Sequence record: OQ828465.1 | DNA: 64,000 nt | Direction: 5' to 3' (one strand) | Shown: positions 1-64,000 of the stretch, one piece after another | Numbering within the stretch: the stretch's first letter is position 1 | Layout: every line of letters starts with the position of its first letter | Program-made: the position numbers and the translations under genes | The notes under the pieces: generated by a model | The model's database searches: none | Seen by the model: only the letters and a program-made list of their open reading frames with translations | Told to the model about the DNA's origin: nothing

Positions 1-746
1 ACTCCAATGAAGAACTGATCAAAGTATTTAAATTACGTTTTGAAGAAGTATTTGATCAGACTCGTCCACCTAGTATTAAAAGAATTCGGGTTAACTATCA
101 AAATAATGAACTATATAGCTTTAGTGAAGTTATTTCTGTTCGTAACTACAATCCAAATATGATGGAAATGTATCCATTCCTAGATCGATCTCCAGCTGAA
201 ATCTGGACTGAATTCGCTGCATCTGAATCTAATGTTCTACTATTGATTGGTCCTCCTGGTACTGGTAAGTCTAATTATATCAATGAGATTATTCGGGCTC
301 GTGGTTATAATGATCGTAATGTGTATCTAGCTGATCAAGATGATGTACTTGGCCACGCCGGTTTGACTAATTTTATTCGTGGTGTTGAGGATAATTCACT
401 CATTATTACAGAAGACTCTGATAAAATGGTGGCTAAACGTGTAGATGGTAATAGTAATATGTCAGGGCTATTAAATGCTACAGCTGGTCTAGTATCTACT
501 AAGACCAAGATTATCATTTCTACTAATCTTCCGACTCTTCGTGATGTTGATGAAGCTTTAGTTCGACCTGGCCGTGCTTTCGATATTCTTACCTTCAAAA
601 CACTTACTGCTGAACAAGCGAATGCAGCTCGTTTAGCTAATGGTCTAGATCCAGTTGAGTTTGTCGGTAATAATCTTACTTTAGCTGAAGCATTGAATAC
701 TAGTTCTTGCAGTAGCCCACGCAAAGCAAGTCGTGTAGGTTTCTAA
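1..746 (+). CDS. AAA+ ATPase, 5' partial (frame is open back to the window start)
   Basis: Walker A GPPGTGKS, Walker B IIITEDSD, sensor-1 STN, SRH DEALVRPGRAFD; no stop upstream of 159 in this frame. Confidence 0.9.
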   Translation, partial: SNEELIKVFKLRFEEVFDQTRPPSIKRIRVNYQNNELYSFSEVISVRNYNPNMMEMYPFLDRSPAEIWTEFAASESNVLLLIGPPGTGKSNYINEIIRARGYNDRNVYLADQDDVLGHAGLTNFIRGVEDNSLIITEDSDKMVAKRVDGNSNMSGLLNATAGLVSTKTKIIISTNLPTLRDVDEALVRPGRAFDILTFKTLTAEQANAARLANGLDPVEFVGNNLTLAEALNTSSCSSPRKASRVGF

Positions 747-853
747 GGAAAAGTAAGCTGCTTTTAAACTAGCGAAGAAACATGAATTCCAACGTGTTAT
801 TTATAATCCTGATGACCTTAAAGTAAAGCATTATTTCACATACGGAGATCAGC

Positions 854-1456
854 ATGCAGCGCAATAATGACCCGCAGCAAGTAATCATGTCGATTGAGAT
901 GTACAATAGCCTACTGGCTATGGCTAATGATTCACCTCATTACACGACAAAACTTATCCAACGTCACGTGCGAAAGATGAATCCTTTTTTACAACCTGCA
1001 CATCTAAAGAATGTCAGAACTAAGGAAGCTATTCGGTCCCAACGTATTCGTGAAGCTCGGGCTTTCTTCGAAGCCAATCATAGAAAAATTCTGTACGCAA
1101 AGGTTGATATGGGTAACTGTAAAAAAGGAGATGATCCGGTTTACTTCCCATGCATATCTGAACGTATTGCCAAGAATAGACAACTAATCCAAGTTCGTCA
1201 TGCCAATGAAGTTGGTTATGGACGGTGCATCCGGTTGGTAGAGGCTAAATATCTCACAACCATTATTCCTGATGGATATATCCAAGGAACTGGGCCGTAT
1301 AAAAAATATCTTGTTAAAGAGAATGGTCCTTACGATATCCGTGAACAAGAAGAAAAACGTAAACAAGCTTTTTCGAGTGAGATAGCTAAGAAGTTTGAGT
1401 TCAAACATGATTCTTACGATATGGATAATCTCAAAAAGAATTATTATACACAATGA
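854..1456 (+). CDS. hypothetical protein, paralog of 25821..26204
   Basis: 200 aa ORF, GGAG RBS; N-terminal 80 aa align by eye with 25821 ORF. Confidence 0.8.
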   Translation: MQRNNDPQQVIMSIEMYNSLLAMANDSPHYTTKLIQRHVRKMNPFLQPAHLKNVRTKEAIRSQRIREARAFFEANHRKILYAKVDMGNCKKGDDPVYFPCISERIAKNRQLIQVRHANEVGYGRCIRLVEAKYLTTIIPDGYIQGTGPYKKYLVKENGPYDIREQEEKRKQAFSSEIAKKFEFKHDSYDMDNLKKNYYTQ

Positions 1457-1583
1457 GATTAGTATAAATGGACATTAGTTTATCTCCAGTATGAGTATTC
1501 CAACTTCTTAAATATTACTAAAGAGCAGACTATGAATATATCAGTGTTTGCTCTTTGGAGGTAATTACTCTGGAGCATCTAAT

Positions 1584-1916
1584 ATGTGTGCAATTCCTGT
1601 AATACCTGTATCAAATGACATCACTGTTATTAAGCCAGGTGATACAGTTTGGTCAACAGGTGTTCTCGGTATGAAAGCATCCTGTGAGCATCCACCAGCG
1701 CTATTCTGTATACGGGGTGATGAACTTGAAGTTCTAGAAATTAGCCCTCCCACGGAATATGAGAAAAAAGCAATGTATAAGTGCCGCTTAAAAAGAGGCA
1801 CTGGTCATTTCTGGATCTATCGTAGTGGGTTTACTAAAATAAAGCCATTTAATCACAATATGACTGGTTATGAGTTTTGGGATGGTGAGAAAATTAGAGA
1901 ATATGGTGGGCATTAG
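1584..1916 (+). CDS. small SH3-like beta-barrel protein (paralog family)
   Basis: ATG 1584 after GGAG; motif KPGDTV...LFCIRGDELEV shared with 34445, 34756, 36831. Confidence 0.65.
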   Translation: MCAIPVIPVSNDITVIKPGDTVWSTGVLGMKASCEHPPALFCIRGDELEVLEISPPTEYEKKAMYKCRLKRGTGHFWIYRSGFTKIKPFNHNMTGYEFWDGEKIREYGGH

Positions 1917-1927
1917 AGTAAAAGAAA

Positions 1928-2053
1928 ATGGCTAGCGAAAATAATAAATCAGACATGCAACATGAACAAGAAGAACCACCCATATTCAAAATGCTTTTTC
2001 TAAGTGCAGTTATAGGTGGATCATTATGGGAAATAATTAGACAGTGGTTTTAG
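1928..2053 (+). CDS. 41 aa membrane microprotein
   Basis: read by hand: MASENNKSDMQHEQEEPPIFKMLFLSAVIGGSLWEIIRQWF; followed by hairpin. Confidence 0.55.
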   Translation: MASENNKSDMQHEQEEPPIFKMLFLSAVIGGSLWEIIRQWF

Positions 2054-2178
2054 CCACTGTCTTTATAATGTATTTTGAGTTATAAAAATGTCCATAGAAA
2101 AAGCCTATTCCAATTTAATAGCTTCAATTAAAACAGTTAGAAAACATTTTCCTAAATTAATTCAAGAGAAGAATTTAG

Positions 2179-2436
2179 ATGAGGAATTACGACGGGAGTT
2201 TACGACTCCTATTCAATTCGACCCGACTAAGAAATCGGGAAACTCCTTTTGATAACGAACAGTCAGAAATGGATAAGTTAAAACCAATCGATGACTTTTG
2301 GAAAACTAAAACAATTAAACCATCAGATGCTTATTTAGAAAGAAAGAATGAGCAACTAAAGATGATTAATCCGCATAAAGTTTATAATCCATTCAATGAA
2401 AAAGATACGGTATTAAAACCTATTTCTAAATTATAA
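2179..2436 (+). CDS. hypothetical protein (start may be ATG 2269)
   Basis: ORF in operon orientation. Confidence 0.5.
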   Translation: MRNYDGSLRLLFNSTRLRNRETPFDNEQSEMDKLKPIDDFWKTKTIKPSDAYLERKNEQLKMINPHKVYNPFNEKDTVLKPISKL

Positions 2437-2448
2437 AAAGGATTTACT

Positions 2449-2868
2449 ATGAAACAAGATCATCAATTCTGGCATGATAAACCATTTTCAGAAAATGAAG
2501 TTAGGAAGAAACTTGGCGGATCGCCATTATCCAAACTAAGTACAGAACAGATTTTAGAAGAGTGGCGAACAGAACATATTGAACGTAATACTCCTTTAAG
2601 TAAAAGGCTATATGACATTCGTAATAAAGCCATCAATGATTACTCACTTACTGATAATCAACAAGTTAATAATTTGTTGCAATGTGCAGTGGATCAAGTC
2701 TTAGCAGATGTGATCATTATGTTAGATGGTTCAGTGCCACATAAGCAATTTCAAATTTCTGAATATGAAATTGAAATGGACAGTAAGGAATTATCGATTA
2801 AAGAACATACTCGTCCAATAACTGAAGATCTACTAAAAAATTATTTTGAATTGGTGAATGGCAAATGA
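2449..2868 (+). CDS. hypothetical protein
   Basis: 139 aa ORF, AAGGA RBS. Confidence 0.8.
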   Translation: MKQDHQFWHDKPFSENEVRKKLGGSPLSKLSTEQILEEWRTEHIERNTPLSKRLYDIRNKAINDYSLTDNQQVNNLLQCAVDQVLADVIIMLDGSVPHKQFQISEYEIEMDSKELSIKEHTRPITEDLLKNYFELVNGK

Positions 2869-3209
2869 CTGAACGTATTCATTACTCAGATCGTAAGTTA
2901 CCGCTGTGTTTTAAAGGTGTTTATGACATTCCAGTTGTAACCATCGAAAACTATTGTAAGTGGTATGGTCTTAATATTGTCTATCCAGATGGGCGTGTTG
3001 AATGGGTTGACACTGATTTACTTGCTGAAATAGAACGGGAAAGCAAGTTCGCAGTAATGGGTGATCACAACTATCATCCAATTCTGCTGGACAAAGTAGC
3101 TGAGAAGATTGGCGGGGCGGCATGTGATGTTGCACGTGAGTTGATGACTGGCCGTTGGGTACTAGAGGTTATGGACGGTGAAATCCCTGGTCAAGAAAAA
3201 TTCTGTTAA
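2865..3209 (+). CDS. hypothetical protein
   Basis: 114 aa ORF, ATGA overlap with upstream stop. Confidence 0.8.
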   Translation: MTERIHYSDRKLPLCFKGVYDIPVVTIENYCKWYGLNIVYPDGRVEWVDTDLLAEIERESKFAVMGDHNYHPILLDKVAEKIGGAACDVARELMTGRWVLEVMDGEIPGQEKFC

Positions 3210-3762
3210 ATGGATGATTAAAATGGGTATTGATGTTTTCCCTGTAGTTACCAAACGTTCCACACGTTCTTCAGATGGTGCACGTGTACTTAAATTCATT
3301 GACATGCATACATGCGAGGCTCTTAACTTTAGCCGTTGCTATTATCTTTGGGATTGGTTAACCGATAATAATGAGTATACCAACCGATTCTGTCGACCGA
3401 CTCTTAAAGGCTGTGGATTTGGTACACTCGTCAGTGATGACTCGCATCCAGTATGGAACAACTTTGAAGGTCGCCTTTCACAAATTGTCAATTCCAAACA
3501 GGACAATCTAACACCGTACGCCTATTATAGTGAAGATGGTTGGTACCCACTTACAATGATCTTCAATATGGAAGACCTCTGGAACTTCGATTATGATCAG
3601 AAGCCAACGATGTTCGATCAAGATGTTAATGGTGAAGTCATTTCGGAAAAAACCTATCGCCAGCTATTTTTGAGCAATGGTGTGGATGATGGTTATTTCA
3701 AGTTCCTGGAAGAAACTAAAAAGATGGAGTGTGTTCACTTCATCGCCCGATTCTGGGGATGA
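3178..3762 (+). CDS. hypothetical protein (start probably a later ATG near 3214-3223)
   Basis: 194 aa ORF in operon. Confidence 0.75.
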   Translation: MKSLVKKNSVKWMIKMGIDVFPVVTKRSTRSSDGARVLKFIDMHTCEALNFSRCYYLWDWLTDNNEYTNRFCRPTLKGCGFGTLVSDDSHPVWNNFEGRLSQIVNSKQDNLTPYAYYSEDGWYPLTMIFNMEDLWNFDYDQKPTMFDQDVNGEVISEKTYRQLFLSNGVDDGYFKFLEETKKMECVHFIARFWG

Positions 3763-3785
3763 TTACTTAACAGGAAAAGTTAAAA

Positions 3786-4355
3786 ATGGCTATTCTATCT
3801 GATAAAACAATCACTGACTTATCTAAAGGTCGTGAACCAATGATTACGGATTTCATTGGTCACCAGGTCCGTGAAAAAGATGGTAAAAAGATTATTAGTT
3901 ATGGGCTTAGTTCATATGGGTACGATGTAAGGCTAGCCCGTAATTTTAAGATCTTTTCTAATGTAACAAGTGCAGTTATTGACCCATTAGACCCTAGTGA
4001 TGGATTCTTAGTAGATTGGACTGGTGATTATTGTATTATTCCACCTAACAGTTATATTCTTGGTCATACTGTAGAATCGTTTAATATTCCAGATGATGTC
4101 CTAGCTATTTGCACAGGTAAATCAACCTATGCACGACTAGGTGCAATTGTTAATGTCACTCCTATTGAACCAGGTTTCAAAGGACAAGTCGTTATTGAGA
4201 TTGCAAACTGCACTACACTACCTCTAAAAATTTATGCTGATATGGGTATTGCTCAGTTTATGTTCTTTAGAGGTGATGCCCCATGTGAAGTTAGTTATGC
4301 AAAACGTAATGGTAAATATCAAAATCAAATTGGTATCACAACAGCGAGACTTTAA
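3786..4355 (+). CDS. dcd: dCTP deaminase
   Basis: SYGYDVRL, GKSTYARLG, PIEPGFKG, IAQFMFF, Y..RNGKYQNQ motifs. Confidence 0.96.
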   Translation: MAILSDKTITDLSKGREPMITDFIGHQVREKDGKKIISYGLSSYGYDVRLARNFKIFSNVTSAVIDPLDPSDGFLVDWTGDYCIIPPNSYILGHTVESFNIPDDVLAICTGKSTYARLGAIVNVTPIEPGFKGQVVIEIANCTTLPLKIYADMGIAQFMFFRGDAPCEVSYAKRNGKYQNQIGITTARL

Positions 4356-4357
4356 TA

Positions 4358-4594
4358 ATGCTTAGTCCTAACCAAGAAAAGTTTGTCAGTCGGCTAACTG
4401 AAATTACAAAGGCATCTGATTCAGAACTTTGTGCAGTTAATGATACAATCTCATTTGATATTTCAACTGATAACATGCATGCTGAATTCTTTAATTTGGT
4501 TGCTGAACTGCATTTTAAGATTGTTCATATGTTTCCAATTAACCAATATAACACTCGTTATCGGGTTGTTATTCATGAACCATTCTATCTATGA
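4358..4594 (+). CDS. hypothetical protein
   Basis: 78 aa ORF directly after dcd. Confidence 0.7.
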   Translation: MLSPNQEKFVSRLTEITKASDSELCAVNDTISFDISTDNMHAEFFNLVAELHFKIVHMFPINQYNTRYRVVIHEPFYL

Positions 4595-4621
4595 TTGACC
4601 AACATAGTGGTTTATACATTC

Positions 4622-4655
4622 AAAGCATTTTAAACAGTATATCACAAATGTGATA
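4622..4655 (+). promoter_or_regulatory. phiKZ-type early promoter
   Basis: aaagcattttaaacagTATATCACaaatgtgata; 33/34 identical to 30232..30265. Confidence 0.75.
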
Positions 4656-4684
4656 TAATCAACATATATAGGAGATTCTAATAC

Positions 4685-5161
4685 ATGTCACGCAATACTA
4701 TTTCTTCCTGGAGTGAACTTGGTTCAATGCTGGGTGTACAGCCGAAGCCGGTTCAGAAGAAACAGAAAAATCGAGCTAAAAAGAATCATGAAGCTGCGGT
4801 TCGTAAAAATTCTAGGGAAACCTTTATGGACATTGCTGCAAAACAAACTAAATCAAGTCCTAACTTCCGTAAGAACAAACAAAAAGATGTTCGTCATTGC
4901 AGTGTATGTGATAATATTAAACTAAAAGAAAATGGTATCGAAGAAGGGCGGGCCAAACCAATTGGTATGACCGAATTAGCTAAGTTCAAAGTTGAGCTAG
5001 CAAAAAATGGTCTTGAGCTATTCGGTTGTGAAGTACGTAAGCAAGAATCTTTTGCAGATGCATTTTATGGTAATAATACCATTTGTGAAGAAACTGCAAA
5101 GCTGATTAAAGCATACCAGGAAGAGTTTGATTCAGTCTTCCGCCGCGCTATTACTGCCTAA
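4685..5161 (+). CDS. basic hypothetical early protein with CxxC
   Basis: 158 aa, Lys/Arg-rich N-half, CSVC, AGGAG RBS, own early promoter. Confidence 0.85.
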   Translation: MSRNTISSWSELGSMLGVQPKPVQKKQKNRAKKNHEAAVRKNSRETFMDIAAKQTKSSPNFRKNKQKDVRHCSVCDNIKLKENGIEEGRAKPIGMTELAKFKVELAKNGLELFGCEVRKQESFADAFYGNNTICEETAKLIKAYQEEFDSVFRRAITA

Positions 5162-5167
5162 CGATAT

Positions 5168-5186
5168 AGGGGACCTTCTGGTCCCC
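5168..5186 (+). terminator. intrinsic terminator
   Basis: ggggacc-ttct-ggtcccc then T-rich run. Confidence 0.7.
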
Positions 5187-5218
5187 TTAGTCATTATTAT
5201 TTTTTTTGGATTTTAGCT

Positions 5219-5410
5219 ATGGATGATATTGAAAAGAAAATAGCCAAAATGGAAGCTCTATTTAGGTACCATGGTATTACCGTTGATATTAACCATAAGT
5301 TGAAACCTAATGCTAAGACAAAATTAACTCGTGCGGAAATTAACCGATTACAAATACAATATGATAAGCTTTTAGCTGAACGCGAAGAAGCTTTAAAAGC
5401 AATTCCTTAA
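5219..5410 (+). CDS. hypothetical coiled-coil protein
   Basis: 63 aa ORF. Confidence 0.65.
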   Translation: MDDIEKKIAKMEALFRYHGITVDINHKLKPNAKTKLTRAEINRLQIQYDKLLAEREEALKAIP

Positions 5411-5429
5411 ATTATTGAGGATTTATAAA

Positions 5430-5645
5430 ATGTTCAAGCGCGTTATGAGATATATTCGTGTTTTGAAATTAATTGTTATTTTCTATGTTAGGCGACAACT
5501 GGGTTTACACGATTATTGTACACGAAAAAATACAATTGCATTAGATCGTGAAAATAATAAACGTGTTCAAATAAATGCTATTTCTCGTAAAGTCGAAGAA
5601 GCATTATTTAAAGTTGAACTAGCTGCGATAATGAGTAAGCGGTAA
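5430..5645 (+). CDS. hypothetical protein
   Basis: ATG 5430 after GAGG. Confidence 0.7.
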   Translation: MFKRVMRYIRVLKLIVIFYVRRQLGLHDYCTRKNTIALDRENNKRVQINAISRKVEEALFKVELAAIMSKR

Positions 5646-5657
5646 TGTTGTCATAAA

Positions 5658-5715
5658 GCCCTCCCTTCGGGGAGGGCTATTGCACTAAATTTTATTTGAG
5701 ATCTACATTATAGAT
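5658..5715 (+). repeat. terminator + early promoter cassette (copy of 20779..20835)
   Basis: 45 bp gccctcccttcggggagggctattgcactaaattttatttgagat identical at 5658 and 20779. Confidence 0.85.
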
Positions 5716-5755
5716 TAGCATATACTAATGGAAACATCTACATGAGGTAATTATC

Positions 5756-6055
5756 GTGAACGAAGCTATTATTTCACTGGACCGCAGAGGAGCCCATCAT
5801 TTAGGATCTCGCGGTTATCCAATTAGATCAATTGGAGATGTTACAGTATTTGATTTGAATCATAATCAACTATATCCCAAAATCCATTCTCTTAAAGATC
5901 AAAATCATGATGGATGGCACTCCATTAGTGTTGATGATGAAAATGGAGTAACAGCATATACGTTTGTTTTGAATATGGATCTTAATCTAGGATGGCTAAG
6001 ACCTAAGCAGCCTAATGTTGGTGGTGGATATATCAAAATCAAATTTGAACAATAA
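5756..6055 (+). CDS. hypothetical protein
   Basis: GTG start after GAGG, 99 aa. Confidence 0.75.
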   Translation: MNEAIISLDRRGAHHLGSRGYPIRSIGDVTVFDLNHNQLYPKIHSLKDQNHDGWHSISVDDENGVTAYTFVLNMDLNLGWLRPKQPNVGGGYIKIKFEQ

Positions 6056-6104
6056 GCGGTGTGTACACCGCTTTTATTCCGTGTTTATACTCAAAAGGTA
6101 ATTT

Positions 6105-7238
6105 ATGATTATGTTTAAGTACTTAAAAAATGTTATTGATATTTTTAACAAACCAAAAAAGGTAGATACATTAGAACAAAAGATAGCTAATCTAAATGAT
6201 AAATACATCAGAGAAAATGTAGATGTTGATCAAATTGATATTCTGTCAGGTTATTTCACAGGAATGCTATCTGGGAAATTACATGATCGAAGTTTAGTAT
6301 GGGGTTATTATACCAAAGAAACTAAGACATGGATGATTTATTTTGTTGAACAAAATTTTGATTCATTCATGTATAAAGTAACTAATAATTCATTAGATAT
6401 TATTAATCTAACTGATATAGAAGATCTTAAATTATTCTATTTCTCTAATGAACAATACATACCTGTAAATACACCAATCAATAGTGATCTAAATGTGGCT
6501 GTAATTTTCACATCAAAACCACTCACTAAGGATTTCATTGATCCATCTTTAATAGATCAAGTTAAATCAGTTAATAGTAATTACAAGATTGTGATGGATG
6601 GGTTATCTGATAATTCCAAATTTGATAGTAACCCAATAACTCTAATTGTAGAGTCTTATGAAGCAGATGGTGATATCGTCGTAGTTGAACTAACTAATGG
6701 TACAACTGTGGCCATCAATAGAAAACTACTTAATATGTTTATGTATCAGTCAAGAATAGTTGATACATGTAATAACTCAAAAGTGCTTATAGATTTCAAT
6801 GGACGGCTAAAGTTCACACCTATGGAGAATCATTTAGGTGGTATAAATAGTGCAATGCATTATTGGTCAAGTAATGGAATTATCAAAATTAGGTGTGACT
6901 ATAGTATCATATTAGATCTAGATAAGTTTCCAGAGATTGTTAATCATATTGGAAACTGGATACATATTGAAGCTAAAACAATTGCAAAAGTAATTGACTC
7001 GGTTGTGGTACCATACTTAACAAATGGGGAGCTTAGTACGCTCATTGTTGATTTAGATAATGTCGATATTCAGTATCGTGGTTTAACATTATCTGGTAAT
7101 ATCAGCTTGCGTGATCGTTTAGATAAATGCAAAATCAAACTGATAAATCCATCAACTGATCCATATGAGATACCTAGTCTAAATGGTAAACGTGATGTCC
7201 ATGGTTTTTATAGAGTAGATGGAAGTTTATTAAAATGA
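6105..7238 (+). CDS. hypothetical protein
   Basis: 377 aa ORF, AAAGG RBS. Confidence 0.85.
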   Translation: MIMFKYLKNVIDIFNKPKKVDTLEQKIANLNDKYIRENVDVDQIDILSGYFTGMLSGKLHDRSLVWGYYTKETKTWMIYFVEQNFDSFMYKVTNNSLDIINLTDIEDLKLFYFSNEQYIPVNTPINSDLNVAVIFTSKPLTKDFIDPSLIDQVKSVNSNYKIVMDGLSDNSKFDSNPITLIVESYEADGDIVVVELTNGTTVAINRKLLNMFMYQSRIVDTCNNSKVLIDFNGRLKFTPMENHLGGINSAMHYWSSNGIIKIRCDYSIILDLDKFPEIVNHIGNWIHIEAKTIAKVIDSVVVPYLTNGELSTLIVDLDNVDIQYRGLTLSGNISLRDRLDKCKIKLINPSTDPYEIPSLNGKRDVHGFYRVDGSLLK

Positions 7239-7705
7239 TTAAATTAGTGATTAGTCTTTTTTATAAAATAGTTAATGAAAAGATGTCACCCACATATAAG
7301 AAATTAGTTACATTAGATAGAAATGGATACATTTTCAATAATAAACAAGATCTGTATTCGATTAATCTTTCACTCTATCTTGAACTTATTCATTCAGTGA
7401 CGAATGACTATATTGTTCAAGAAATTATAATGTGTCTAAGTTCTAAGCCACAAGCAGTGAAAGAACTATTCCTTGAAGACCTAAGTACTAATAATCAACT
7501 ACATTATTCATTGTTAGCTTGTAAAATAATGAATGAGAGGAAAATCATTAATAAGAATATTAATAAAGCGTGTGCTAAAAATATGGCTACTTTTTTAAAG
7601 GGCTATTTCCCAAGAGACTACTTCACTTGGTATAGTTGTCTCTATTTAGCGCTATCGGCTAAAAGTAAAGCTGAGAATAACAAAGTATCTGTTATTAATG
7701 AGTAA
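7235..7705 (+). CDS. hypothetical protein
   Basis: 156 aa, ATGA overlap. Confidence 0.75.
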   Translation: MIKLVISLFYKIVNEKMSPTYKKLVTLDRNGYIFNNKQDLYSINLSLYLELIHSVTNDYIVQEIIMCLSSKPQAVKELFLEDLSTNNQLHYSLLACKIMNERKIINKNINKACAKNMATFLKGYFPRDYFTWYSCLYLALSAKSKAENNKVSVINE

Positions 7706-7807
7706 ATACAATACTATGTAGTAGTATTTCTATTACGTACCTTTCGAGGCATATACTCCATGACTTATGTTGTGGGGTATATGTGTTATAATGTTTAAGA
7801 GGTTAAA

Positions 7808-8155
7808 ATGCAAAAGCAACTAAATTCTGATGATCTAGATGTTCTTGACTCCTTTAATGCAGCATGGGAAATTGTTAAGGAAGAACATACTGATCTATTC
7901 TCACGTATAGCGATGATGGCTATTAATAAGTTAACTGATGATGATATCTCAGTCAATGATACTAAAGTAAGTATTCAACAAGTAGTTAATTTCCATGAGC
8001 GAATTCGAGATATCATTCCTAGCTCTGAGATTGTTAATCTTACGATTGTTAAAACTATCTTAGGTGAAATGAATGGTTGGTTAGAATTTGATGAACTTAA
8101 TGAAGAACTATTTACAGCTTTAGGCAAAGCTTATAGCACTGTTAACTTTAATTGA
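7808..8155 (+). CDS. hypothetical acidic helical protein, probably late
   Basis: 115 aa, GAGG RBS, TATGTAG motif at 7715 upstream. Confidence 0.8.
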   Translation: MQKQLNSDDLDVLDSFNAAWEIVKEEHTDLFSRIAMMAINKLTDDDISVNDTKVSIQQVVNFHERIRDIIPSSEIVNLTIVKTILGEMNGWLEFDELNEELFTALGKAYSTVNFN

Positions 8156-8223
8156 TCATTAATATGAAAATTAAAACAATATAAGTGAGGCATGTGCCTC
8201 ACTACATAGTAGAGGACTAACAC

Positions 8224-8556
8224 ATGCAGATTCAATTAGATCCATTAATGGTTTACCATGGTAGCACTAGATCTTTATTTAATGAAGATTCTAGTTTAAA
8301 TGTTGTTGATGTAAGGGGCATTCAATTAAATGCTGAAGGGATAGCTGATAACAAAAATTACTATTTTGATTATGGACGTAAGAAAGATGATGATGGTGAA
8401 ATACTCACTATTTACGTACATGATCGAAATGTAGCTAAAGATTTTATTGTACTGTACGTTGAATTCCATTTAGGCACACATAAATTTCATACGTATGTAC
8501 ATCCACAATATCGGCATAAATTTCCAGTATTAGTACTGGAGTTATTATTCGTTTAA
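8224..8556 (+). CDS. hypothetical protein
   Basis: 110 aa, GAGGA RBS; terminator hairpin at 8561-8584. Confidence 0.75.
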   Translation: MQIQLDPLMVYHGSTRSLFNEDSSLNVVDVRGIQLNAEGIADNKNYYFDYGRKKDDDGEILTIYVHDRNVAKDFIVLYVEFHLGTHKFHTYVHPQYRHKFPVLVLELLFV

Positions 8557-8744
8557 TATTAAGGGACTCTTAATGAGAGTCCCTATTTATTTTGCGTAAG
8601 TGTATATATGAAAAAGAAAGCATTTATTGAAACTAGTCTAAAATATTCAAACACCAAATATAACAAAGCGATCATCTGTAATGAAATAAAATTCAAACGG
8701 TACTAAACATACTAACCCTATGAATTAAAACGCACGGTGGTTGT

Positions 8745-9143
8745 ATGAAAATCTATGGTTCTTCTTTTCATGAGGTCACACTAGAATATGGAAAACCCTT
8801 TATACGCAATGGGGTTTTAAAACATTTACCTGATCTAGGTACACCAGACTTAGGATGGACTGATTTTAATATCCTTGAAATTATTCCAGGACCAGGTTAT
8901 ATCGATAAGAATACTCTAAACTTTTATAAAGAAAGAGATTGCTTATTTCCAGCAATCGTCAGGTTTACTGTATTTGAAGAAGAGCGTAATCGTATTATAT
9001 CAACAATTAATGTTGATCTGGCGAAAAAGGAATTAGAGTGGAATAAGACTGATCGTTTTTGGGAAATCGAAAACTTTGCAATTAGATTCCAATTAACTCA
9101 AAATCCTTATTCAGTTTTATGGGCATCCAATGGATCACTATAG
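8745..9143 (+). CDS. hypothetical protein
   Basis: 132 aa ORF. Confidence 0.75.
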   Translation: MKIYGSSFHEVTLEYGKPFIRNGVLKHLPDLGTPDLGWTDFNILEIIPGPGYIDKNTLNFYKERDCLFPAIVRFTVFEEERNRIISTINVDLAKKELEWNKTDRFWEIENFAIRFQLTQNPYSVLWASNGSL

Positions 9144-9564
9144 GTGTCATATGCTTACAATGGTTCCGTTATACCCTGGTGTGAGAGGATATCTTGAAGA
9201 CTCGGTATTTTCAAAGAATGGGATTAATGATATTGGTTATCATAAATGGCTATCCCCTAAACGAGTGGTAGGTCCAGATGGGCTAATCATTAGTGAGGTA
9301 AAGATAACTCCACGTATAGCCAGAATGGAAGGCGAAGTAATTCTTAAAGTATGGGATAAATGGCGAAGAGCCCAGCCTAAGCTAGTTGCTACTGTGTATA
9401 TTGATCCTAAAGATAATTCATACAGGGTAGAAGTAGAGCCTTTTTATGCATGTCGTCGGATATTACTTGAAGTGGATTTATGGGCTCAAGTAATACCTGG
9501 TGACCGTGCACCATTTGTAAATGACTCTGTAGATGGTACATGGGCATCAAGAGATATTATTTAA
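9130..9564 (+). CDS. hypothetical protein
   Basis: 144 aa ORF overlapping upstream stop. Confidence 0.75.
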   Translation: MDHYRCHMLTMVPLYPGVRGYLEDSVFSKNGINDIGYHKWLSPKRVVGPDGLIISEVKITPRIARMEGEVILKVWDKWRRAQPKLVATVYIDPKDNSYRVEVEPFYACRRILLEVDLWAQVIPGDRAPFVNDSVDGTWASRDII

Positions 9565-9881
9565 TGCTTATACCAATTAAACTTCGTAAGACATTTAAAA
9601 GACTGGGCAAAAGACATTCTAAAAGAGTGTTGGCTGCCCAGTCATCTTTTCTGCCGTTTGGTGAATTAACGTTGAGGAAGCAAAGAATGCCTAAGAAAAA
9701 TAAAGAATATATTCTTGATGTTATTGATACTAATACTAAAGAACTACAGGCACAGATTAATACGTTAAGTGAACTTGTATGTGAACAACAGAAACAAATT
9801 AGTTTATTAAACAGAACACTAGTTGAGTTACAAGATAATTTGAAAAAAAAAAAGATATGGATTAAAAATGAATGTAGTTGA
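9540..9881 (+). CDS. coiled-coil protein (likely start ATG 9687) ending across an A11 run
   Basis: GAGGA RBS before 9687; heptad-like LQAQINTLSELVCEQQKQISLLNRTLVELQ. Confidence 0.65.
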   Translation: MGIKRYYLMLIPIKLRKTFKRLGKRHSKRVLAAQSSFLPFGELTLRKQRMPKKNKEYILDVIDTNTKELQAQINTLSELVCEQQKQISLLNRTLVELQDNLKKKKIWIKNECS

Positions 9882-10197
9882 TGAGTACCTACTTTTGACC
9901 TTATTCTGGATAGTTGTTTTATTTTCATTTATCCATGTATCGCAACGTTATAAACGAATTAAAGAAAAACGAAGAGTTGATTTTCTAGTTAAAAGAGAAT
10001 TAGTATATAATTATTTCAAAGTAACAGATCCTTCTGAATTAACTAATGATTCTATAGAAAGTATTATACTTAAATTAATTGGTGATAATTATAGAAAATT
10101 AACAGATATGCAGAAATTAGTAATTAGGGCAGCAGCAGGTCGTGGTTATATGTATAACCCTAACAGACCAATTGGCAAACATTTGAAATATATGTGA
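9868..10197 (+). CDS. membrane protein, N-terminal TM helix
   Basis: YLLLTLFWIVVLFSFIHV followed by basic stretch. Confidence 0.75.
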   Translation: MNVVDEYLLLTLFWIVVLFSFIHVSQRYKRIKEKRRVDFLVKRELVYNYFKVTDPSELTNDSIESIILKLIGDNYRKLTDMQKLVIRAAAGRGYMYNPNRPIGKHLKYM

Positions 10198-10206
10198 GTT
10201 ATAAAA

Positions 10207-10722
10207 ATGTCAGAAAACCGCCCGTTATATATAGCTGCTATTAAAAAAGATCTTTTAAAAACAACAGGTTTGTATAAACCTTATAATGATTCACCAATAG
10301 CTGTGGTTAGTAATGAAACCAGTAAGTGGCATGTAATGCTAAATATATTACGACATGGTTGGGAATGGATTGAAATACCTGAAGGTGAGATTAAACAACC
10401 GGAAAGTTACCATGACTATGTTATTCTAGCATTAACCACTGTATTAACTGATACTTTAGATTATAAAAATGATCCAAACTCTGATAAATATATCAAACAA
10501 ATAATCTGTACTGATATAGCACTAAAAGTTGAATATGATAAATTAATCAATGTGCTAGAGACAAGTAACGAGTTAGATTTAGCTGATGAATACACCTTTA
10601 CTAAACAAGGTAATCTCAGAGGATATTTCCATTATGATGAGTATTATGGTTTAGATGTACTGGCATGTGCATCTTATGTGATCTGTTCACATATCGAACT
10701 AACACCTAGAAATGTTAAATAA
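10207..10722 (+). CDS. hypothetical protein
   Basis: 171 aa ORF. Confidence 0.8.
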   Translation: MSENRPLYIAAIKKDLLKTTGLYKPYNDSPIAVVSNETSKWHVMLNILRHGWEWIEIPEGEIKQPESYHDYVILALTTVLTDTLDYKNDPNSDKYIKQIICTDIALKVEYDKLINVLETSNELDLADEYTFTKQGNLRGYFHYDEYYGLDVLACASYVICSHIELTPRNVK

Positions 10723-10734
10723 TAGGAACTACTG

Positions 10735-11334
10735 ATGAAAAAACGTACCGCTTATATCGATCGTGCTAAATTCCGAGATTTTCTAGCCGAGAAAAAAATT
10801 AGCGTAAGTAGCCGACAGTGGATTGAAAAGAGCCACCCAGATCATAAAGAATATTACAAGGCAATCCTAGATTACGTCGTATCTAATGTAAAATTCAAAG
10901 AAGAACGTTATATTGAAAAGGCAAATGAGGTTATTATTAATGGGTGTATTCGATATCATCTACCCATTCACGCTCAACGTGCACTAACTGTAGTTGAAGA
11001 AGAATTCATTAATAATGCTAGTCTTCAATTTACTTATCTGAATGATAATGATACTAATATTGCCAATATTAACTTTGAAGAAGTTCTTGATGCACAAGTA
11101 ACTGAGAATGAAACTGAACTAAGACAAAGTTGGGAATATGTCAATTGTGATATCAACCCATCAGAATACTTTATTGATGTTGTTGATGTACCAGAAGAAC
11201 TAATTCTTCGTCTATCTGTATTCCGTTTTGTACACAGTATCAAGAAACTGGAAGTAAAGGATAAGTTAGATCTTGCCGATGTTGTAGGTAAAGATCTAGT
11301 TATTGAAGATGGTAACGTTAGGGTTGTAGAATGA
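10735..11334 (+). CDS. hypothetical protein
   Basis: 199 aa, AGGA RBS. Confidence 0.85.
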   Translation: MKKRTAYIDRAKFRDFLAEKKISVSSRQWIEKSHPDHKEYYKAILDYVVSNVKFKEERYIEKANEVIINGCIRYHLPIHAQRALTVVEEEFINNASLQFTYLNDNDTNIANINFEEVLDAQVTENETELRQSWEYVNCDINPSEYFIDVVDVPEELILRLSVFRFVHSIKKLEVKDKLDLADVVGKDLVIEDGNVRVVE

Positions 11335-11387
11335 TTTAAGGCTATTTTAGTAGCTTTATATTCTGATCTTAGCAACCTAGGTACAAC

Positions 11388-11756
11388 GTGATGCAATGTT
11401 TAACACACGTAATGAAGTTAGTGGCCGTATTAAGTACGTTGTTATACGTATCAAACCCACTAGCTGCATCGTTGGTAGTTGACGAGAATTACTGTAATGG
11501 TGTTGCACTTATAGCACATGCCACAGCAGAAGCACGTCAGCGTAAAACACCCATTTTACAATGGGAAGAAAACCTACGATCCCTAAAAGGGTACGGCGTG
11601 AAGAACAAAGATAACGTTCTTTACAATGTTCTCCCAGCAGCAATTAAAGAGGTGCACGTTGTGTATTCACGTAGACAAAGCCCACGTGATGCATACGTTA
11701 CATCATTTAAAACCTGTATGGATAACAACTACGGTAAAGCTGTGGTTGTAAAATAA
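11388..11756 (+). CDS. secreted Cys-pair protein (signal peptide)
   Basis: MKLVAVLSTLLYVSNPLAA signal, one Cys near each end; terminator 11762-11782. Confidence 0.75.
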   Translation: MMQCLTHVMKLVAVLSTLLYVSNPLAASLVVDENYCNGVALIAHATAEARQRKTPILQWEENLRSLKGYGVKNKDNVLYNVLPAAIKEVHVVYSRRQSPRDAYVTSFKTCMDNNYGKAVVVK

Positions 11757-11791
11757 ATACCAGCCCTTCGGGGCTGGTTTATTTCATCTAG

Positions 11792-12109
11792 ATGAGAATC
11801 TGTGGGTTGCAAATGTATAAAGTATTTGTTATATCAATGATAACACTAACGGCTATATCAACATGTGTAACTTTCATTATTAATATAAAAAATCATTATA
11901 TTCACTGGATGGGTGTTTATAAGGTTAGATATGTATTAGATAAAATGCCCAATGGCATAAGTTATTTTTTCTATCAAAATGCTGTCCAAGACATTATAGA
12001 TAAAGAATCATCTAAAATAACAAATCAACATATTTTTACATCTTTTATTTACGATATCAACTCATTGATTATATTAAAATGTAATAATAGGGAAACAGCA
12101 AATGAATGA
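11792..12109 (+). CDS. membrane protein, paralog of 12102..12392
   Basis: N-terminal TM then LDKMPNGISYFFYQNAV. Confidence 0.7.
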   Translation: MRICGLQMYKVFVISMITLTAISTCVTFIINIKNHYIHWMGVYKVRYVLDKMPNGISYFFYQNAVQDIIDKESSKITNQHIFTSFIYDINSLIILKCNNRETANE

Positions 12110-12392
12110 TATCATGACAGTAATTATAGGTATTTTGTTTCTGATTATAATGATGGCTTTAATTAACTGGGGTTATTATGCCATCAAACACACGATAAAG
12201 TGTAACAGGCTTTATAAAGAAGCACTATCAATTATTGACAATATGAGTGATGGTTTATCTGAATACCAGTATACAGTAGCTATTGGACGTTTACGTAAAA
12301 AGGCATACTCTATCGACCATTTAACTGCTGTTAAAATGTTTGAAGCATTAGACTTAGTTATTAAAGATAAGTCAAGAAAGAAAAATAAATAA
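12102..12392 (+). CDS. membrane protein, paralog of 11792..12109
   Basis: N-terminal TM then IDNMSDGLSEYQYTVAI. Confidence 0.75.
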   Translation: MNDIMTVIIGILFLIIMMALINWGYYAIKHTIKCNRLYKEALSIIDNMSDGLSEYQYTVAIGRLRKKAYSIDHLTAVKMFEALDLVIKDKSRKKNK

Positions 12393-12400
12393 GCATAAAT

Positions 12401-12465
12401 AGGAGAGCTATTTAGCTCTCCTTTATTGCATTAAATTTTTTTTGAAATCTATATTACATATTTGG
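12401..12465 (+). promoter_or_regulatory. terminator + early promoter cassette
   Basis: aggagagct/agctctcct hairpin then attgcattaaattttttttgaaatcTATATTAC (12450-12457). Confidence 0.75.
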
Positions 12466-12493
12466 TCAAGTCATATCAAAATAGGTAGTTATA

Positions 12494-12667
12494 ATGCTAG
12501 CATTACATTCACTACTATTATTAGTTATAGTGATTTGTTATATAATTCATAAGTGGTTGTGGTATACTTTCAATATGTTTAAACTAAAAGACATTATTAA
12601 AAATAAAGACAATTTAACTAATGATGAACTATTAAAATTACTCATTGATAAAATAAAGGCAACCTAA
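12494..12667 (+). CDS. 57 aa membrane microprotein
   Basis: read by hand: MLALHSLLLLVIVICYIIHKWLW...; AGGT RBS; TAATG coupling to next gene. Confidence 0.6.
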   Translation: MLALHSLLLLVIVICYIIHKWLWYTFNMFKLKDIIKNKDNLTNDELLKLLIDKIKAT

Positions 12668-13134
12668 TGTATCCATTCTTTACAGGTAATGAGAAAGTTA
12701 CTGTAGATGTTCTTGATGATAAACATAATCTACATAGAAGTTGGACTGATTATAAACATCCCATCACGACGCGTGTGGACGGTAAACTAACCAATGTGTG
12801 GTATAAAGTTGAACCACCGATGAGTGCTAAGGATATTGAAAATAACTTTACAATTGACAAAGATAAAGTTAAATTATCTAATCGTTTGCACCAAGCTTTA
12901 GATGCAACGTTGATTAAAAATGAATTAGAAGAGTTTAACAAATTAATTGATCTATGCGTAAAACATGTTAATTCAGTTAGTATTCATCTAGGTCTTACTA
13001 TTTGGAAATTAGCAGATACTGTAAAATATGAAAAAGCAGATTTAAAGAAACTATTTAATGCACATTATACCAAATCTACTGAACTTGTAAAAGAAAAGAA
13101 TATAGTGCCCTCAGTAGAAGATATCTTCCTATAA
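12667..13134 (+). CDS. hypothetical protein
   Basis: 155 aa ORF. Confidence 0.8.
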   Translation: MYPFFTGNEKVTVDVLDDKHNLHRSWTDYKHPITTRVDGKLTNVWYKVEPPMSAKDIENNFTIDKDKVKLSNRLHQALDATLIKNELEEFNKLIDLCVKHVNSVSIHLGLTIWKLADTVKYEKADLKKLFNAHYTKSTELVKEKNIVPSVEDIFL

Positions 13135-13156
13135 TTTATTTAAAGGTAATACAAAT

Positions 13157-14065
13157 ATGCTAAAGGTAAAATCATTACTTACTGGCCATATTCTTCGAGC
13201 TACCTATGATTGGTTTCTTGAGAATAACTTCAGAGATATTCTAATTGTAGCACATACTCAATTAGTACCTGATTTATCTGAGGTAGCTCTAAAGCATGCG
13301 AAAGAAGATCACACTATCACTTTCAATATCCATCCACGCTGTGCAAAGAATTTTTATATCAGTGACGAATATATCTCTTTCAATGTAACAGTAAATGGAG
13401 TTGGGGTCAGTATTAAACTTCCTCTTTATGCAGTATTGGGTGTAGTTACACCTATTGATGATAATTCTAACGCATTCTTTGAAATGCCGCTAGTGGATAG
13501 ATATCTCAATGCAGATACTATTCGTGCAACATTAGAAGGAACTGTTAATAATGTAGTTGACAAAAACCCAGTATTAACTACCGTAGGTAATGTCACTGAG
13601 GTTAATTTTAAAAATAAAGCCGATACCACTAATGGTAAGTTAGTTGTAAGGAATACATCTGAGAATGAGCATGATCAGATGATTGAAAGCGCCATTAACA
13701 GAGTAACTGAATTTAGTAATCCAGAATTAGATGCACATATTAGAGTAGCGGTAACTGCAATTAAACAGAATGCACCAGAATTAATTATGGATTGGTGTGA
13801 GCGGGTTATTAATTGTACACGTAATGAAAACTATCAGGATAACATCAATGTACTTATGATGGAACTCCTCAGTTACCCTATTTCAAATGTGGTTAGTGAA
13901 TCAACTGTGGACTCGGGTGATAATACATCTAATTCATTTGACAATGATGTAAATAAGATGGTTGAGGATTTCAATAATTCTTCCAATTCGCAGATTATTA
14001 TTAATAAACCTTCTCGTCCTACTGGTCCACCAAAACTCACTGTTATTAAAGGTGGTAAGAAATGA
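13157..14065 (+). CDS. sspB: SspB-like ClpXP adaptor protein with long insertion
   Basis: ILRATYDWFLEN, ITFNIHPRCAKNF..SDEYISFNVTVNG, IKLPLYAVLGV match the SspB core; C-terminal RPTGPPKLTVIK resembles the ClpX-binding tail. Confidence 0.8.
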   Translation: MLKVKSLLTGHILRATYDWFLENNFRDILIVAHTQLVPDLSEVALKHAKEDHTITFNIHPRCAKNFYISDEYISFNVTVNGVGVSIKLPLYAVLGVVTPIDDNSNAFFEMPLVDRYLNADTIRATLEGTVNNVVDKNPVLTTVGNVTEVNFKNKADTTNGKLVVRNTSENEHDQMIESAINRVTEFSNPELDAHIRVAVTAIKQNAPELIMDWCERVINCTRNENYQDNINVLMMELLSYPISNVVSESTVDSGDNTSNSFDNDVNKMVEDFNNSSNSQIIINKPSRPTGPPKLTVIKGGKK

Positions 14066-14319
14066 ATGCAACTTTAGCAATTCTTTTTAGTAGTATCAGT
14101 ATCGCTGGTTATCAAGCCAATGGTGCATCGCAGTCAACCACTGAGTTCTCTGACATGACTACTTGTTTTAGCGCGATTGAGCGTATTCAAAAACTAGCTA
14201 AAGCAAGTGCTATTCGTAATAATGTAGAGACTGTAAAAATCAGCGATGGTGTTCTATTACGTTATTTTTCTTCTAGTACCAGTAAAGTAGAACATACTCT
14301 AATCTGTGTAAATAAATAG
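14062..14319 (+). CDS. small exported Cys-pair protein, similar to 56102..56323
   Basis: hydrophobic N-terminus, EFSDMTTCFSAI ... LICVNK. Confidence 0.7.
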   Translation: MNATLAILFSSISIAGYQANGASQSTTEFSDMTTCFSAIERIQKLAKASAIRNNVETVKISDGVLLRYFSSSTSKVEHTLICVNK

Positions 14320-14327
14320 GTACGGAT

Positions 14328-15035
14328 ATGTCTGAGAAAATGTATTTATCTTTTTCTGGAATTGGACACAATGACGTAATCAAACAAGATCTTAATGGAT
14401 TCATTCCAATGGATGTATCAACTATTGATACTGAAGTGGCTGATCGATTATTTTATACTCCATTCAATAGTTCTGAACCAGATACGTCATTACCTAATGT
14501 TGCTAATGTGGTATTCAAGGTATTACCTATCCATATCGAGGATAACACTATCTGTGTTTTAGATAGTTGTTCTAGTACCGAATACTCATTGAATGACTTA
14601 GTTGATACCAGTGTCTCATCATTAGAAACATATGGTCCATTAATAGATTTACGTAGTAGTGATCCAATTGAGACATATGCTAATCAGGCAGTGTATACTT
14701 GGTTAAATAAGAATATCTGTGATATCGAATTTGAAGTACATGGCGGGCTGCAAGTGCAACTAACTGCTGACCAAGTGCGTTCCAATGTTAATGCATTTGT
14801 AGCAGGTATTGATCTTGACATCGACGATAAATTGATGGTATATGTGGTGATTAAAATCAATGATCGTTTATACGATGCTTGGTCTAGTCAACATGTGGTG
14901 GAACCATTAACAATGTATCATGTACAAGGTGGTCATGAGCCTATTGTCTATAGTGAAACCCATATTGAAAATAGCCTATTGCGATATGCTAAAGAGAAAG
15001 GTTGGGCTGAAATTTTGACTCGTATTGGTCTGTAA
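14328..15035 (+). CDS. hypothetical protein
   Basis: 235 aa ORF. Confidence 0.85.
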   Translation: MSEKMYLSFSGIGHNDVIKQDLNGFIPMDVSTIDTEVADRLFYTPFNSSEPDTSLPNVANVVFKVLPIHIEDNTICVLDSCSSTEYSLNDLVDTSVSSLETYGPLIDLRSSDPIETYANQAVYTWLNKNICDIEFEVHGGLQVQLTADQVRSNVNAFVAGIDLDIDDKLMVYVVIKINDRLYDAWSSQHVVEPLTMYHVQGGHEPIVYSETHIENSLLRYAKEKGWAEILTRIGL

Positions 15036-15140
15036 TAAAAATACTTTTAATAGACTAATATTATAGGCAAAATACTGGCCGATTGGTTAGTTGCGCTTAG
15101 GGGGTCCTTCGGGACTCCCGTATGCCGTCTAGGAGGTTTT

Positions 15141-15434
15141 ATGTATACAGTTACACTTGAACAAGTAGGACACCGTATACAGTCTAGTTTAAGTGCTTTT
15201 GTAATTAGACCGTTTGAAAATACCATTACGCATAATGATACGTCTTATTACTTGATTATGGGTAAAGATGATTTCGATAACATGCACATGGAATGGCGAG
15301 ATGTAGCTGTAGCTGATAGTCAAGCCGTTATAATTGCTACATACACTCCATCAAAAAACTCATTTAATCTTGTAAAAAATGAATTAGGTATTCCGGTTGA
15401 AATCAAATACAAACGGATAGAGGTTGATCTGTGA
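15141..15434 (+). CDS. hypothetical protein
   Basis: 97 aa, AGGAGG RBS. Confidence 0.8.
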   Translation: MYTVTLEQVGHRIQSSLSAFVIRPFENTITHNDTSYYLIMGKDDFDNMHMEWRDVAVADSQAVIIATYTPSKNSFNLVKNELGIPVEIKYKRIEVDL

Positions 15435-15461
15435 TTATTAGTAAGACTAGAGGAATAAAGT

Positions 15462-15662
15462 ATGGATCGTCTTGATGAAAGAATCGCATTCAGTGTAAAG
15501 TCGTACAAAATTTTCAATGCTCTCACCCATGGTCGAGTTCGGGCATTGATTATTAACTTTAAAGATGGTAAGGGTACGATCGTATCTATTAGTGATGAGC
15601 GCCGCCATGATAAACATCTCTGGTTCAACTGTGGACTAGTAGACAATCCGAGGATCAAGTAA
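15462..15662 (+). CDS. hypothetical protein
   Basis: 66 aa, GAGGA RBS, TAATG coupling to thyA. Confidence 0.75.
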   Translation: MDRLDERIAFSVKSYKIFNALTHGRVRALIINFKDGKGTIVSISDERRHDKHLWFNCGLVDNPRIK

Positions 15663-17128
15663 TGGAACAATATCTTAATTCAATCCGTTTAGTTAAAGAA
15701 CACGGTGTACATAAAGGTGACCGTACTGGTACTGGTACTCAGAGCATGTTTGGTCAACAAGAACGTTATAGTCTGCGTAATAATCAGCTACCAGTTGTAA
15801 CCACCAAGAAGATTCATCTAGCTTCTGTAATTCATGAATTGTTCTGGATGCTGTCAGGTGATACTAAGGTGGATTACCTGATCGCTAATGGTGTACGCAT
15901 CTGGAACGAGTGGGTTAAACCTGAAACCGCAGTATATGAGCCGATGACCGATGAGGCCGTTCTTAAAGCAGTAACTGCCCTCATTGGTGCCCCATTCGTA
16001 ATGTACTTACATTGTATGAACGATGACTCTACTCCATTCATTGAGACTGTAGCGGAATTCGAGTCGGGTATGACTCCAGAGACTATTCAGGCCTTCTGGG
16101 ATGAATATCCAGTTAACCGTGAGGAAATCCAATACATCATTGGAGTTAGCGTAACGTCGTGGAATAGGTTCGCTACTGAAGGGTTCGATGAAGCCAAAAA
16201 TCCTGAAGGTATTCGTGCTGAATATAACAAGCGACTGTATCGTGCTTTGATGCATAAAGAACCAGAGCGTCTGGTCGGCGGCGATCTAGGTGCTGTTTAC
16301 GGTAAGACATGGCGTAATCTTGAAGACACTCGTGTAATCCCTAAATATGAGTGGTTTGATTATGAGAAGCGTGGTTTTGACTTCGTGGCGGATATCCCAG
16401 GTACAACCATGGAAACCGATAGATGCGTGGTTACTCGACGTATCGACCAAATCCAAGACATCATCGATCAACTTCGCACCAACCCGGATTCTCGTCGGAT
16501 CATTGTTTGTGCATGGGCGCCACATCTTATTGATGAGCAGGCACTCCCACCTTGCCACGCATTTATTCAGTTCTGGACCCGTGAACTGACCGTAGATGAA
16601 CGAGTGCAAGCTCTAGACCAAACCCAGTTCGAAGCTGATGCTTATCATGATAAGATTAGTGGTGAGATTACTCGTGGTCAACCTCCATTCGATAGTGCTG
16701 AGCAGGTTAAAGCACTTCTGCGTGTCTGTCGTGGTTATGAAAAGGCTACAGATGAAGCAGTAGTAGAATGGCTGGATCAACATGGTGCTCCGAAACGAGC
16801 CATCAGTTGTCAACTCTATCAAAGATCTTGTGATACTTTCTTAGGAAAACCCTTTAACATCACATTCTATAGTCTGCTGACTCACATGTTAGCTAACCAA
16901 ATGAATATGATTGCTGAAGAGTTTATCTGGACTGGTGGTGATGTACATATTTACTCTAATCACCAAGAACAGACTGATCTTCAATTAACTCGTGAACCGA
17001 AGGTTCTACCAACTATTCGTTTCAAACAAGAAGCTATTGGTAAAGATATTCGGGAAATTGGTGTAGATGATTTTGTTATCGAAAACTACGAATATCATTC
17101 ACACATTGCTGGTAAAGTTGCTGTCTAA
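15662..17128 (+). CDS. thyA: thymidylate synthase with two large insertions
   Basis: GDRTGTGT, VTTKK, HELFW, IWNEW, GDLGAVYG, SRRIIVCAW, ALPPCH, LYQRSCD..LG.PFNI, GGDVHIY. Confidence 0.97.
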   Translation: MEQYLNSIRLVKEHGVHKGDRTGTGTQSMFGQQERYSLRNNQLPVVTTKKIHLASVIHELFWMLSGDTKVDYLIANGVRIWNEWVKPETAVYEPMTDEAVLKAVTALIGAPFVMYLHCMNDDSTPFIETVAEFESGMTPETIQAFWDEYPVNREEIQYIIGVSVTSWNRFATEGFDEAKNPEGIRAEYNKRLYRALMHKEPERLVGGDLGAVYGKTWRNLEDTRVIPKYEWFDYEKRGFDFVADIPGTTMETDRCVVTRRIDQIQDIIDQLRTNPDSRRIIVCAWAPHLIDEQALPPCHAFIQFWTRELTVDERVQALDQTQFEADAYHDKISGEITRGQPPFDSAEQVKALLRVCRGYEKATDEAVVEWLDQHGAPKRAISCQLYQRSCDTFLGKPFNITFYSLLTHMLANQMNMIAEEFIWTGGDVHIYSNHQEQTDLQLTREPKVLPTIRFKQEAIGKDIREIGVDDFVIENYEYHSHIAGKVAV

Positions 17129-17133
17129 CATAA

Positions 17134-17153
17134 ATGCCTCCCTTTGGGGAGGC
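17134..17153 (+). terminator. intrinsic terminator
   Basis: gcctccc-tttg-gggaggc-tttattt. Confidence 0.8.
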
Positions 17154-17261
17154 TTTATTTCCCTATGGTTCATTTGGGATATTCAGCGAATACTACTATG
17201 CACAGACTCCTGCCTAGTGGACCGATGTAGTACGTAAATACAATACAAAGGAATTTGTCCT

Positions 17262-17669
17262 ATGAACAACACTGAACTGAAGCGTCAACTTGAAATGGTT
17301 ATTGAACTGATGGGGGTCTTTCCTGATCCTCTCACGATCGGTATCGCCGGTAATAGAGTAACCAAAGAAACTCGCTGTAGCCTTTTTAACGGAAAAGATC
17401 CAGGTGAAGAGTTTAGTATTGGTCTTGGTATCAGTAGTCGCAAGCAATGGTTGAAGCTTGCAGATCATGCACTGATTCTTACTAAGCCCGAGAAAGAGCC
17501 TATTGTCATCCCGTACGAGGCTATATGCGAACTATCGGCACCACTGAAATTCGAAGAGGAACTTGTGAGCAAAGGTTGGTTTGTATACAACTTGCTGGGT
17601 ACATCGATGTTCATGTATCTGGACACAGGTAAAGAAGAAAAACTCAAATTTGAAAAGGTTGGTGGATAA
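17262..17669 (+). CDS. hypothetical protein
   Basis: 135 aa, AAGGA RBS. Confidence 0.8.
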   Translation: MNNTELKRQLEMVIELMGVFPDPLTIGIAGNRVTKETRCSLFNGKDPGEEFSIGLGISSRKQWLKLADHALILTKPEKEPIVIPYEAICELSAPLKFEEELVSKGWFVYNLLGTSMFMYLDTGKEEKLKFEKVGG

Positions 17670-18502
17670 TGGATCAACGTCATCCAGTTAACGATGAGAT
17701 GCGGGTAACGATTAATGTAGAACTAGACCGTATCGAAAAGAAATATGGTGTAAAGATTATTTATGCTTGTGAGTCCGGTAGTCGTGGATGGGGCTTTGCT
17801 TCAACTAATAGTGACTATGACGTTCGTTTCATTTACGTTAACCATCCGAGTCATTATGTTCGTGTGGATAATGAAGCACGTGATACTATTGAAGAGATGG
17901 TGTCTAAAGAACTAGACCTAGCTGGTTGGAGTATCACTAAGACTCTTCAGCTTGCTTACAAGTCTAACCCCACTCTCTTGGAATGGCTAAACTCCCCAAT
18001 CGTTTACCGTAAGGTTGATCGGGACTACAAGTTAATCCGTGATGCTGCGCTAAAGCACTTCATCCCTGAATCGAGTTACATGCACTATATCTCGATGGCC
18101 AAACAAACCAAAATGCGTTGGTTGTCAGATGAGAAGATCCGGATGAAGAAATACTTCTATTCTCTTCGTCCTCTGTTGGCTGCAATGTGGGTCCGTGAAA
18201 GTCTGGAACATCCGCCGATGGTATTCCATGACCTACTGCCTCTTCTGTCAGATCCTATCCTTTATAAACGTATCCAAGAACTGGTTAATGATAAGGTTGG
18301 GTCTATTGAACAGGATCTGATAGATCGTTGCCCTATATTAGATCAGTTCATCGATTTTCAATTGAGTCGTGAGAAACCAGACTTCGGTAAATACGAACGT
18401 CCGGACATCTATACACTTACCGATCTAGCCTGGCATTTTGTTGACCAATACAAGCTCGACACATTCGCGAAACTACAGGATATCGAACGAAGAAAATATT
18501 AG
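17669..18502 (+). CDS. DNA polymerase beta-superfamily nucleotidyltransferase (RlaP/YcgL-like)
   Basis: ESGSRGWGFASTNSDYDVRFIY, DLAGW, SNPTLLEWLNSPIVY, KKYFYSLRPLLA. Confidence 0.9.
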   Translation: MDQRHPVNDEMRVTINVELDRIEKKYGVKIIYACESGSRGWGFASTNSDYDVRFIYVNHPSHYVRVDNEARDTIEEMVSKELDLAGWSITKTLQLAYKSNPTLLEWLNSPIVYRKVDRDYKLIRDAALKHFIPESSYMHYISMAKQTKMRWLSDEKIRMKKYFYSLRPLLAAMWVRESLEHPPMVFHDLLPLLSDPILYKRIQELVNDKVGSIEQDLIDRCPILDQFIDFQLSREKPDFGKYERPDIYTLTDLAWHFVDQYKLDTFAKLQDIERRKY

Positions 18503-18551
18503 TCAATAAAGAAAAAAGTTTAATACCATCTTATTAAAAGGAAAATATTTT

Positions 18552-19052
18552 ATGCTATTTAAAGATGAACTATGCATCGAAAATATCTTAGTAAAAGAAA
18601 AACTATATCTAGTTAGAAATATTGGTAGGAATCGTGAGGTATATCCTAATCCAAAAGTAACATATAAATATATTAAGGAATTCACTAAAATGTATGGTGT
18701 GATTCCAATGCAATTCTTAGGGCCGCTACTTCATGAAATCGTTGAACGAGAAGATTTCGCCTTAAAAGGAAAAGAAGCACAGAAATTCATTGATGATAAT
18801 CCTTATACTTTAATTGAATATGGTAGCAGTTTTCATATTTACTACATTATTCGTAATTATATTATCCCAACTACTACTGATCCAGATTGTAATAAATTCA
18901 CTATTAATCTTTATAAGTATAAAGAATTTCTAGAAGAGGTTACTAATAGGTTAAACATGCCACCTTTTTTGGACACCAGTGAACCTTATCGTAATTTCTT
19001 ACTGACAATGCAAGAAAGTCTACGTACCATCCAGGATATTGTGGAAAATTAA
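18552..19052 (+). CDS. hypothetical protein
   Basis: 166 aa, AAGGA RBS. Confidence 0.8.
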   Translation: MLFKDELCIENILVKEKLYLVRNIGRNREVYPNPKVTYKYIKEFTKMYGVIPMQFLGPLLHEIVEREDFALKGKEAQKFIDDNPYTLIEYGSSFHIYYIIRNYIIPTTTDPDCNKFTINLYKYKEFLEEVTNRLNMPPFLDTSEPYRNFLLTMQESLRTIQDIVEN

Positions 19053-19151
19053 TGAAGTTTAGAATGTTAAAAGTTAATGTATTAAATTTACTCTACTACA
19101 TACTTTACCCTACTCCATATTGGGGTAGGGGTATTAAGGTGGAGTATAAAT

Positions 19152-19445
19152 ATGTCAAGCAACAAACTATCTGCACAACTTAATCGTCATCACAATACTC
19201 GTATAGTTAATTATTATGTTTCACTAGCCGAGAGTCGTTATAATGACACTAATCCTTCAGCAAAGGCTAAAGGTAAATGGCGTAAACATAATCCGTTTAA
19301 CTGCGGTAGGTCTCGTTGTATGCTATGTGGTAATCCGCGTAAACATTGGAATAGGATTACTCTTAATGAATTAAAAATAAATATTTCATTAAAAGAGCAA
19401 CTCAATGATCTTTATGTAGATTATACTACGCTGACTGAGGATTAA
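19152..19445 (+). CDS. basic protein with putative Zn-binding motif
   Basis: CGRSRCMLCGNPRK; GGAG RBS. Confidence 0.75.
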   Translation: MSSNKLSAQLNRHHNTRIVNYYVSLAESRYNDTNPSAKAKGKWRKHNPFNCGRSRCMLCGNPRKHWNRITLNELKINISLKEQLNDLYVDYTTLTED

Positions 19446-19516
19446 ATTATGCATGAAGAATATGAAGCAATTTAATAGTTTAGATTAACCATTTGAAATA
19501 AATTTGGAATTAGCAA

Positions 19517-19639
19517 ATGAAAGTTAAAAATAAGCAACAGCCTAAGTTTGTCAATCTAGCTACTATGCAAGCTGCTTGGCGGCTTAATAATGCAGAACTC
19601 AAAGCTAAACGTGAAGCTAAAGAAAAGCAAAAAGAATAA
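19517..19639 (+). CDS. 40 aa basic microprotein
   Basis: read by hand: MKVKNKQQPKFVNLATMQAAWRLNNAELKAKREAKEKQKE; terminator 19657-19685 follows. Confidence 0.55.
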   Translation: MKVKNKQQPKFVNLATMQAAWRLNNAELKAKREAKEKQKE

Positions 19640-19825
19640 AACTATTTAGTTGCATAAAGAGAGAGGAATTTATCCTCTCTCTTTTTATGTTGTTTTATAA
19701 TTTGTATACTACAGGTATATTTCAATATGGAATCTTACTTACACGTACCATTCTAGATAGAAATATCCTAACTGATATGTTTGTTCTTTATTCTCGGATC
19801 ACTGAACCTAAAGAGGATTTTTAAG

Positions 19826-20308
19826 ATGGTTGAGCATTTAAATAAAGATAACTTCTTTTCATGGGGTGCTGTAGTAGGTGGTGCGCTATTACAGTATTTT
19901 GAAAATGGTAAACTTGAAGGTGGGTATGATATATTTAAATTCAGTGATGATGTCAACGGCCTAGTTATTACAGGTGGTATAACGCATCGAAAAAATATCG
20001 GGATCCTGAATGGTCAAGGTGATGATGAAGATCTGTTTTTAGTATTTGTCATAAGTAATACCAATAATCCATATGTCGTATGGTATTATGATATTTATAA
20101 AGATAATGAAGGTATTTGTTTTACGAATGCTTCACCTACCAGTGGTCGTATTTTTAAATCAGATACTGATGAAAATAATGACCTGTCGATAAGTCAATTA
20201 CTTAAAGTAGTTAAATACCTAGTAGATGAACGAGTTCGTTTAAATAAAAATATAGTTAATTTACCAGGTTATGAAATCATTGAAGAAGATAAAGACTTTC
20301 AACTATAA
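19826..20308 (+). CDS. hypothetical protein
   Basis: ATG 19826 after GAGGA (ORF track starts 19781). Confidence 0.8.
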   Translation: MVEHLNKDNFFSWGAVVGGALLQYFENGKLEGGYDIFKFSDDVNGLVITGGITHRKNIGILNGQGDDEDLFLVFVISNTNNPYVVWYYDIYKDNEGICFTNASPTSGRIFKSDTDENNDLSISQLLKVVKYLVDERVRLNKNIVNLPGYEIIEEDKDFQL

Positions 20309-20335
20309 TAAGTCTTTTACAAAGTCACCATAAAG

Positions 20336-20410
20336 TCCTCCCTTCGGGGAGGCTTTATATTTTATTTTTTGTATTCAAACATATTTTAACAGTATATTAC
20401 TAATGTGAAT
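20336..20410 (+). promoter_or_regulatory. terminator + early promoter cassette
   Basis: cctcccttcggggaggc, T-run, gtattcaaacatattttaacagTATATTAC (20393-20400). Confidence 0.8.
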
Positions 20411-20436
20411 TCAATCTTGAAAAAAGGAGATATGTC

Positions 20437-20766
20437 ATGAATATGTCAACTATTTCCACTGGTGTTCTGGTGCTTGGTGGTATTGCATTTGGTTACCATC
20501 TCTTTGATGGGGCACGTTCCATTTATAAAGAATGGTCGATGGAATACATTTACAAAAAGCAAATGGCTAAGGTAAAGGAGCAGCTTACCGAATATGAAAA
20601 CAAGTATGTTGAGATTCCATCAATAGCTGAAATAAATATCTATATCGAACCAGTTCTAACTGAAGCTTTAAATAAACTTGATCGGTATAGTTACAACTGC
20701 TTCTTACATGATGTCGAACAGTACATCGAGTTTATTATTGATAATTATCGTGTAGTTAATCGATAA
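20437..20766 (+). CDS. early membrane-anchored protein; syntenic with phiKZ gp241
   Basis: N-terminal hydrophobic helix then coiled coil; sixth gene after thyA (gp235 by recollection); monocistronic early unit. Confidence 0.65.
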   Translation: MNMSTISTGVLVLGGIAFGYHLFDGARSIYKEWSMEYIYKKQMAKVKEQLTEYENKYVEIPSIAEINIYIEPVLTEALNKLDRYSYNCFLHDVEQYIEFIIDNYRVVNR

Positions 20767-20778
20767 TAAGAGCATATG

Positions 20779-20835
20779 GCCCTCCCTTCGGGGAGGGCTA
20801 TTGCACTAAATTTTATTTGAGATATATATTACATG
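20779..20835 (+). repeat. terminator + early promoter cassette (copy of 5658..5715)
   Basis: 45 bp identity with 5658; TATATTAC 20825-20832. Confidence 0.85.
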
Positions 20836-20877
20836 TGTGTATTACAAAATCAAATTAATGTGTCGAGGTTTTAATAG

Positions 20878-21315
20878 ATGGACGTAGTTACTAACATTTG
20901 GGAGGACGTTCTTACGAACGTGCATCACAAACTAAAGGTAATGGCCACTACTGCTGGCGATGTCATTCATATAGTGGAACCCAAATTAAATGAAATGATT
21001 AAATCGAATATTAATCAACTACAGACAGAAAGGTATAGTCTTAGTTTAAACAAAACTAAAGACAATAAATACTACGCAAAATACCATGATAATCATCATG
21101 GCTGGGATGTTTATTTATTTGTTGAACAAACTAGGTATGGGGCTATTGTTGGTAGTGGATTACGCCATCGTGCTAAAGAAGCTTGGGGTCTTAATAAATT
21201 CAGAGAATATAATCTTATCAAAGTAAGGTGTACTCGACAAAATAGTGTTGTTGATAGTATTGTCTTCTTCGACGATCCATCTGAATATTTTCTTAGAACT
21301 GTAAATAAATTTTAA
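20878..21315 (+). CDS. hypothetical early protein
   Basis: 145 aa, GAGG RBS. Confidence 0.8.
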   Translation: MDVVTNIWEDVLTNVHHKLKVMATTAGDVIHIVEPKLNEMIKSNINQLQTERYSLSLNKTKDNKYYAKYHDNHHGWDVYLFVEQTRYGAIVGSGLRHRAKEAWGLNKFREYNLIKVRCTRQNSVVDSIVFFDDPSEYFLRTVNKF

Positions 21316-21335
21316 ATTAACTAAAAGGTAAAAAA

Positions 21336-22235
21336 ATGAATAATCTACAAGTTAATACCACTATTAAAGAATTACATAAACTTCTAATCTGTAATATTAT
21401 TGATGGTAAACTAATTGAATATAATGACATTGTGAAAGAACTGAAAATTACTAATGATGAATTAGATAATCTACTAATAGCTATTTCAAAGCTATCTGAT
21501 ACACCAATTAATAATATCTTTAAATCACTTTCACTAGCAATTGATCTACGTACAATTACATCCGTCATTGAAAAACTTAGTAATTCTACGAAACTATCTA
21601 AAAAAGAAATCCAGCTAGATCTGTTAACTAGGTTAGGAATAAAAGATAATTATTTTTCGAATAGTTTTACTAATGTGTATCATGAACTAAGTGATATTAT
21701 CAAAAAGCTTGAATATAGTGATAAACTATATCAATCAGATTATCAAAACTTTATTATTGATAAAGTAACTAGTCATTTTAAAGATGTATTATATTCAGCT
21801 GGTTATGCAATCAATGATATTTATAAGTACACTGATTCTAAAGTAGTTAATGTAGATAAAAATGGACTATTGGTAGGTATGAGTATTACCAATTATAGCT
21901 TCCATAATAAGGATGAACCAATTAGGACTATTGGTTTTTCATTAATTGATAAAACCGAGCGTTGTGTTGGAAAATCTGAAACTATTAAAAAGTTTGATGT
22001 TGAAGATTTTCTTAATACAATGGATACTATCAATATTAATCATAATGATATTATGTTTTTCTCAAAGCAGTATCGAGAAAAAGACTTAGCCATTCATAAT
22101 GCGATCATGAATGAATTTAAGGTGAACAAGATTTCAAATGATACACGTGATAATATAATATCTTATCATATTGCCATGATGGGACATAACTGTATTATCT
22201 CATTTAATCACAGTGGGCTCCTATTAAAAATTTAA
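21336..22235 (+). CDS. hypothetical protein
   Basis: 299 aa ORF. Confidence 0.85.
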
Positions 22236-22292
22236 TAGAATATCAATTAAAAATTATCTTATGTAGTTTATCTAATTAAGGAAACAAAAAGA

Positions 22293-22649
22293 ATGCCAAC
22301 TTATATTGAATTAATCAATATTGTCAATGATGATACTCCTGTAGATGATGCAGTTATTAGTGATCTGATGAGTCAAATGAATGATAAACAAACTGTTCTT
22401 GACAGTTGTCGTATCAATCATAAAGGCTATGCTTATTTTAAGTTCCATGTTAAGGGATCAATTAGTAAGGATAAACTTAAGGCTCTAAATGAAACTTTAA
22501 AAGATTCTAATCTTGTTGTGACTGATGCTAGTACACAACGTGGTTTCATGCCACCTAATAAGTTTGATGATATCACTTATACTGAAGAGAGTGTTGGTTA
22601 TAGGGCAATGGTCTGGACAAGCTTCACTATTGAAAAGCTACTTGTATAA
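22293..22649 (+). CDS. probable virion protein (syntenic with phiKZ gp244)
   Basis: monocistronic: TATGTAG late motif at 22260 and UUCG terminator at 22651-22671. Confidence 0.55.
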   Translation: MPTYIELINIVNDDTPVDDAVISDLMSQMNDKQTVLDSCRINHKGYAYFKFHVKGSISKDKLKALNETLKDSNLVVTDASTQRGFMPPNKFDDITYTEESVGYRAMVWTSFTIEKLLV

Positions 22650-22699
22650 TAAGAGCCCTTCGGGGCTCTTTCTATTTCGCAATTAGGTATCTGTATTAA

Positions 22700-23134
22700 A
22701 TGGATAAGTATCCTATTCTACAAGCTATGTCTAAAGAAGAGGCATTTAGACTTTTAGACATACAAGGTGAGTTTAGAAAAACTCAAATGAAAGAAAGGTA
22801 TTGGAATGAGGAAACTGGTCTATGGTGGTGGGAACAACATCCCGATGTGAAATTAAGGATAGTTGCCGCCTGCAATAGATGGAAGGATGTTTATTTCATT
22901 GCAGCGAGGCATTCATCAATCATAATGACTCAACAACAGCTAATGTATGGTGGTCTTAAGGTATTGCATGAATATGCAGGAGATGATCATGAACAAGGTT
23001 TTATTGATCAGTATGAAAACTTCCACTCTAGGGAAGAAGCAGTAATTATCGCTAAGAATAATAATCAGTTATATCGAGCTGAATTAGAAAATAGATTAGT
23101 AACTAAATATTTATTTAGTGAAGACCTATATTAG
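22700..23134 (+). CDS. conserved phage hypothetical protein
   Basis: QGFIDQY..F.SREEA..IA ... LFSEDLY signature. Confidence 0.8.
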   Translation: MDKYPILQAMSKEEAFRLLDIQGEFRKTQMKERYWNEETGLWWWEQHPDVKLRIVAACNRWKDVYFIAARHSSIIMTQQQLMYGGLKVLHEYAGDDHEQGFIDQYENFHSREEAVIIAKNNNQLYRAELENRLVTKYLFSEDLY

Positions 23135-23164
23135 GTTTCCAATAATTTAAATAGGAATATAGCT

Positions 23165-23821
23165 ATGCTAATGAATGAAATTATCGATATTCTAGAAGGA
23201 GGGAAAGAGAATATTCTCTTAACTAACCATCTAGGTAATGGCAAATATTCCAATGCGGGTAATGCAATGGCTGCATCATATGCCATTGCGGCACATACTG
23301 CTGTTGGTCAATTGCGAGATGGTTCAGGAAAACCTTACTGGCATCATTTATTACAAGTAGCTGAGATGGCGCAATTATTCGACCTATCTCACGCTGCTTA
23401 TAAAGCAGCATGGTTACATGATGTAATTGAGGATACTGCTGTAACTGCTTCTGATCTAACTAAACTATTCTCAATCCCTGTTGTTAATTTAGTAACTGAA
23501 CTAACAAATGTAACTTACGAAGGTAATCGTAAAACTAGGATTAGTTTACAACATGAAAGACTTTCTCGCATTTCATGGAGTGGTCAATCTCTTAAGTTAC
23601 TAGATTCCATTTCAAACATGTGGTCGATTGTTAATGATAAGCCTGATTTTGCTGAACTGTATCTGACTGAGAAAGCTCAACTAATCAGTAAGTTAAATAA
23701 TTGTCACCCCGCTATTAAAGATCTGGCTATATCTGTTCTCTATGGCAGGTGTACTATGGTTGGTGGGGATGCACTAAAAGAATATAATAAACTATTTTCT
23801 GATAATGAAATTGTATGTTAA
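23165..23821 (+). CDS. HD-domain hydrolase, Mesh1/SpoT (p)ppGpp hydrolase-like
   Basis: AH..Q.R..SGKPYWHH, AAWLHDVIEDT, V.ELTN, KLLD..SN. Confidence 0.85.
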   Translation: MLMNEIIDILEGGKENILLTNHLGNGKYSNAGNAMAASYAIAAHTAVGQLRDGSGKPYWHHLLQVAEMAQLFDLSHAAYKAAWLHDVIEDTAVTASDLTKLFSIPVVNLVTELTNVTYEGNRKTRISLQHERLSRISWSGQSLKLLDSISNMWSIVNDKPDFAELYLTEKAQLISKLNNCHPAIKDLAISVLYGRCTMVGGDALKEYNKLFSDNEIVC

Positions 23822-23839
23822 AATAATTACTTAATATAC

Positions 23840-23915
23840 ACCCTCCCTTCGGGGAGGGTTTTATTTATCTTTTTTTGTATTTAAACTATTTAAAAAGCTA
23901 TATTACAAATATGAA
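23840..23915 (+). promoter_or_regulatory. terminator + early promoter cassette
   Basis: accctcccttcggggagggt, T-run, TATATTAC 23899-23906. Confidence 0.8.
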
Positions 23916-23939
23916 TTTAATAACCAAGAGGGCAATACA

Positions 23940-24203
23940 ATGACTGAACGTTTGAAATCCGTATGGTGCGCTTGCAGCTTACTGCGTGAACGCTGGAGAC
24001 ACATCCAAGACATTGCTGTCGGGGATGAACATCATGTCATAGTAAAAAACGATATGCTGATGGTGTTTCGTGGTCAAGTACCGGTAGGTAGCATGTACCG
24101 GGGTGACAGTGACCCACTCATCTACGAGGGTGGTGCACTGGAAGAATTTACTAAAGTTGTATTGGATTTAGAATTCAATACTCGTGGTGAAACCAATAGT
24201 TAA
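23940..24203 (+). CDS. hypothetical early protein
   Basis: 87 aa, GAGG RBS. Confidence 0.8.
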   Translation: MTERLKSVWCACSLLRERWRHIQDIAVGDEHHVIVKNDMLMVFRGQVPVGSMYRGDSDPLIYEGGALEEFTKVVLDLEFNTRGETNS

Positions 24204-24229
24204 TAAAATTAATTTTGAGGTAATTCATT

Positions 24230-24637
24230 ATGAAATATGTAATTGTATTTATGTTGTCTATTGTAACTATCACTGCTAACTCGGCTGTCATGTACACTAA
24301 TCGTGATTCATGCATCGAGTTTGTAAAACAGGCAGATGAATTGTTTGTAAAAGGTGCATCTGTAACTGAAGTGCAAATGAAGACTTATGAAAGGATTCAT
24401 TATATCCTTAATAACACTAAAGATCTAAAGACCAACCAGTCTAAAGTTGAAGAACTCACTGGTCTATTTTACCTATGGTCTAAGGTAGATAAAATGGCAA
24501 TTGAGGCAAGTTTGCCACGTGCAACAAATGCTGCTAAAGTCTATAAGACCACTCCTGAGAAATTCATCATTGATGGTTATTTCCAGCGTTGTGTAGCGGC
24601 AGGTGCGTTTGAAGCAAAACCACTTACTCTAAAATAA
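24230..24637 (+). CDS. secreted Cys-pair protein
   Basis: signal MKYVIVFMLSIVTITANSA; C near each end. Confidence 0.8.
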   Translation: MKYVIVFMLSIVTITANSAVMYTNRDSCIEFVKQADELFVKGASVTEVQMKTYERIHYILNNTKDLKTNQSKVEELTGLFYLWSKVDKMAIEASLPRATNAAKVYKTTPEKFIIDGYFQRCVAAGAFEAKPLTLK

Positions 24638-24649
24638 TGGAGGTACAAC

Positions 24650-25009
24650 ATGCTTAAGAATTGGCTATTATTCCTTTTCCTGCCAATCCTGTCCATTGCA
24701 TGTCAGCCTGCCCACGCTGTAGAAGTGGGTATTACTAAGAAATCATGTAATGTGGCAGTAAATCTTTCACAAAAAGCAACTGAGCTTTATGATAAGAACC
24801 TATCCCAATTTGAGATAATGATGCAGTTAGATATGATCTCTCGTAAGGATATGGATGACTTAGAGTTCTATGCAGGTACCGTATATGCTAAATTAAACTT
24901 AGTTGATATTCGCGTAAATAAACGAAAAGGATTTACCAATGGAGCTATTCTAGATAGGCTAGCTGAAAACTGTGTTGAAGCAATTGGTACTAAATTTAAC
25001 TTGGAGTAG
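24650..25009 (+). CDS. secreted Cys-pair protein
   Basis: signal ending AHA; KSC ... ENC. Confidence 0.8.
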   Translation: MLKNWLLFLFLPILSIACQPAHAVEVGITKKSCNVAVNLSQKATELYDKNLSQFEIMMQLDMISRKDMDDLEFYAGTVYAKLNLVDIRVNKRKGFTNGAILDRLAENCVEAIGTKFNLE

Positions 25010-25012
25010 AAT

Positions 25013-25807
25013 ATGGTTAGTATTTATATTGTCATTATACTCATGGCTATGCTAGCTGCATTGACATGTGGTAATTTGGTAGATAGCTGGGTAAGGCCAG
25101 CTATTCTAAAGTGGTTAAATGATGATGTCGCTATTCATTTCACCAATGCTACCTGGATGGTTGGGGGGATCCCTAATAGTGTTCCAATGCAACTAGGTAA
25201 AGCTGTTTGGTTACCCAAATACGTGGGTGACGGAATACGTCTTTATATCACGGCTGATGAAATAAAATTTGGATGGAATGGTAAAGAAAAAGATGCTTTA
25301 GCACGAGCCATTGTTGAAGTTATCTTTATTGGTAAAAATCCAAATAGTAAACTTCTTGAAGTAAGTATTAAACCTATTTGGTTACACCCTTCTATCCAAA
25401 AAGAAAGTTTCTATTTAATGTTTGATTGGGAAAAGCTTTATACAAAAAATGAAGAGATGCGTATTTGTTGGAAGACAATACGTCACACTTTTTTCTATGG
25501 ATTCCTAGGTTTGCTATTTGGCGGTAGTGCCAATGCAGATAACCTTGTATTAACTGAACGTGGATGTGACCAATATGAAGCAATGGTGAGAACTATTGCA
25601 TCTAAAGCTTATATTGGATTAGATCCAGTTATGGGTAGGGAATTCATTATTAATGATCCTGATATGTTAAATGCCCGTGAGAAAGCACAACGTAATACCC
25701 GTATCATTATCGATATGGTGGAAACTGGACAAGAACCCAAAGACATTGCATTATGGATGAATACTCAATGTAAACAAGAAGCAGTGTCAAATTTAATCAA
25801 ACAGTGA
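25013..25807 (+). CDS. membrane protein fused to a secreted Cys-pair module (possible internal start 25457)
   Basis: N-terminal TM; internal MRICWKT..FFYGFLGLLFGGSANA signal-like segment then RGC ... TQC. Confidence 0.75.
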   Translation: MVSIYIVIILMAMLAALTCGNLVDSWVRPAILKWLNDDVAIHFTNATWMVGGIPNSVPMQLGKAVWLPKYVGDGIRLYITADEIKFGWNGKEKDALARAIVEVIFIGKNPNSKLLEVSIKPIWLHPSIQKESFYLMFDWEKLYTKNEEMRICWKTIRHTFFYGFLGLLFGGSANADNLVLTERGCDQYEAMVRTIASKAYIGLDPVMGREFIINDPDMLNAREKAQRNTRIIIDMVETGQEPKDIALWMNTQCKQEAVSNLIKQ

Positions 25808-25820
25808 AAAAGGCATAGAT

Positions 25821-26204
25821 ATGAAAAGAAATTTTGAAGATGATCACGTGGTAATGGCAGTGGAAGTATATGAGAAACTGAAAGAAGCTGCTGCTTATTC
25901 ATTACACTCTTCTGAAATTAGTAAGATCGAACGACATATGCGTAAGTTTAATCGTGTTCAACGCGATAAACATATTGAAAATATGCGTATGGAAATGCTT
26001 GAGAAACGCGAGGCTATTAGAAAAGCAAAATCTTTCTTTTCTCAAAATGCCGGTAAAATTGGTTGCGTAGTAGATAGGCTTGTCAAAGTATGTGAAGTGT
26101 ATAAAATGGATAAGTCTATGGTGGTTGTTGAGTTTCTCCAACATAAATCTAAAATTAAAGTTCCAGTAAATCCTGAAAAAATTACTATTCTTACCATTAA
26201 ATAA
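25821..26204 (+). CDS. hypothetical protein, paralog of 854..1456
   Basis: shared N-terminal pattern. Confidence 0.8.
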   Translation: MKRNFEDDHVVMAVEVYEKLKEAAAYSLHSSEISKIERHMRKFNRVQRDKHIENMRMEMLEKREAIRKAKSFFSQNAGKIGCVVDRLVKVCEVYKMDKSMVVVEFLQHKSKIKVPVNPEKITILTIK

Positions 26205-26221
26205 ATGAAGAAGGATTTAAA

Positions 26222-26677
26222 ATGAAAAATGTAATTGCAGCAGCTTTCGCTGGTCTCATTGCCATTACCGGTATCATGTTCAATACCGCAATGGCTGAAA
26301 TCAAGATTGGTAAAAAAGATGCTCAACTCACTGTGCAGTCGTGTGCAATGGTTGAAACCATTACTAAACAAGCTGTATTTCGAATGAGTGAAGGTCATAG
26401 CGCAGATGAAGTTGGTGTGCTTATGCTCAACAACTCTGCTAAACTCAAAGATGAGTTGGATACCAATAATTGGATTGCGTTAACATTCGTATTCAATAGT
26501 CTTAATAAAATCAATAATGACCTTAACAGTAAAGAGATCCATGATTATATCCGTAGTCAAGGTTACAATGTGACTACTCCTAATCTGGCAGCTTTTATCA
26601 GCGGGTATTATGGCAATTACTGCATGAAGCATATTGGTGAGAAATTCACTCACATGGTAATTGTTGAACTCATTTAA
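26222..26677 (+). CDS. secreted Cys-pair protein
   Basis: signal ending AMA; QSC ... NYC. Confidence 0.8.
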   Translation: MKNVIAAAFAGLIAITGIMFNTAMAEIKIGKKDAQLTVQSCAMVETITKQAVFRMSEGHSADEVGVLMLNNSAKLKDELDTNNWIALTFVFNSLNKINNDLNSKEIHDYIRSQGYNVTTPNLAAFISGYYGNYCMKHIGEKFTHMVIVELI

Positions 26678-26709
26678 TTCATATCGAATACTTTCAAAAG
26701 GAAAATAGG

Positions 26710-27087
26710 ATGAAATACGTCTTCTCGCTCATTATCACTATGGTAGCAATGTCGGTTAATGCACAACCCGTAACCGTGTCATCTTGCTACGTGCTGCACA
26801 GCTTGGCAAAGAATATGGTTCAATTCTACACTAATGGCGGTGAGCCATTGGAGATGTATGCAATACTGCAAGATGAACTATCCATTGCCATAGATAAAAA
26901 CCAGAGTGATAAGGCACTCGCTATTAATATCGCATTGGATAATGTCGATGTAATATACCAAAATCTCACTGATCCCGCACTTAAGCTTTTGGCAAAGAGC
27001 GAGGGAAGTGATCTTGGTGAGATGCTGACTGAAAAACTCAGTAATGGGTGTTTCAATATAGTCGGCGAGGAGTTGTATGATAACTAG
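26710..27087 (+). CDS. secreted Cys-pair protein
   Basis: signal ending VNA; SSC ... NGC. Confidence 0.8.
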   Translation: MKYVFSLIITMVAMSVNAQPVTVSSCYVLHSLAKNMVQFYTNGGEPLEMYAILQDELSIAIDKNQSDKALAINIALDNVDVIYQNLTDPALKLLAKSEGSDLGEMLTEKLSNGCFNIVGEELYDN

Positions 27088-27316
27088 AATCATCCTAATT
27101 GTTGCATGGGTATGGGTAATCTCTCTTATGGGAATGATTACGTATGTTCTTTATGATACGTATCAATTTCGTAAGAAATTAGAAATGCCTGTTGTAGAAT
27201 GGGAAGATAAGGCGAAGGACACTCCTGTTAAGAAGTGTCCAGATGAAGTATTATTCGCTGAAGACCCAAAGGATGGCAAACTCAAAATGGGATGCCCTGA
27301 GAGTTATAAGAAATAA
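27077..27316 (+). CDS. membrane-anchored protein with C-terminal Cys pair
   Basis: N-terminal TM; KKCPDE...MGCPE; UUCG terminator 27320-27337. Confidence 0.75.
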   Translation: MITRIILIVAWVWVISLMGMITYVLYDTYQFRKKLEMPVVEWEDKAKDTPVKKCPDEVLFAEDPKDGKLKMGCPESYKK

Positions 27317-27398
27317 TTAGAGGACCTTCGGGTCCTCTTTTTAACCGACTGGACGGTTAAAACTAGGTGGGATAAATTAAACTATTTGAGGAAATCTA

Positions 27399-27506
27399 AT
27401 GCAACTTAGTAATGAACTTTTCTATGTGGGTATGGTAGCTGTATCAATGTCAATCGGTATGCTATTTAGCTATATTTACCACACTCATAAGAAAAAATAT
27501 AAATAA
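27399..27506 (+). CDS. 35 aa membrane microprotein
   Basis: GAGGA RBS; [35 protein letters not shown]; bounded by terminators. Confidence 0.65.
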
Positions 27507-27515
27507 AGTCATAAA

Positions 27516-27575
27516 CCCTCTCCCAAAGGAGAGGGCTTTTACATTAAATTTTTTTTGAAATCTATATTACACTAA
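27516..27575 (+). promoter_or_regulatory. terminator + early promoter cassette
   Basis: ccctctcc-caaa-ggagaggg, then attaaatttttttgaaatcTATATTAC (27563-27570). Confidence 0.8.
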
Positions 27576-27609
27576 TACAACATTAAACTATTAAATAGGT
27601 AATTAAAAA

Positions 27610-27984
27610 ATGAATGAAAATATTAAACGCTCATTTATTGGTATGCCACTGTCTATCAATATTGGTAAAGATATTGATTTATCAATGTATGAACGAATTG
27701 TATTTGTATCACAAGTAGATAAAAATGATATAAAATACTTTGTTTATAAATTAAATAAATCCAAATTTAAACATGAACCAAATGTAGTTAATTACGCCGA
27801 AACAGATAAGGATATTATTATTTATCCCCCGCTTGATTTCATTCAGACAATTAATGAATATTATCGAGTATCATTGGAAAATGAATTTATGTGTCATCCT
27901 GTTATTCTAAAAGCAGATGATAGTAATAATCAAGAAGTATTTTTGAAAACTATTAAAATGGTACATGAGTATGTCGATGAATAA
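27610..27984 (+). CDS. hypothetical early protein
   Basis: 124 aa ORF. Confidence 0.8.
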   Translation: MNENIKRSFIGMPLSINIGKDIDLSMYERIVFVSQVDKNDIKYFVYKLNKSKFKHEPNVVNYAETDKDIIIYPPLDFIQTINEYYRVSLENEFMCHPVILKADDSNNQEVFLKTIKMVHEYVDE

Positions 27985-28432
27985 CTGCGCATTTATTAAT
28001 TTAAGGCAACGTTTAGTTAATGATAAACTAACCTATGTGATTCATCCCATAGTGAAGGTTTATGATTTCACTAGAAAGGCTATTAGACAATTAACTGATT
28101 TTGCTATTTTAGATAGTTATAACTTCCCAGAGGAAACTTCCAATATTAGTGTTCAGCCAACTATCACAGATGATACTAATAATAGAAATTCTTTGATACA
28201 TCTTGGGGTTATAGAAGAGCCTGATTTTGGACCAACTAGATTATACGCCATCTTAGATAGAGAAATCAAAGATGATTCTAATCTAATTGAAACAACTGAT
28301 GATGGCTGGTATACATTGGATGAGTTAATTCTAGTTGAAGACGATATGGATGAATTCGCGCGACTTATTGTTCAGTACTTGCGAACTATTCCGAGGAAGC
28401 CACAATGGTTAACTTCGACAAAAGATGTTTAG
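27965..28432 (+). CDS. hypothetical protein, possibly degenerate Nudix-like fold
   Basis: 155 aa; C-terminal HLGVI...WYTLDEL...EFARLIVQYL pattern, no Nudix box. Confidence 0.6.
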   Translation: MSMSMNNCAFINLRQRLVNDKLTYVIHPIVKVYDFTRKAIRQLTDFAILDSYNFPEETSNISVQPTITDDTNNRNSLIHLGVIEEPDFGPTRLYAILDREIKDDSNLIETTDDGWYTLDELILVEDDMDEFARLIVQYLRTIPRKPQWLTSTKDV

Positions 28433-28635
28433 AAATAGAGCCTAATCAGTTAGGTTATGTATTTACAAAGATCGGTTGGGAAATATGTGTTACTATTGGC
28501 ATACGACATATATGTGCTAAAACCTATTATACAGTGTATTCACTTAATGATAAATGCATTTATTACATTGAGCATTCAGCGCAATTTACTAAACGCATAA
28601 AACCAAACTATATACAAAGGTTTCATGTTCTATGA
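28405..28635 (+). CDS. hypothetical protein
   Basis: 76 aa filling gap in operon. Confidence 0.45.
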   Translation: MVNFDKRCLEIEPNQLGYVFTKIGWEICVTIGIRHICAKTYYTVYSLNDKCIYYIEHSAQFTKRIKPNYIQRFHVL

Positions 28636-29318
28636 TCAATACAACCGATAAAACTATAGTTGGTATAGGATTTGAAACAAAGGTTTCAGATTCACCGATT
28701 GAACAACCTGTAAAGAAAACTAAGACTCCTAAGATAAATAAACAAAAAGAATGGGAGAAAGTAGATGATCCGAGAGAATATACAAAAGAGGAACAAACTT
28801 CTCTCTTTGTAAATTGGCTTCAAAGCACACGTAATTACTGGCATAAACAGTATACCGATACTCAAAATACAGATAAGGCACTATCTATCAGAGATATGCT
28901 TGATGGATTTATATATAGCATCGCAGCTGGCCTAGATGGCAATGATCCAAATATACCCGGATTCAAACTTATACCTAATGTTACTCAAGAGGATATTGAC
29001 TACCTAATAAGTATTGGTGAGAATTATTGGCCAGTAAACCCAGTTGAAAATTTAAAAGATAATATCCGTGCAAAGTGTGATGCAGTTGATATTTCTGGTA
29101 ATCTACGTTATCAAGTTTCTAAGACATTTACGGAACCTTTCAAAGGACCACATGCACTATTGAACCATTTCCTTAGTTTAGCAGGTGAGAAACCTGTTAA
29201 GTATTACTCGGGTAATTTTACGCAAGAGCAACTTGCTATGTTAGTAGAAAAAGCTAAAGAAAAAGCGGAAAAGATACAATCACAAATAGCTGATGATATC
29301 AGTCGAATAATGCGTTAA
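28632..29318 (+). CDS. hypothetical protein, paralog of 29363..29737
   Basis: LDGNDPNIPGFKLIP ... DISGNLR. Confidence 0.85.
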   Translation: MINTTDKTIVGIGFETKVSDSPIEQPVKKTKTPKINKQKEWEKVDDPREYTKEEQTSLFVNWLQSTRNYWHKQYTDTQNTDKALSIRDMLDGFIYSIAAGLDGNDPNIPGFKLIPNVTQEDIDYLISIGENYWPVNPVENLKDNIRAKCDAVDISGNLRYQVSKTFTEPFKGPHALLNHFLSLAGEKPVKYYSGNFTQEQLAMLVEKAKEKAEKIQSQIADDISRIMR

Positions 29319-29362
29319 TGAACTAATAAATTTATAAGCTACTGATAACAAGGTATGTAATT

Positions 29363-29737
29363 ATGATCTATTTTGAAGGCGATGGTAATGTTAAACCTGT
29401 AACACAGGAACAAGTTAAAGAACTATTTATTAGTAGTGTTGTCAATATGCGTGATAATGCTATCAATAACTCTAAACTTGATCAATTTACAGAGCCAGCT
29501 GATCGGGACAGGGCTGTAGCAGATAGTGTCATTACAGGCATGCTAGATATACTAGATGGCAATAATGACGATTGCCCAGCGTTTCATTTAATTCCAGCAG
29601 TTGGTGAGGAAGAATATTTAGCGGCTGTAGAAGCAGGTGCTGATTATATCCCTTATGATGATGGTAGTGATAATTATCAACCATTAGATTTAGCTGGTGA
29701 ACTACGAGATTATTTTATCTTTGTTAATAGGGGTTAA
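29363..29737 (+). CDS. hypothetical protein, paralog of 28632..29318
   Basis: LDGNNDDCPAFHLIP ... DLAGELR. Confidence 0.85.
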   Translation: MIYFEGDGNVKPVTQEQVKELFISSVVNMRDNAINNSKLDQFTEPADRDRAVADSVITGMLDILDGNNDDCPAFHLIPAVGEEEYLAAVEAGADYIPYDDGSDNYQPLDLAGELRDYFIFVNRG

Positions 29738-29739
29738 TA

Positions 29740-30174
29740 ATGGCTGATATAGTAATTGCACTAATCCTGTCAGCAATTATTGTTTATCTAATTAATATTT
29801 TTAAACACCCAAAAATAATTTATGCCAATAGTGTAAATGATAATGTCTTCATTGTTACTGGTTGCTCTTATATATCTGAAAATAATGAAGATGGTACATT
29901 AACAACTTTTTCACCTAAATTAAATAATAGGTTAATAATTGATTTAACTAAAGGTCAACCCAATAAAGACTTTTATATTTCAGTATTAGATAACACACTT
30001 AAATTCCATCACACTGTTGATGAAATCATCACAGCTAATAAATGGGAAGCTTTATTTAAAATTAGCATAACCAAAGAGGATGTGTGTATCTCAGGAATGT
30101 CTCTTAAAAATAAACACATTAAATGTAATTTACACTGGGTTATAGTACCAGGTAAAATGGCGAATAAATTGTAA
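29740..30174 (+). CDS. membrane-anchored protein
   Basis: N-terminal TM helix. Confidence 0.75.
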   Translation: MADIVIALILSAIIVYLINIFKHPKIIYANSVNDNVFIVTGCSYISENNEDGTLTTFSPKLNNRLIIDLTKGQPNKDFYISVLDNTLKFHHTVDEIITANKWEALFKISITKEDVCISGMSLKNKHIKCNLHWVIVPGKMANKL

Positions 30175-30187
30175 TAGTTATTATATT

Positions 30188-30265
30188 GCCCTCCCATTGC
30201 GGGAGGGCTTATATTTTATTTTTTTGTATTTAAAGCATTTTAAACAGTATATTACAAATGTGATA
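30188..30265 (+). promoter_or_regulatory. terminator + early promoter cassette
   Basis: gccctccc-attgc-gggagggc, T-run, TATATTAC 30248-30255. Confidence 0.8.
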
Positions 30266-30298
30266 AAACTATCTAAATTTCAAATAGGTAAATCAATT

Positions 30299-30658
30299 AT
30301 GTTGGATTATGCTTTGGAAAAGTGTCGCGAGATCCCTTATGTAAAACATCGTCAACGTGTTTATTCAGTCATTACTGATAAGCGTGGCAGGATTATTAGT
30401 GAAAGCCAAAATATGTATGGTAAAACACATCCTGTTCAGAAACGTTATTCTCTAAAAGCAGGATTGTCTGATCTACGTTGTGAGATGCATAGTGAGTTGC
30501 GTTCTATCATCCTCTCCAAAGGAAAAGGATATAGGATCTATGTTGCGCGGGTCGGTGCTGATGGCAGGCCATTGGATGCGTATCCGTGCCCCACTTGTCA
30601 GATGGCAATTAATGACCATGGTAAATTAAAAGAGGTAATTGTATCTATTGGTAAATAA
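30299..30658 (+). CDS. Zn-dependent cytidine/dCMP deaminase-like protein
   Basis: MHSE (HxE) and PCPTC (PCxxC); ATG 30299 after AGGT, downstream of the early promoter. Confidence 0.8.
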   Translation: MLDYALEKCREIPYVKHRQRVYSVITDKRGRIISESQNMYGKTHPVQKRYSLKAGLSDLRCEMHSELRSIILSKGKGYRIYVARVGADGRPLDAYPCPTCQMAINDHGKLKEVIVSIGK

Positions 30659-30711
30659 TAAACCATCAAAACGCGTATTAAAATTTATTTAACTCACGGG
30701 GAACTGATACG

Positions 30712-31056
30712 ATGACTCTTGGTATTTCAAAATCTCTTTTGGAAAATGCAATCAAAACTCTTCAAATAGAAACTGGCAATTGCTCTATTCCGACCAAAAA
30801 TGAAATTCATGCAATGTTGGTTGAACGGCAAGCCAATGAAGTCTGTGCGGGTATTCGGAGAAAGATGCTTGAAGACCTACCTGGTTTCAACAACTTCCAT
30901 TTTATTCGCAGTTATGAAATTGTTGTCGAACATAAGGATGAAATTGCTCCATCTGTAATGAAGGTTGTTAAAGCACGATTGCGTGAAGCGGGCTGGAGAA
31001 AAGTCGAGTTCGGTGAGCACGATTGCGGTATTACAAAGATTAGGATTAAGCTATGA
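30712..31056 (+). CDS. hypothetical protein
   Basis: 114 aa ORF. Confidence 0.8.
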   Translation: MTLGISKSLLENAIKTLQIETGNCSIPTKNEIHAMLVERQANEVCAGIRRKMLEDLPGFNNFHFIRSYEIVVEHKDEIAPSVMKVVKARLREAGWRKVEFGEHDCGITKIRIKL

Positions 31057-31475
31057 AAAATACACGCTTAGTTGAAGTTGCTGAACATGCATATTGCCTG
31101 ATTGGTGGACTTCCTAAACCAGAAGAAATGGATGAAGCAGAAAAAGAGTATTGGGCATCTGTACCAAGTGAGGATATTAAATTAGCTTCATATTGGAAAA
31201 TGGTTCAACCACCACTATATGCCCTAGTGATGAAATATAGTGGAATTGATTACGAAAGATTTTATCCTTATCCTGGTGGTCCTTCTCTTAACACTGACGA
31301 GCTAAAGACTTTCAGGCTCAATGATATCGATGAAGGTGCGCTTATTTGGCGTGATGTCTGCATTACTTGGTATAAACGACCAGGACGGTGTATGTGTGTT
31401 TCACGCGACATCGCAGATGATGAACTCGTGCAACTTGAACAGGAACTCATTAAAGCTATCGCAAAACCGAAATAA
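31053..31475 (+). CDS. conserved phage hypothetical protein
   Basis: ITWYKRPGRCM motif; 140 aa. Confidence 0.8.
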   Translation: MKNTRLVEVAEHAYCLIGGLPKPEEMDEAEKEYWASVPSEDIKLASYWKMVQPPLYALVMKYSGIDYERFYPYPGGPSLNTDELKTFRLNDIDEGALIWRDVCITWYKRPGRCMCVSRDIADDELVQLEQELIKAIAKPK

Positions 31476-31526
31476 CTTATAAAAGAAGTTTAACAGATTT
31501 TTAATCCAACTAAAAGGAAATTGTAA

Positions 31527-31760
31527 ATGCAACATGTAACTGTAAAAACTATGAACTCTGGACTGAAAGTCATTGATCTGGATGGTATCCGACTCAAAGA
31601 CAAAAATATTATCCAGCTACGTTCTATTATGAATCACGATGCAGCAAAGAAATCGTCAGCTTTTATGCATCACGATAGCCAGTTCAATAATGTACGTATT
31701 GAATTTTGGCGCGAACCATCAGCGCGAATTATCTCGCTGATTAAAGATGCGGTCGCATGA
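31527..31760 (+). CDS. hypothetical protein
   Basis: 77 aa, AAGGA RBS. Confidence 0.75.
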   Translation: MQHVTVKTMNSGLKVIDLDGIRLKDKNIIQLRSIMNHDAAKKSSAFMHHDSQFNNVRIEFWREPSARIISLIKDAVA

Positions 31761-31787
31761 CCGCTTTCTTTTAAGAAGGTAACTAAT

Positions 31788-32066
31788 ATGTCTATCTCTG
31801 ATGTAGTATATGAAGCCGCTGTCAAAAGTGGTGTTAGTCTTGAACACCTTGGTAAAGAAGAGCCTATTCTAAAAATTCGCTCTGTTAAAGAAAGTGATGG
31901 ATGGGATATCATCCTCTATTATCCTGGTAAGATTACCAAGACTGTGAAACTACTATCAAGCGATGTAGCTGGGTCAGATGCATCAAAGTTTATTGAACAT
32001 GTATTTGGAGATGTTCAATTTGCTAAAGAAGCAGTACGCAATGCTGAAGGCATTGTAATAAAATAA
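31788..32066 (+). CDS. hypothetical protein
   Basis: 92 aa, AAGG RBS. Confidence 0.75.
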   Translation: MSISDVVYEAAVKSGVSLEHLGKEEPILKIRSVKESDGWDIILYYPGKITKTVKLLSSDVAGSDASKFIEHVFGDVQFAKEAVRNAEGIVIK

Positions 32067-32092
32067 TCAATCTGGAAAAAAAGGAAATATAA

Positions 32093-32512
32093 ATGTATAT
32101 TGATGAAAAGTACTGGGCTCATTCTGTAAAAGCTATGGATAACAAACATCCAGTTTTGATGAATGTGCATGGTCTTCATTGGTGTTCACCGTCTTTGGTT
32201 AATTGGAGCCTAACTGCCGTCAAACGCGATGGATCACTTTCATCAAAAGAAGTGTTTGATATCACTAGCAAATATGCCAGCCATCTCATTGATCATGAAG
32301 TTAAAATCGTTAATGATCAATTGGTCTACCTGATCAAAAATAATCTGATTAGTGGCATTACTGAGCTTGATGATGGTTTCTTTGTATTTGCAAATATTGA
32401 TGGCGAGTCATGGTCCATGCATGTTGTAATTGAATGCTTGATGGAACATGAAGAAAATTGGGAAAAACTCGCTGCCGTTAAGTGCAATGAGTTGACCATT
32501 TCTGCATTCTAA
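32093..32512 (+). CDS. hypothetical protein
   Basis: 139 aa, AAGGA RBS. Confidence 0.8.
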   Translation: MYIDEKYWAHSVKAMDNKHPVLMNVHGLHWCSPSLVNWSLTAVKRDGSLSSKEVFDITSKYASHLIDHEVKIVNDQLVYLIKNNLISGITELDDGFFVFANIDGESWSMHVVIECLMEHEENWEKLAAVKCNELTISAF

Positions 32513-32590
32513 TTAATTATGAAAATGGGGGTCTAAAGACCCCCTATCTATTTAATAGAATGAAACTAATCTTAATAATGGTGAATACTA

Positions 32591-32887
32591 ATGAATAAAT
32601 ATTACCATTTGAAGAAACAGAAGGATGCTACATGGACAATTGAATTTCTAGGAAAGATGCGTAATTTTAAATTCAACCATATAACTAAACAGAATAATAG
32701 CTGGGTTAGCATGGGTATTGAAGGTTATCCAGCACTTAAATTTAACTGTGATGGATTTGGTAGATTAGAAAGTATTCAACCCATTGATGATGATTTAACC
32801 ATCGATGAAATATTTATTCCACGTAAACATTCTGTTTCACAGTGTATCGATATAACAACACTTTACATAGGTGGTCAATGTGACTGA
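32591..32887 (+). CDS. hypothetical protein
   Basis: 98 aa ORF. Confidence 0.7.
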   Translation: MNKYYHLKKQKDATWTIEFLGKMRNFKFNHITKQNNSWVSMGIEGYPALKFNCDGFGRLESIQPIDDDLTIDEIFIPRKHSVSQCIDITTLYIGGQCD

Positions 32888-33317
32888 GATAATATTAGTT
32901 ATTTTATCATTGTTTGTTCTTTCAGTCATAACCGGCTATTGTATAACCCGGTTAGAGAAAACCGAAGATATAGCCTATTATGTTAAATCAATTACGTATT
33001 ACTTAGGTGAACCCGGTGATACATTTTTTAATAGTGAACCCAAAGTAATACAGCTGGATAACCCTGTAAAACTAGTTTTCACTAATGAACCAGTTCAAAT
33101 AAAAACACTTTATTTAGACCTAAATAAGAAAGAATTATACCTTAATCATCCCGAACATGATTGTATTGTGATGCGTGTTATTTTCTTTTTAAATTATCAT
33201 AACCAGAAAAAACTCATAGGTTATTCAGATGAATACTATCATGACAATGAGTATGTTGATAGTGAGTTTGATATGACCATAAAGAAAATTAGCGTAGAAT
33301 GCTATAAAGGTTTATAA
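32871..33317 (+). CDS. membrane-anchored protein
   Basis: N-terminal TM helix, 148 aa. Confidence 0.75.
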   Translation: MVNVTEIILVILSLFVLSVITGYCITRLEKTEDIAYYVKSITYYLGEPGDTFFNSEPKVIQLDNPVKLVFTNEPVQIKTLYLDLNKKELYLNHPEHDCIVMRVIFFLNYHNQKKLIGYSDEYYHDNEYVDSEFDMTIKKISVECYKGL

Positions 33318-33350
33318 TGGTCAATTTTATAGACCGTCAATCAGGAGTTA

Positions 33351-33785
33351 ATGATGAGTGTTCTACAACCGCTAGGAAGTTTCCCAGTATATAAGAAAAC
33401 TATTGGTGAAACTCGATTTCTATTAGACCATGATGTTGCTATCAGTATGGTTACAACTGAGCAAGGTAGTTTTATGACAGCCCCACTGAAAACAGATGGG
33501 GTAGAGTTTAATCTATCTGAAGTCTTTGGTGATTACAAAAAATTTGATAATGTGATTGTAGATAAACTCTACTATCGTGATTTATCTGGTAAAATGCAGT
33601 CAAAGGTAGTGCCAACTATCCCTCAGCTTTATAAAGACATGGCTGTATTCAAAAGTGGTTATACCACTAAAATAAATAATCTCCGTTGGGGTTATTGTTT
33701 AACTATTAAAAATGATGGTACTGCAAAAATTTGGACAGATGACAATAGTCCTATTTGTGGTGTGTCAATTCGTTTCACAATGTAA
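33351..33785 (+). CDS. hypothetical protein
   Basis: 144 aa, AGGAG RBS; terminator 33796-33818. Confidence 0.8.
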   Translation: MMSVLQPLGSFPVYKKTIGETRFLLDHDVAISMVTTEQGSFMTAPLKTDGVEFNLSEVFGDYKKFDNVIVDKLYYRDLSGKMQSKVVPTIPQLYKDMAVFKSGYTTKINNLRWGYCLTIKNDGTAKIWTDDNSPICGVSIRFTM

Positions 33786-33847
33786 CGTCATAATGGCCTC
33801 CCTTCGGGGAGGCTTTTATATCCTTTTATATAAACAGGTATATTCAA

Positions 33848-34150
33848 ATGAAAATGAATGATAAGGTAATCAAATCGACTCAGTATATGTTGGATAATAC
33901 TGATAAATTCATAAGTGCTGTTTTCTCTGGTGAGGATCGATACATTGATGCATGCGCTGGTCTGGTTGCTGCACATGGGGATAAAACTGAACAGTATCGT
34001 TATATCTGGGAAGAAGCTGGATTGGACTTTAACAAAGCCCAAGTAATATATTTTCTAACGTACACCAAATTACTAGGTGATACTCCTAAACATATGTCAT
34101 GCCAATGGGTTATCGATAACTATAATAAATATAATAAACTATTACCTTAA
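33848..34150 (+). CDS. conserved phage hypothetical protein
   Basis: 100 aa ORF. Confidence 0.8.
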   Translation: MKMNDKVIKSTQYMLDNTDKFISAVFSGEDRYIDACAGLVAAHGDKTEQYRYIWEEAGLDFNKAQVIYFLTYTKLLGDTPKHMSCQWVIDNYNKYNKLLP

Positions 34151-34235
34151 TACGGGGTAATAGTTTATTATAATAAAATTTAAAGTTATATAACAACCAT
34201 GCCAAATAAAATAAATATTATCTGAGGTATCACAA

Positions 34236-34388
34236 ATGGAAGGAATGAAATATGTAGTATTGTTTTTAGTTATAGCGGTTTTAGGTAGTACGCTAATTGG
34301 TATTAATAAAATTATCAATATAGGTGATATCGATGGATACCGATCAGAAAAAGAAAGAATCACCGAAATTCAATCCTATCATAAATAG
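34236..34388 (+). CDS. 50 aa membrane microprotein
   Basis: GAGG RBS; MEGMKYVVLFLVIAVLGSTLIGINKII... Confidence 0.6.
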   Translation: MEGMKYVVLFLVIAVLGSTLIGINKIINIGDIDGYRSEKERITEIQSYHK

Positions 34389-34444
34389 CATCTTTAACAA
34401 GTCATGGCTGACTGAAGAGAAGAGTTGTAAAGAGGTAAAAAGAA

Positions 34445-34747
34445 ATGAGTTCAACAGTGAGCTGTCTAGCAAACGCGCTAGCTAATGGTATTAGTCTTAT
34501 CGCTAAGAATAAAGTTCAAGTTGGTATGATTCTACAAGCAACACAGGATATTTGGATCATGCGTACTTGTAAAAAGAATGGTTATCTAGAATGGAAGTTT
34601 GCCGATGAAGGAGATGACCTAACCGTATTAGGCGTTGATGAGGGTAATCCCGAAGGCGGCTTTAGAGTTTTAAATGCCGACAATTATAATCAAATTGAAA
34701 CTGTACAATGTACAGATATGGATGATATTCTTCACGCATATAACTGA
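34445..34747 (+). CDS. small SH3-like protein (paralog family)
   Basis: VQVGMILQATQDI...FADEGDDLTV. Confidence 0.75.
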   Translation: MSSTVSCLANALANGISLIAKNKVQVGMILQATQDIWIMRTCKKNGYLEWKFADEGDDLTVLGVDEGNPEGGFRVLNADNYNQIETVQCTDMDDILHAYN

Positions 34748-34755
34748 GGTGGTAT

Positions 34756-34968
34756 ATGTCAAATTCATTTAAAGCCGGTGACAAAGTTGTAGTCAATACA
34801 GATATTATTAATAGCACCGGTGAATGCGGTTATGATCTTACACTATGTAAAGCTGGTACTGTAGTTATAATCGAATCTGTTAATGGAGACCATCTGTTAG
34901 TTTATCCATCTAATAGTGGTCCTAGTAATGGATTTTATGTTCATCTACATCAGGTTAATGCACAATGA
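34756..34968 (+). CDS. small SH3-like protein (paralog family)
   Basis: FKAGDKVVVNTDI...LCKAGTVVII. Confidence 0.75.
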   Translation: MSNSFKAGDKVVVNTDIINSTGECGYDLTLCKAGTVVIIESVNGDHLLVYPSNSGPSNGFYVHLHQVNAQ

Positions 34969-35342
34969 AACTTGAATGCATAAGAGATACTGCACAGATC
35001 TTCTACAGTAAAAGAGCTTTTATAAAAGGTGATTATATTGGTAGCGAATATCATATTTACCAATTACTAACCCATCTTCATCATCGTATCGTTAATACAC
35101 TTATTGAAATATATGATGATGATTCACTAGCTGATGTGCTAAATAAAAGTCCTGATGATATTATCATCATGTTCTCTAAACATGCGACTAATGCGTATCA
35201 GCATTACAAAGTTCTTCGCCAAAATATAAATGCTAAGATTGAAGAAGTAAATGCATCACGAAATAGGTATACCCTGTGGTCTAACTTAGTAGAGGATATT
35301 CTTAAGTTTAGACTATATTGCAGTAAACTAAAGGTTGGTTGA
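34965..35342 (+). CDS. hypothetical protein
   Basis: 125 aa, ATGA overlap. Confidence 0.75.
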   Translation: MKLECIRDTAQIFYSKRAFIKGDYIGSEYHIYQLLTHLHHRIVNTLIEIYDDDSLADVLNKSPDDIIIMFSKHATNAYQHYKVLRQNINAKIEEVNASRNRYTLWSNLVEDILKFRLYCSKLKVG

Positions 35343-35706
35343 GATGATTGAATTTAATGCGACTGAAGTGGAAATGCTTGTTAAAACAGTTACTGGTGAT
35401 TTATTTAACATCACCTATGGCGCACATCCTGCTGAAATTAATTGGATGCTTAAAGCAGATGTTGCAATGTTGGATGCATGGTTTGCTAAGGTTTATCAGT
35501 TTGGTATGTCAAAGCAAATCCCATATGCCAGTATCCCATTTACCAATCTAGTGGATGTGTCAATTGAGTGGCTATTCCAATACATGGCCAATCTGGCAGC
35601 TAACCTAGGTGATTTTGAAGAGGTCCAAGAACCTATTTTCAATATCATCAATAAGATCCATTCAATGTGGTTAGTTTATGATAAGTATTCATGGACTGGT
35701 AGCTAA
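35335..35706 (+). CDS. hypothetical protein
   Basis: 123 aa ORF. Confidence 0.75.
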   Translation: MVEMIEFNATEVEMLVKTVTGDLFNITYGAHPAEINWMLKADVAMLDAWFAKVYQFGMSKQIPYASIPFTNLVDVSIEWLFQYMANLAANLGDFEEVQEPIFNIINKIHSMWLVYDKYSWTGS

Positions 35707-35749
35707 TACTTGACCGTCCAATTAGATAGTTATAGGACGGGAATTAACC

Positions 35750-36085
35750 ATGTTTATAGTTGATGATAAGTGTTATAGTTGGTCAAGTACTTCGCACGGT
35801 CGTGGGAAAAGAAGCGAAATAGTTGGAGCAGGTGTTTATGTTATTGAACACATTGCAACTGGGAAGTATTTGGTAGGGCTTTCAAAGACTGTTAGTAATG
35901 AAGTTGATAAACATATCGCTGCATTACGTAATAATAGTCATCAAAATAAGGCAATGTTAGGTTTAGTACATCGGGACATGGATTTACGTTTATTAGAATA
36001 TCCCATTAGTAAGGTTAGTGATCAAAAAGCACTTATTGCTAAGATCCGAGCCACTACTGAACCTAAATATTTAATGCTTAATTAG
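35750..36085 (+). CDS. GIY-YIG-like domain protein, degenerate
   Basis: GVYVIEHIATGKYLVGLS ... H...LRNNSHQN; no Arg at the usual catalytic position. Confidence 0.7.
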   Translation: MFIVDDKCYSWSSTSHGRGKRSEIVGAGVYVIEHIATGKYLVGLSKTVSNEVDKHIAALRNNSHQNKAMLGLVHRDMDLRLLEYPISKVSDQKALIAKIRATTEPKYLMLN

Positions 36086-36131
36086 GGAGGGTAATACCTC
36101 CCTTTTCTTATATAAGAAAAGGAAATATACA

Positions 36132-36818
36132 ATGAGTAATCCATTAGTTATCAAATCGGCAAGTGATCTAGTAGAACCAAAAGAGATAGATTACAAAGCA
36201 CCTATTTTTAAGGCCAGTCACGAATATGAATCTATTCGTGAGAATAGCAGACAGTTAATTGAAAAGCAAATGAAACTATCCAAAAAACCTTTTGCCGTGG
36301 TTGAACGAGAAGGTGATATTGGTTCCAATGTTGTTTATTACACGTGTGGATGTAATAAAGAAGATCCACTCTTTCCTGAACTGGTGATCACTGCCTGCAT
36401 TACTAAGGAATCGGCAGTAAATACCTTTTACGCCATTTTTGAAAAATTAAAAGAAGTGAAACAGATCACGGGTGGCGTAGAGATTGCAGATTTACTGAGT
36501 GCATTTGAAGAAGATCAACGGATGGGACGCCAACCTAAATTTGGTATTCGCCTAATTGATACTCGTCAATTTGTATATGGTTTTGGTGGTAAACTCCACG
36601 CATACTACAATATGGATGACTATTATAACCAATTGCCCATCTGGCAAATTCTCATCAGTGATATTGAAGGATTCCTACCCACTGATAGTGGTTATCTACA
36701 AACAGTTTGTCCGCAGTTTCTTCTAGCCGATAAACCTTTCGGACAAGCTGGTAATATCTATCCTACTGACATTTTTAAAACTATGAAATGTCGTCCTTCT
36801 GCAACAGTTATTCATTAA
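36132..36818 (+). CDS. hypothetical protein
   Basis: 228 aa, AAGGA RBS. Confidence 0.85.
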   Translation: MSNPLVIKSASDLVEPKEIDYKAPIFKASHEYESIRENSRQLIEKQMKLSKKPFAVVEREGDIGSNVVYYTCGCNKEDPLFPELVITACITKESAVNTFYAIFEKLKEVKQITGGVEIADLLSAFEEDQRMGRQPKFGIRLIDTRQFVYGFGGKLHAYYNMDDYYNQLPIWQILISDIEGFLPTDSGYLQTVCPQFLLADKPFGQAGNIYPTDIFKTMKCRPSATVIH

Positions 36819-36830
36819 GAGGTTAATATA

Positions 36831-37070
36831 ATGCGTGAGTTTCGTACTGGTCAATATTGTATTACTAAAATTGATATTCCTCATCCAAAACCCAATGCAT
36901 TAACTGGCCCAACTTATTTAACAGCTGGACAGCAGTGCCAAATTATCGTTTATGATCCATCGAAAACACCTTCTACTGGTATTCGTAAAGAAGGTGAAAA
37001 CTTTGCAATGGTTTATGTAGACGAATCTGCACTAATTGCTGATCCATCAAAACCGGTTCCAACTCTATGA
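36831..37070 (+). CDS. small SH3-like protein (paralog family)
   Basis: FRTGQYCITKIDI...YLTAGQQCQI. Confidence 0.75.
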   Translation: MREFRTGQYCITKIDIPHPKPNALTGPTYLTAGQQCQIIVYDPSKTPSTGIRKEGENFAMVYVDESALIADPSKPVPTL

Positions 37071-37426
37071 TATTTAAATTCTTTGATGTTAATGGAGAAT
37101 ATGATCCACGTAACTTATGGTTACCCGCTGCACGTCAGCTATACATCTCTATTATTAATCCAGAGGGCCATGATGTACTCTGGTATGCTAGAAAGCCAGG
37201 CACCAATGTTGCCATTTGGACACCAAAGCGAGATGATTATGAGTTAGTTAATTGCTCAGAAATCATAAAAGCTAGACAGGTGCTATTAGCCAATCATGAG
37301 GCAGGTTCAGTAGAAAAGGCATTACATGAATATGACTTACCTGTTAAAGGTAAATATAAATTAGCAAGTCGTACATGGGAATGTAGTGAACTATTCACTC
37401 TCCAATTTATTGAATATAATTTTTAA
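37067..37426 (+). CDS. hypothetical protein
   Basis: 119 aa ORF. Confidence 0.75.
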   Translation: MIFKFFDVNGEYDPRNLWLPAARQLYISIINPEGHDVLWYARKPGTNVAIWTPKRDDYELVNCSEIIKARQVLLANHEAGSVEKALHEYDLPVKGKYKLASRTWECSELFTLQFIEYNF

Positions 37427-37440
37427 ACAGGTAATTATAA

Positions 37441-37962
37441 ATGGCTCTTATTTGTGGATATGGTGAAAATGCCGTACTATTCGGCGGTGATGTTGATGTA
37501 GTCGATTATGCAATGTCTCAAAGAAAATATACCTTAGATAATAAATTCATTATCCGTGGTATCGCTGTTATGAGTGCTGATAAAGAAGCACGACATAGTT
37601 TCTGCCGAGCTAATAGAGAGCTATTTCTTAGTCATCGCACAAAAGACTATAATGTAATCACACAACAATTCCAAGAATCGGTTAATAATTATAAAGTGAT
37701 GGTTTACATTGTATTCGATGACGAACTAGCCGTCTTTGTACCGAATACACCAATCACTGTACTGAATTATAAAAATAACCCAGATGGAGTTACTGTGATT
37801 AATAAAGGTTTCCGCTATAAACAGAGGGAGAGGCTTAAAGTTCTCATTAAAACATATCACAATGATCTACTGCTATTGGCTAAGAATATTGCAGATAATT
37901 CATTGAAAGATGTTAATCAACTAACTGTCTTTAAAGACGGAACTACCCAACGGTTTATTTGA
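37441..37962 (+). CDS. hypothetical protein
   Basis: 173 aa ORF. Confidence 0.8.
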   Translation: MALICGYGENAVLFGGDVDVVDYAMSQRKYTLDNKFIIRGIAVMSADKEARHSFCRANRELFLSHRTKDYNVITQQFQESVNNYKVMVYIVFDDELAVFVPNTPITVLNYKNNPDGVTVINKGFRYKQRERLKVLIKTYHNDLLLLAKNIADNSLKDVNQLTVFKDGTTQRFI

Positions 37963-38273
37963 GGTATCTTTACATGACCACTAAACAGCAGCGCATTACC
38001 TATCACTATCATTGTAAAGGTCTTAAACAGACATATCACCCAGTCATTGGTAAAGATGGGGAATTGAAACTGTCTGTACTTACACCTGATAATATTTATA
38101 GTCAATATCCATTATACGAGGATGTAGAAGATGAAGCTATCGATAAATTATGCGATCAGGTAGAACTACTACTGAGAAAAGAACTTGTGGGTGTAATTGC
38201 TATTAAATATAATGTCGATTATCTAGCTACCCCTGGTGAGAAATTAAAAGAAGTATATAGACTCGTAATTTAA
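37959..38273 (+). CDS. hypothetical protein
   Basis: 104 aa; terminator 38287-38306. Confidence 0.75.
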   Translation: MRYLYMTTKQQRITYHYHCKGLKQTYHPVIGKDGELKLSVLTPDNIYSQYPLYEDVEDEAIDKLCDQVELLLRKELVGVIAIKYNVDYLATPGEKLKEVYRLVI

Positions 38274-38331
38274 TAATGGTATAATTGCCCTCCTTCGGGA
38301 GGGCTTCTATTTCGTAAAAAGGAAAATACAA

Positions 38332-38772
38332 ATGAAAGCGTTCATCCCAAAATGGCGCCAAGACCCAAATAACGTTGACCATAAGTATGGTTATGAACTG
38401 AATGCGTACACCTCTGTTTCTGGTACTCGCGTCTTCATCGAACGTCGTGTTGAATACTACAATAAGAAAAAGAAACAATGGTGCGATGAAACAATTCAAG
38501 TAATTCATCTTGGTAAACTGAATTGTTATATTTGGAAACACTATCCAGTTATCAGTTTCAGAGATGTTGGTGTAATCTACGGTCGGTTAGAATTTGATGA
38601 ACTAAAGAAAGTAAATAAACTTATTCAGAGTTCAAATTCCGTATCTATTGAACTGATGGAATCTATTTCAAAAGAATATCAGGTTTATATCACAGCTGTA
38701 ATTAATAACATCAAATATGTGTTCAGCCCTGAACGTACTTATGTATCTGATGAGGGTTACGTAGATGACTAA
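38332..38772 (+). CDS. hypothetical protein
   Basis: 146 aa, AAGGA RBS. Confidence 0.8.
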   Translation: MKAFIPKWRQDPNNVDHKYGYELNAYTSVSGTRVFIERRVEYYNKKKKQWCDETIQVIHLGKLNCYIWKHYPVISFRDVGVIYGRLEFDELKKVNKLIQSSNSVSIELMESISKEYQVYITAVINNIKYVFSPERTYVSDEGYVDD

Positions 38773-39226
38773 AGCAACTACTAATATCGTAATACAAGAG
38801 AAGCTTAAAGAACTCCGTCATAATAGTGATTGGATGTATTACATGACTTCCCAGTTCACTAACTGGATGTCAATGACTCCAGGTGCACTGAATTATAAAA
38901 ACAACATGACCCCAGATGAGTATTACGAGCATCTGGTAACTTGGCGGGTGATGACTGAGGATCTAATCCGAGTTCGTAAATCAATTGGTATCAGTATGTC
39001 AGGTATGATTAGTGATACACTAACACATCTTGATGTAAATGAAGTAATGTGTGAGTTCAGTGTATCAGCTAAACTACGTGTTCATCGCAATCATTGGAAA
39101 ACCAATATGCTTTACTTGGGTCTTGACTGCGGTGATCATCTATGGCGTCCTAAAGAACGAGTATTCGTAGTTGGTCAAACGGAATGGTCTCGTTTCCGCG
39201 ATGCTATTGTCAATGGTGTTTACTAA
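38765..39226 (+). CDS. hypothetical protein
   Basis: 153 aa ORF. Confidence 0.8.
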   Translation: MTKATTNIVIQEKLKELRHNSDWMYYMTSQFTNWMSMTPGALNYKNNMTPDEYYEHLVTWRVMTEDLIRVRKSIGISMSGMISDTLTHLDVNEVMCEFSVSAKLRVHRNHWKTNMLYLGLDCGDHLWRPKERVFVVGQTEWSRFRDAIVNGVY

Positions 39227-39258
39227 GTGATTCCTTTATGTATTTAGGATAATTAAAA

Positions 39259-39771
39259 ATGGCAAAAACACTCCGTGTAGTACGTGTCCGTGATGGGATC
39301 GTTGATAGTCTTAATAACGATGGTCTATGGGTTAACAAACATACCTTTTGTATGGAAGAGGTATGGGAAGCCCACAAACAAACAACCCAATTCCAGTCTT
39401 ACAACTGGGGGACTATGTACTTCGTTAGTGAAAATGATGTAGCATGTAATCCATATCCTCATCATCAATACCGTGAAGTATGGATCTGTCAACGAGGTGT
39501 GCAACAAAAACTAGAACTATGTGAGGATTTAGAATCCGGTATAGTTGGGGATGATCATGTTGTAGTTATTATGACTACCACGGATGGATTAGATTATAGT
39601 TTTGTGAGTGGTGTGTATGGCGACCGTATTAACTACAGTCCTTACTATGGTGATGCCATTTCTATACCTTGTACCAATAATCAAGAAGCAGACGATGTCT
39701 ATCATATTCTAGCTAAAATGGCTAATGGCATAAGTCTATCTGTTCCTCTAGTAATGAAGCTGATTAAATAA
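39259..39771 (+). CDS. hypothetical protein
   Basis: 170 aa, AGGA RBS. Confidence 0.8.
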   Translation: MAKTLRVVRVRDGIVDSLNNDGLWVNKHTFCMEEVWEAHKQTTQFQSYNWGTMYFVSENDVACNPYPHHQYREVWICQRGVQQKLELCEDLESGIVGDDHVVVIMTTTDGLDYSFVSGVYGDRINYSPYYGDAISIPCTNNQEADDVYHILAKMANGISLSVPLVMKLIK

Positions 39772-39778
39772 AGGAGTA

Positions 39779-40144
39779 ATGATTATGGATTATAAATGGC
39801 ATGATAAGTTCATTATAGAAATTATTAGTAAAAGTTGTAAAAAAGATGGAATTGGTAAAAGTTACTTAGTGCGTAAAGATTGGAGAGATGTTAATCAGCG
39901 TGATTACGCCATTCTATCACGTATTGGTTTCCATGATGCACTTTTGCTTGATGAACATGAAGTCGAATACTATTTGAACAATGTAGCATTTGATATCGCA
40001 AAGGCCGTATGGGAGTCTGAAGGTAAACCAAAAGATACTGATATGCATATTCGGGCATTGCGCGTAGATATGGATAGCCTATCTAATAGATTCAAGATAT
40101 ATACTGATATAAAACTAGATATGGATAAGCACCGGAAATCGTAA
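39779..40144 (+). CDS. hypothetical protein
   Basis: 121 aa, AAGGAG RBS. Confidence 0.8.
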   Translation: MIMDYKWHDKFIIEIISKSCKKDGIGKSYLVRKDWRDVNQRDYAILSRIGFHDALLLDEHEVEYYLNNVAFDIAKAVWESEGKPKDTDMHIRALRVDMDSLSNRFKIYTDIKLDMDKHRKS

Positions 40145-40184
40145 AAGATATCCATCGTATACATTTATTAATAGGAACCTACAA

Positions 40185-40541
40185 ATGCAACTAGATAAAG
40201 ACAAATTGAAAGAATTGGTAAATATCATTGAAGAGAATACACGCCTTAAAGGTAAAGTATTCCACCAGGAAACCTACTCCAGTATTCATGGTGAAATAGA
40301 GGTTCGCAGTTACGCTGGTAATTTCATTTTCTATAAAAATCATACTACTGAACAATATGCAATGTTCAATGTAGAGTTTGACACACATGGTAAGGTAGTT
40401 AGATTCATAGCACCTGCACTATTACGTGCGACTATTATTTGGGAATTGAACGAAGAACCAGAATACTACAAAATCAACATCGAGCAAATGCTGATCGAAG
40501 CAGTAACCAATCACTTCAATACTGCCACACTACTACCTTGA
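40185..40541 (+). CDS. hypothetical protein
   Basis: 118 aa, AGGA RBS. Confidence 0.8.
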   Translation: MQLDKDKLKELVNIIEENTRLKGKVFHQETYSSIHGEIEVRSYAGNFIFYKNHTTEQYAMFNVEFDTHGKVVRFIAPALLRATIIWELNEEPEYYKINIEQMLIEAVTNHFNTATLLP

Positions 40542-40574
40542 AGTTAATTGATAACCATAACCCTTATAAAGCAC

Positions 40575-40627
40575 AGTGGATTTTATATTGTGGATATTAT
40601 TTATAGTGTCCACAATATAGATTCACT
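40575..40627 (+). promoter_or_regulatory. long G-U-rich RNA hairpin directly upstream of RBS
   Basis: about 23 bp stem, four G-U wobbles and one bulge on the + strand. Confidence 0.65.
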
Positions 40628-40641
40628 AAAAGGAATTTATT

Positions 40642-41157
40642 ATGAATAAACCAGAATTACTTTACCATGGTTCTCTGTATAAACAAGACGAATTAATGCC
40701 AGGATTTAAAAGATCTGGTGAACTTGTTATGTGGGATGGTATTGAGTCTAACCAATACCTATATGCAACGTCATCTGAAAAAGATGCATCTTATTTAGGT
40801 ATTGGTAGCGCTATCGAAAAGTTATTTGATAGTGATAGATATGCTACTGTTGATAGGGATATTACGATCTATTGTCAAAATAATATCGATAAAAGCGATA
40901 TTTTAAAAATGGTTGTGTATGTTTATACCATTCCATTTAGGGACTCTGACAAATGGATTAAGAATAATAATCCTCACAATAGCATTGATACTGAGTGGAT
41001 TACGAAAAACACTATCCATGATGTTACTGTAAAGAAACTAGATATTGGTGAATTTTTAAAAGGTGCTCGCTTAACTGTCACTAAAGCACCAGTGGATGTT
41101 GATCCATTAAACATCATGTCACAATACCGTTCAGTAACAGAGCGTTATCTGTTTTAA
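40642..41157 (+). CDS. ADP-ribosyltransferase-like protein
   Basis: LYHGS, LYATS, VYVYTIP, DTEWIT (H-Y-E-like layout). Confidence 0.6.
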   Translation: MNKPELLYHGSLYKQDELMPGFKRSGELVMWDGIESNQYLYATSSEKDASYLGIGSAIEKLFDSDRYATVDRDITIYCQNNIDKSDILKMVVYVYTIPFRDSDKWIKNNNPHNSIDTEWITKNTIHDVTVKKLDIGEFLKGARLTVTKAPVDVDPLNIMSQYRSVTERYLF

Positions 41158-41172
41158 TTAAATAGGTTAATT

Positions 41173-41637
41173 ATGTATCACATATCGACAATATACCTTG
41201 GGGATTATGTTTTATTAAGGCCATATATTCCAAGTAATAGAGCTGATGGCGAAGACAGTGTAACCAACCGTATATGTGTGGCTCCATCAGTTATTGAATG
41301 TATTGCAGCTAAAAGCGGGAGTTATGATATCGATCTTAATTTACTTGGTTCTAAATAAACTATTTACGCATACCGAAGTAATTCTACTGACTACATTATA
41401 GGAAATGTACCTGATCAAAAACAATATAGGGAACACTGGTATTTAAAACCAACTTTATTTGCGTATGTTGGCTCTCTGCAATTATTAGAGACTGGGGTGA
41501 TTAATGTAAGTAGTGAAGTCGATATGCATTCTAAATTAATGGTATCACATCGGTTAAACTACTTCAATAATATTATTAGTAAAGAAGAACTAATACACCA
41601 TTGGCATATAGAGGCTTTATCTATTTTAAATGGTTAG
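41173..41637 (+). pseudogene. second ART-like gene interrupted by an in-frame TAA at 41356-41358
   Basis: same frame stays open after the TAA for 92 sense codons (TIYAY...NVPDQKQYREHWYLKP...ILNG), completing the YHIS/RICVAP/VPD/EHW pattern. Confidence 0.7.
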
Positions 41638-41642
41638 ATCAT

Positions 41643-41675
41643 AATTTATTTAAGATCTATATTACAAGTGTACTA
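41643..41675 (+). promoter_or_regulatory. early promoter
   Basis: aatttatttaagatcTATATTAC (41658-41665). Confidence 0.7.
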
Positions 41676-41692
41676 TCAATAAACTAATAGGA

Positions 41693-42055
41693 GTGATACA
41701 AGTGGATTTTATAATTGAAATTATCGATAATCCCAATAGTGATACTGCGTTGTATGTTTATGATTATTGGGGTACCCTAACTACGGTTGTGGGTAATGCA
41801 AAAACCCTGGCAGAAGCATATAGTTTTAAATATTCATCCATTGACAGCATTGAAAAATTAAAAGCTGTCATTGGTAAAAATATCGAATGCATTTTTAAAG
41901 AAATGCATGATCAATCGAATAAGGTAATTCGTGTTAATATCGTAAAAGTAGATCTAGAGAATAAGATTATTAGTAAGCGCATCGAAATTGTAAAAAGCTA
42001 TAGTGTTATCAATAGTGATGGTGAACTTATTCTAATCACAGATGTAGTACGGTAA
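41693..42055 (+). CDS. hypothetical early protein
   Basis: GTG start after AGGA, 120 aa. Confidence 0.7.
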   Translation: MIQVDFIIEIIDNPNSDTALYVYDYWGTLTTVVGNAKTLAEAYSFKYSSIDSIEKLKAVIGKNIECIFKEMHDQSNKVIRVNIVKVDLENKIISKRIEIVKSYSVINSDGELILITDVVR

Positions 42056-42096
42056 TTGAATAAATAATTCATTAATTTAACATAGGTGATATAACC

Positions 42097-42969
42097 ATGG
42101 CACGTCGTTCTAATAAAATTCGTATTGGTTTTAACGTATCGCTTAAAGCGCTTGAACGAAATGGATCTGATGTAATTAAACTACATGATGACATCATATC
42201 TTGTTTTAGTGAACTATATCAAAATTACGTAAAAATTGATACAACTACTGACAAAGATGACAAATCACTAAAACAAGGCATTATTGATGTCGTGGTGTAT
42301 GTCGATCTAAATACAGCGAACCAAGCCATTCGTTTTAAAGGTATTAGTGATCTGGTAAACCATCTACAGTTTAATGTAATGGCGAATGATGTTATCGTCG
42401 ATACAAGTGAATATATTCAGCCTAGCCATATGTCATATATCGAAGATGGTCACCTGAATATGTTAGTGCGTCGAGAAGGTAAAGAGGTTATCAAAACCAT
42501 TTTCACTGATGAATATGGTGTTGATCCACTAGTTAATAATGGATCAATAGGAGATGGATGTAGTGTTTCCGGGATCTATCTAATCGGTGAAGAAAATCGG
42601 GTTAATAAACTGGCACGTATTGTTTCTAACAACATTCGCAACGGAGAGTTTAATTTCAAGACCGAAATAGGTATCCGTAAATTCTATTGGAGTGTACTCG
42701 GAAAACCAAGTGCGCAATTTAAGTATATCCACAGTGTGGTATTTAAGTACATCCACAATGAAATATGGAACCGTAATAGTTTCTATGTGGATACACTGAT
42801 TAAGCTAACCAATGGCAAAGTTTATAGCTATGCTAAGAATGGTTTTGTTGGTGGACCTACTGAACTAGAATTCCATTATTATGGTGTAACTGATCGAGAA
42901 AATTGGGATAATGCGTCAGACAATTTCCTATATCAGGAATTCGAGCAAAGTTGGTCTGTAAAAATCTAA
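42097..42969 (+). CDS. hypothetical protein, paralog of 43026..43811
   Basis: 290 aa; CSVSGIYLIGEENRVNKLARIV; terminator 42976-42996. Confidence 0.85.
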   Translation: MARRSNKIRIGFNVSLKALERNGSDVIKLHDDIISCFSELYQNYVKIDTTTDKDDKSLKQGIIDVVVYVDLNTANQAIRFKGISDLVNHLQFNVMANDVIVDTSEYIQPSHMSYIEDGHLNMLVRREGKEVIKTIFTDEYGVDPLVNNGSIGDGCSVSGIYLIGEENRVNKLARIVSNNIRNGEFNFKTEIGIRKFYWSVLGKPSAQFKYIHSVVFKYIHNEIWNRNSFYVDTLIKLTNGKVYSYAKNGFVGGPTELEFHYYGVTDRENWDNASDNFLYQEFEQSWSVKI

Positions 42970-43025
42970 TACATAAAGGGCTCTTCGGAGCCCTTTATTT
43001 TTTCTTTATTTGGCAGGAATATAAA

Positions 43026-43811
43026 ATGCATCGTCGAACTATGTACAGATTTAGCTTATCATATTCCAATAAACTTATTAATAATAACCCACTTGGTTTT
43101 ACAGTCGAGAGTTATCTTGAAAGCTGGTTTGACAAACTCAAGTGTCGATTAACTAAAGATTATACCAAAAGCCATGCTATTCATTTTCGTGGAAGTTGGA
43201 AATACTTTGAATTAGATCAATATAAGAACAATGCTTTCTTCAATCAATATCACATGGTGATGCAGTCACTAGAAGATCTAGAAAGAAAGATTAGTGGAGT
43301 GATTGGGTTAAGTATCAAAATCACTAAACCAGAACGACATTTATTTCATGTTCTATTTAACCATGAAAAGATTATTCTATCCCCTAATGGCATTATCTTT
43401 GATGTACGTGTTCCAAAACACACCGTGATAGCTAATCCTGATGTTATGGGATATCGTAATTGCAATGTAGATAAACTGACGGTATTTGGCGAGCGCTCTA
43501 AAGTTAACTATGTGGTTAAACAAGTACGTTATGCCTTAAAGCAGAAAGGGGTGACAACTGTTGCCAATAGTTCAATGACTCGTTTTTTATATGACCTATT
43601 TCATCCAAAATACAGAGACAATCAAATTTATAACTACGGCATGACTATGTCTGATGTTTATGTAATGGCCGTATTCAAAAATGGGTATACGGAAATCTAT
43701 GGTAAAGATGTAGGTGAAATATTTGAAAGTCATACTCTAGATTTTCTAGAACGTGAATACATGATCTGTGGACAATATTTTCCTAAGCTATCCAGAGGGA
43801 TGCTAGTATGA
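43026..43811 (+). CDS. hypothetical protein, paralog of 42097..42969
   Basis: ATG 43026 after AGGA, downstream of terminator; CNVDKLTVFGERSKVNYVVKQV. Confidence 0.85.
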   Translation: MHRRTMYRFSLSYSNKLINNNPLGFTVESYLESWFDKLKCRLTKDYTKSHAIHFRGSWKYFELDQYKNNAFFNQYHMVMQSLEDLERKISGVIGLSIKITKPERHLFHVLFNHEKIILSPNGIIFDVRVPKHTVIANPDVMGYRNCNVDKLTVFGERSKVNYVVKQVRYALKQKGVTTVANSSMTRFLYDLFHPKYRDNQIYNYGMTMSDVYVMAVFKNGYTEIYGKDVGEIFESHTLDFLEREYMICGQYFPKLSRGMLV

Positions 43812-45334
43812 TTATAGAAACCTTATTGCAATATTACGCCATGTTCATCGATATCTCTCAGAAGAATATGGTTATGGGTGGAGCTATCGGAATGGCAATT
43901 GGTGGTTTATTCTGGACCACTCTAAGAGGCTTACCAAGTAAACTAGCTATGTTCGCATTAAATCAGTTTACAGTTAGTCTACATATTACCAACATGGGTA
44001 ATGGGCTGAACGAGAAGAACTTTGATTGTTTCATGGAATGGTATATTAAGCAGCCATTAGCTGGATTTAATCGACGTTTTTCAACTAATGTTGATGAGCA
44101 AAGTTATAGTGCAACTAAACAGAAAATTGGTGTTGGTTTTGGCTTACATTTCTTTCTGTTTAAAGGTAGGTTATTCTGGTTTGTAAAAGCACGCCGGGAT
44201 AGTCAAAATGCCAGTCGAGATCAAATGGATATTACTATCCGTGGATTATCTAGGAGTAGTAAACTAATTATTGATTTAGTAGATGCTTACCATTGGCGCC
44301 CAAATGAAAGGGGTCTGACTATTTCACATTGGGATGGTAACCGTTGGGGCAATGAGATTGAAGTTACTAAACGCGATATCAACACGGTGATTTTGCGTAA
44401 AGAGATCAAAGAAGAATTCCTTAATAAGATTGAAGAATTCTATTCTGATCGGAAATGGTACGATGATCGTGGACTACCCTATAAATTCACTTGTGTTCTA
44501 ACAGGTCCTCCTGGTACTGGTAAAACCTCAATCAGTAAAGCGATTGCCTCACATTTTAATAAAAATGTTAGTGCACTGTCATTAGCCTCTATGACCAATG
44601 ATAGTCTTAGGCGGGCATTTACTACACTACCTAAAGGTAATATTCTTCTAATTGAAGATTTCGATGATACCCCGGCAGTTAAAGATCGTGTTTTAAATGA
44701 TCCTGTAAAACTAGATAAAGAGATAAAGGAATTAGAGAGGAAATATTCTTTTATTGATTTAATTGAAAAATATCCGTCTGCATGGGTTGATCTTAAAGAT
44801 GACTATGAAGGATACTCTGTAGTTGGGTTTAATGACACCATCTATATCTTTGATGAAAATAGCGATGATCAAGGTTTTGGGATAAGTGCTTATGCTATGG
44901 CTGAACTGGGTGTTTCAAAATGGGCCGATGAAAAAGATCCATTATTTACCACAATTCGCCGATGGTGGAAATTAAAGAAGTGCATGAAGAATGGAATCAC
45001 GTATGAACAACCAGCTAGCGGATTAACTTTGTCAGCTCTATTAAATGGGCTAGATGGCATTGTTCCACTAGATGAGACTATGACCATTCTAACTACAAAC
45101 CATCCTGAGAATATTGATAAAGCACTTCTAAGGAAAGGTCGCGTTGATTACATGGTGGAGATTCCATATCTACGAGATCAAGAGGTTAGGGAGTATATTA
45201 AACTAATGTTCCCTGACTTCGATATTCCTGAAGATATCAGATTTAAAGATCAGCCAGGGTGTGATGTAATGGCGGCTTTTTCAAATAACCGTTATGACCC
45301 TAATGCTTTTATCAATAGTCTATTGAAATATTAA
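43808..45334 (+). CDS. BCS1-like membrane-anchored AAA+ ATPase
   Basis: N-terminal TM, BCS1_N-like middle region, WYDDRGLPYK, GPPGTGKT, LLIEDFD, LTLSALLNGLDG, TTNHPENIDKALLRKGRVD. Confidence 0.88.
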   Translation: MIIETLLQYYAMFIDISQKNMVMGGAIGMAIGGLFWTTLRGLPSKLAMFALNQFTVSLHITNMGNGLNEKNFDCFMEWYIKQPLAGFNRRFSTNVDEQSYSATKQKIGVGFGLHFFLFKGRLFWFVKARRDSQNASRDQMDITIRGLSRSSKLIIDLVDAYHWRPNERGLTISHWDGNRWGNEIEVTKRDINTVILRKEIKEEFLNKIEEFYSDRKWYDDRGLPYKFTCVLTGPPGTGKTSISKAIASHFNKNVSALSLASMTNDSLRRAFTTLPKGNILLIEDFDDTPAVKDRVLNDPVKLDKEIKELERKYSFIDLIEKYPSAWVDLKDDYEGYSVVGFNDTIYIFDENSDDQGFGISAYAMAELGVSKWADEKDPLFTTIRRWWKLKKCMKNGITYEQPASGLTLSALLNGLDGIVPLDETMTILTTNHPENIDKALLRKGRVDYMVEIPYLRDQEVREYIKLMFPDFDIPEDIRFKDQPGCDVMAAFSNNRYDPNAFINSLLKY

Positions 45335-45358
45335 TATACTAAAAAAGGGATCTGTAAA

Positions 45359-45757
45359 ATGAGTCTACTTAACATTTTAAATACCGTTGCAGCGGTCAAT
45401 GGTTTGGCGCATAACTTTCTAGAATGTGATGATAGTTATAAAAAGGTAGTTGATAAACTGCCTTCTAAACTACATCAGCTTATTCAACGTTGTGAAAACC
45501 ACCGTATCACCATTACGCCCTATCAAGTATTACTTACAGAGCTTAGTAAGCTTGATAGGGAAGTAGATGATTTTAATATCACTTATTTAAACGATACGGA
45601 TGTGTCATTTAGCTATACTTCATTTCGATATCAGTATGTTGATGAGGATCGTATTACACATATTTTCATTGTTTCTGAAAAAATCGAACAGGTTCGCTCA
45701 TTCGTATTGCTGGCAAAACTAACTGGTTACAATGTAACTGTAAATACATGTATTTAA
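45359..45757 (+). CDS. hypothetical protein
   Basis: 132 aa ORF. Confidence 0.75.
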   Translation: MSLLNILNTVAAVNGLAHNFLECDDSYKKVVDKLPSKLHQLIQRCENHRITITPYQVLLTELSKLDREVDDFNITYLNDTDVSFSYTSFRYQYVDEDRITHIFIVSEKIEQVRSFVLLAKLTGYNVTVNTCI

Positions 45758-45849
45758 TTTTGAAAACATACTGGAGTTATTGATGTATTGAGTTGAAACT
45801 CAAAAAATAACTCCTACTTTAATTTAAAGAATACAAAAGGAATATTTCC

Positions 45850-46503
45850 ATGGCGTCAATCATTAGTCTACCTTTTATCAAACTAGTAATCAGCCGTAAT
45901 AATAATTACACTGTTAACCATCAGTCAGGTGCTGATAATGTACCTCATCTATGTGTTAAAGTAAAACATTCTAACGGTTATGCCTGGTTCGGTATTATCA
46001 TTGTTGATTATGAAAAACGTACCAATGGTTGGACTGAAGAAGAATTCAATGCAGTTGTAACTCGTTTTCATGAAGCAATGAATTCTCAATGTGATATCCA
46101 ACGATTAGAAACAGACATTAACCGACTAATGGATTCCATCCAAGATGTTGTTACCGGTCGGAAACGACCAACCCTATTTGGTGGCGATGGTAATGACTTC
46201 ATTCAAATGCATCTTCAAAATAATATCCAACTTGATATTTATCGGAATGAAATTAACGAAGATACTCTAACCTATGGTGGGTATCGTGGTAAAGTAAGTC
46301 TTCGCCATGGTTATGATGAATACAGCTTCTTCCTGTATCATCGTGGTATTATTCTAAACCATTACATCGATGCAGAGATTGCTAAAGAGCTAATTGAAGA
46401 TGCTCTTAATAAGACTTTCCCGGAGATTACTTATCTACCGCGAGCCACTGTCGAACCTACAGCAGTGGAACGCACTCGTAATAGACATCTGGATAAAAGC
46501 TAA
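45850..46503 (+). CDS. hypothetical protein
   Basis: 217 aa, AAGGA RBS. Confidence 0.85.
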   Translation: MASIISLPFIKLVISRNNNYTVNHQSGADNVPHLCVKVKHSNGYAWFGIIIVDYEKRTNGWTEEEFNAVVTRFHEAMNSQCDIQRLETDINRLMDSIQDVVTGRKRPTLFGGDGNDFIQMHLQNNIQLDIYRNEINEDTLTYGGYRGKVSLRHGYDEYSFFLYHRGIILNHYIDAEIAKELIEDALNKTFPEITYLPRATVEPTAVERTRNRHLDKS

Positions 46504-46505
46504 AT

Positions 46506-46919
46506 ATGGCTAGTCAACTTATCGTAGTTGATTTACAAAATCCTAGAAATAAACATATATACAGTGAACTAACTCATGAACATCCTAGAACAATAACATC
46601 ACATCTAGTTGAAGAATTAGATGATTTTGATGTTCATCAATATTCATACCAAGCGGAGTATAAGTCTGGGATTGATCTTAGATTAATATTCTTTTGGGAT
46701 GGACCATACACTGAACCAAGAGAAGAAGGTTATGAACCAACTGATCTAGAGAAAAAGTGTGTGAAGTTGTGTAGGCAATATGAGGTTGCGATTAACGGGC
46801 AATTATCTGTAGTTGATCACTCTCGGTTCCGGACGGTGTGTACCTTCAGATCAGATAATAGTTTACCAACAACTTTAGACTGGATTCATAAAGAACCCCC
46901 ATCTAAAGAGGTTGTGTAA
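46506..46919 (+). CDS. hypothetical protein
   Basis: 137 aa ORF. Confidence 0.8.
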   Translation: MASQLIVVDLQNPRNKHIYSELTHEHPRTITSHLVEELDDFDVHQYSYQAEYKSGIDLRLIFFWDGPYTEPREEGYEPTDLEKKCVKLCRQYEVAINGQLSVVDHSRFRTVCTFRSDNSLPTTLDWIHKEPPSKEVV

Positions 46920-46948
46920 AAAATAGTAAAAGAAATACACTATTCTAT

Positions 46949-47050
46949 GTAGTTCCTTTACGATTGCTCTTTTATCTTAGTTTCAGTTTTGCTGAAGAAG
47001 TACCAATGAGATACCCTCCCCTGATCGGGGAGGGTTTTTGACATCTAAGA
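46949..47050 (+). ncRNA. candidate late sRNA, 5' end complementary to the nrdB RBS
   Basis: TATGTAG at 46946, U-rich non-coding body, terminator ccctcccc-tgatc-ggggaggg-ttttt. Confidence 0.45.
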
Positions 47051-47060
47051 GGAAAATATA

Positions 47061-47441
47061 ATGTGCAAACAACATCGTGTAGTATCTATGAAAGTTACAT
47101 GCACGCAAGCTCGCTATCCGATCGGTCTGCGCGATCTCGGATTTGATAATGCTGCTGATGCTCGGCAATATCTACTAGATGTCGTTGAGTACAATATGGA
47201 TCGTCTCCACCCGCAACATGCTAATACATTCCAGCTACAAAATCTACAAGACGGGTTCGTAGTATCCTACGATATCGAAAAAGATGGATCCGTTTATCTT
47301 CGGTTAACACTGGCGGCTGTAGCTTATCAATCAATCGATCTTGAGTTGGGGGTTACCGTTAAAGAAAATGAAGGGATCAGTGTTGTAATCAAAAATTGGA
47401 TCAATGGTGATTATACTGCGGGGAACAAATACTTGCAGTAA
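47061..47441 (+). CDS. hypothetical protein
   Basis: 126 aa, GAGGA RBS. Confidence 0.8.
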   Translation: MCKQHRVVSMKVTCTQARYPIGLRDLGFDNAADARQYLLDVVEYNMDRLHPQHANTFQLQNLQDGFVVSYDIEKDGSVYLRLTLAAVAYQSIDLELGVTVKENEGISVVIKNWINGDYTAGNKYLQ

Positions 47442-47449
47442 TACCATAT

Positions 47450-47570
47450 GTAAAGAATACCCAAATCGGGATCTCCCGGACTATCTCCCTTCAGCGTTCC
47501 CGTCCGCAAATGAAGGTGCCGCCGAGATCCCACCTATTGATAATGCCCTCCCTTCGGGGAGGGCTTTATT
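47450..47570 (+). ncRNA. candidate structured GC-rich ncRNA
   Basis: TAC-N14-TATGTA promoter as for tRNAs, nested stems 47468-47531, UUCG terminator 47545-47564. Confidence 0.6.
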
Positions 47571-47607
47571 TCGCTTAAGCCTATTTATTTTATTATAAGG
47601 AGTGAAA

Positions 47608-48339
47608 ATGACATATATCGTAAATGATGGTAAAGTCATGATTGCAGACTGCCTATTAATTGAGCGGAATAATGCAACTGATAGCATTGGGCGACTTCCA
47701 GTATTAGATAACGGTTATATTGATCTAACTGCTAAAGCTGAAGGTGTAGATGTATATTACAATGATTGCCACAAGATAATTTTTCATCCGACTGTTACTT
47801 GGCAAGGCAAACGTGTTAAAACTATGGCTTTTGCTGGAACTATAGATAATGTTTATGATCTATTGAATGCCCTTACCGCAGGTGTTGATTTAGCTGATTG
47901 GTTTAAAGTTGAAGTAAATATCTTGCCAGTCATAGAACGCAGGTTGTTTAATGGTAATACTTCTATGATGTTCACTATGGAGAATGGTGACATATATACA
48001 GTTATTCTTAAAGACATGGGTATCAACATCACCAAGAAAGATTGGGCTCATTTGGGTAGTGGTGTAGATGCAGTTAATAGTGTACTTGAGTTTATCCCTA
48101 ATTGTAATGATAATGGATCAACCAAACTAACTGCACTTGAAGCATTTGCTATTGCATGTGCACATACTACTACTGTAAGTCGTAAATTTGATTATTACAT
48201 CCATGCTACAGGTGAGTACAAGCAAAATCAAGAACTATCAACTAAACAACTAAAATGGATACTAGCGCGCATTCAAAAGCGGATGGATCTTACCCGCATT
48301 TTCAATGACCGCGAATATGCCAATAACATATGGGGTTGA
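47608..48339 (+). CDS. Ntn-hydrolase (HslV/proteasome beta-like) protein
   Basis: M-T start; TYIVNDGKVMIAD, MAFAG, HLGSG, ALEAFAIA. Confidence 0.55.
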   Translation: MTYIVNDGKVMIADCLLIERNNATDSIGRLPVLDNGYIDLTAKAEGVDVYYNDCHKIIFHPTVTWQGKRVKTMAFAGTIDNVYDLLNALTAGVDLADWFKVEVNILPVIERRLFNGNTSMMFTMENGDIYTVILKDMGINITKKDWAHLGSGVDAVNSVLEFIPNCNDNGSTKLTALEAFAIACAHTTTVSRKFDYYIHATGEYKQNQELSTKQLKWILARIQKRMDLTRIFNDREYANNIWG

Positions 48340-48860
48340 TTTGTATGAGTAATTCTAATATGGATATGCTATATTACACTAATGTAAATTGGGAGCAATA
48401 TTTTCATCATGTGAAACAACGTGCAGATGATACTGTTAAAGTAATGTATAAACCTGAATATGAAGATCTTATTGATGAAGCATGTAGGCCATTAATTAAA
48501 TGGTTTAATCAATTTACCAATGTTGCAACTATTTATTGCTGTTCAGGCCATGTTGATGAAGAAACTGGTGGTAGCCCTGGATACATTAGTCTTTTATTTA
48601 AAGATACCAATGCAGAGAATTCTGCAATGCGTTTATTGCGTGAAGCAATGTGTAAGGGGCGTGAGTGTAAGATCCCATTCGAAATTGAACTGGGGGCTTA
48701 TTTCGGGCATCTACATGAGACCATTGATCAGAATCACTGGGTCGCCAATCTAGTCATCCGCACCAATAGCTACAAACGTAAAAATACGTATGATCGCTAT
48801 TGGCATCGTCTTTACAATATCATAACAACATGTAATACTGAGGGTTTATACACCGTCTAA
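48330..48860 (+). CDS. TYW3-like domain protein
   Basis: LIDEACRPLIKWFN...TIYCCSGH...PGYISLLF. Confidence 0.6.
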   Translation: MGLICMSNSNMDMLYYTNVNWEQYFHHVKQRADDTVKVMYKPEYEDLIDEACRPLIKWFNQFTNVATIYCCSGHVDEETGGSPGYISLLFKDTNAENSAMRLLREAMCKGRECKIPFEIELGAYFGHLHETIDQNHWVANLVIRTNSYKRKNTYDRYWHRLYNIITTCNTEGLYTV

Positions 48861-48878
48861 AAAATCTGAGATAATTTA

Positions 48879-49028
48879 ATGAATGATATTAAAAATACAT
48901 TATTAGTTAGATTAGAGAGGAAACAAAAAGCTAAGCGTATAGATAAATTACAAAGACTAGGTTTATGGTTTATTCTATTGCTATGTGTATCTAATCTATT
49001 TGTCCAATTAATAAAAGGTATATTCTAA
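48879..49028 (+). CDS. 49 aa membrane microprotein
   Basis: read by hand; basic N-half and C-terminal LGLWFILLLCVSNLFVQLIKGIF. Confidence 0.55.
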   Translation: MNDIKNTLLVRLERKQKAKRIDKLQRLGLWFILLLCVSNLFVQLIKGIF

Positions 49029-49709
49029 ATGGCAGAAAAGCTCAGTTTTGCTGATATATTTAAGATGGCTAAAGAGGAAAATGTTAAGCTTGAATTGCAT
49101 TGTCTAATTGGTACTCGACCAGTTAGGGGTCTTATTAAAAGTTTAAACTTTAATTCAATCAGACCTGATATATGTGAATCTGTTAATTTATATGTAAATG
49201 TATTTTCTAAAGTAGTAGAGGCTAGAGTAGATCTATCAAGTACTACTGCTGATTATGGTTGCTGGAGAATGACGCCAGAAACTAAGAATTATGTAGATAG
49301 TAAATATAACTTACCAGAAAAAATTGATATCACTAATCCAGATATCGTTAGGAGTAATATTAATTATTACCTCAGTTTACCTACTAAGGAACGCACTGAG
49401 TTATTTAATAAAATAAATAATCCTAATGTCATTGAGGCAATAAACAAAGAATGGTCTAAAATGGTTGTAGAGTATTATCAATTTGAGATCGATTCGTTTA
49501 TTGGATTAATTGATTTCGATCATGTCCTTATCAGTAAGTTCATGGTATTTAACTGGATGGATGATCTGTTTGAATATGCTTTAAATATCCCATTAAAACA
49601 AACCAATACAGTAAATGAAGGCACCTGTTGCTTACTGGTTCACAAAGATAAAAAGGCAACATATACCCATTTTACTGATATTAAAAATCTTATCAAAGTA
49701 AGTGTATAA
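49029..49709 (+). CDS. hypothetical protein
   Basis: 226 aa ORF. Confidence 0.85.
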   Translation: MAEKLSFADIFKMAKEENVKLELHCLIGTRPVRGLIKSLNFNSIRPDICESVNLYVNVFSKVVEARVDLSSTTADYGCWRMTPETKNYVDSKYNLPEKIDITNPDIVRSNINYYLSLPTKERTELFNKINNPNVIEAINKEWSKMVVEYYQFEIDSFIGLIDFDHVLISKFMVFNWMDDLFEYALNIPLKQTNTVNEGTCCLLVHKDKKATYTHFTDIKNLIKVSV

Positions 49710-49718
49710 TTACGGCAT

Positions 49719-49760
49719 AAACCCCTCTCCATACGGAGAGGGGATATGTCTTTATTTTTT
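49719..49760. terminator. terminator at the convergent strand switch
   Basis: cccctctcc-atac-ggagagggg between converging genes. Confidence 0.75.
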
Positions 49761-49769
49761 TATTTAAAC

Positions 49770-50159
49770 TCACTTAGAAAAATCTTCTACTGGAATATCA
49801 TCCAGCCAATCATTAAGTAGTTTAAATTGATGAGGGTGTTGCATCTTAGTAACTTTACCATACTTAACACTAACTGCTTTACCAGTAGACACGGCAAGAT
49901 CAACTAGTTTCTTTTCATATGCATTAAACTCATCATACCACCGAGTATGAATAAGTTTTGCTAGGCGATCGTAAGCCGTCTTTCGATAATGATCTTCTTG
50001 TTCGCGACGCTGTTCGTCAAGTAGTTCTTTTTGACGTTGTTCTTGCTGACGCTTTTCTTCTTCCTTTTTCTCTTTCTCTAGTCGTTTCTTCTCAGCAAAA
50101 TATGATAGAACCGGTAGTTTGAAAAGTAGGCTTAGAAGTAGTTGAAAGAATTGTTTCAT
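49770..50159 (-). CDS. charged coiled-coil protein with amphipathic N-terminus
   Basis: ATG 50159 after GAGGA; own TAC-N14-TATGTA promoter (+1 about 50217). Confidence 0.8.
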   Translation of the reverse strand: MKQFFQLLLSLLFKLPVLSYFAEKKRLEKEKKEEEKRQQEQRQKELLDEQRREQEDHYRKTAYDRLAKLIHTRWYDEFNAYEKKLVDLAVSTGKAVSVKYGKVTKMQHPHQFKLLNDWLDDIPVEDFSK

Positions 50160-50239
50160 TAGTATTTCCTCAGTTTGATTAAATAGATAATTTACAAATG
50201 GCAATCCGCCTAGTTACATACTAGATAGCTGTAAGTATT

Positions 50240-50650
50240 TTAATCCGTTACAATGTCTGGATAACGTTCATCAATTAATGATTTTCTATATGCAAACTCA
50301 CGCACCTCTGCTTCTAATTTTTCTTTAGTTGCATCTGTAGCACCGATCACAATAATTGAATCATTATTAATTGATAACTCTACGTCATTATCTTTTCCAA
50401 ATACTAATTTAAAAACAGTATTTAATTCATCTAATTGATCTTGAACGGTTACTGTATCATCATGGATTGCCCTAGACGGTTCCTCTAATAGACCCTCTAG
50501 CACTTTATAAGACTTTATAAAAAGAGTATCATTAAAATCTTCTTTTAACCATGTTAATTCAAGTGTATATAAATCAACCACTCTATTAAGATTTGAAGTA
50601 GTTATATCTGTTTTCCATTCATAACCTAGATAGTTAGTTTCATTACTCAT
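50240..50650 (-). CDS. hypothetical protein
   Basis: 136 aa, AGGAG RBS. Confidence 0.8.
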   Translation of the reverse strand: MSNETNYLGYEWKTDITTSNLNRVVDLYTLELTWLKEDFNDTLFIKSYKVLEGLLEEPSRAIHDDTVTVQDQLDELNTVFKLVFGKDNDVELSINNDSIIVIGATDATKEKLEAEVREFAYRKSLIDERYPDIVTD

Positions 50651-50692
50651 TATAAACTCCTTTGATTAATACATATTAAATAATCTGGAGTA

Positions 50693-50869
50693 TTATTTCT
50701 TTGTAATGCGATAACCAACTGACCATAAATCTATACGGACGAAACCTTTTCCCTCATGTTGACCGTATAAACATACACGTAACATTCTATTACCTGGCTT
50801 CATATCAATTCGTGTTACCTCAAATTTATTAGTAATGTATTCTTGGATGATAAATAATAGATGACTCAT
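50693..50869 (-). CDS. 58 aa hypothetical protein
   Basis: read by hand: MSHLLFIIQEYITNKFEVTRIDMKPGNRMLRVCLYG...; AGGA RBS. Confidence 0.6.
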   Translation of the reverse strand: MSHLLFIIQEYITNKFEVTRIDMKPGNRMLRVCLYGQHEGKGFVRIDLWSVGYRITKK

Positions 50870-50998
50870 TTTATATTTTCCTGATTAATGACAAACATAA
50901 GCCCCTCCATATGGAGGGGCAATATGATTTACTGAGTCTTTCGCGTTCAATCCCATCCTAACTAATATATTTAAGAATAGTTTAAACCTCAGTAAATT

Positions 50999-51075
50999 TG
51001 GTGCCGCCACTCCGAATCGAACGGAGGACCTACGCATTACAAGTGCGTTGCTCTACCTAGCTGAGCTATAGCGGC
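50999..51075 (-). tRNA. tRNA-Thr(TGT)
   Basis: cloverleaf GCCGCTA...TGT...GTTCGA...CCA encoded. Confidence 0.95.
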
Positions 51076-51222
51076 GGAATCTTCTACATATAGTGTATAT
51101 GAAAGTATTATTTTATTTATTATAATAAATAAAGTTATATTCAAACATATTTAAACAGTATATCATTAACTTGATATTACTAAAAGTAATATTTTCTATT
51201 AATTGTAAATAGGATACTAAAT

Positions 51223-51360
51223 ATGAATATTGATCCAAAAACTCTTGGCATTATTATTAGCACCACTATTGGCACCGTAGGTGCTCTTATTCTTACGTAT
51301 GGTATTGCGAGAGCAGTACGTTGGAATAATAAACCTGATGTAAAAGATGTAGCAGAGTAA
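51223..51360 (+). CDS. 45 aa membrane microprotein in an inverted early cassette
   Basis: AGGA RBS, TM LGIIISTTIGTVGALILTYGIA; early-type promoter 51141-51166; hairpin 51373-51395. Confidence 0.7.
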   Translation: MNIDPKTLGIIISTTIGTVGALILTYGIARAVRWNNKPDVKDVAE

Positions 51361-51417
51361 GATAACATAAAGCTAGCCCATTAGGGGCTAGCTCTTATAT
51401 TTATTTTTTTATTTGTT

Positions 51418-52047
51418 TTAACTTAGAGTACTATAATAAATAAATTTAGTTAATTCATCTTGTTGCTCTTTGATTATATTATTTTTCGTTTGTTTAACAT
51501 TAATGTAATATTCAATAAATAACCAACGTCTATCATGTTTGGCTAAGTCTTTGAATTCAATTTTCTCAAATCGCCATGACTGTACAGTAGTCCTAATGAG
51601 ATTACCGGATTTATTGATAATATACCCTTGCATGGTGTTAATTTGATCATCGATAGTAGGCGTTGGTAAAAATATCAAATAAACACCATCTGTATTTTTA
51701 GTGTGCATACTTTTTAATTTATACATCATTGGGTTAAAGTATTCATCACTTTTATGATAATCGCTTAATTCTAACACAGCATCAATCATCATTTTAGCGC
51801 TTTCAGTAACACCAACATTTAGTAAATAATCATTAAGCTCTTTTAATGAATTATCTGTAAGTGATGCATCTATGTGTTCTTCACTTATAGGTTCATTATA
51901 AACTAGTTTATTAATAGTTGAATTAACAATATTTAGCCTATCGATATCATAAACTGCTAGTGTTTGTTTACCAACATTTATTTTTAAGTCTTTACCTGAT
52001 TCATTGATAAAATCATTTAAATCTACTTCAGTAAAATGAAAAGCCAT
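51418..52047 (-). CDS. hypothetical protein
   Basis: 209 aa, AAGG RBS. Confidence 0.85.
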   Translation of the reverse strand: MAFHFTEVDLNDFINESGKDLKINVGKQTLAVYDIDRLNIVNSTINKLVYNEPISEEHIDASLTDNSLKELNDYLLNVGVTESAKMMIDAVLELSDYHKSDEYFNPMMYKLKSMHTKNTDGVYLIFLPTPTIDDQINTMQGYIINKSGNLIRTTVQSWRFEKIEFKDLAKHDRRWLFIEYYINVKQTKNNIIKEQQDELTKFIYYSTLS

Positions 52048-52206
52048 TTTTATACACCTTTATGTTTTCCGTAGTGTTAAATTTTATTAACACCCGGTTT
52101 CAAGTTGAGTTATGTGTAGAACTAATCTACAAATAATATTAACTCTATGTATAATTTTACTTATAAATAGACCACTCTATATAGAGGGGTATTAAGTCAT
52201 ATAAAG

Positions 52207-52302
52207 TTATTTTAGTGTGGGTCTAAATACAAACATTACGTCTACTTCATCAGTTGGGTCGACATCATATTCTGTCCCAGTATTATCAATCGCAACCAAC
52301 AT
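52207..52302 (-). CDS. 31 aa acidic microprotein
   Basis: GAGGA 8 nt upstream; MLVAIDNTGTEYDVDPTDEVDVMFVFRPTLK; hairpin 52172-52191 follows. Confidence 0.5.
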   Translation of the reverse strand: MLVAIDNTGTEYDVDPTDEVDVMFVFRPTLK

Positions 52303-52518
52303 TCTCACATTCCTCGGTAAAGGGCTTTATGTGATTTAGATAGGCGAGTGATAAAATACCTAAATGCACTGAGATATTCTCTGATAAATCCTTTACCTTT
52401 ATTAAAATTATCACCTACATGGACCATTCAATCACTTTTATGTAGCTTGATTTCAATCAATTAAAGGGTATAACGAATGTAATGTATTTATACACGAATA
52501 TAGTTATCATAAGCTCAA

Positions 52519-52809
52519 CTACTTGGGGTAAAAGAGTGGACGGAGATCAGTCTCATGGTATTCATCTTTGATATGGGAAAAGTACTTATTGAAATTATCC
52601 ACACTATACGAAGTTCTAAGCCCATTTGGCCAAATCACTAACATGTCACCAACTTCGAATGCCGTGATCATAGCCTCAAAGTCTTTTATGTTTACATGAT
52701 CATTACCAAGTTTCACGAATCGACATGCACGGAAACCACATTCCCAGTCAGACGACATCCATTGACCAGCCTCAGTAATCAGCTTTGCACGAACTAATGT
52801 CTTAGCCAT
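52519..52809 (-). CDS. hypothetical protein
   Basis: 96 aa ORF. Confidence 0.75.
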   Translation of the reverse strand: MAKTLVRAKLITEAGQWMSSDWECGFRACRFVKLGNDHVNIKDFEAMITAFEVGDMLVIWPNGLRTSYSVDNFNKYFSHIKDEYHETDLRPLFYPK

Positions 52810-52987
52810 ACTTGGTACCCCAGTTTATCGTTTTGTCGAGAAGAGCTTGACTAGGTCGTTTATTACGAATCTGATTCTTAATAGACTCATTTAGCTCTTC
52901 CATCGTTTTCCGAACTTTAACTAATCGTTCCTTTTGTTCATTTGTAGGAACACTACTAACTATATCTTGCAATGCTTTAAGTGACAT
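52802..52987 (-). CDS. hypothetical protein
   Basis: 61 aa, AGGG RBS. Confidence 0.7.
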   Translation of the reverse strand: MSLKALQDIVSSVPTNEQKERLVKVRKTMEELNESIKNQIRNKRPSQALLDKTINWGTKYG

Positions 52988-53118
52988 GTCTTTACCCTAT
53001 TTGTATTCAGCTATAAGATTCAACTACTGGGTACTTTTACAAGACGACATAAAGGCAGCATTAGCTGCCTTTATAGTTTACATAGTAGTGAAATATAACT
53101 AAATCTAAAACTATGAAT

Positions 53119-53194
<76 letters not shown>

Positions 53195-53355
53195 AGAATT
53201 ATGGCGATTTTATATTAGAGATGAGTTACTGACAACCTAATATAGATATGTAATAACTACATATTATTACAATCTGAGTATTATTTATTTCTTGTTATGA
53301 CATTATGTAAATAACGTGTAGTTAATCTTATTAGAAACTATCAAAGTTACTAATT

Positions 53356-53868
53356 CTAACTAAAACGAACCACCATTACCTCTGTACCAAAAGTATCTGC
53401 AACCCACTGGTTAAATTCTTTATCAGTGATACCGCGTAGGTTCAGATTAAATGAGGCATTGTCAACAAGAATATATTTTACAGACGATATTAATTCTTCT
53501 TTAATATCTTTTTGAATAGATGATTCCTCAGGTTGATGAATATATTTACGGAGTTGGTGTGTAATTAAACAAGAAACAATATTATCTTTAGCATTCTGGA
53601 ACTTAGCCAGTACAGCCTGTTTAATTTTATCTTCTACAAATACAGCTAGACATTCGCCAGGATGACGATTAGCAAACTCAATCAATGCAGTTGTACTACC
53701 ACATTGCCGACCTACAAATAATCCAACAGTCCTGTATTCACGAATAACAATATGACCAATAGAATTAGATCGATAATTAACCCAGTTCTCATTCGTTTTT
53801 TGAATTAAAGCATCTAGGATATCTTGGTACTTTACAATAGTTCTTACAAACTGATTAGAGTTAGTCAT
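53356..53868 (-). CDS. degenerate P-loop NTPase-like protein
   Basis: GRQCGSTT (Walker A-like, Lys replaced by Ser), YILVDNA (Walker B-like). Confidence 0.6.
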   Translation of the reverse strand: MTNSNQFVRTIVKYQDILDALIQKTNENWVNYRSNSIGHIVIREYRTVGLFVGRQCGSTTALIEFANRHPGECLAVFVEDKIKQAVLAKFQNAKDNIVSCLITHQLRKYIHQPEESSIQKDIKEELISSVKYILVDNASFNLNLRGITDKEFNQWVADTFGTEVMVVRFS

Positions 53869-54100
53869 AATAGACTCCTTTATTACAATGTAGCATAGAT
53901 TCAGTTTTTTAACTGGAATTAAATGCCGATTTTGAAAAGGTGATAAAACCTTTTCTCATCTATAAATGAATTTATAATAGTAACAATGAATATAACCAGG
54001 GGTGGCAAACCCCTGGCATTTAGACACACTCTATAATAAGTTCTACCACCGAGTGTGTTTAGTGGATAGATTTAAGAATACTTTATTATAGTACTCTTAC
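53869..54100 (-). ncRNA. structured 230 nt leader or ncRNA
   Basis: TAC-N14-TATGTA promoter (+1 54100) and at least five hairpins. Confidence 0.45.
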
Positions 54101-54152
54101 ATAATATCATCGTGCCAGTATAATTATCTAAATAGTTATAAATATTATTATT

Positions 54153-55160
54153 TTAATCAATGATTAATGGTGCTAGTTTTACCTGATAGATACCTGATAA
54201 CAATTGGCTTTTCAACATATATGCTCCACCACCAACTGGCATTTTAGATCCACCTACAATGATCATGCTATTATCCGGACCTTTAGCTATAGATGAAATA
54301 TTAAGGAATCCGATACCTAGTTCAAATGGTTCAGCCCATTTCCGGCGCCTAATATTAAAACGTTGTGCAAACATTTTAGTTACACCGCCGACATCAACAG
54401 CGTTAAGGTAATTAAAATAGTCCCCATCTACATAACCATTACCTTGCCAGATTGTTCCTTTATCAGCAGGTATAATCATCCAAGGTGTTTGCTCCCATAT
54501 TAAGGTAGTTGCATTATATCGATAAACTTCAAGATTAGGTATGTTCTTTGTATTATCCCAACCACCAAAATGGTAAAAGTAACCATTATAAAAGAATAAC
54601 TGTTGACCTGAACGAGCACCACCTGAATAGTCTTGCCCGCTAAGCCAAGACTTACTTGATGGTTTTAATCGCATTGCGTTTACGCCAATTGGGTTAACGC
54701 ATAGAATAAGATCATTACCATCTGATGCGGAGGCTGTGCCCCAAAGTGGTACGGGACCACTATATCGCTCAACCCTATTGCCTGTAGCTATATCAAAATG
54801 TTGTATAAAGTTAGATGTTCCCGTACCACCATTACCAGCCGAGTTCCATCCAGTAATACCGCCATAAACAATAAAGTTATTCTTATGTAATGTCCCAAAT
54901 CCTAAAGATACCCCTGGTAAGAATGTTCCAGAAGCAGTTGCACCTATATCGGCAAATGGCGATATGGTAAAACGTCTGAACACAGTTGCAGCTGTTTGTC
55001 CTTCAGTATGATGACCAGATCCAACATACAGTGTATTTCCATCCACATATGACATTGTACCAGCTAACGCTACAGGTAGATCACCTAATTTAATAATTTC
55101 ATTAAATCCAACCAAGGGTAACTCTTCGCCTATATCTGGTGATAATAGTAATTCAAACAT
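54153..55160 (-). CDS. Kelch-like beta-propeller protein, probably virion-associated
   Basis: repeated LYVGSG, FIVYGG, FYHFGG, MIIVGG blades; MFELLL N-terminus. Confidence 0.75.
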   Translation of the reverse strand: MFELLLSPDIGEELPLVGFNEIIKLGDLPVALAGTMSYVDGNTLYVGSGHHTEGQTAATVFRRFTISPFADIGATASGTFLPGVSLGFGTLHKNNFIVYGGITGWNSAGNGGTGTSNFIQHFDIATGNRVERYSGPVPLWGTASASDGNDLILCVNPIGVNAMRLKPSSKSWLSGQDYSGGARSGQQLFFYNGYFYHFGGWDNTKNIPNLEVYRYNATTLIWEQTPWMIIPADKGTIWQGNGYVDGDYFNYLNAVDVGGVTKMFAQRFNIRRRKWAEPFELGIGFLNISSIAKGPDNSMIIVGGSKMPVGGGAYMLKSQLLSGIYQVKLAPLIID

Positions 55161-55244
55161 GAGTGTGCTCTCAAGTAAATCATTTTAATTCATAAGATAA
55201 CCCATGGCAACATAAAAGAGTAGCCGAAGCTACTCTTTAGAATA

Positions 55245-55320
<76 letters not shown>

Positions 55321-55326
55321 ATTAAA

Positions 55327-55403
55327 TGGCGCGCCCAAGGGGACTCGAACCCCTGACCACCCGCGTGACAGGCGGGTATTCTAACCAACTGAACTATGAG
55401 CGC
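55327..55403 (-). tRNA. tRNA-Asp(GTC)
   Basis: 77 nt cloverleaf with CCA. Confidence 0.95.
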
Positions 55404-55455
55404 AAACGTATGGACATGACTTCCTACATAGTATTACATAACCAGTAATATTTTA

Positions 55456-55803
55456 TTACGGGCGATCAGTCCAGTGCTTGAAATAGTTACCATCCTTGGG
55501 ACGATCGTACTTAGCAAGAATATTTTTAAGTTCTTCGCCGGACAACTTAATACTATCGCCTACTGGGCTATCCAGTTCAGGGCAAGGTTCAGTTTTACGT
55601 GTAATGATTAAATTATCAGTCCCATCTTTGAAGATAAAGATAAACTGCGTTTCATTAGCACTAATCTTTTTCTTAACGCAATGCTTTACTTCTGGATGTT
55701 TCTTGTGGATCGCTACAAAAGATTCAACAAGAGTTAGCTTTATAAACTCAGGGCTAATAAATGTGAAATATACAGCGCTCTGCGTTGGGGTTAGATGATC
55801 CAT
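55456..55803 (-). CDS. hypothetical protein
   Basis: 115 aa ORF. Confidence 0.8.
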   Translation of the reverse strand: MDHLTPTQSAVYFTFISPEFIKLTLVESFVAIHKKHPEVKHCVKKKISANETQFIFIFKDGTDNLIITRKTEPCPELDSPVGDSIKLSGEELKNILAKYDRPKDGNYFKHWTDRP

Positions 55804-55805
55804 AT

Positions 55806-56093
55806 TTACTCCGTATGTTTGAGATAGGCTTTAACTGCTTTAAGACCTTTATTAAAGAACATAGCTTCAACATAAGTAATGTTACTTACATCCTCGCCGA
55901 TAAGTTCCCATTTGATGCAACGTGTAACAGCGTTGATTGTAATATCTAATCCGTTTGGGAATAGGGTTACTTCATCGGTCAGGTGAATCCAATCGGGAGC
56001 CTTCGCTCCATTACGTAAACGGGGACTAAAAGTAAGATTATAAAGTGTTTGTAATGGTTGTCTCAATAGTTCTTTTTGTTCTTGATGTTCCAT
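55806..56093 (-). CDS. hypothetical protein
   Basis: ATG 56093 after AGGA. Confidence 0.75.
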   Translation of the reverse strand: MEHQEQKELLRQPLQTLYNLTFSPRLRNGAKAPDWIHLTDEVTLFPNGLDITINAVTRCIKWELIGEDVSNITYVEAMFFNKGLKAVKAYLKHTE

Positions 56094-56101
56094 GTATTTT
56101 C

Positions 56102-56323
56102 CTAGAGACATTTAAAAATATAAATAGAATGGTTATCTCTTTCGGTTATCTTTAGAGTATTCTCATTTCGAATAACTTCAAGAGACTTGTATTTATGTTC
56201 CAGAATATCCAGATGAGAAATACACTGTTCCCTATTTTCAAATAGGATATTACTTTCATTAGTCGAAATGAAACCAAATAATCCAACTTTGATAGATAAT
56301 ACCAACATTATTACTGTATTCAT
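56102..56323 (-). CDS. small exported Cys-pair protein, similar to 14062..14319
   Basis: ATG 56323 after GAGGA; hydrophobic N-terminus, LFENREQCISHL ... IFKCL. Confidence 0.7.
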   Translation of the reverse strand: MNTVIMLVLSIKVGLFGFISTNESNILFENREQCISHLDILEHKYKSLEVIRNENTLKITERDNHSIYIFKCL

Positions 56324-56375
56324 GTTTTCCTCAATGAGACAGTATAAAACCTCCCCCAAGTGGGAGGCTAGTGTA

Positions 56376-56452
56376 TGGTGGGCCCAGCAGGACTTGAACC
56401 TGCGACCAAGCGATTATGAGTCGCCTGCTCTAACCAACTGAGCTATAGGCCC
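56376..56452 (-). tRNA. tRNA with CAT anticodon, most likely tRNA-Ile2 (lysidine type)
   Basis: 77 nt; anticodon arm GGCGACTCATAATCGCT matches recalled E. coli ileX; paired 1:72. Confidence 0.85.
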
Positions 56453-56458
56453 TTTTAT

Positions 56459-56752
56459 TTATTCTGGTAGGAATGTTCCGTCTTTTTGACGGACTAATAC
56501 ACCTGACCATTTGAATGTATTTGTATCACTAACAGGGCACTCTCTAATTACATTGGTTCTAAATGTGCCATGTGGATAGGTTACAGTGAATGTAATATGG
56601 TTATTACAAACATGTAATACAGAAGACTTTGCTTCTGTTAGATAGTGTAAGCCTTGAGCTAATTGAATATTAGTTAATTCAGGGTCACTAAGAATAGCGT
56701 AAAGAGCTGTTCCTATAATTTGATGTTCCCATGATATCCATTTATTATCCAT
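56459..56752 (-). CDS. hypothetical protein between tRNA genes
   Basis: 97 aa ORF. Confidence 0.75.
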   Translation of the reverse strand: MDNKWISWEHQIIGTALYAILSDPELTNIQLAQGLHYLTEAKSSVLHVCNNHITFTVTYPHGTFRTNVIRECPVSDTNTFKWSGVLVRQKDGTFLPE

Positions 56753-56773
56753 CCTATTTACCTATTATTAAAA

Positions 56774-56849
56774 TGGTCGGAGTGGGGAGACTCGAACTCC
56801 CGACATCCTGCTCCCAAAGCAGGCGCGCTACCAACTGCGCTACACTCCG
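56774..56849 (-). tRNA. tRNA-Pro(TGG)
   Basis: 76 nt cloverleaf with CCA. Confidence 0.95.
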
Positions 56850-56858
56850 TATTTAAAT

Positions 56859-56943
56859 TGGTGCCCGAAGTCGGATTCGAACCGACAAGACCGTAGCCGG
56901 AAGATTTTAAGTCTTCTGTGTTTACCAATTTCACCATTCGGGC
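56859..56943 (-). tRNA. tRNA-Leu(TAA)
   Basis: 85 nt with long variable arm and CCA. Confidence 0.95.
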
Positions 56944-56957
56944 ATTGTGCTTCAATA

Positions 56958-56985
56958 CATAACATGTAATGCTAGGTATTTTATT
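56958..56985 (-). promoter_or_regulatory. nvRNAP-type promoter of the Leu-Pro-ORF-Ile2 unit
   Basis: aaaaTAC-ctagcattacatgt-TATGta; same spacing at 47430, 50237, 51107, 53280, 54120, 55447. Confidence 0.7.
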
Positions 56986-57001
56986 ACAACTTATTTTAAA
57001 T

Positions 57002-57454
57002 TCAACGTGGCCATTGTAAAGAAGTTATCTTATTACCATTAATGTAGACATCGGTCACTTCGCACCAATCATTAATTCTGTGTTCAATAATTGGAACATC
57101 ATTTCGGCCAGCCACTCCAATCATATTCCATTTAACATAAATATTCATTAGATCAATTGTTAATTTCTCTTTTATGAGTTTAGGAGAAATTAATTTAATA
57201 TTATTAATGTTAAAGAAGTAATTATTAACTTCTTCTAAATATTCATTAGTATTAGTAGTACTAACTTTGCCTTCATGTTCAAGTGAGGATGGTTTATTCT
57301 GATTTACAATATTGCTCACTAGACTTCTTAAAACGGCACTTGCCCTACCAGCTTCGCGTCTTTTATACTTATCATAGTCTTTTACATTAGCTGCAATTTT
57401 ATCAAATTCTTTTTGGGCATAGATTAGCCCTGGTAAAAGTTCATTTTTGATCAT
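57002..57454 (-). CDS. hypothetical protein
   Basis: 150 aa ORF. Confidence 0.8.
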   Translation of the reverse strand: MIKNELLPGLIYAQKEFDKIAANVKDYDKYKRREAGRASAVLRSLVSNIVNQNKPSSLEHEGKVSTTNTNEYLEEVNNYFFNINNIKLISPKLIKEKLTIDLMNIYVKWNMIGVAGRNDVPIIEHRINDWCEVTDVYINGNKITSLQWPR

Positions 57455-57509
57455 TTTATAATTACTCTATGTTGTTTATACATATTTTAATATACATACG
57501 TAAAAACAA

Positions 57510-57652
57510 AATATAAAGCCTCCCCGAAGGGAGGCGATATATCGTCATTAATGCCCAGCAAAGAGTTTTACTCTCTGGGAGCCAGTTGGAAGGGGGACTG
57601 GCTCCGATCTATTATGACTAATGTAGAAACAAGGGGGAGGGATTATTTCTAC
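57510..57652 (-). ncRNA. candidate late sRNA with C-rich hairpin loops
   Basis: TATGTAG start, three hairpins, UUCG terminator 57518-57535 with U-tract on the - strand. Confidence 0.55.
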
Positions 57653-57667
57653 ATAATATTAGATACA

Positions 57668-59608
57668 TTACTGGTAGTTTTCATTACCCATTGCTAACCT
57701 ACCTTTTATAGACCGATCTACCCATTTTGCGGCGGCCTCCATGATATCAATGAATGAGTGGTATTGCCGCATTTTATTAACTTCCATCACATCATCATCA
57801 ATCCCAGGGCCAAAGCATGCGAATAACAAATCATTCCAATCATAGTAATCGATACCAGCTATTGGACTAGGGTTATCCAACATATCGTAGATTAGTCCTT
57901 CCAGTGGATCTGGTAAATCAGGGAACTTGAAGCTAAGAGTTATCTGACGTTCCAATGCCGATATAATTAAGTTCATGGCCTTAGCTGCTTCTTCTTCAGT
58001 AAGAGCTTTGAGTTTACTATCAGTAGATGGATATTTCGCGACCACGGTGCGAGGTGAATTATAGGTACCCTTACCTGTAATAGTACCGGCAGGCCATTTA
58101 ACACTAGTCTTGAATCCAGCACGTGCCTTGTCTACGATAGCCTTTGCTTCTTTGTATACGTTAGCGTCTAGGTTATGTGCATTCTTAATGAGTAGATCCA
58201 ATGCAGGTTTAGTCTTCTGCCTGTAAGACTCCATTTCGCGATTAGACTTTTCTTCGAGTTTGAAGAATGGTTCTACTGCACGAATGGCATCCTCGATACT
58301 GACTTTACCATTAATACTCAGTACGTTAGCTATACCATTACTATTGATATCGCCAGTAACGAATACCTGCTTATTAAGCCATTGTGGATTGCCAAATGTA
58401 GATTCTAGTTGTTCCAGAAATCCTCTTGCACTGGACGATGAACGCCAGATACGTTTCTGATCACCTCGATTAGAAATGCCAAGAACTTTTTTGATTGAAT
58501 CGATAAGACCTTCATTTGAGACTTGTATAAAACCGGGAGTATTAATGATGGACTTCTCTACATACCCGCCACGAATAACCCGATTTATAAAACCATTAAG
58601 ACCACTACCAGTTTCGGCCATATCTTTCATGATTTCTATATTCGTTTCACCGGCACTTTGGGCATTGTATAAATAATAAGAACCATCTTTGAATTTCAGT
58701 ATAATCCAGTCATCCCCAGTTAGATATGAATCAATATTACTATCATTCATACTTTGATATTTAATGAATTCTGGATTAGTACTTAATACTTCTTCAATGA
58801 ATTCTTCTAATGCCGCAGAATTATTAATAGCATCAACCGGTAGAATTTCACCATCAATGGGTTCAGTAGTTGGACCAGTAACAATGGCAGGTAACGGATC
58901 CTCCTCTACAATAACAGTTTCTTCCACTGGTAGAGCACCGCAAGATAAATCAATTAGTTTATTAAAACTACTAATGATCTCACCAAGTGCTACAAGAACT
59001 GCTGGCTGTTCAACTTGTTCAACTTTAGCAATACCAGTTTCTGTAAATTCTTCAGTAATTCGGTTATAGACTTCCACTAATTGATTAGTAAGCTCTGCTA
59101 CTTTTGGCAGAGTCTGCTTAGACAGAGGTTCAACTACAGTTGTATCTGCTTCAACAAAAATAGAGTCATCTTCTTCTAAACGGCTAGTATTAGCTGAGCC
59201 AGCTGTGAAGTTATAAGGCATATCTTGAATTACTTCATTAATTTCAGATGCCTCCATATCTTCATTTAGACGACCACTATAAGTACGCATCATACCTTCT
59301 GCTTCTTTAATAGTGGAATGCGCTAAGCGTCCCCAATCACCACGCATAATACCGCGCTCGGTAAGACCGCGTGCAGCTGAACCAAGATCAATAGGTTCTT
59401 CAATAAATGATTGTTCTTCAACCCACTCCTCATTACTGTAACATTCTTTTAGAATGGTTTTAAATTTAGTACTAAAGGGTTGTAGAATCTTTTTATCTAC
59501 TTGTTCAACATTTGTTTTAAAGTGTTCTAGACTTGGTGTAGCTTTTGAAGATACTTTTTCAGTACCGCTATATAGCGTACGGTTTAGGAAGTTTAGCATT
59601 TTATTCAT
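57668..59608 (-). CDS. internal head protein (phiKZ gp303-like) with KTSC-like module
   Basis: 646 aa; S/A/G-x-E processing-like motifs (ASE, SNEGLIDSIKK, GNE); position next to nrdB. Confidence 0.7.
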   Translation of the reverse strand: MNKMLNFLNRTLYSGTEKVSSKATPSLEHFKTNVEQVDKKILQPFSTKFKTILKECYSNEEWVEEQSFIEEPIDLGSAARGLTERGIMRGDWGRLAHSTIKEAEGMMRTYSGRLNEDMEASEINEVIQDMPYNFTAGSANTSRLEEDDSIFVEADTTVVEPLSKQTLPKVAELTNQLVEVYNRITEEFTETGIAKVEQVEQPAVLVALGEIISSFNKLIDLSCGALPVEETVIVEEDPLPAIVTGPTTEPIDGEILPVDAINNSAALEEFIEEVLSTNPEFIKYQSMNDSNIDSYLTGDDWIILKFKDGSYYLYNAQSAGETNIEIMKDMAETGSGLNGFINRVIRGGYVEKSIINTPGFIQVSNEGLIDSIKKVLGISNRGDQKRIWRSSSSARGFLEQLESTFGNPQWLNKQVFVTGDINSNGIANVLSINGKVSIEDAIRAVEPFFKLEEKSNREMESYRQKTKPALDLLIKNAHNLDANVYKEAKAIVDKARAGFKTSVKWPAGTITGKGTYNSPRTVVAKYPSTDSKLKALTEEEAAKAMNLIISALERQITLSFKFPDLPDPLEGLIYDMLDNPSPIAGIDYYDWNDLLFACFGPGIDDDVMEVNKMRQYHSFIDIMEAAAKWVDRSIKGRLAMGNENYQ

Positions 59609-59663
59609 GTCTACTCTCTCGTTGATGACTGTTAATAAGAGTGCTATAGAATTGTTAGCATAA

Positions 59664-59685
59664 ACCCTCCCAATTAAGGGAGGGT
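59664..59685 (-). terminator. terminator, identical to 61338..61359
   Basis: accctcccaattaagggagggt. Confidence 0.8.
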
Positions 59686-59693
59686 CATTATGT

Positions 59694-60107
59694 CTACATT
59701 ATATCTCGTGTACCATCATTCATTTCAACAACAGTGACTTTATCACCAACCTTTGGTTTTTCATTGGTAACTGTTTGAACCATGTACTGCTTGCCATCTG
59801 TATTAACAATCAGTTTACATTGAAATGTTTCAGTAGCACTAACATTATTACCGACTGCGCCGCCTGCGGCACCACCGATTAAACCACCTACCCAACCTCC
59901 AGATTTACCAAAGATTGCTCGACCTAATACAGCGCCTGCGGTGGCTCCAACCGCACCTCCAACAGTAGTGCCGACAACACTACTATCTTTAGCAACTAGC
60001 TGACATTCTGAATGTGCAATAATACCATCTGTAGTTGATTTTACTTCAGTTGCTGCAAATAGGACAGTGGACCACATTAAAACTACGAATGCGATAATCT
60101 TAATCAT
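59694..60107 (-). CDS. glycine-zipper 2TM domain protein (YcfJ/SlyB-like)
   Basis: signal peptide, GTTVGGAVGATAGAVLG...GGLIGGAAGGAVGN, C-terminal KVGDKV. Confidence 0.9.
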   Translation of the reverse strand: MIKIIAFVVLMWSTVLFAATEVKSTTDGIIAHSECQLVAKDSSVVGTTVGGAVGATAGAVLGRAIFGKSGGWVGGLIGGAAGGAVGNNVSATETFQCKLIVNTDGKQYMVQTVTNEKPKVGDKVTVVEMNDGTRDIM

Positions 60108-61267
60108 AAGAAGTCAACCTCAAATTCTTCTTCTTCACCAACATCATTTACAACGTTGACCATGTAATCAGGCTTCTCTTCTTCCTGAGGAGATGCTTGG
60201 GTTGATGAAATATCTAGGTAGTCTTCCATATAAAGAAGTGGGTTCTTCTCTGGCCAAACAAAATCAAATCCAGCTGATTCTTTAAACTCCACTTGATACT
60301 GTTCTACAACATCATTTTCAATACTTAGGAATGTTGCTGCGGCATTAGCATTGAAAAGTACCCAGTTAATAAGTTTAGTCGCATTAACACCAGTTAGTTC
60401 ACGACCTTCAGAGAATAGATAATTAACCCAGGTAACTTCAGTCTTTACAATTTCCCATAGTAGTTCAATGATTTTATCTTTACATTGACTGTAAGCGAGT
60501 TTACCGCGTTCAGTTGCCAGTAGTGCACGAATAACTTCTTGTCCATATTGTGCATGGATTTCGAATTCGTCTTGGGCAATTTTCTTAACAGCGGCTGCAA
60601 TTTGCTGGAATGCACCAGTACGACCAATAGCAAAGGTTACTGCAAAGGATGCCATGAACTGGATACGTTCTAGGAAATATAGAGCGATGAAGAACATGAA
60701 TACTTTATTGTAAAGTTCTTGATCATTGGGTACCTGATTAAGAGCATACGCATGAACTGCGTCATGTGCTTCACCCATAGTGCGGGCTACTGCAACCATT
60801 CGTTCTTGTGCTTCTTCTACCCTAAGAATTTCGTCTAGAATAACTTTAGGATCTTTAAAGCTATTACGTACAATTTCAGAATAAGTTAAAGCATGTACGT
60901 CTTCATTATCATTAATACGTACATATCCCGCCCATACTCGTGAATCTGTCATGACAGGTGATAGAATATTAACAATGGAACGACTGGCTACAGAGTCAGC
61001 TTCCCATTGCCAGGCCAGTGTCTTAATCATCATGTCATAAGTTGATTTATCACACGTTTCAAATTCTACTAGACAAGTGGAAAAGTCAAATTCTAGCTCA
61101 TCCCAATCAAGCATCTTTAGACGCTTATATAGCTCCCACATTTTAGGATAATGAGTGTGGATTGAATCTAGTAGACCTGGATCATCTCCAAGAATAATTT
61201 CCGGTAGATGATAATCACTCTTAGCAACATTGAAGATTTTCTTTGGTAGTTGAGATTTAGTAGACAT
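60104..61267 (-). CDS. nrdB: ribonucleotide reductase class Ia beta subunit
   Basis: DSVASR, NEDVHALTYS (radical Tyr), LERIQFMASF, QDEFEIH. Confidence 0.96.
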   Translation of the reverse strand: MSTKSQLPKKIFNVAKSDYHLPEIILGDDPGLLDSIHTHYPKMWELYKRLKMLDWDELEFDFSTCLVEFETCDKSTYDMMIKTLAWQWEADSVASRSIVNILSPVMTDSRVWAGYVRINDNEDVHALTYSEIVRNSFKDPKVILDEILRVEEAQERMVAVARTMGEAHDAVHAYALNQVPNDQELYNKVFMFFIALYFLERIQFMASFAVTFAIGRTGAFQQIAAAVKKIAQDEFEIHAQYGQEVIRALLATERGKLAYSQCKDKIIELLWEIVKTEVTWVNYLFSEGRELTGVNATKLINWVLFNANAAATFLSIENDVVEQYQVEFKESAGFDFVWPEKNPLLYMEDYLDISSTQASPQEEEKPDYMVNVVNDVGEEEEFEVDFL

Positions 61268-61337
61268 ATCAGTTCCTTTACAATTTAAAAATATTTCTTA
61301 CAATAAATAATAGAGGTTAGTATAAATTGGGAATAAC

Positions 61338-61359
61338 ACCCTCCCAATTAAGGGAGGGT
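61338..61359 (-). terminator. terminator after nrdA, identical to 59664..59685
   Basis: accctcccaattaagggagggt. Confidence 0.75.
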
Positions 61360-61367
61360 GTATACAC

Positions 61368-63656
61368 TTAAAGAGTGCACGAACCGCCTGCACACCCAAC
61401 TTCAGTATTAGTTACCTCAACAGCACGTTCAAGTGATTTAATATCAAGTCCTGCTGCTGTTTCTAGATTTACATAATACCGGGTTTTCATTCCACGTTTC
61501 ACCATGTAGAAGTGATTACCTAGCATTTCATTAGAAGAGATCTTTTCAGAACCTACAATGCGTCGGTAGAGGTCCGCACTGATTGTTTGATCAGTCCACT
61601 TTTGAATAATGGCATAGCAATCAATAAGATCTTTAGTGGGGATATCATAAGCTGATTCATACACATAGGAGTCATCATCTCCATATGGAGCAGCCCATAG
61701 CACACGTGCACCATTATCAGTCTTATTAAGAATTAGGCGACGTACCGGGTATGGACCATTAGTTGACCCTAGTGCCTTAGATGATGCTTCACCAGGCATG
61801 TATGCAGCTAGTACGGAGTGTGCAATACCACCATTCTCCTTAATTTCTTTCTCTAGCTCATCCCATGGATAAAGTTCTTCAAAGCCACCTTCAATGATAG
61901 TATCCACTGACTTATTATAAGTCTTACGTGGAGTCCATCCCTCTGGCCATTTAGTCTTATGAATCCAAGGCGCATTCCCGCGTTCTTTAGAAATCTTAAG
62001 TGACGCCTTGATAAGGAAGTACATATGCCGTTCAGCAATGAAGTGGATTTCAGCTTTACCAGCATCGCTGCTATATTTAAGGCCAGCACGTGCCATATGT
62101 GTGGCTAGACCCATGATACCAACACCAGCACTCATTCGATTCTTAGCGGTTAGTGCAAGGTGTGGGAAAGCATACTCTGCATTAAGGATACAATAGTCAA
62201 TCATCTTAAGTGCGTAGTAAGCCGCCATTTCATAAGTTTGCTTATCAGGAACGTTATCCACTGCAATAGCAGCCAGTGAACAAGTAGCAATCTCACCGCG
62301 CCCGTGATCCTCACTAGAATAAAGATCTTCCATTCGATAGTAAGGCTTAGTGGGTTCTGCGATTTCAAGGCATAGGTTAGAACTGTAAATAGGTTCTTTA
62401 AATGGTGTATGATGATTGAGTTCATCAATTTGAGCTGAATAGATGGTTCCAGTCTCATATGCTTCAACTAGCATTGATTTGAGAAGATCCCGAGCATTTA
62501 CATAAGTTTTCTCAAATTTAGGATCCGCTTCATATTTTTCATAAAGCTTAATAAACTTATCAATATCACCACTATAGAAAGCATCATGTAGATCTGGAGC
62601 AGTAAATGGATTGAATACAAAGATCATGCCATCTTTCTGAGCCGCTTTCTTAGCAAAGAACTTATTACTTAGGAATGCATAGTGAAGATCACGGTTCTTC
62701 CTATCCTCAGTAGAACGTGGATTACGTAGCTGAGTAATCATATCTGCTTCAGGATCGAAAGCACTGTAGTAACACGTAACAGCACCACCTCGACCATTTT
62801 GTAGGTTAGCCCTTACTGCTTTACCAATTACATCGATGTATGGTTTCTTACCTTGGTGAATGATTAGGCCATTACGGATAGGATCACCAATTGACCTAGT
62901 CATTAAGTTAACACCAATGCCTGCTGATGATTGGGTCATGATGTTAGCAATATAATCACCCATTGCCAGTGATACACCATTATCACCAGAAGCAAATAGG
63001 CAACATGATGCAAAACCACGAAGCTTAGTACCTAGGTTAACGTAGTTAGGTGTTGGCGCACTAAGAATTTTATTAGAAAGTAGTTTATAGTAATTCTCCA
63101 CATGAGTCATGCGAGTTTCAGCTGGCTCTTTTTCAGCTAGAGCCATTGCCATTCGCATATATACAAACTGGGCAGTCTCATATTCTTGACCAGTTTTACG
63201 ATTACGTAGAGCATACTTTCCACGAATGTGATGAAGTGAAAAATGCGGACAAAGTAGGTCAAGATCGTGATCAATGATCTTTTCAATCTGAGCGTATTCT
63301 TTACTACTATAATCTAATTTAACAATGATACCATCTTTACGCATCCTGGTTTGAAGCGCTTTAACAGTTGGGATGCCATTTAGACCATAGAACTTCTTAC
63401 GAAGATAAATCGCATATAGTCTACCAGCCATTAGATAATAAGACCATGTCTTACGATTTAAACATTCTTCAATAAGTTGTAATTGTAGTTCTTGTGATGA
63501 AGTTTTATCACCAAGAGCTTGAACAGCATCCATCACAACACTACTCCAATCCACCTTATCGCCAAGATGTTGGGCTGCCCATTCACCCCAACCATTAATC
63601 TTAGCAGGTGAGTATGCTTCTTCAGTACCGTCTAGTTTAATGATAGTTTTTAACAT
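61368..63656 (-). CDS. nrdA: ribonucleotide reductase class Ia alpha subunit
   Basis: N-terminal ATP-cone-like region, SAPTPN, ASCCLF, SSNLCLEI, CSLAA, MPGEASS, TRYY, C-terminal CAGGSC; likely ATG 63656. Confidence 0.97.
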   Translation of the reverse strand: MLKTIIKLDGTEEAYSPAKINGWGEWAAQHLGDKVDWSSVVMDAVQALGDKTSSQELQLQLIEECLNRKTWSYYLMAGRLYAIYLRKKFYGLNGIPTVKALQTRMRKDGIIVKLDYSSKEYAQIEKIIDHDLDLLCPHFSLHHIRGKYALRNRKTGQEYETAQFVYMRMAMALAEKEPAETRMTHVENYYKLLSNKILSAPTPNYVNLGTKLRGFASCCLFASGDNGVSLAMGDYIANIMTQSSAGIGVNLMTRSIGDPIRNGLIIHQGKKPYIDVIGKAVRANLQNGRGGAVTCYYSAFDPEADMITQLRNPRSTEDRKNRDLHYAFLSNKFFAKKAAQKDGMIFVFNPFTAPDLHDAFYSGDIDKFIKLYEKYEADPKFEKTYVNARDLLKSMLVEAYETGTIYSAQIDELNHHTPFKEPIYSSNLCLEIAEPTKPYYRMEDLYSSEDHGRGEIATCSLAAIAVDNVPDKQTYEMAAYYALKMIDYCILNAEYAFPHLALTAKNRMSAGVGIMGLATHMARAGLKYSSDAGKAEIHFIAERHMYFLIKASLKISKERGNAPWIHKTKWPEGWTPRKTYNKSVDTIIEGGFEELYPWDELEKEIKENGGIAHSVLAAYMPGEASSKALGSTNGPYPVRRLILNKTDNGARVLWAAPYGDDDSYVYESAYDIPTKDLIDCYAIIQKWTDQTISADLYRRIVGSEKISSNEMLGNHFYMVKRGMKTRYYVNLETAAGLDIKSLERAVEVTNTEVGCAGGSCTL

Positions 63657-64000
63657 TGTTAATTTCCAATTGTGAGTCGTAAGTTCATGTGAAAAAGTAT
63701 TCAACATATCTTTAGATCAACTAAGTATTTTTACGACCCATTTTAAATGAATTTAGTTGATCTATTGTAAAAGCATATTATGGTACATTGGATATCTTTA
63801 TCTTAAAAACCTCTGTAGCCTTAGTGCCTTAAGGGTTACAGCTATATAGTCCAATATCGTTCTACCATGCTATTTAAGAGCTTTAAATAATAACCCACTA
63901 TGTACCCTTAGGTTTTATTTTATCAACAATATAGCTTAAAATAGAAATATACCTAAGTGCTTTTTACTATACTACTATTATTTATCGGAGTTAATTAAGA

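Follow-up and report, generated by a model that had tools for sequence, protein, structure and literature searches.

A published 141-nt phiKZ transcript with two predicted C-rich hairpin loops as a candidate late small RNA

Does the 213-nt gap between the genes PHIKZ303 and PHIKZ302 of phiKZ-type jumbo phages encode an RNA of its own, and what could such an RNA do? The DNA analyzed here (the window, 64,000 nt) is the terminal stretch of Pseudomonas phage PA_ZH1 (OQ828465.1), a phiKZ-type jumbo phage, which it matches base for base. In megablast searches, the 2.5 kb surrounding the gap are 99.8-100% identical to phiKZ-type jumbo phages of Pseudomonas aeruginosa. The candidate RNA lies within the gap on the minus strand, downstream of PHIKZ303 (57668..59608, minus strand), annotated as the structural head protein gp303, and upstream of PHIKZ302 (57002..57454, minus strand), annotated as the function-unassigned protein gp302. 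Past PHIKZ302, a tRNA cluster continues on the same strand with tRNA-Leu(UAA), tRNA-Pro(UGG), PHIKZ301, and tRNA-Met. The minus-strand block as a whole carries seven tRNA genes (Thr, Asn, Asn, Asp, Met, Pro, Leu) with small ORFs interleaved, tRNA-Asn(GUU) being present in two copies (53119-53194 and 55245-55320, minus strand). Further away, at about 49700-50000, the gene strand changes from plus to minus, and the sign of the GC skew flips at the same place.

The first part of the question can be answered from published work. The primary transcripts of phiKZ have been mapped by ONT-cappable-seq (Putzeys 2024, microLife, PMC10914365), and one of them, TU237, is a 141-nt intergenic transcript upstream of PHIKZ302 with its own start site and a cap-enriched 5' end, ending at the terminator T131. 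A northern blot bore out its abundance and length and also showed a longer read-through form, and T131 was reported to be leaky, with read-through into PHIKZ302 (PMC10914365). TU237 was read as a 5'-UTR RNA arising from premature termination and listed as the 5'UTR PHIKZ302 ncRNA candidate (PMC10914365). The RNA in our window comes from the same phage species and shares the intergenic position, strand, 141-nt length, TATG start, and terminator of TU237; no structural difference separates the two, and the text of Putzeys 2024 does not discuss C-rich loops or targets. On the agreement of position, strand, length, and terminator, we confidently equate the RNA with TU237, an already published phiKZ RNA whose existence is hence not new. 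Our literature search found no paper assigning a function to this 141-nt RNA, and the small RNAs of phiKZ are called candidates there.

The boundaries of the RNA can be read from the DNA. Late promoters of phiKZ, used by its non-virion RNA polymerase (nvRNAP), follow the consensus 5'-TATG-3', in which the last G is the start site (Yakunina 2015, PMC4666361). A core of this late type is found at 57652..57655 (minus strand), 16 nt downstream of the gp303 stop, and would place +1 at G57652. On the other side, the terminator T131 (57502..57535, minus strand) consists of the stem-loop GCCUCCC-UUCG-GGGAGGC at 57535-57518 followed by the interrupted U tract UUUAUAUUUUGUUUUU; with its 7-bp GC stem, UUCG loop, and U-rich UUUAUAUUUUGUUUUU, it qualifies as an intrinsic terminator. 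The TATG +1 at G57652 and position 57512, about 6 nt beyond the stem of the terminator, delimit 141 nt, so that the small RNA would span 57512..57652 on the minus strand, corresponding to about phiKZ 274149-274009. The resulting 3' tail, UUUAUA, would be a poor site for the proximal face of Hfq. In the folding ensemble, the terminator is fully paired, and no competing anti-terminator fold is found. The preliminary description of this locus had proposed a late small RNA, and a discrete late-promoter-type RNA of ~140 nt is indeed present, rather than merely the tail of the upstream mRNA, as both the published 141-nt transcript and the distance from TATG to terminator indicate. We are highly confident of the existence, boundaries, promoter type, and terminator of the 141-nt RNA.

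Our calling of promoters could be checked on a second phiKZ ncRNA, 3'UTR_PHIKZ298 / 5'UTR_PHIKZ297 (phiKZ 270595-270485; Gerovac 2021, PMC8545117; Putzeys 2024, PMC10914365), which corresponds to 53990-54103 (minus strand) in the window and ends at a CCAGGGG..CCCCUGG terminator. Its published start falls within 1-2 nt of a TATG in a ATATTATGTA context. Both RNAs thus start in the ATATTATGTA late-promoter context and end at a terminator, and they lie 3.5 kb apart in the same tRNA-rich minus-strand block; the second RNA, however, lacks C-rich loops and shows no sequence similarity to the 141-nt RNA.

The position of the RNA between its neighbors bears on how independent it is. From the gp303 stop (57668) onward, T131 is the first terminator, so the small RNA sequence must also form the 3' UTR of the gp303 mRNA. 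A stabilizing 3' UTR, one of the roles raised earlier for this locus, could accordingly still apply, because the gp303 mRNA must run through the RNA sequence to the same terminator. Toward PHIKZ302, two TATG motifs lie between the terminator and the gene (57481-57498, minus strand), of which only that at 57484-57481 is conserved in all relatives. This second TATG (57481..57484, minus strand) precedes the PHIKZ302 AUG by 27 nt, is kept in nine of nine aligned relatives, and by its motif is probably a late promoter for gp302, which would then have a 5' UTR of 27 nt. With gp302 having its own promoter, the small RNA would resemble an independent unit between two genes more than a mere 5' leader.

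The RNA is predicted to be highly structured. The 213-nt gap folds with -66.8 kcal/mol (z = -6.8; none of 200 shuffles as good) and the 141-nt RNA with -51.6 kcal/mol (z = -5.6; none of 200 shuffles as stable), compared with a z-score of only -2.7 for the complementary strand. At the very 5' end, hairpin H1 (57623..57652, minus strand) has a 10-bp stem, GUAGAAAUAA/UUGUUUCUAC, capped by the loop UCCCUCCCCC at 57633-57642, so that the RNA 5' end is buried in a stem. Hairpin H2 (57578..57605, minus strand) has a 9-bp stem, GGAGCCAGU/ACUGGCUCC, and exposes the loop CCCCCUUCCA at 57587-57596. It is followed by hairpin H3 (57559..57577, minus strand), which in both the minimum free energy (MFE) and centroid folds has an 8-bp stem, CAGAGAGU/ACUCUUUG, and an AAA loop; a 5-bp closing stem (57614-57618 with 57544-57548) encloses H2 and H3. 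H1, H2, their loops, and the UUCG terminator with its U-rich tract are all where the preliminary description had placed them. A third hairpin is likewise present, but not as the bulged CCCAG..CUGGG stem then described, since the MFE and centroid folds prefer CAGAGAGU/ACUCUUUG; CCCAG/CUGGG pairing would take two C's from H2, and the register of H3 is ambiguous.

Both 10-nt C-rich loops have an unpaired probability of 1.00 in the ensemble. For genome-wide scans, we used the complete 278-kb genome of a near-identical phage, PaZh_1. In this genome, C-rich pyrimidine tracts are nearly all 5' arms of terminator hairpins, and C-rich apical loops of stable hairpins occur in this RNA only. More generally, almost all C-rich and G-rich runs across this AT-rich phage genome are arms of such terminator hairpins, many of which are bidirectionally usable.

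Conservation of the locus is confined to one genus. The 213-nt gap is found in Phikzvirus genomes only, where 47 records show 88-100% identity over at least 80% of its length; in other jumbo phages, only the terminator part of the gap is matched. Across nine Phikzvirus representatives, which amount to only five distinct sequences, all at least 93% identical, the 141-nt RNA is 93-100% identical. The flanking genes are more variable. For the 3' end of the gp303 gene, no nucleotide match was found in the seven relatives compared; in most other members, tblastn matches gp303 residues 1-506 at 75-77% identity and leaves the last ~140 aa unmatched. Likewise, gp302 has 68% amino acid identity in the T2P group, in which the RNA is 99.3% identical. 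The divergent C-terminal ~140 aa of gp303 (57668-58090, minus strand) end at the small RNA promoter, which suggests a recombination boundary there.

Within the RNA, five of seven stem substitutions keep pairing, one compensatory pair among them. This pair is in H1 (A-U to G-C at pair 9:22); H2 has two one-sided changes that keep pairing (G-U and U-G), H2 and H3 together have three, and H3 loses one terminal pair in one phage. The loops carry two substitutions in all, both C to U, with which pairing to G is still possible: loop 1 is invariant save for one C to U in the phiKZ reference, and loop 2 has one C to U at its first position in phage PA7 (MZ444140). The loops are thus kept across the genus, as the preliminary description would have expected of a functional RNA, in what is a shallow test. 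Neither covariation nor conservation reached significance in shuffle controls, because only five distinct sequences exist.

Further afield, the RNA was not recovered. A pattern scan of IMG/VR with both loops gave 60 matches, of which only phage PA7 is real and the others are chance C-rich tracts, and a pattern of loop 2 plus terminator gave two chance matches only in metagenomes. The gp302 protein matched PA7 only in IMG/VR, a gp302 alignment had no match in the JGI metagenomes, and no gp302 homologue was found outside Phikzvirus. In phage 201phi2-1, the syntenic site follows gp455, the homologue of gp303, and shows neither C-rich loops nor sequence similarity to the RNA. This site carries a TATG and, ~70 nt later, a AACCCACAGC..GUUGUGGGUU terminator, and an analogous short transcript could be made at this syntenic position.

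The presence of two exposed C-rich loops raises the question of what they could pair with, and both loops had been described earlier as matching Shine-Dalgarno (SD) sequences. The SDs of this phage are short, mostly AGG, AGGA, or GAGG, and GGAGG occurs in only 2 of the 123 annotated start regions in the window. Across these 123 regions, loop 1 pairs with a mean energy of -5.6 kcal/mol, against -4.4 kcal/mol for random coding windows, and the 16S anti-SD tail gives the same shift. The match to SDs hence appears to be generic, with loop 1 and the 16S anti-SD tail performing about equally on start regions. No specific strong loop target was found among the 123 start regions and no phage gene stands out, the top match being a G-rich tract at -30 to -20, far upstream of the start codon. 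In an accessibility-corrected scan of the whole PaZh_1 genome, the top matches are the RNA's own antisense; the best non-self site (net -14.8 kcal/mol) is interrupted by an internal loop and is 164 nt away from the nearest ORF start, and no accessible phage-encoded loop target was found genome-wide. A role as a translational repressor, also proposed earlier for this locus, would still be plausible.

Our favored reading is that of an independent late small RNA that would act as a base-pairing regulator through its C-rich loops. We are highly confident of the first steps of this reading: the phage nvRNAP starts the RNA at the late-type TATG with +1 at G57652, and transcription ends at the leaky UUCG-tetraloop intrinsic terminator, which must also serve the gp303 mRNA, with some read-through reaching PHIKZ302 and the tRNA cluster; the folded RNA has a hairpin at its 5' end, then a domain of two hairpins, and finally the terminator, and the two 10-nt C-rich loops UCCCUCCCCC and CCCCCUUCCA are fully exposed at the hairpin tips. 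From there, the loops would seed in trans on G-rich, SD-like sequences, as in the UCCC RNAs of S. aureus and the cuckoo RNAs. That the published 141-nt RNA has a base-pairing function is our best overall explanation, one that we hold tentatively and put at somewhat below an even chance. The narrower proposal, of a trans-acting riboregulator that is probably Hfq independent and has host rather than phage targets, is slightly more tentative again; Hfq would probably be dispensable given the short and interrupted run of U in the 3' tail, and host RNAs would be likelier targets than those of the phage, in which no accessible complement was found. In favor of action in trans, the RNA is conserved while the neighboring gp303 3' end and gp302 diverge. 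Against it, transcription of the RNA takes place within the phage nucleus, which the RNA would need to leave before it could reach ribosome-bound mRNAs, loop pairing to phage starts is no stronger than that of a generic anti-SD sequence, the best accessible non-self site in the phage genome is weak and away from start codons, and the discoverers of the RNA call it a 5'-UTR product of premature termination (PMC10914365).

This last description leads to the strongest alternative, that the RNA is a by-product of regulation in cis. A strong late promoter and a leaky terminator would together set the level of transcription into PHIKZ302 and the tRNAs, leaving the 141-nt species as the terminated leftover; the hairpins would protect the 3' end of the gp303 mRNA and the 5' end of the read-through mRNA, and the loops would have no function in trans. 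Putzeys 2024 describes the RNA in this way, as a 5' UTR ended by premature termination, with the read-through form on the same northern blot (PMC10914365), and several features of the locus fit as well: the lack of a terminator between the gp303 stop and T131, the burial of the RNA 5' end in a stem, and the failure to find a phage target. Moreover, 201phi2-1 has a TATG and a terminator without C-rich loops downstream of its gp303 homologue, and thus the feature shared with that phage is the arrangement, not the loops. However, the conserved TATG 27 nt before the gp302 AUG suggests that gp302 does not depend on read-through, and nothing about the terminator looks conditional, as it is fully paired and has no anti-terminator fold. 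Loops and stems are also conserved amid mosaic flanks, and no other RNA of the genome exposes C-rich loops. We consider an origin as a cis by-product possible but on the unlikely side.

Two further explanations start from the resemblance of the loops to the anti-SD sequence, and both appear improbable. The pyrimidine-rich 3' tail of 16S rRNA contains the anti-SD core CCUCC, and long G-rich ribosome-binding sites are typical of the GC-rich host. If the loops were an anti-SD mimic, then they could bind such long host sites, spare the phage SDs of 3-4 nt (AGG/GAGG), and bias translation toward phage late proteins; we give this only a small chance. Slightly less likely still, the RNA could be a decoy whose loops mimic the 16S tail (AUCCCUCC.. 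versus AUCACCUCC) and thereby, instead of pairing with mRNAs, tie up a factor from host or phage with affinity for C-rich single strands. The CCUCC core with similar flanks in loop 1, the abundance of the RNA (PMC10914365), and the lack of a convincing RNA target in the phage would agree with a decoy. Against it, no candidate binding protein has been identified, and the resemblance is short enough to have arisen by chance.

Loop 1 is also the exact complement of GGGGAGGG, the 3' arm of the commonest terminator of the window, from which competition with terminator folding had been suggested. The complementarity is real: the window contains 7 copies of GGGGAGGG where 0.38 would be expected, and the terminator CCCTCCC-TTCG-GGGAGGG is found at 5659, 20780, 23841, and 47546, close to where it had been reported. 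Its uniform family, (C/G)CCUCCC-UUCG-GGGAGG(G/C), occupies 5659-5676, 20780-20797, 23841-23858, and 47546-47563, with further members at 17137, 20337, and 33797, all on the plus strand. The terminator core CCTCCCTTCGGGGAGG has 7 exact copies in the window, the RNA's own terminator included, and the family to which this terminator belongs has 7 members in the window and 12 in the genome. As a competitor in trans, the RNA would pair through its loops with the GGGGAGGG arms of these common terminators and alter termination or 3'-end stability, and the strong over-representation of GGGGAGGG and its location would suit such a role, since 13 of the 15 genomic copies in PaZh_1 are terminator arms. 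These 13 arms are, however, already paired within CCCUCCC/GGGAGGG hairpins, each with the adjacent CCCUCCC across a loop of 4-6 nt, most commonly UUCG; the remaining two copies are the RNA's own antisense and an unhairpinned site on a gene-free strand. Opening the target arms would cost a computed 8-15 kcal/mol, so that net energies would be weak even without the topological constraint that a 10-nt loop imposes, and during transcription the cis arm is made before the target arm emerges. Pre-paired arms and opening cost make such competition thermodynamically and kinetically implausible, and the complementarity itself is trivial because loop 1 shares the sequence of the terminators' own 5' arm. 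The suggestion is thus disfavored, and we consider it very improbable.

Least likely of all, to the point of being negligible, is that the conserved feature is a protein gene on the opposite strand (57551-57697, plus strand, 48 aa): the frame is open (40-48 aa) in all relatives checked and is annotated as a hypothetical protein in several GenBank records of phiKZ-like phages, but its ATG lacks an SD and it has 4 synonymous versus 4 non-synonymous substitutions, for which we judge it spurious and probably an annotation artifact, the more so as the neighboring genes and the mapped abundant transcript are all on the other strand, its C terminus varies with the gp303 mosaic, and the plus strand folds much less well.

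Nucleus-forming jumbo phages have their model in phiKZ, which is also a candidate for phage therapy, and the RNA is abundant, conserved across the genus, and confirmed by northern blot. What our analysis adds to the published transcript is the derivation of its promoter and ends from sequence alone, the finding that, genome-wide, only this RNA exposes C-rich loops, and the negative results for phage targets and terminator competition. The two exposed loops offer a concrete, testable handle, and the analysis directs the search for targets to the host transcriptome. If they act on SD-like sequences, then the RNA would represent translation control at the RNA level by a jumbo phage; should the anti-SD mimic prove true, it would be a convergent, phage-borne analogue of the cuckoo RNAs and RsaE, and the first functional trans-acting small RNA of a nucleus-forming jumbo phage. 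If the loops are inactive, the RNA would be a cheap by-product of the promoter-terminator architecture, a caution that would extend to the other 16 "5'-UTR ncRNA candidates" of phiKZ.

How does the RNA compare with known systems? At gathering thresholds, Rfam recognizes only tRNAs in the window. A permissive Rfam scan of the locus gave only sub-threshold matches, the best meaningful one being the cuckoo RNA ar14 (RF02344; 57574-57660, minus strand), with 19.7 bits against a gathering threshold of 58.8 and E = 0.1. A T-box leader was also considered and rejected: the T-box model gives no match up to E = 10, the terminator has no competing fold, and the downstream tRNA-Leu(UAA) mismatches the CUN triplets in the loops. 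Nothing in the RNA points to a riboswitch-like or T-box-like switch.

In its genomic arrangement, the RNA is reminiscent of 3'-UTR-embedded small RNAs with their own promoter, such as DapZ and MicL, which share the terminator of the mRNA (reviewed in PMC9438474). As in these cases, the terminator is common to the RNA and the upstream mRNA, the promoter region reaches into the 3' end of the upstream ORF (here gp303), and one sequence forms a 3' UTR as well as a free small RNA. DapZ and MicL, for their part, are Hfq dependent and have single-stranded seeds and long 3' U tails. The 141-nt RNA, unlike them, is made by a phage RNA polymerase and reads through into the downstream operon.

The closest models for its function are two groups of small RNAs whose hairpin loops present C-rich anti-SD motifs. 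One comprises the UCCC-motif small RNAs of S. aureus (RsaE/RoxS, RsaA/C/G/H, and hairpins of RNAIII), in which C-rich loops seed pairing with SDs independently of Hfq (PMC9266662). These RNAs and the 141-nt RNA share an unpaired UCCC motif in their loops, here within UCCCU and UCCCCC (P = 1.00). There is no sequence or Rfam relation between them, since even with E-values of up to 10 allowed the RNA strand matched no S. aureus-type family in Rfam, and the present loops are predicted ones in the RNA of a phage of a Gram-negative host.

The other group is that of the cuckoo RNAs (ar14, CcsR, NfeR1), which consist of 2-4 adjacent hairpins whose loops each carry CCUCCUCCC, joined by linkers of at most 10 nt and without a multiloop (PMC4615179, PMC10746234). 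They resemble the 141-nt RNA in their modular, adjacent hairpins with loops exposing C-rich, anti-SD-like motifs, in the variation of stems around conserved loops, and in their proposed action, occlusion of the ribosome-binding site. At best, however, CCUCCUCCC agrees with each of the loops UCCCUCCCCC and CCCCCUUCCA at only 7 of 9 positions, the C-rich hairpins of the 141-nt RNA are 17 nt apart with H2 inside a multiloop, and the RNA comes from a gammaproteobacterial phage whereas cuckoo RNAs are confined to alphaproteobacteria. Bit score, loop mismatch, hairpin spacing, multiloop, and taxon together rule out membership in the cuckoo/ar14 family. Common descent with the cuckoo RNAs is unsupported, and the phage RNA, while not one of them, may by analogy work in the way that cuckoo and UCCC small RNAs do.
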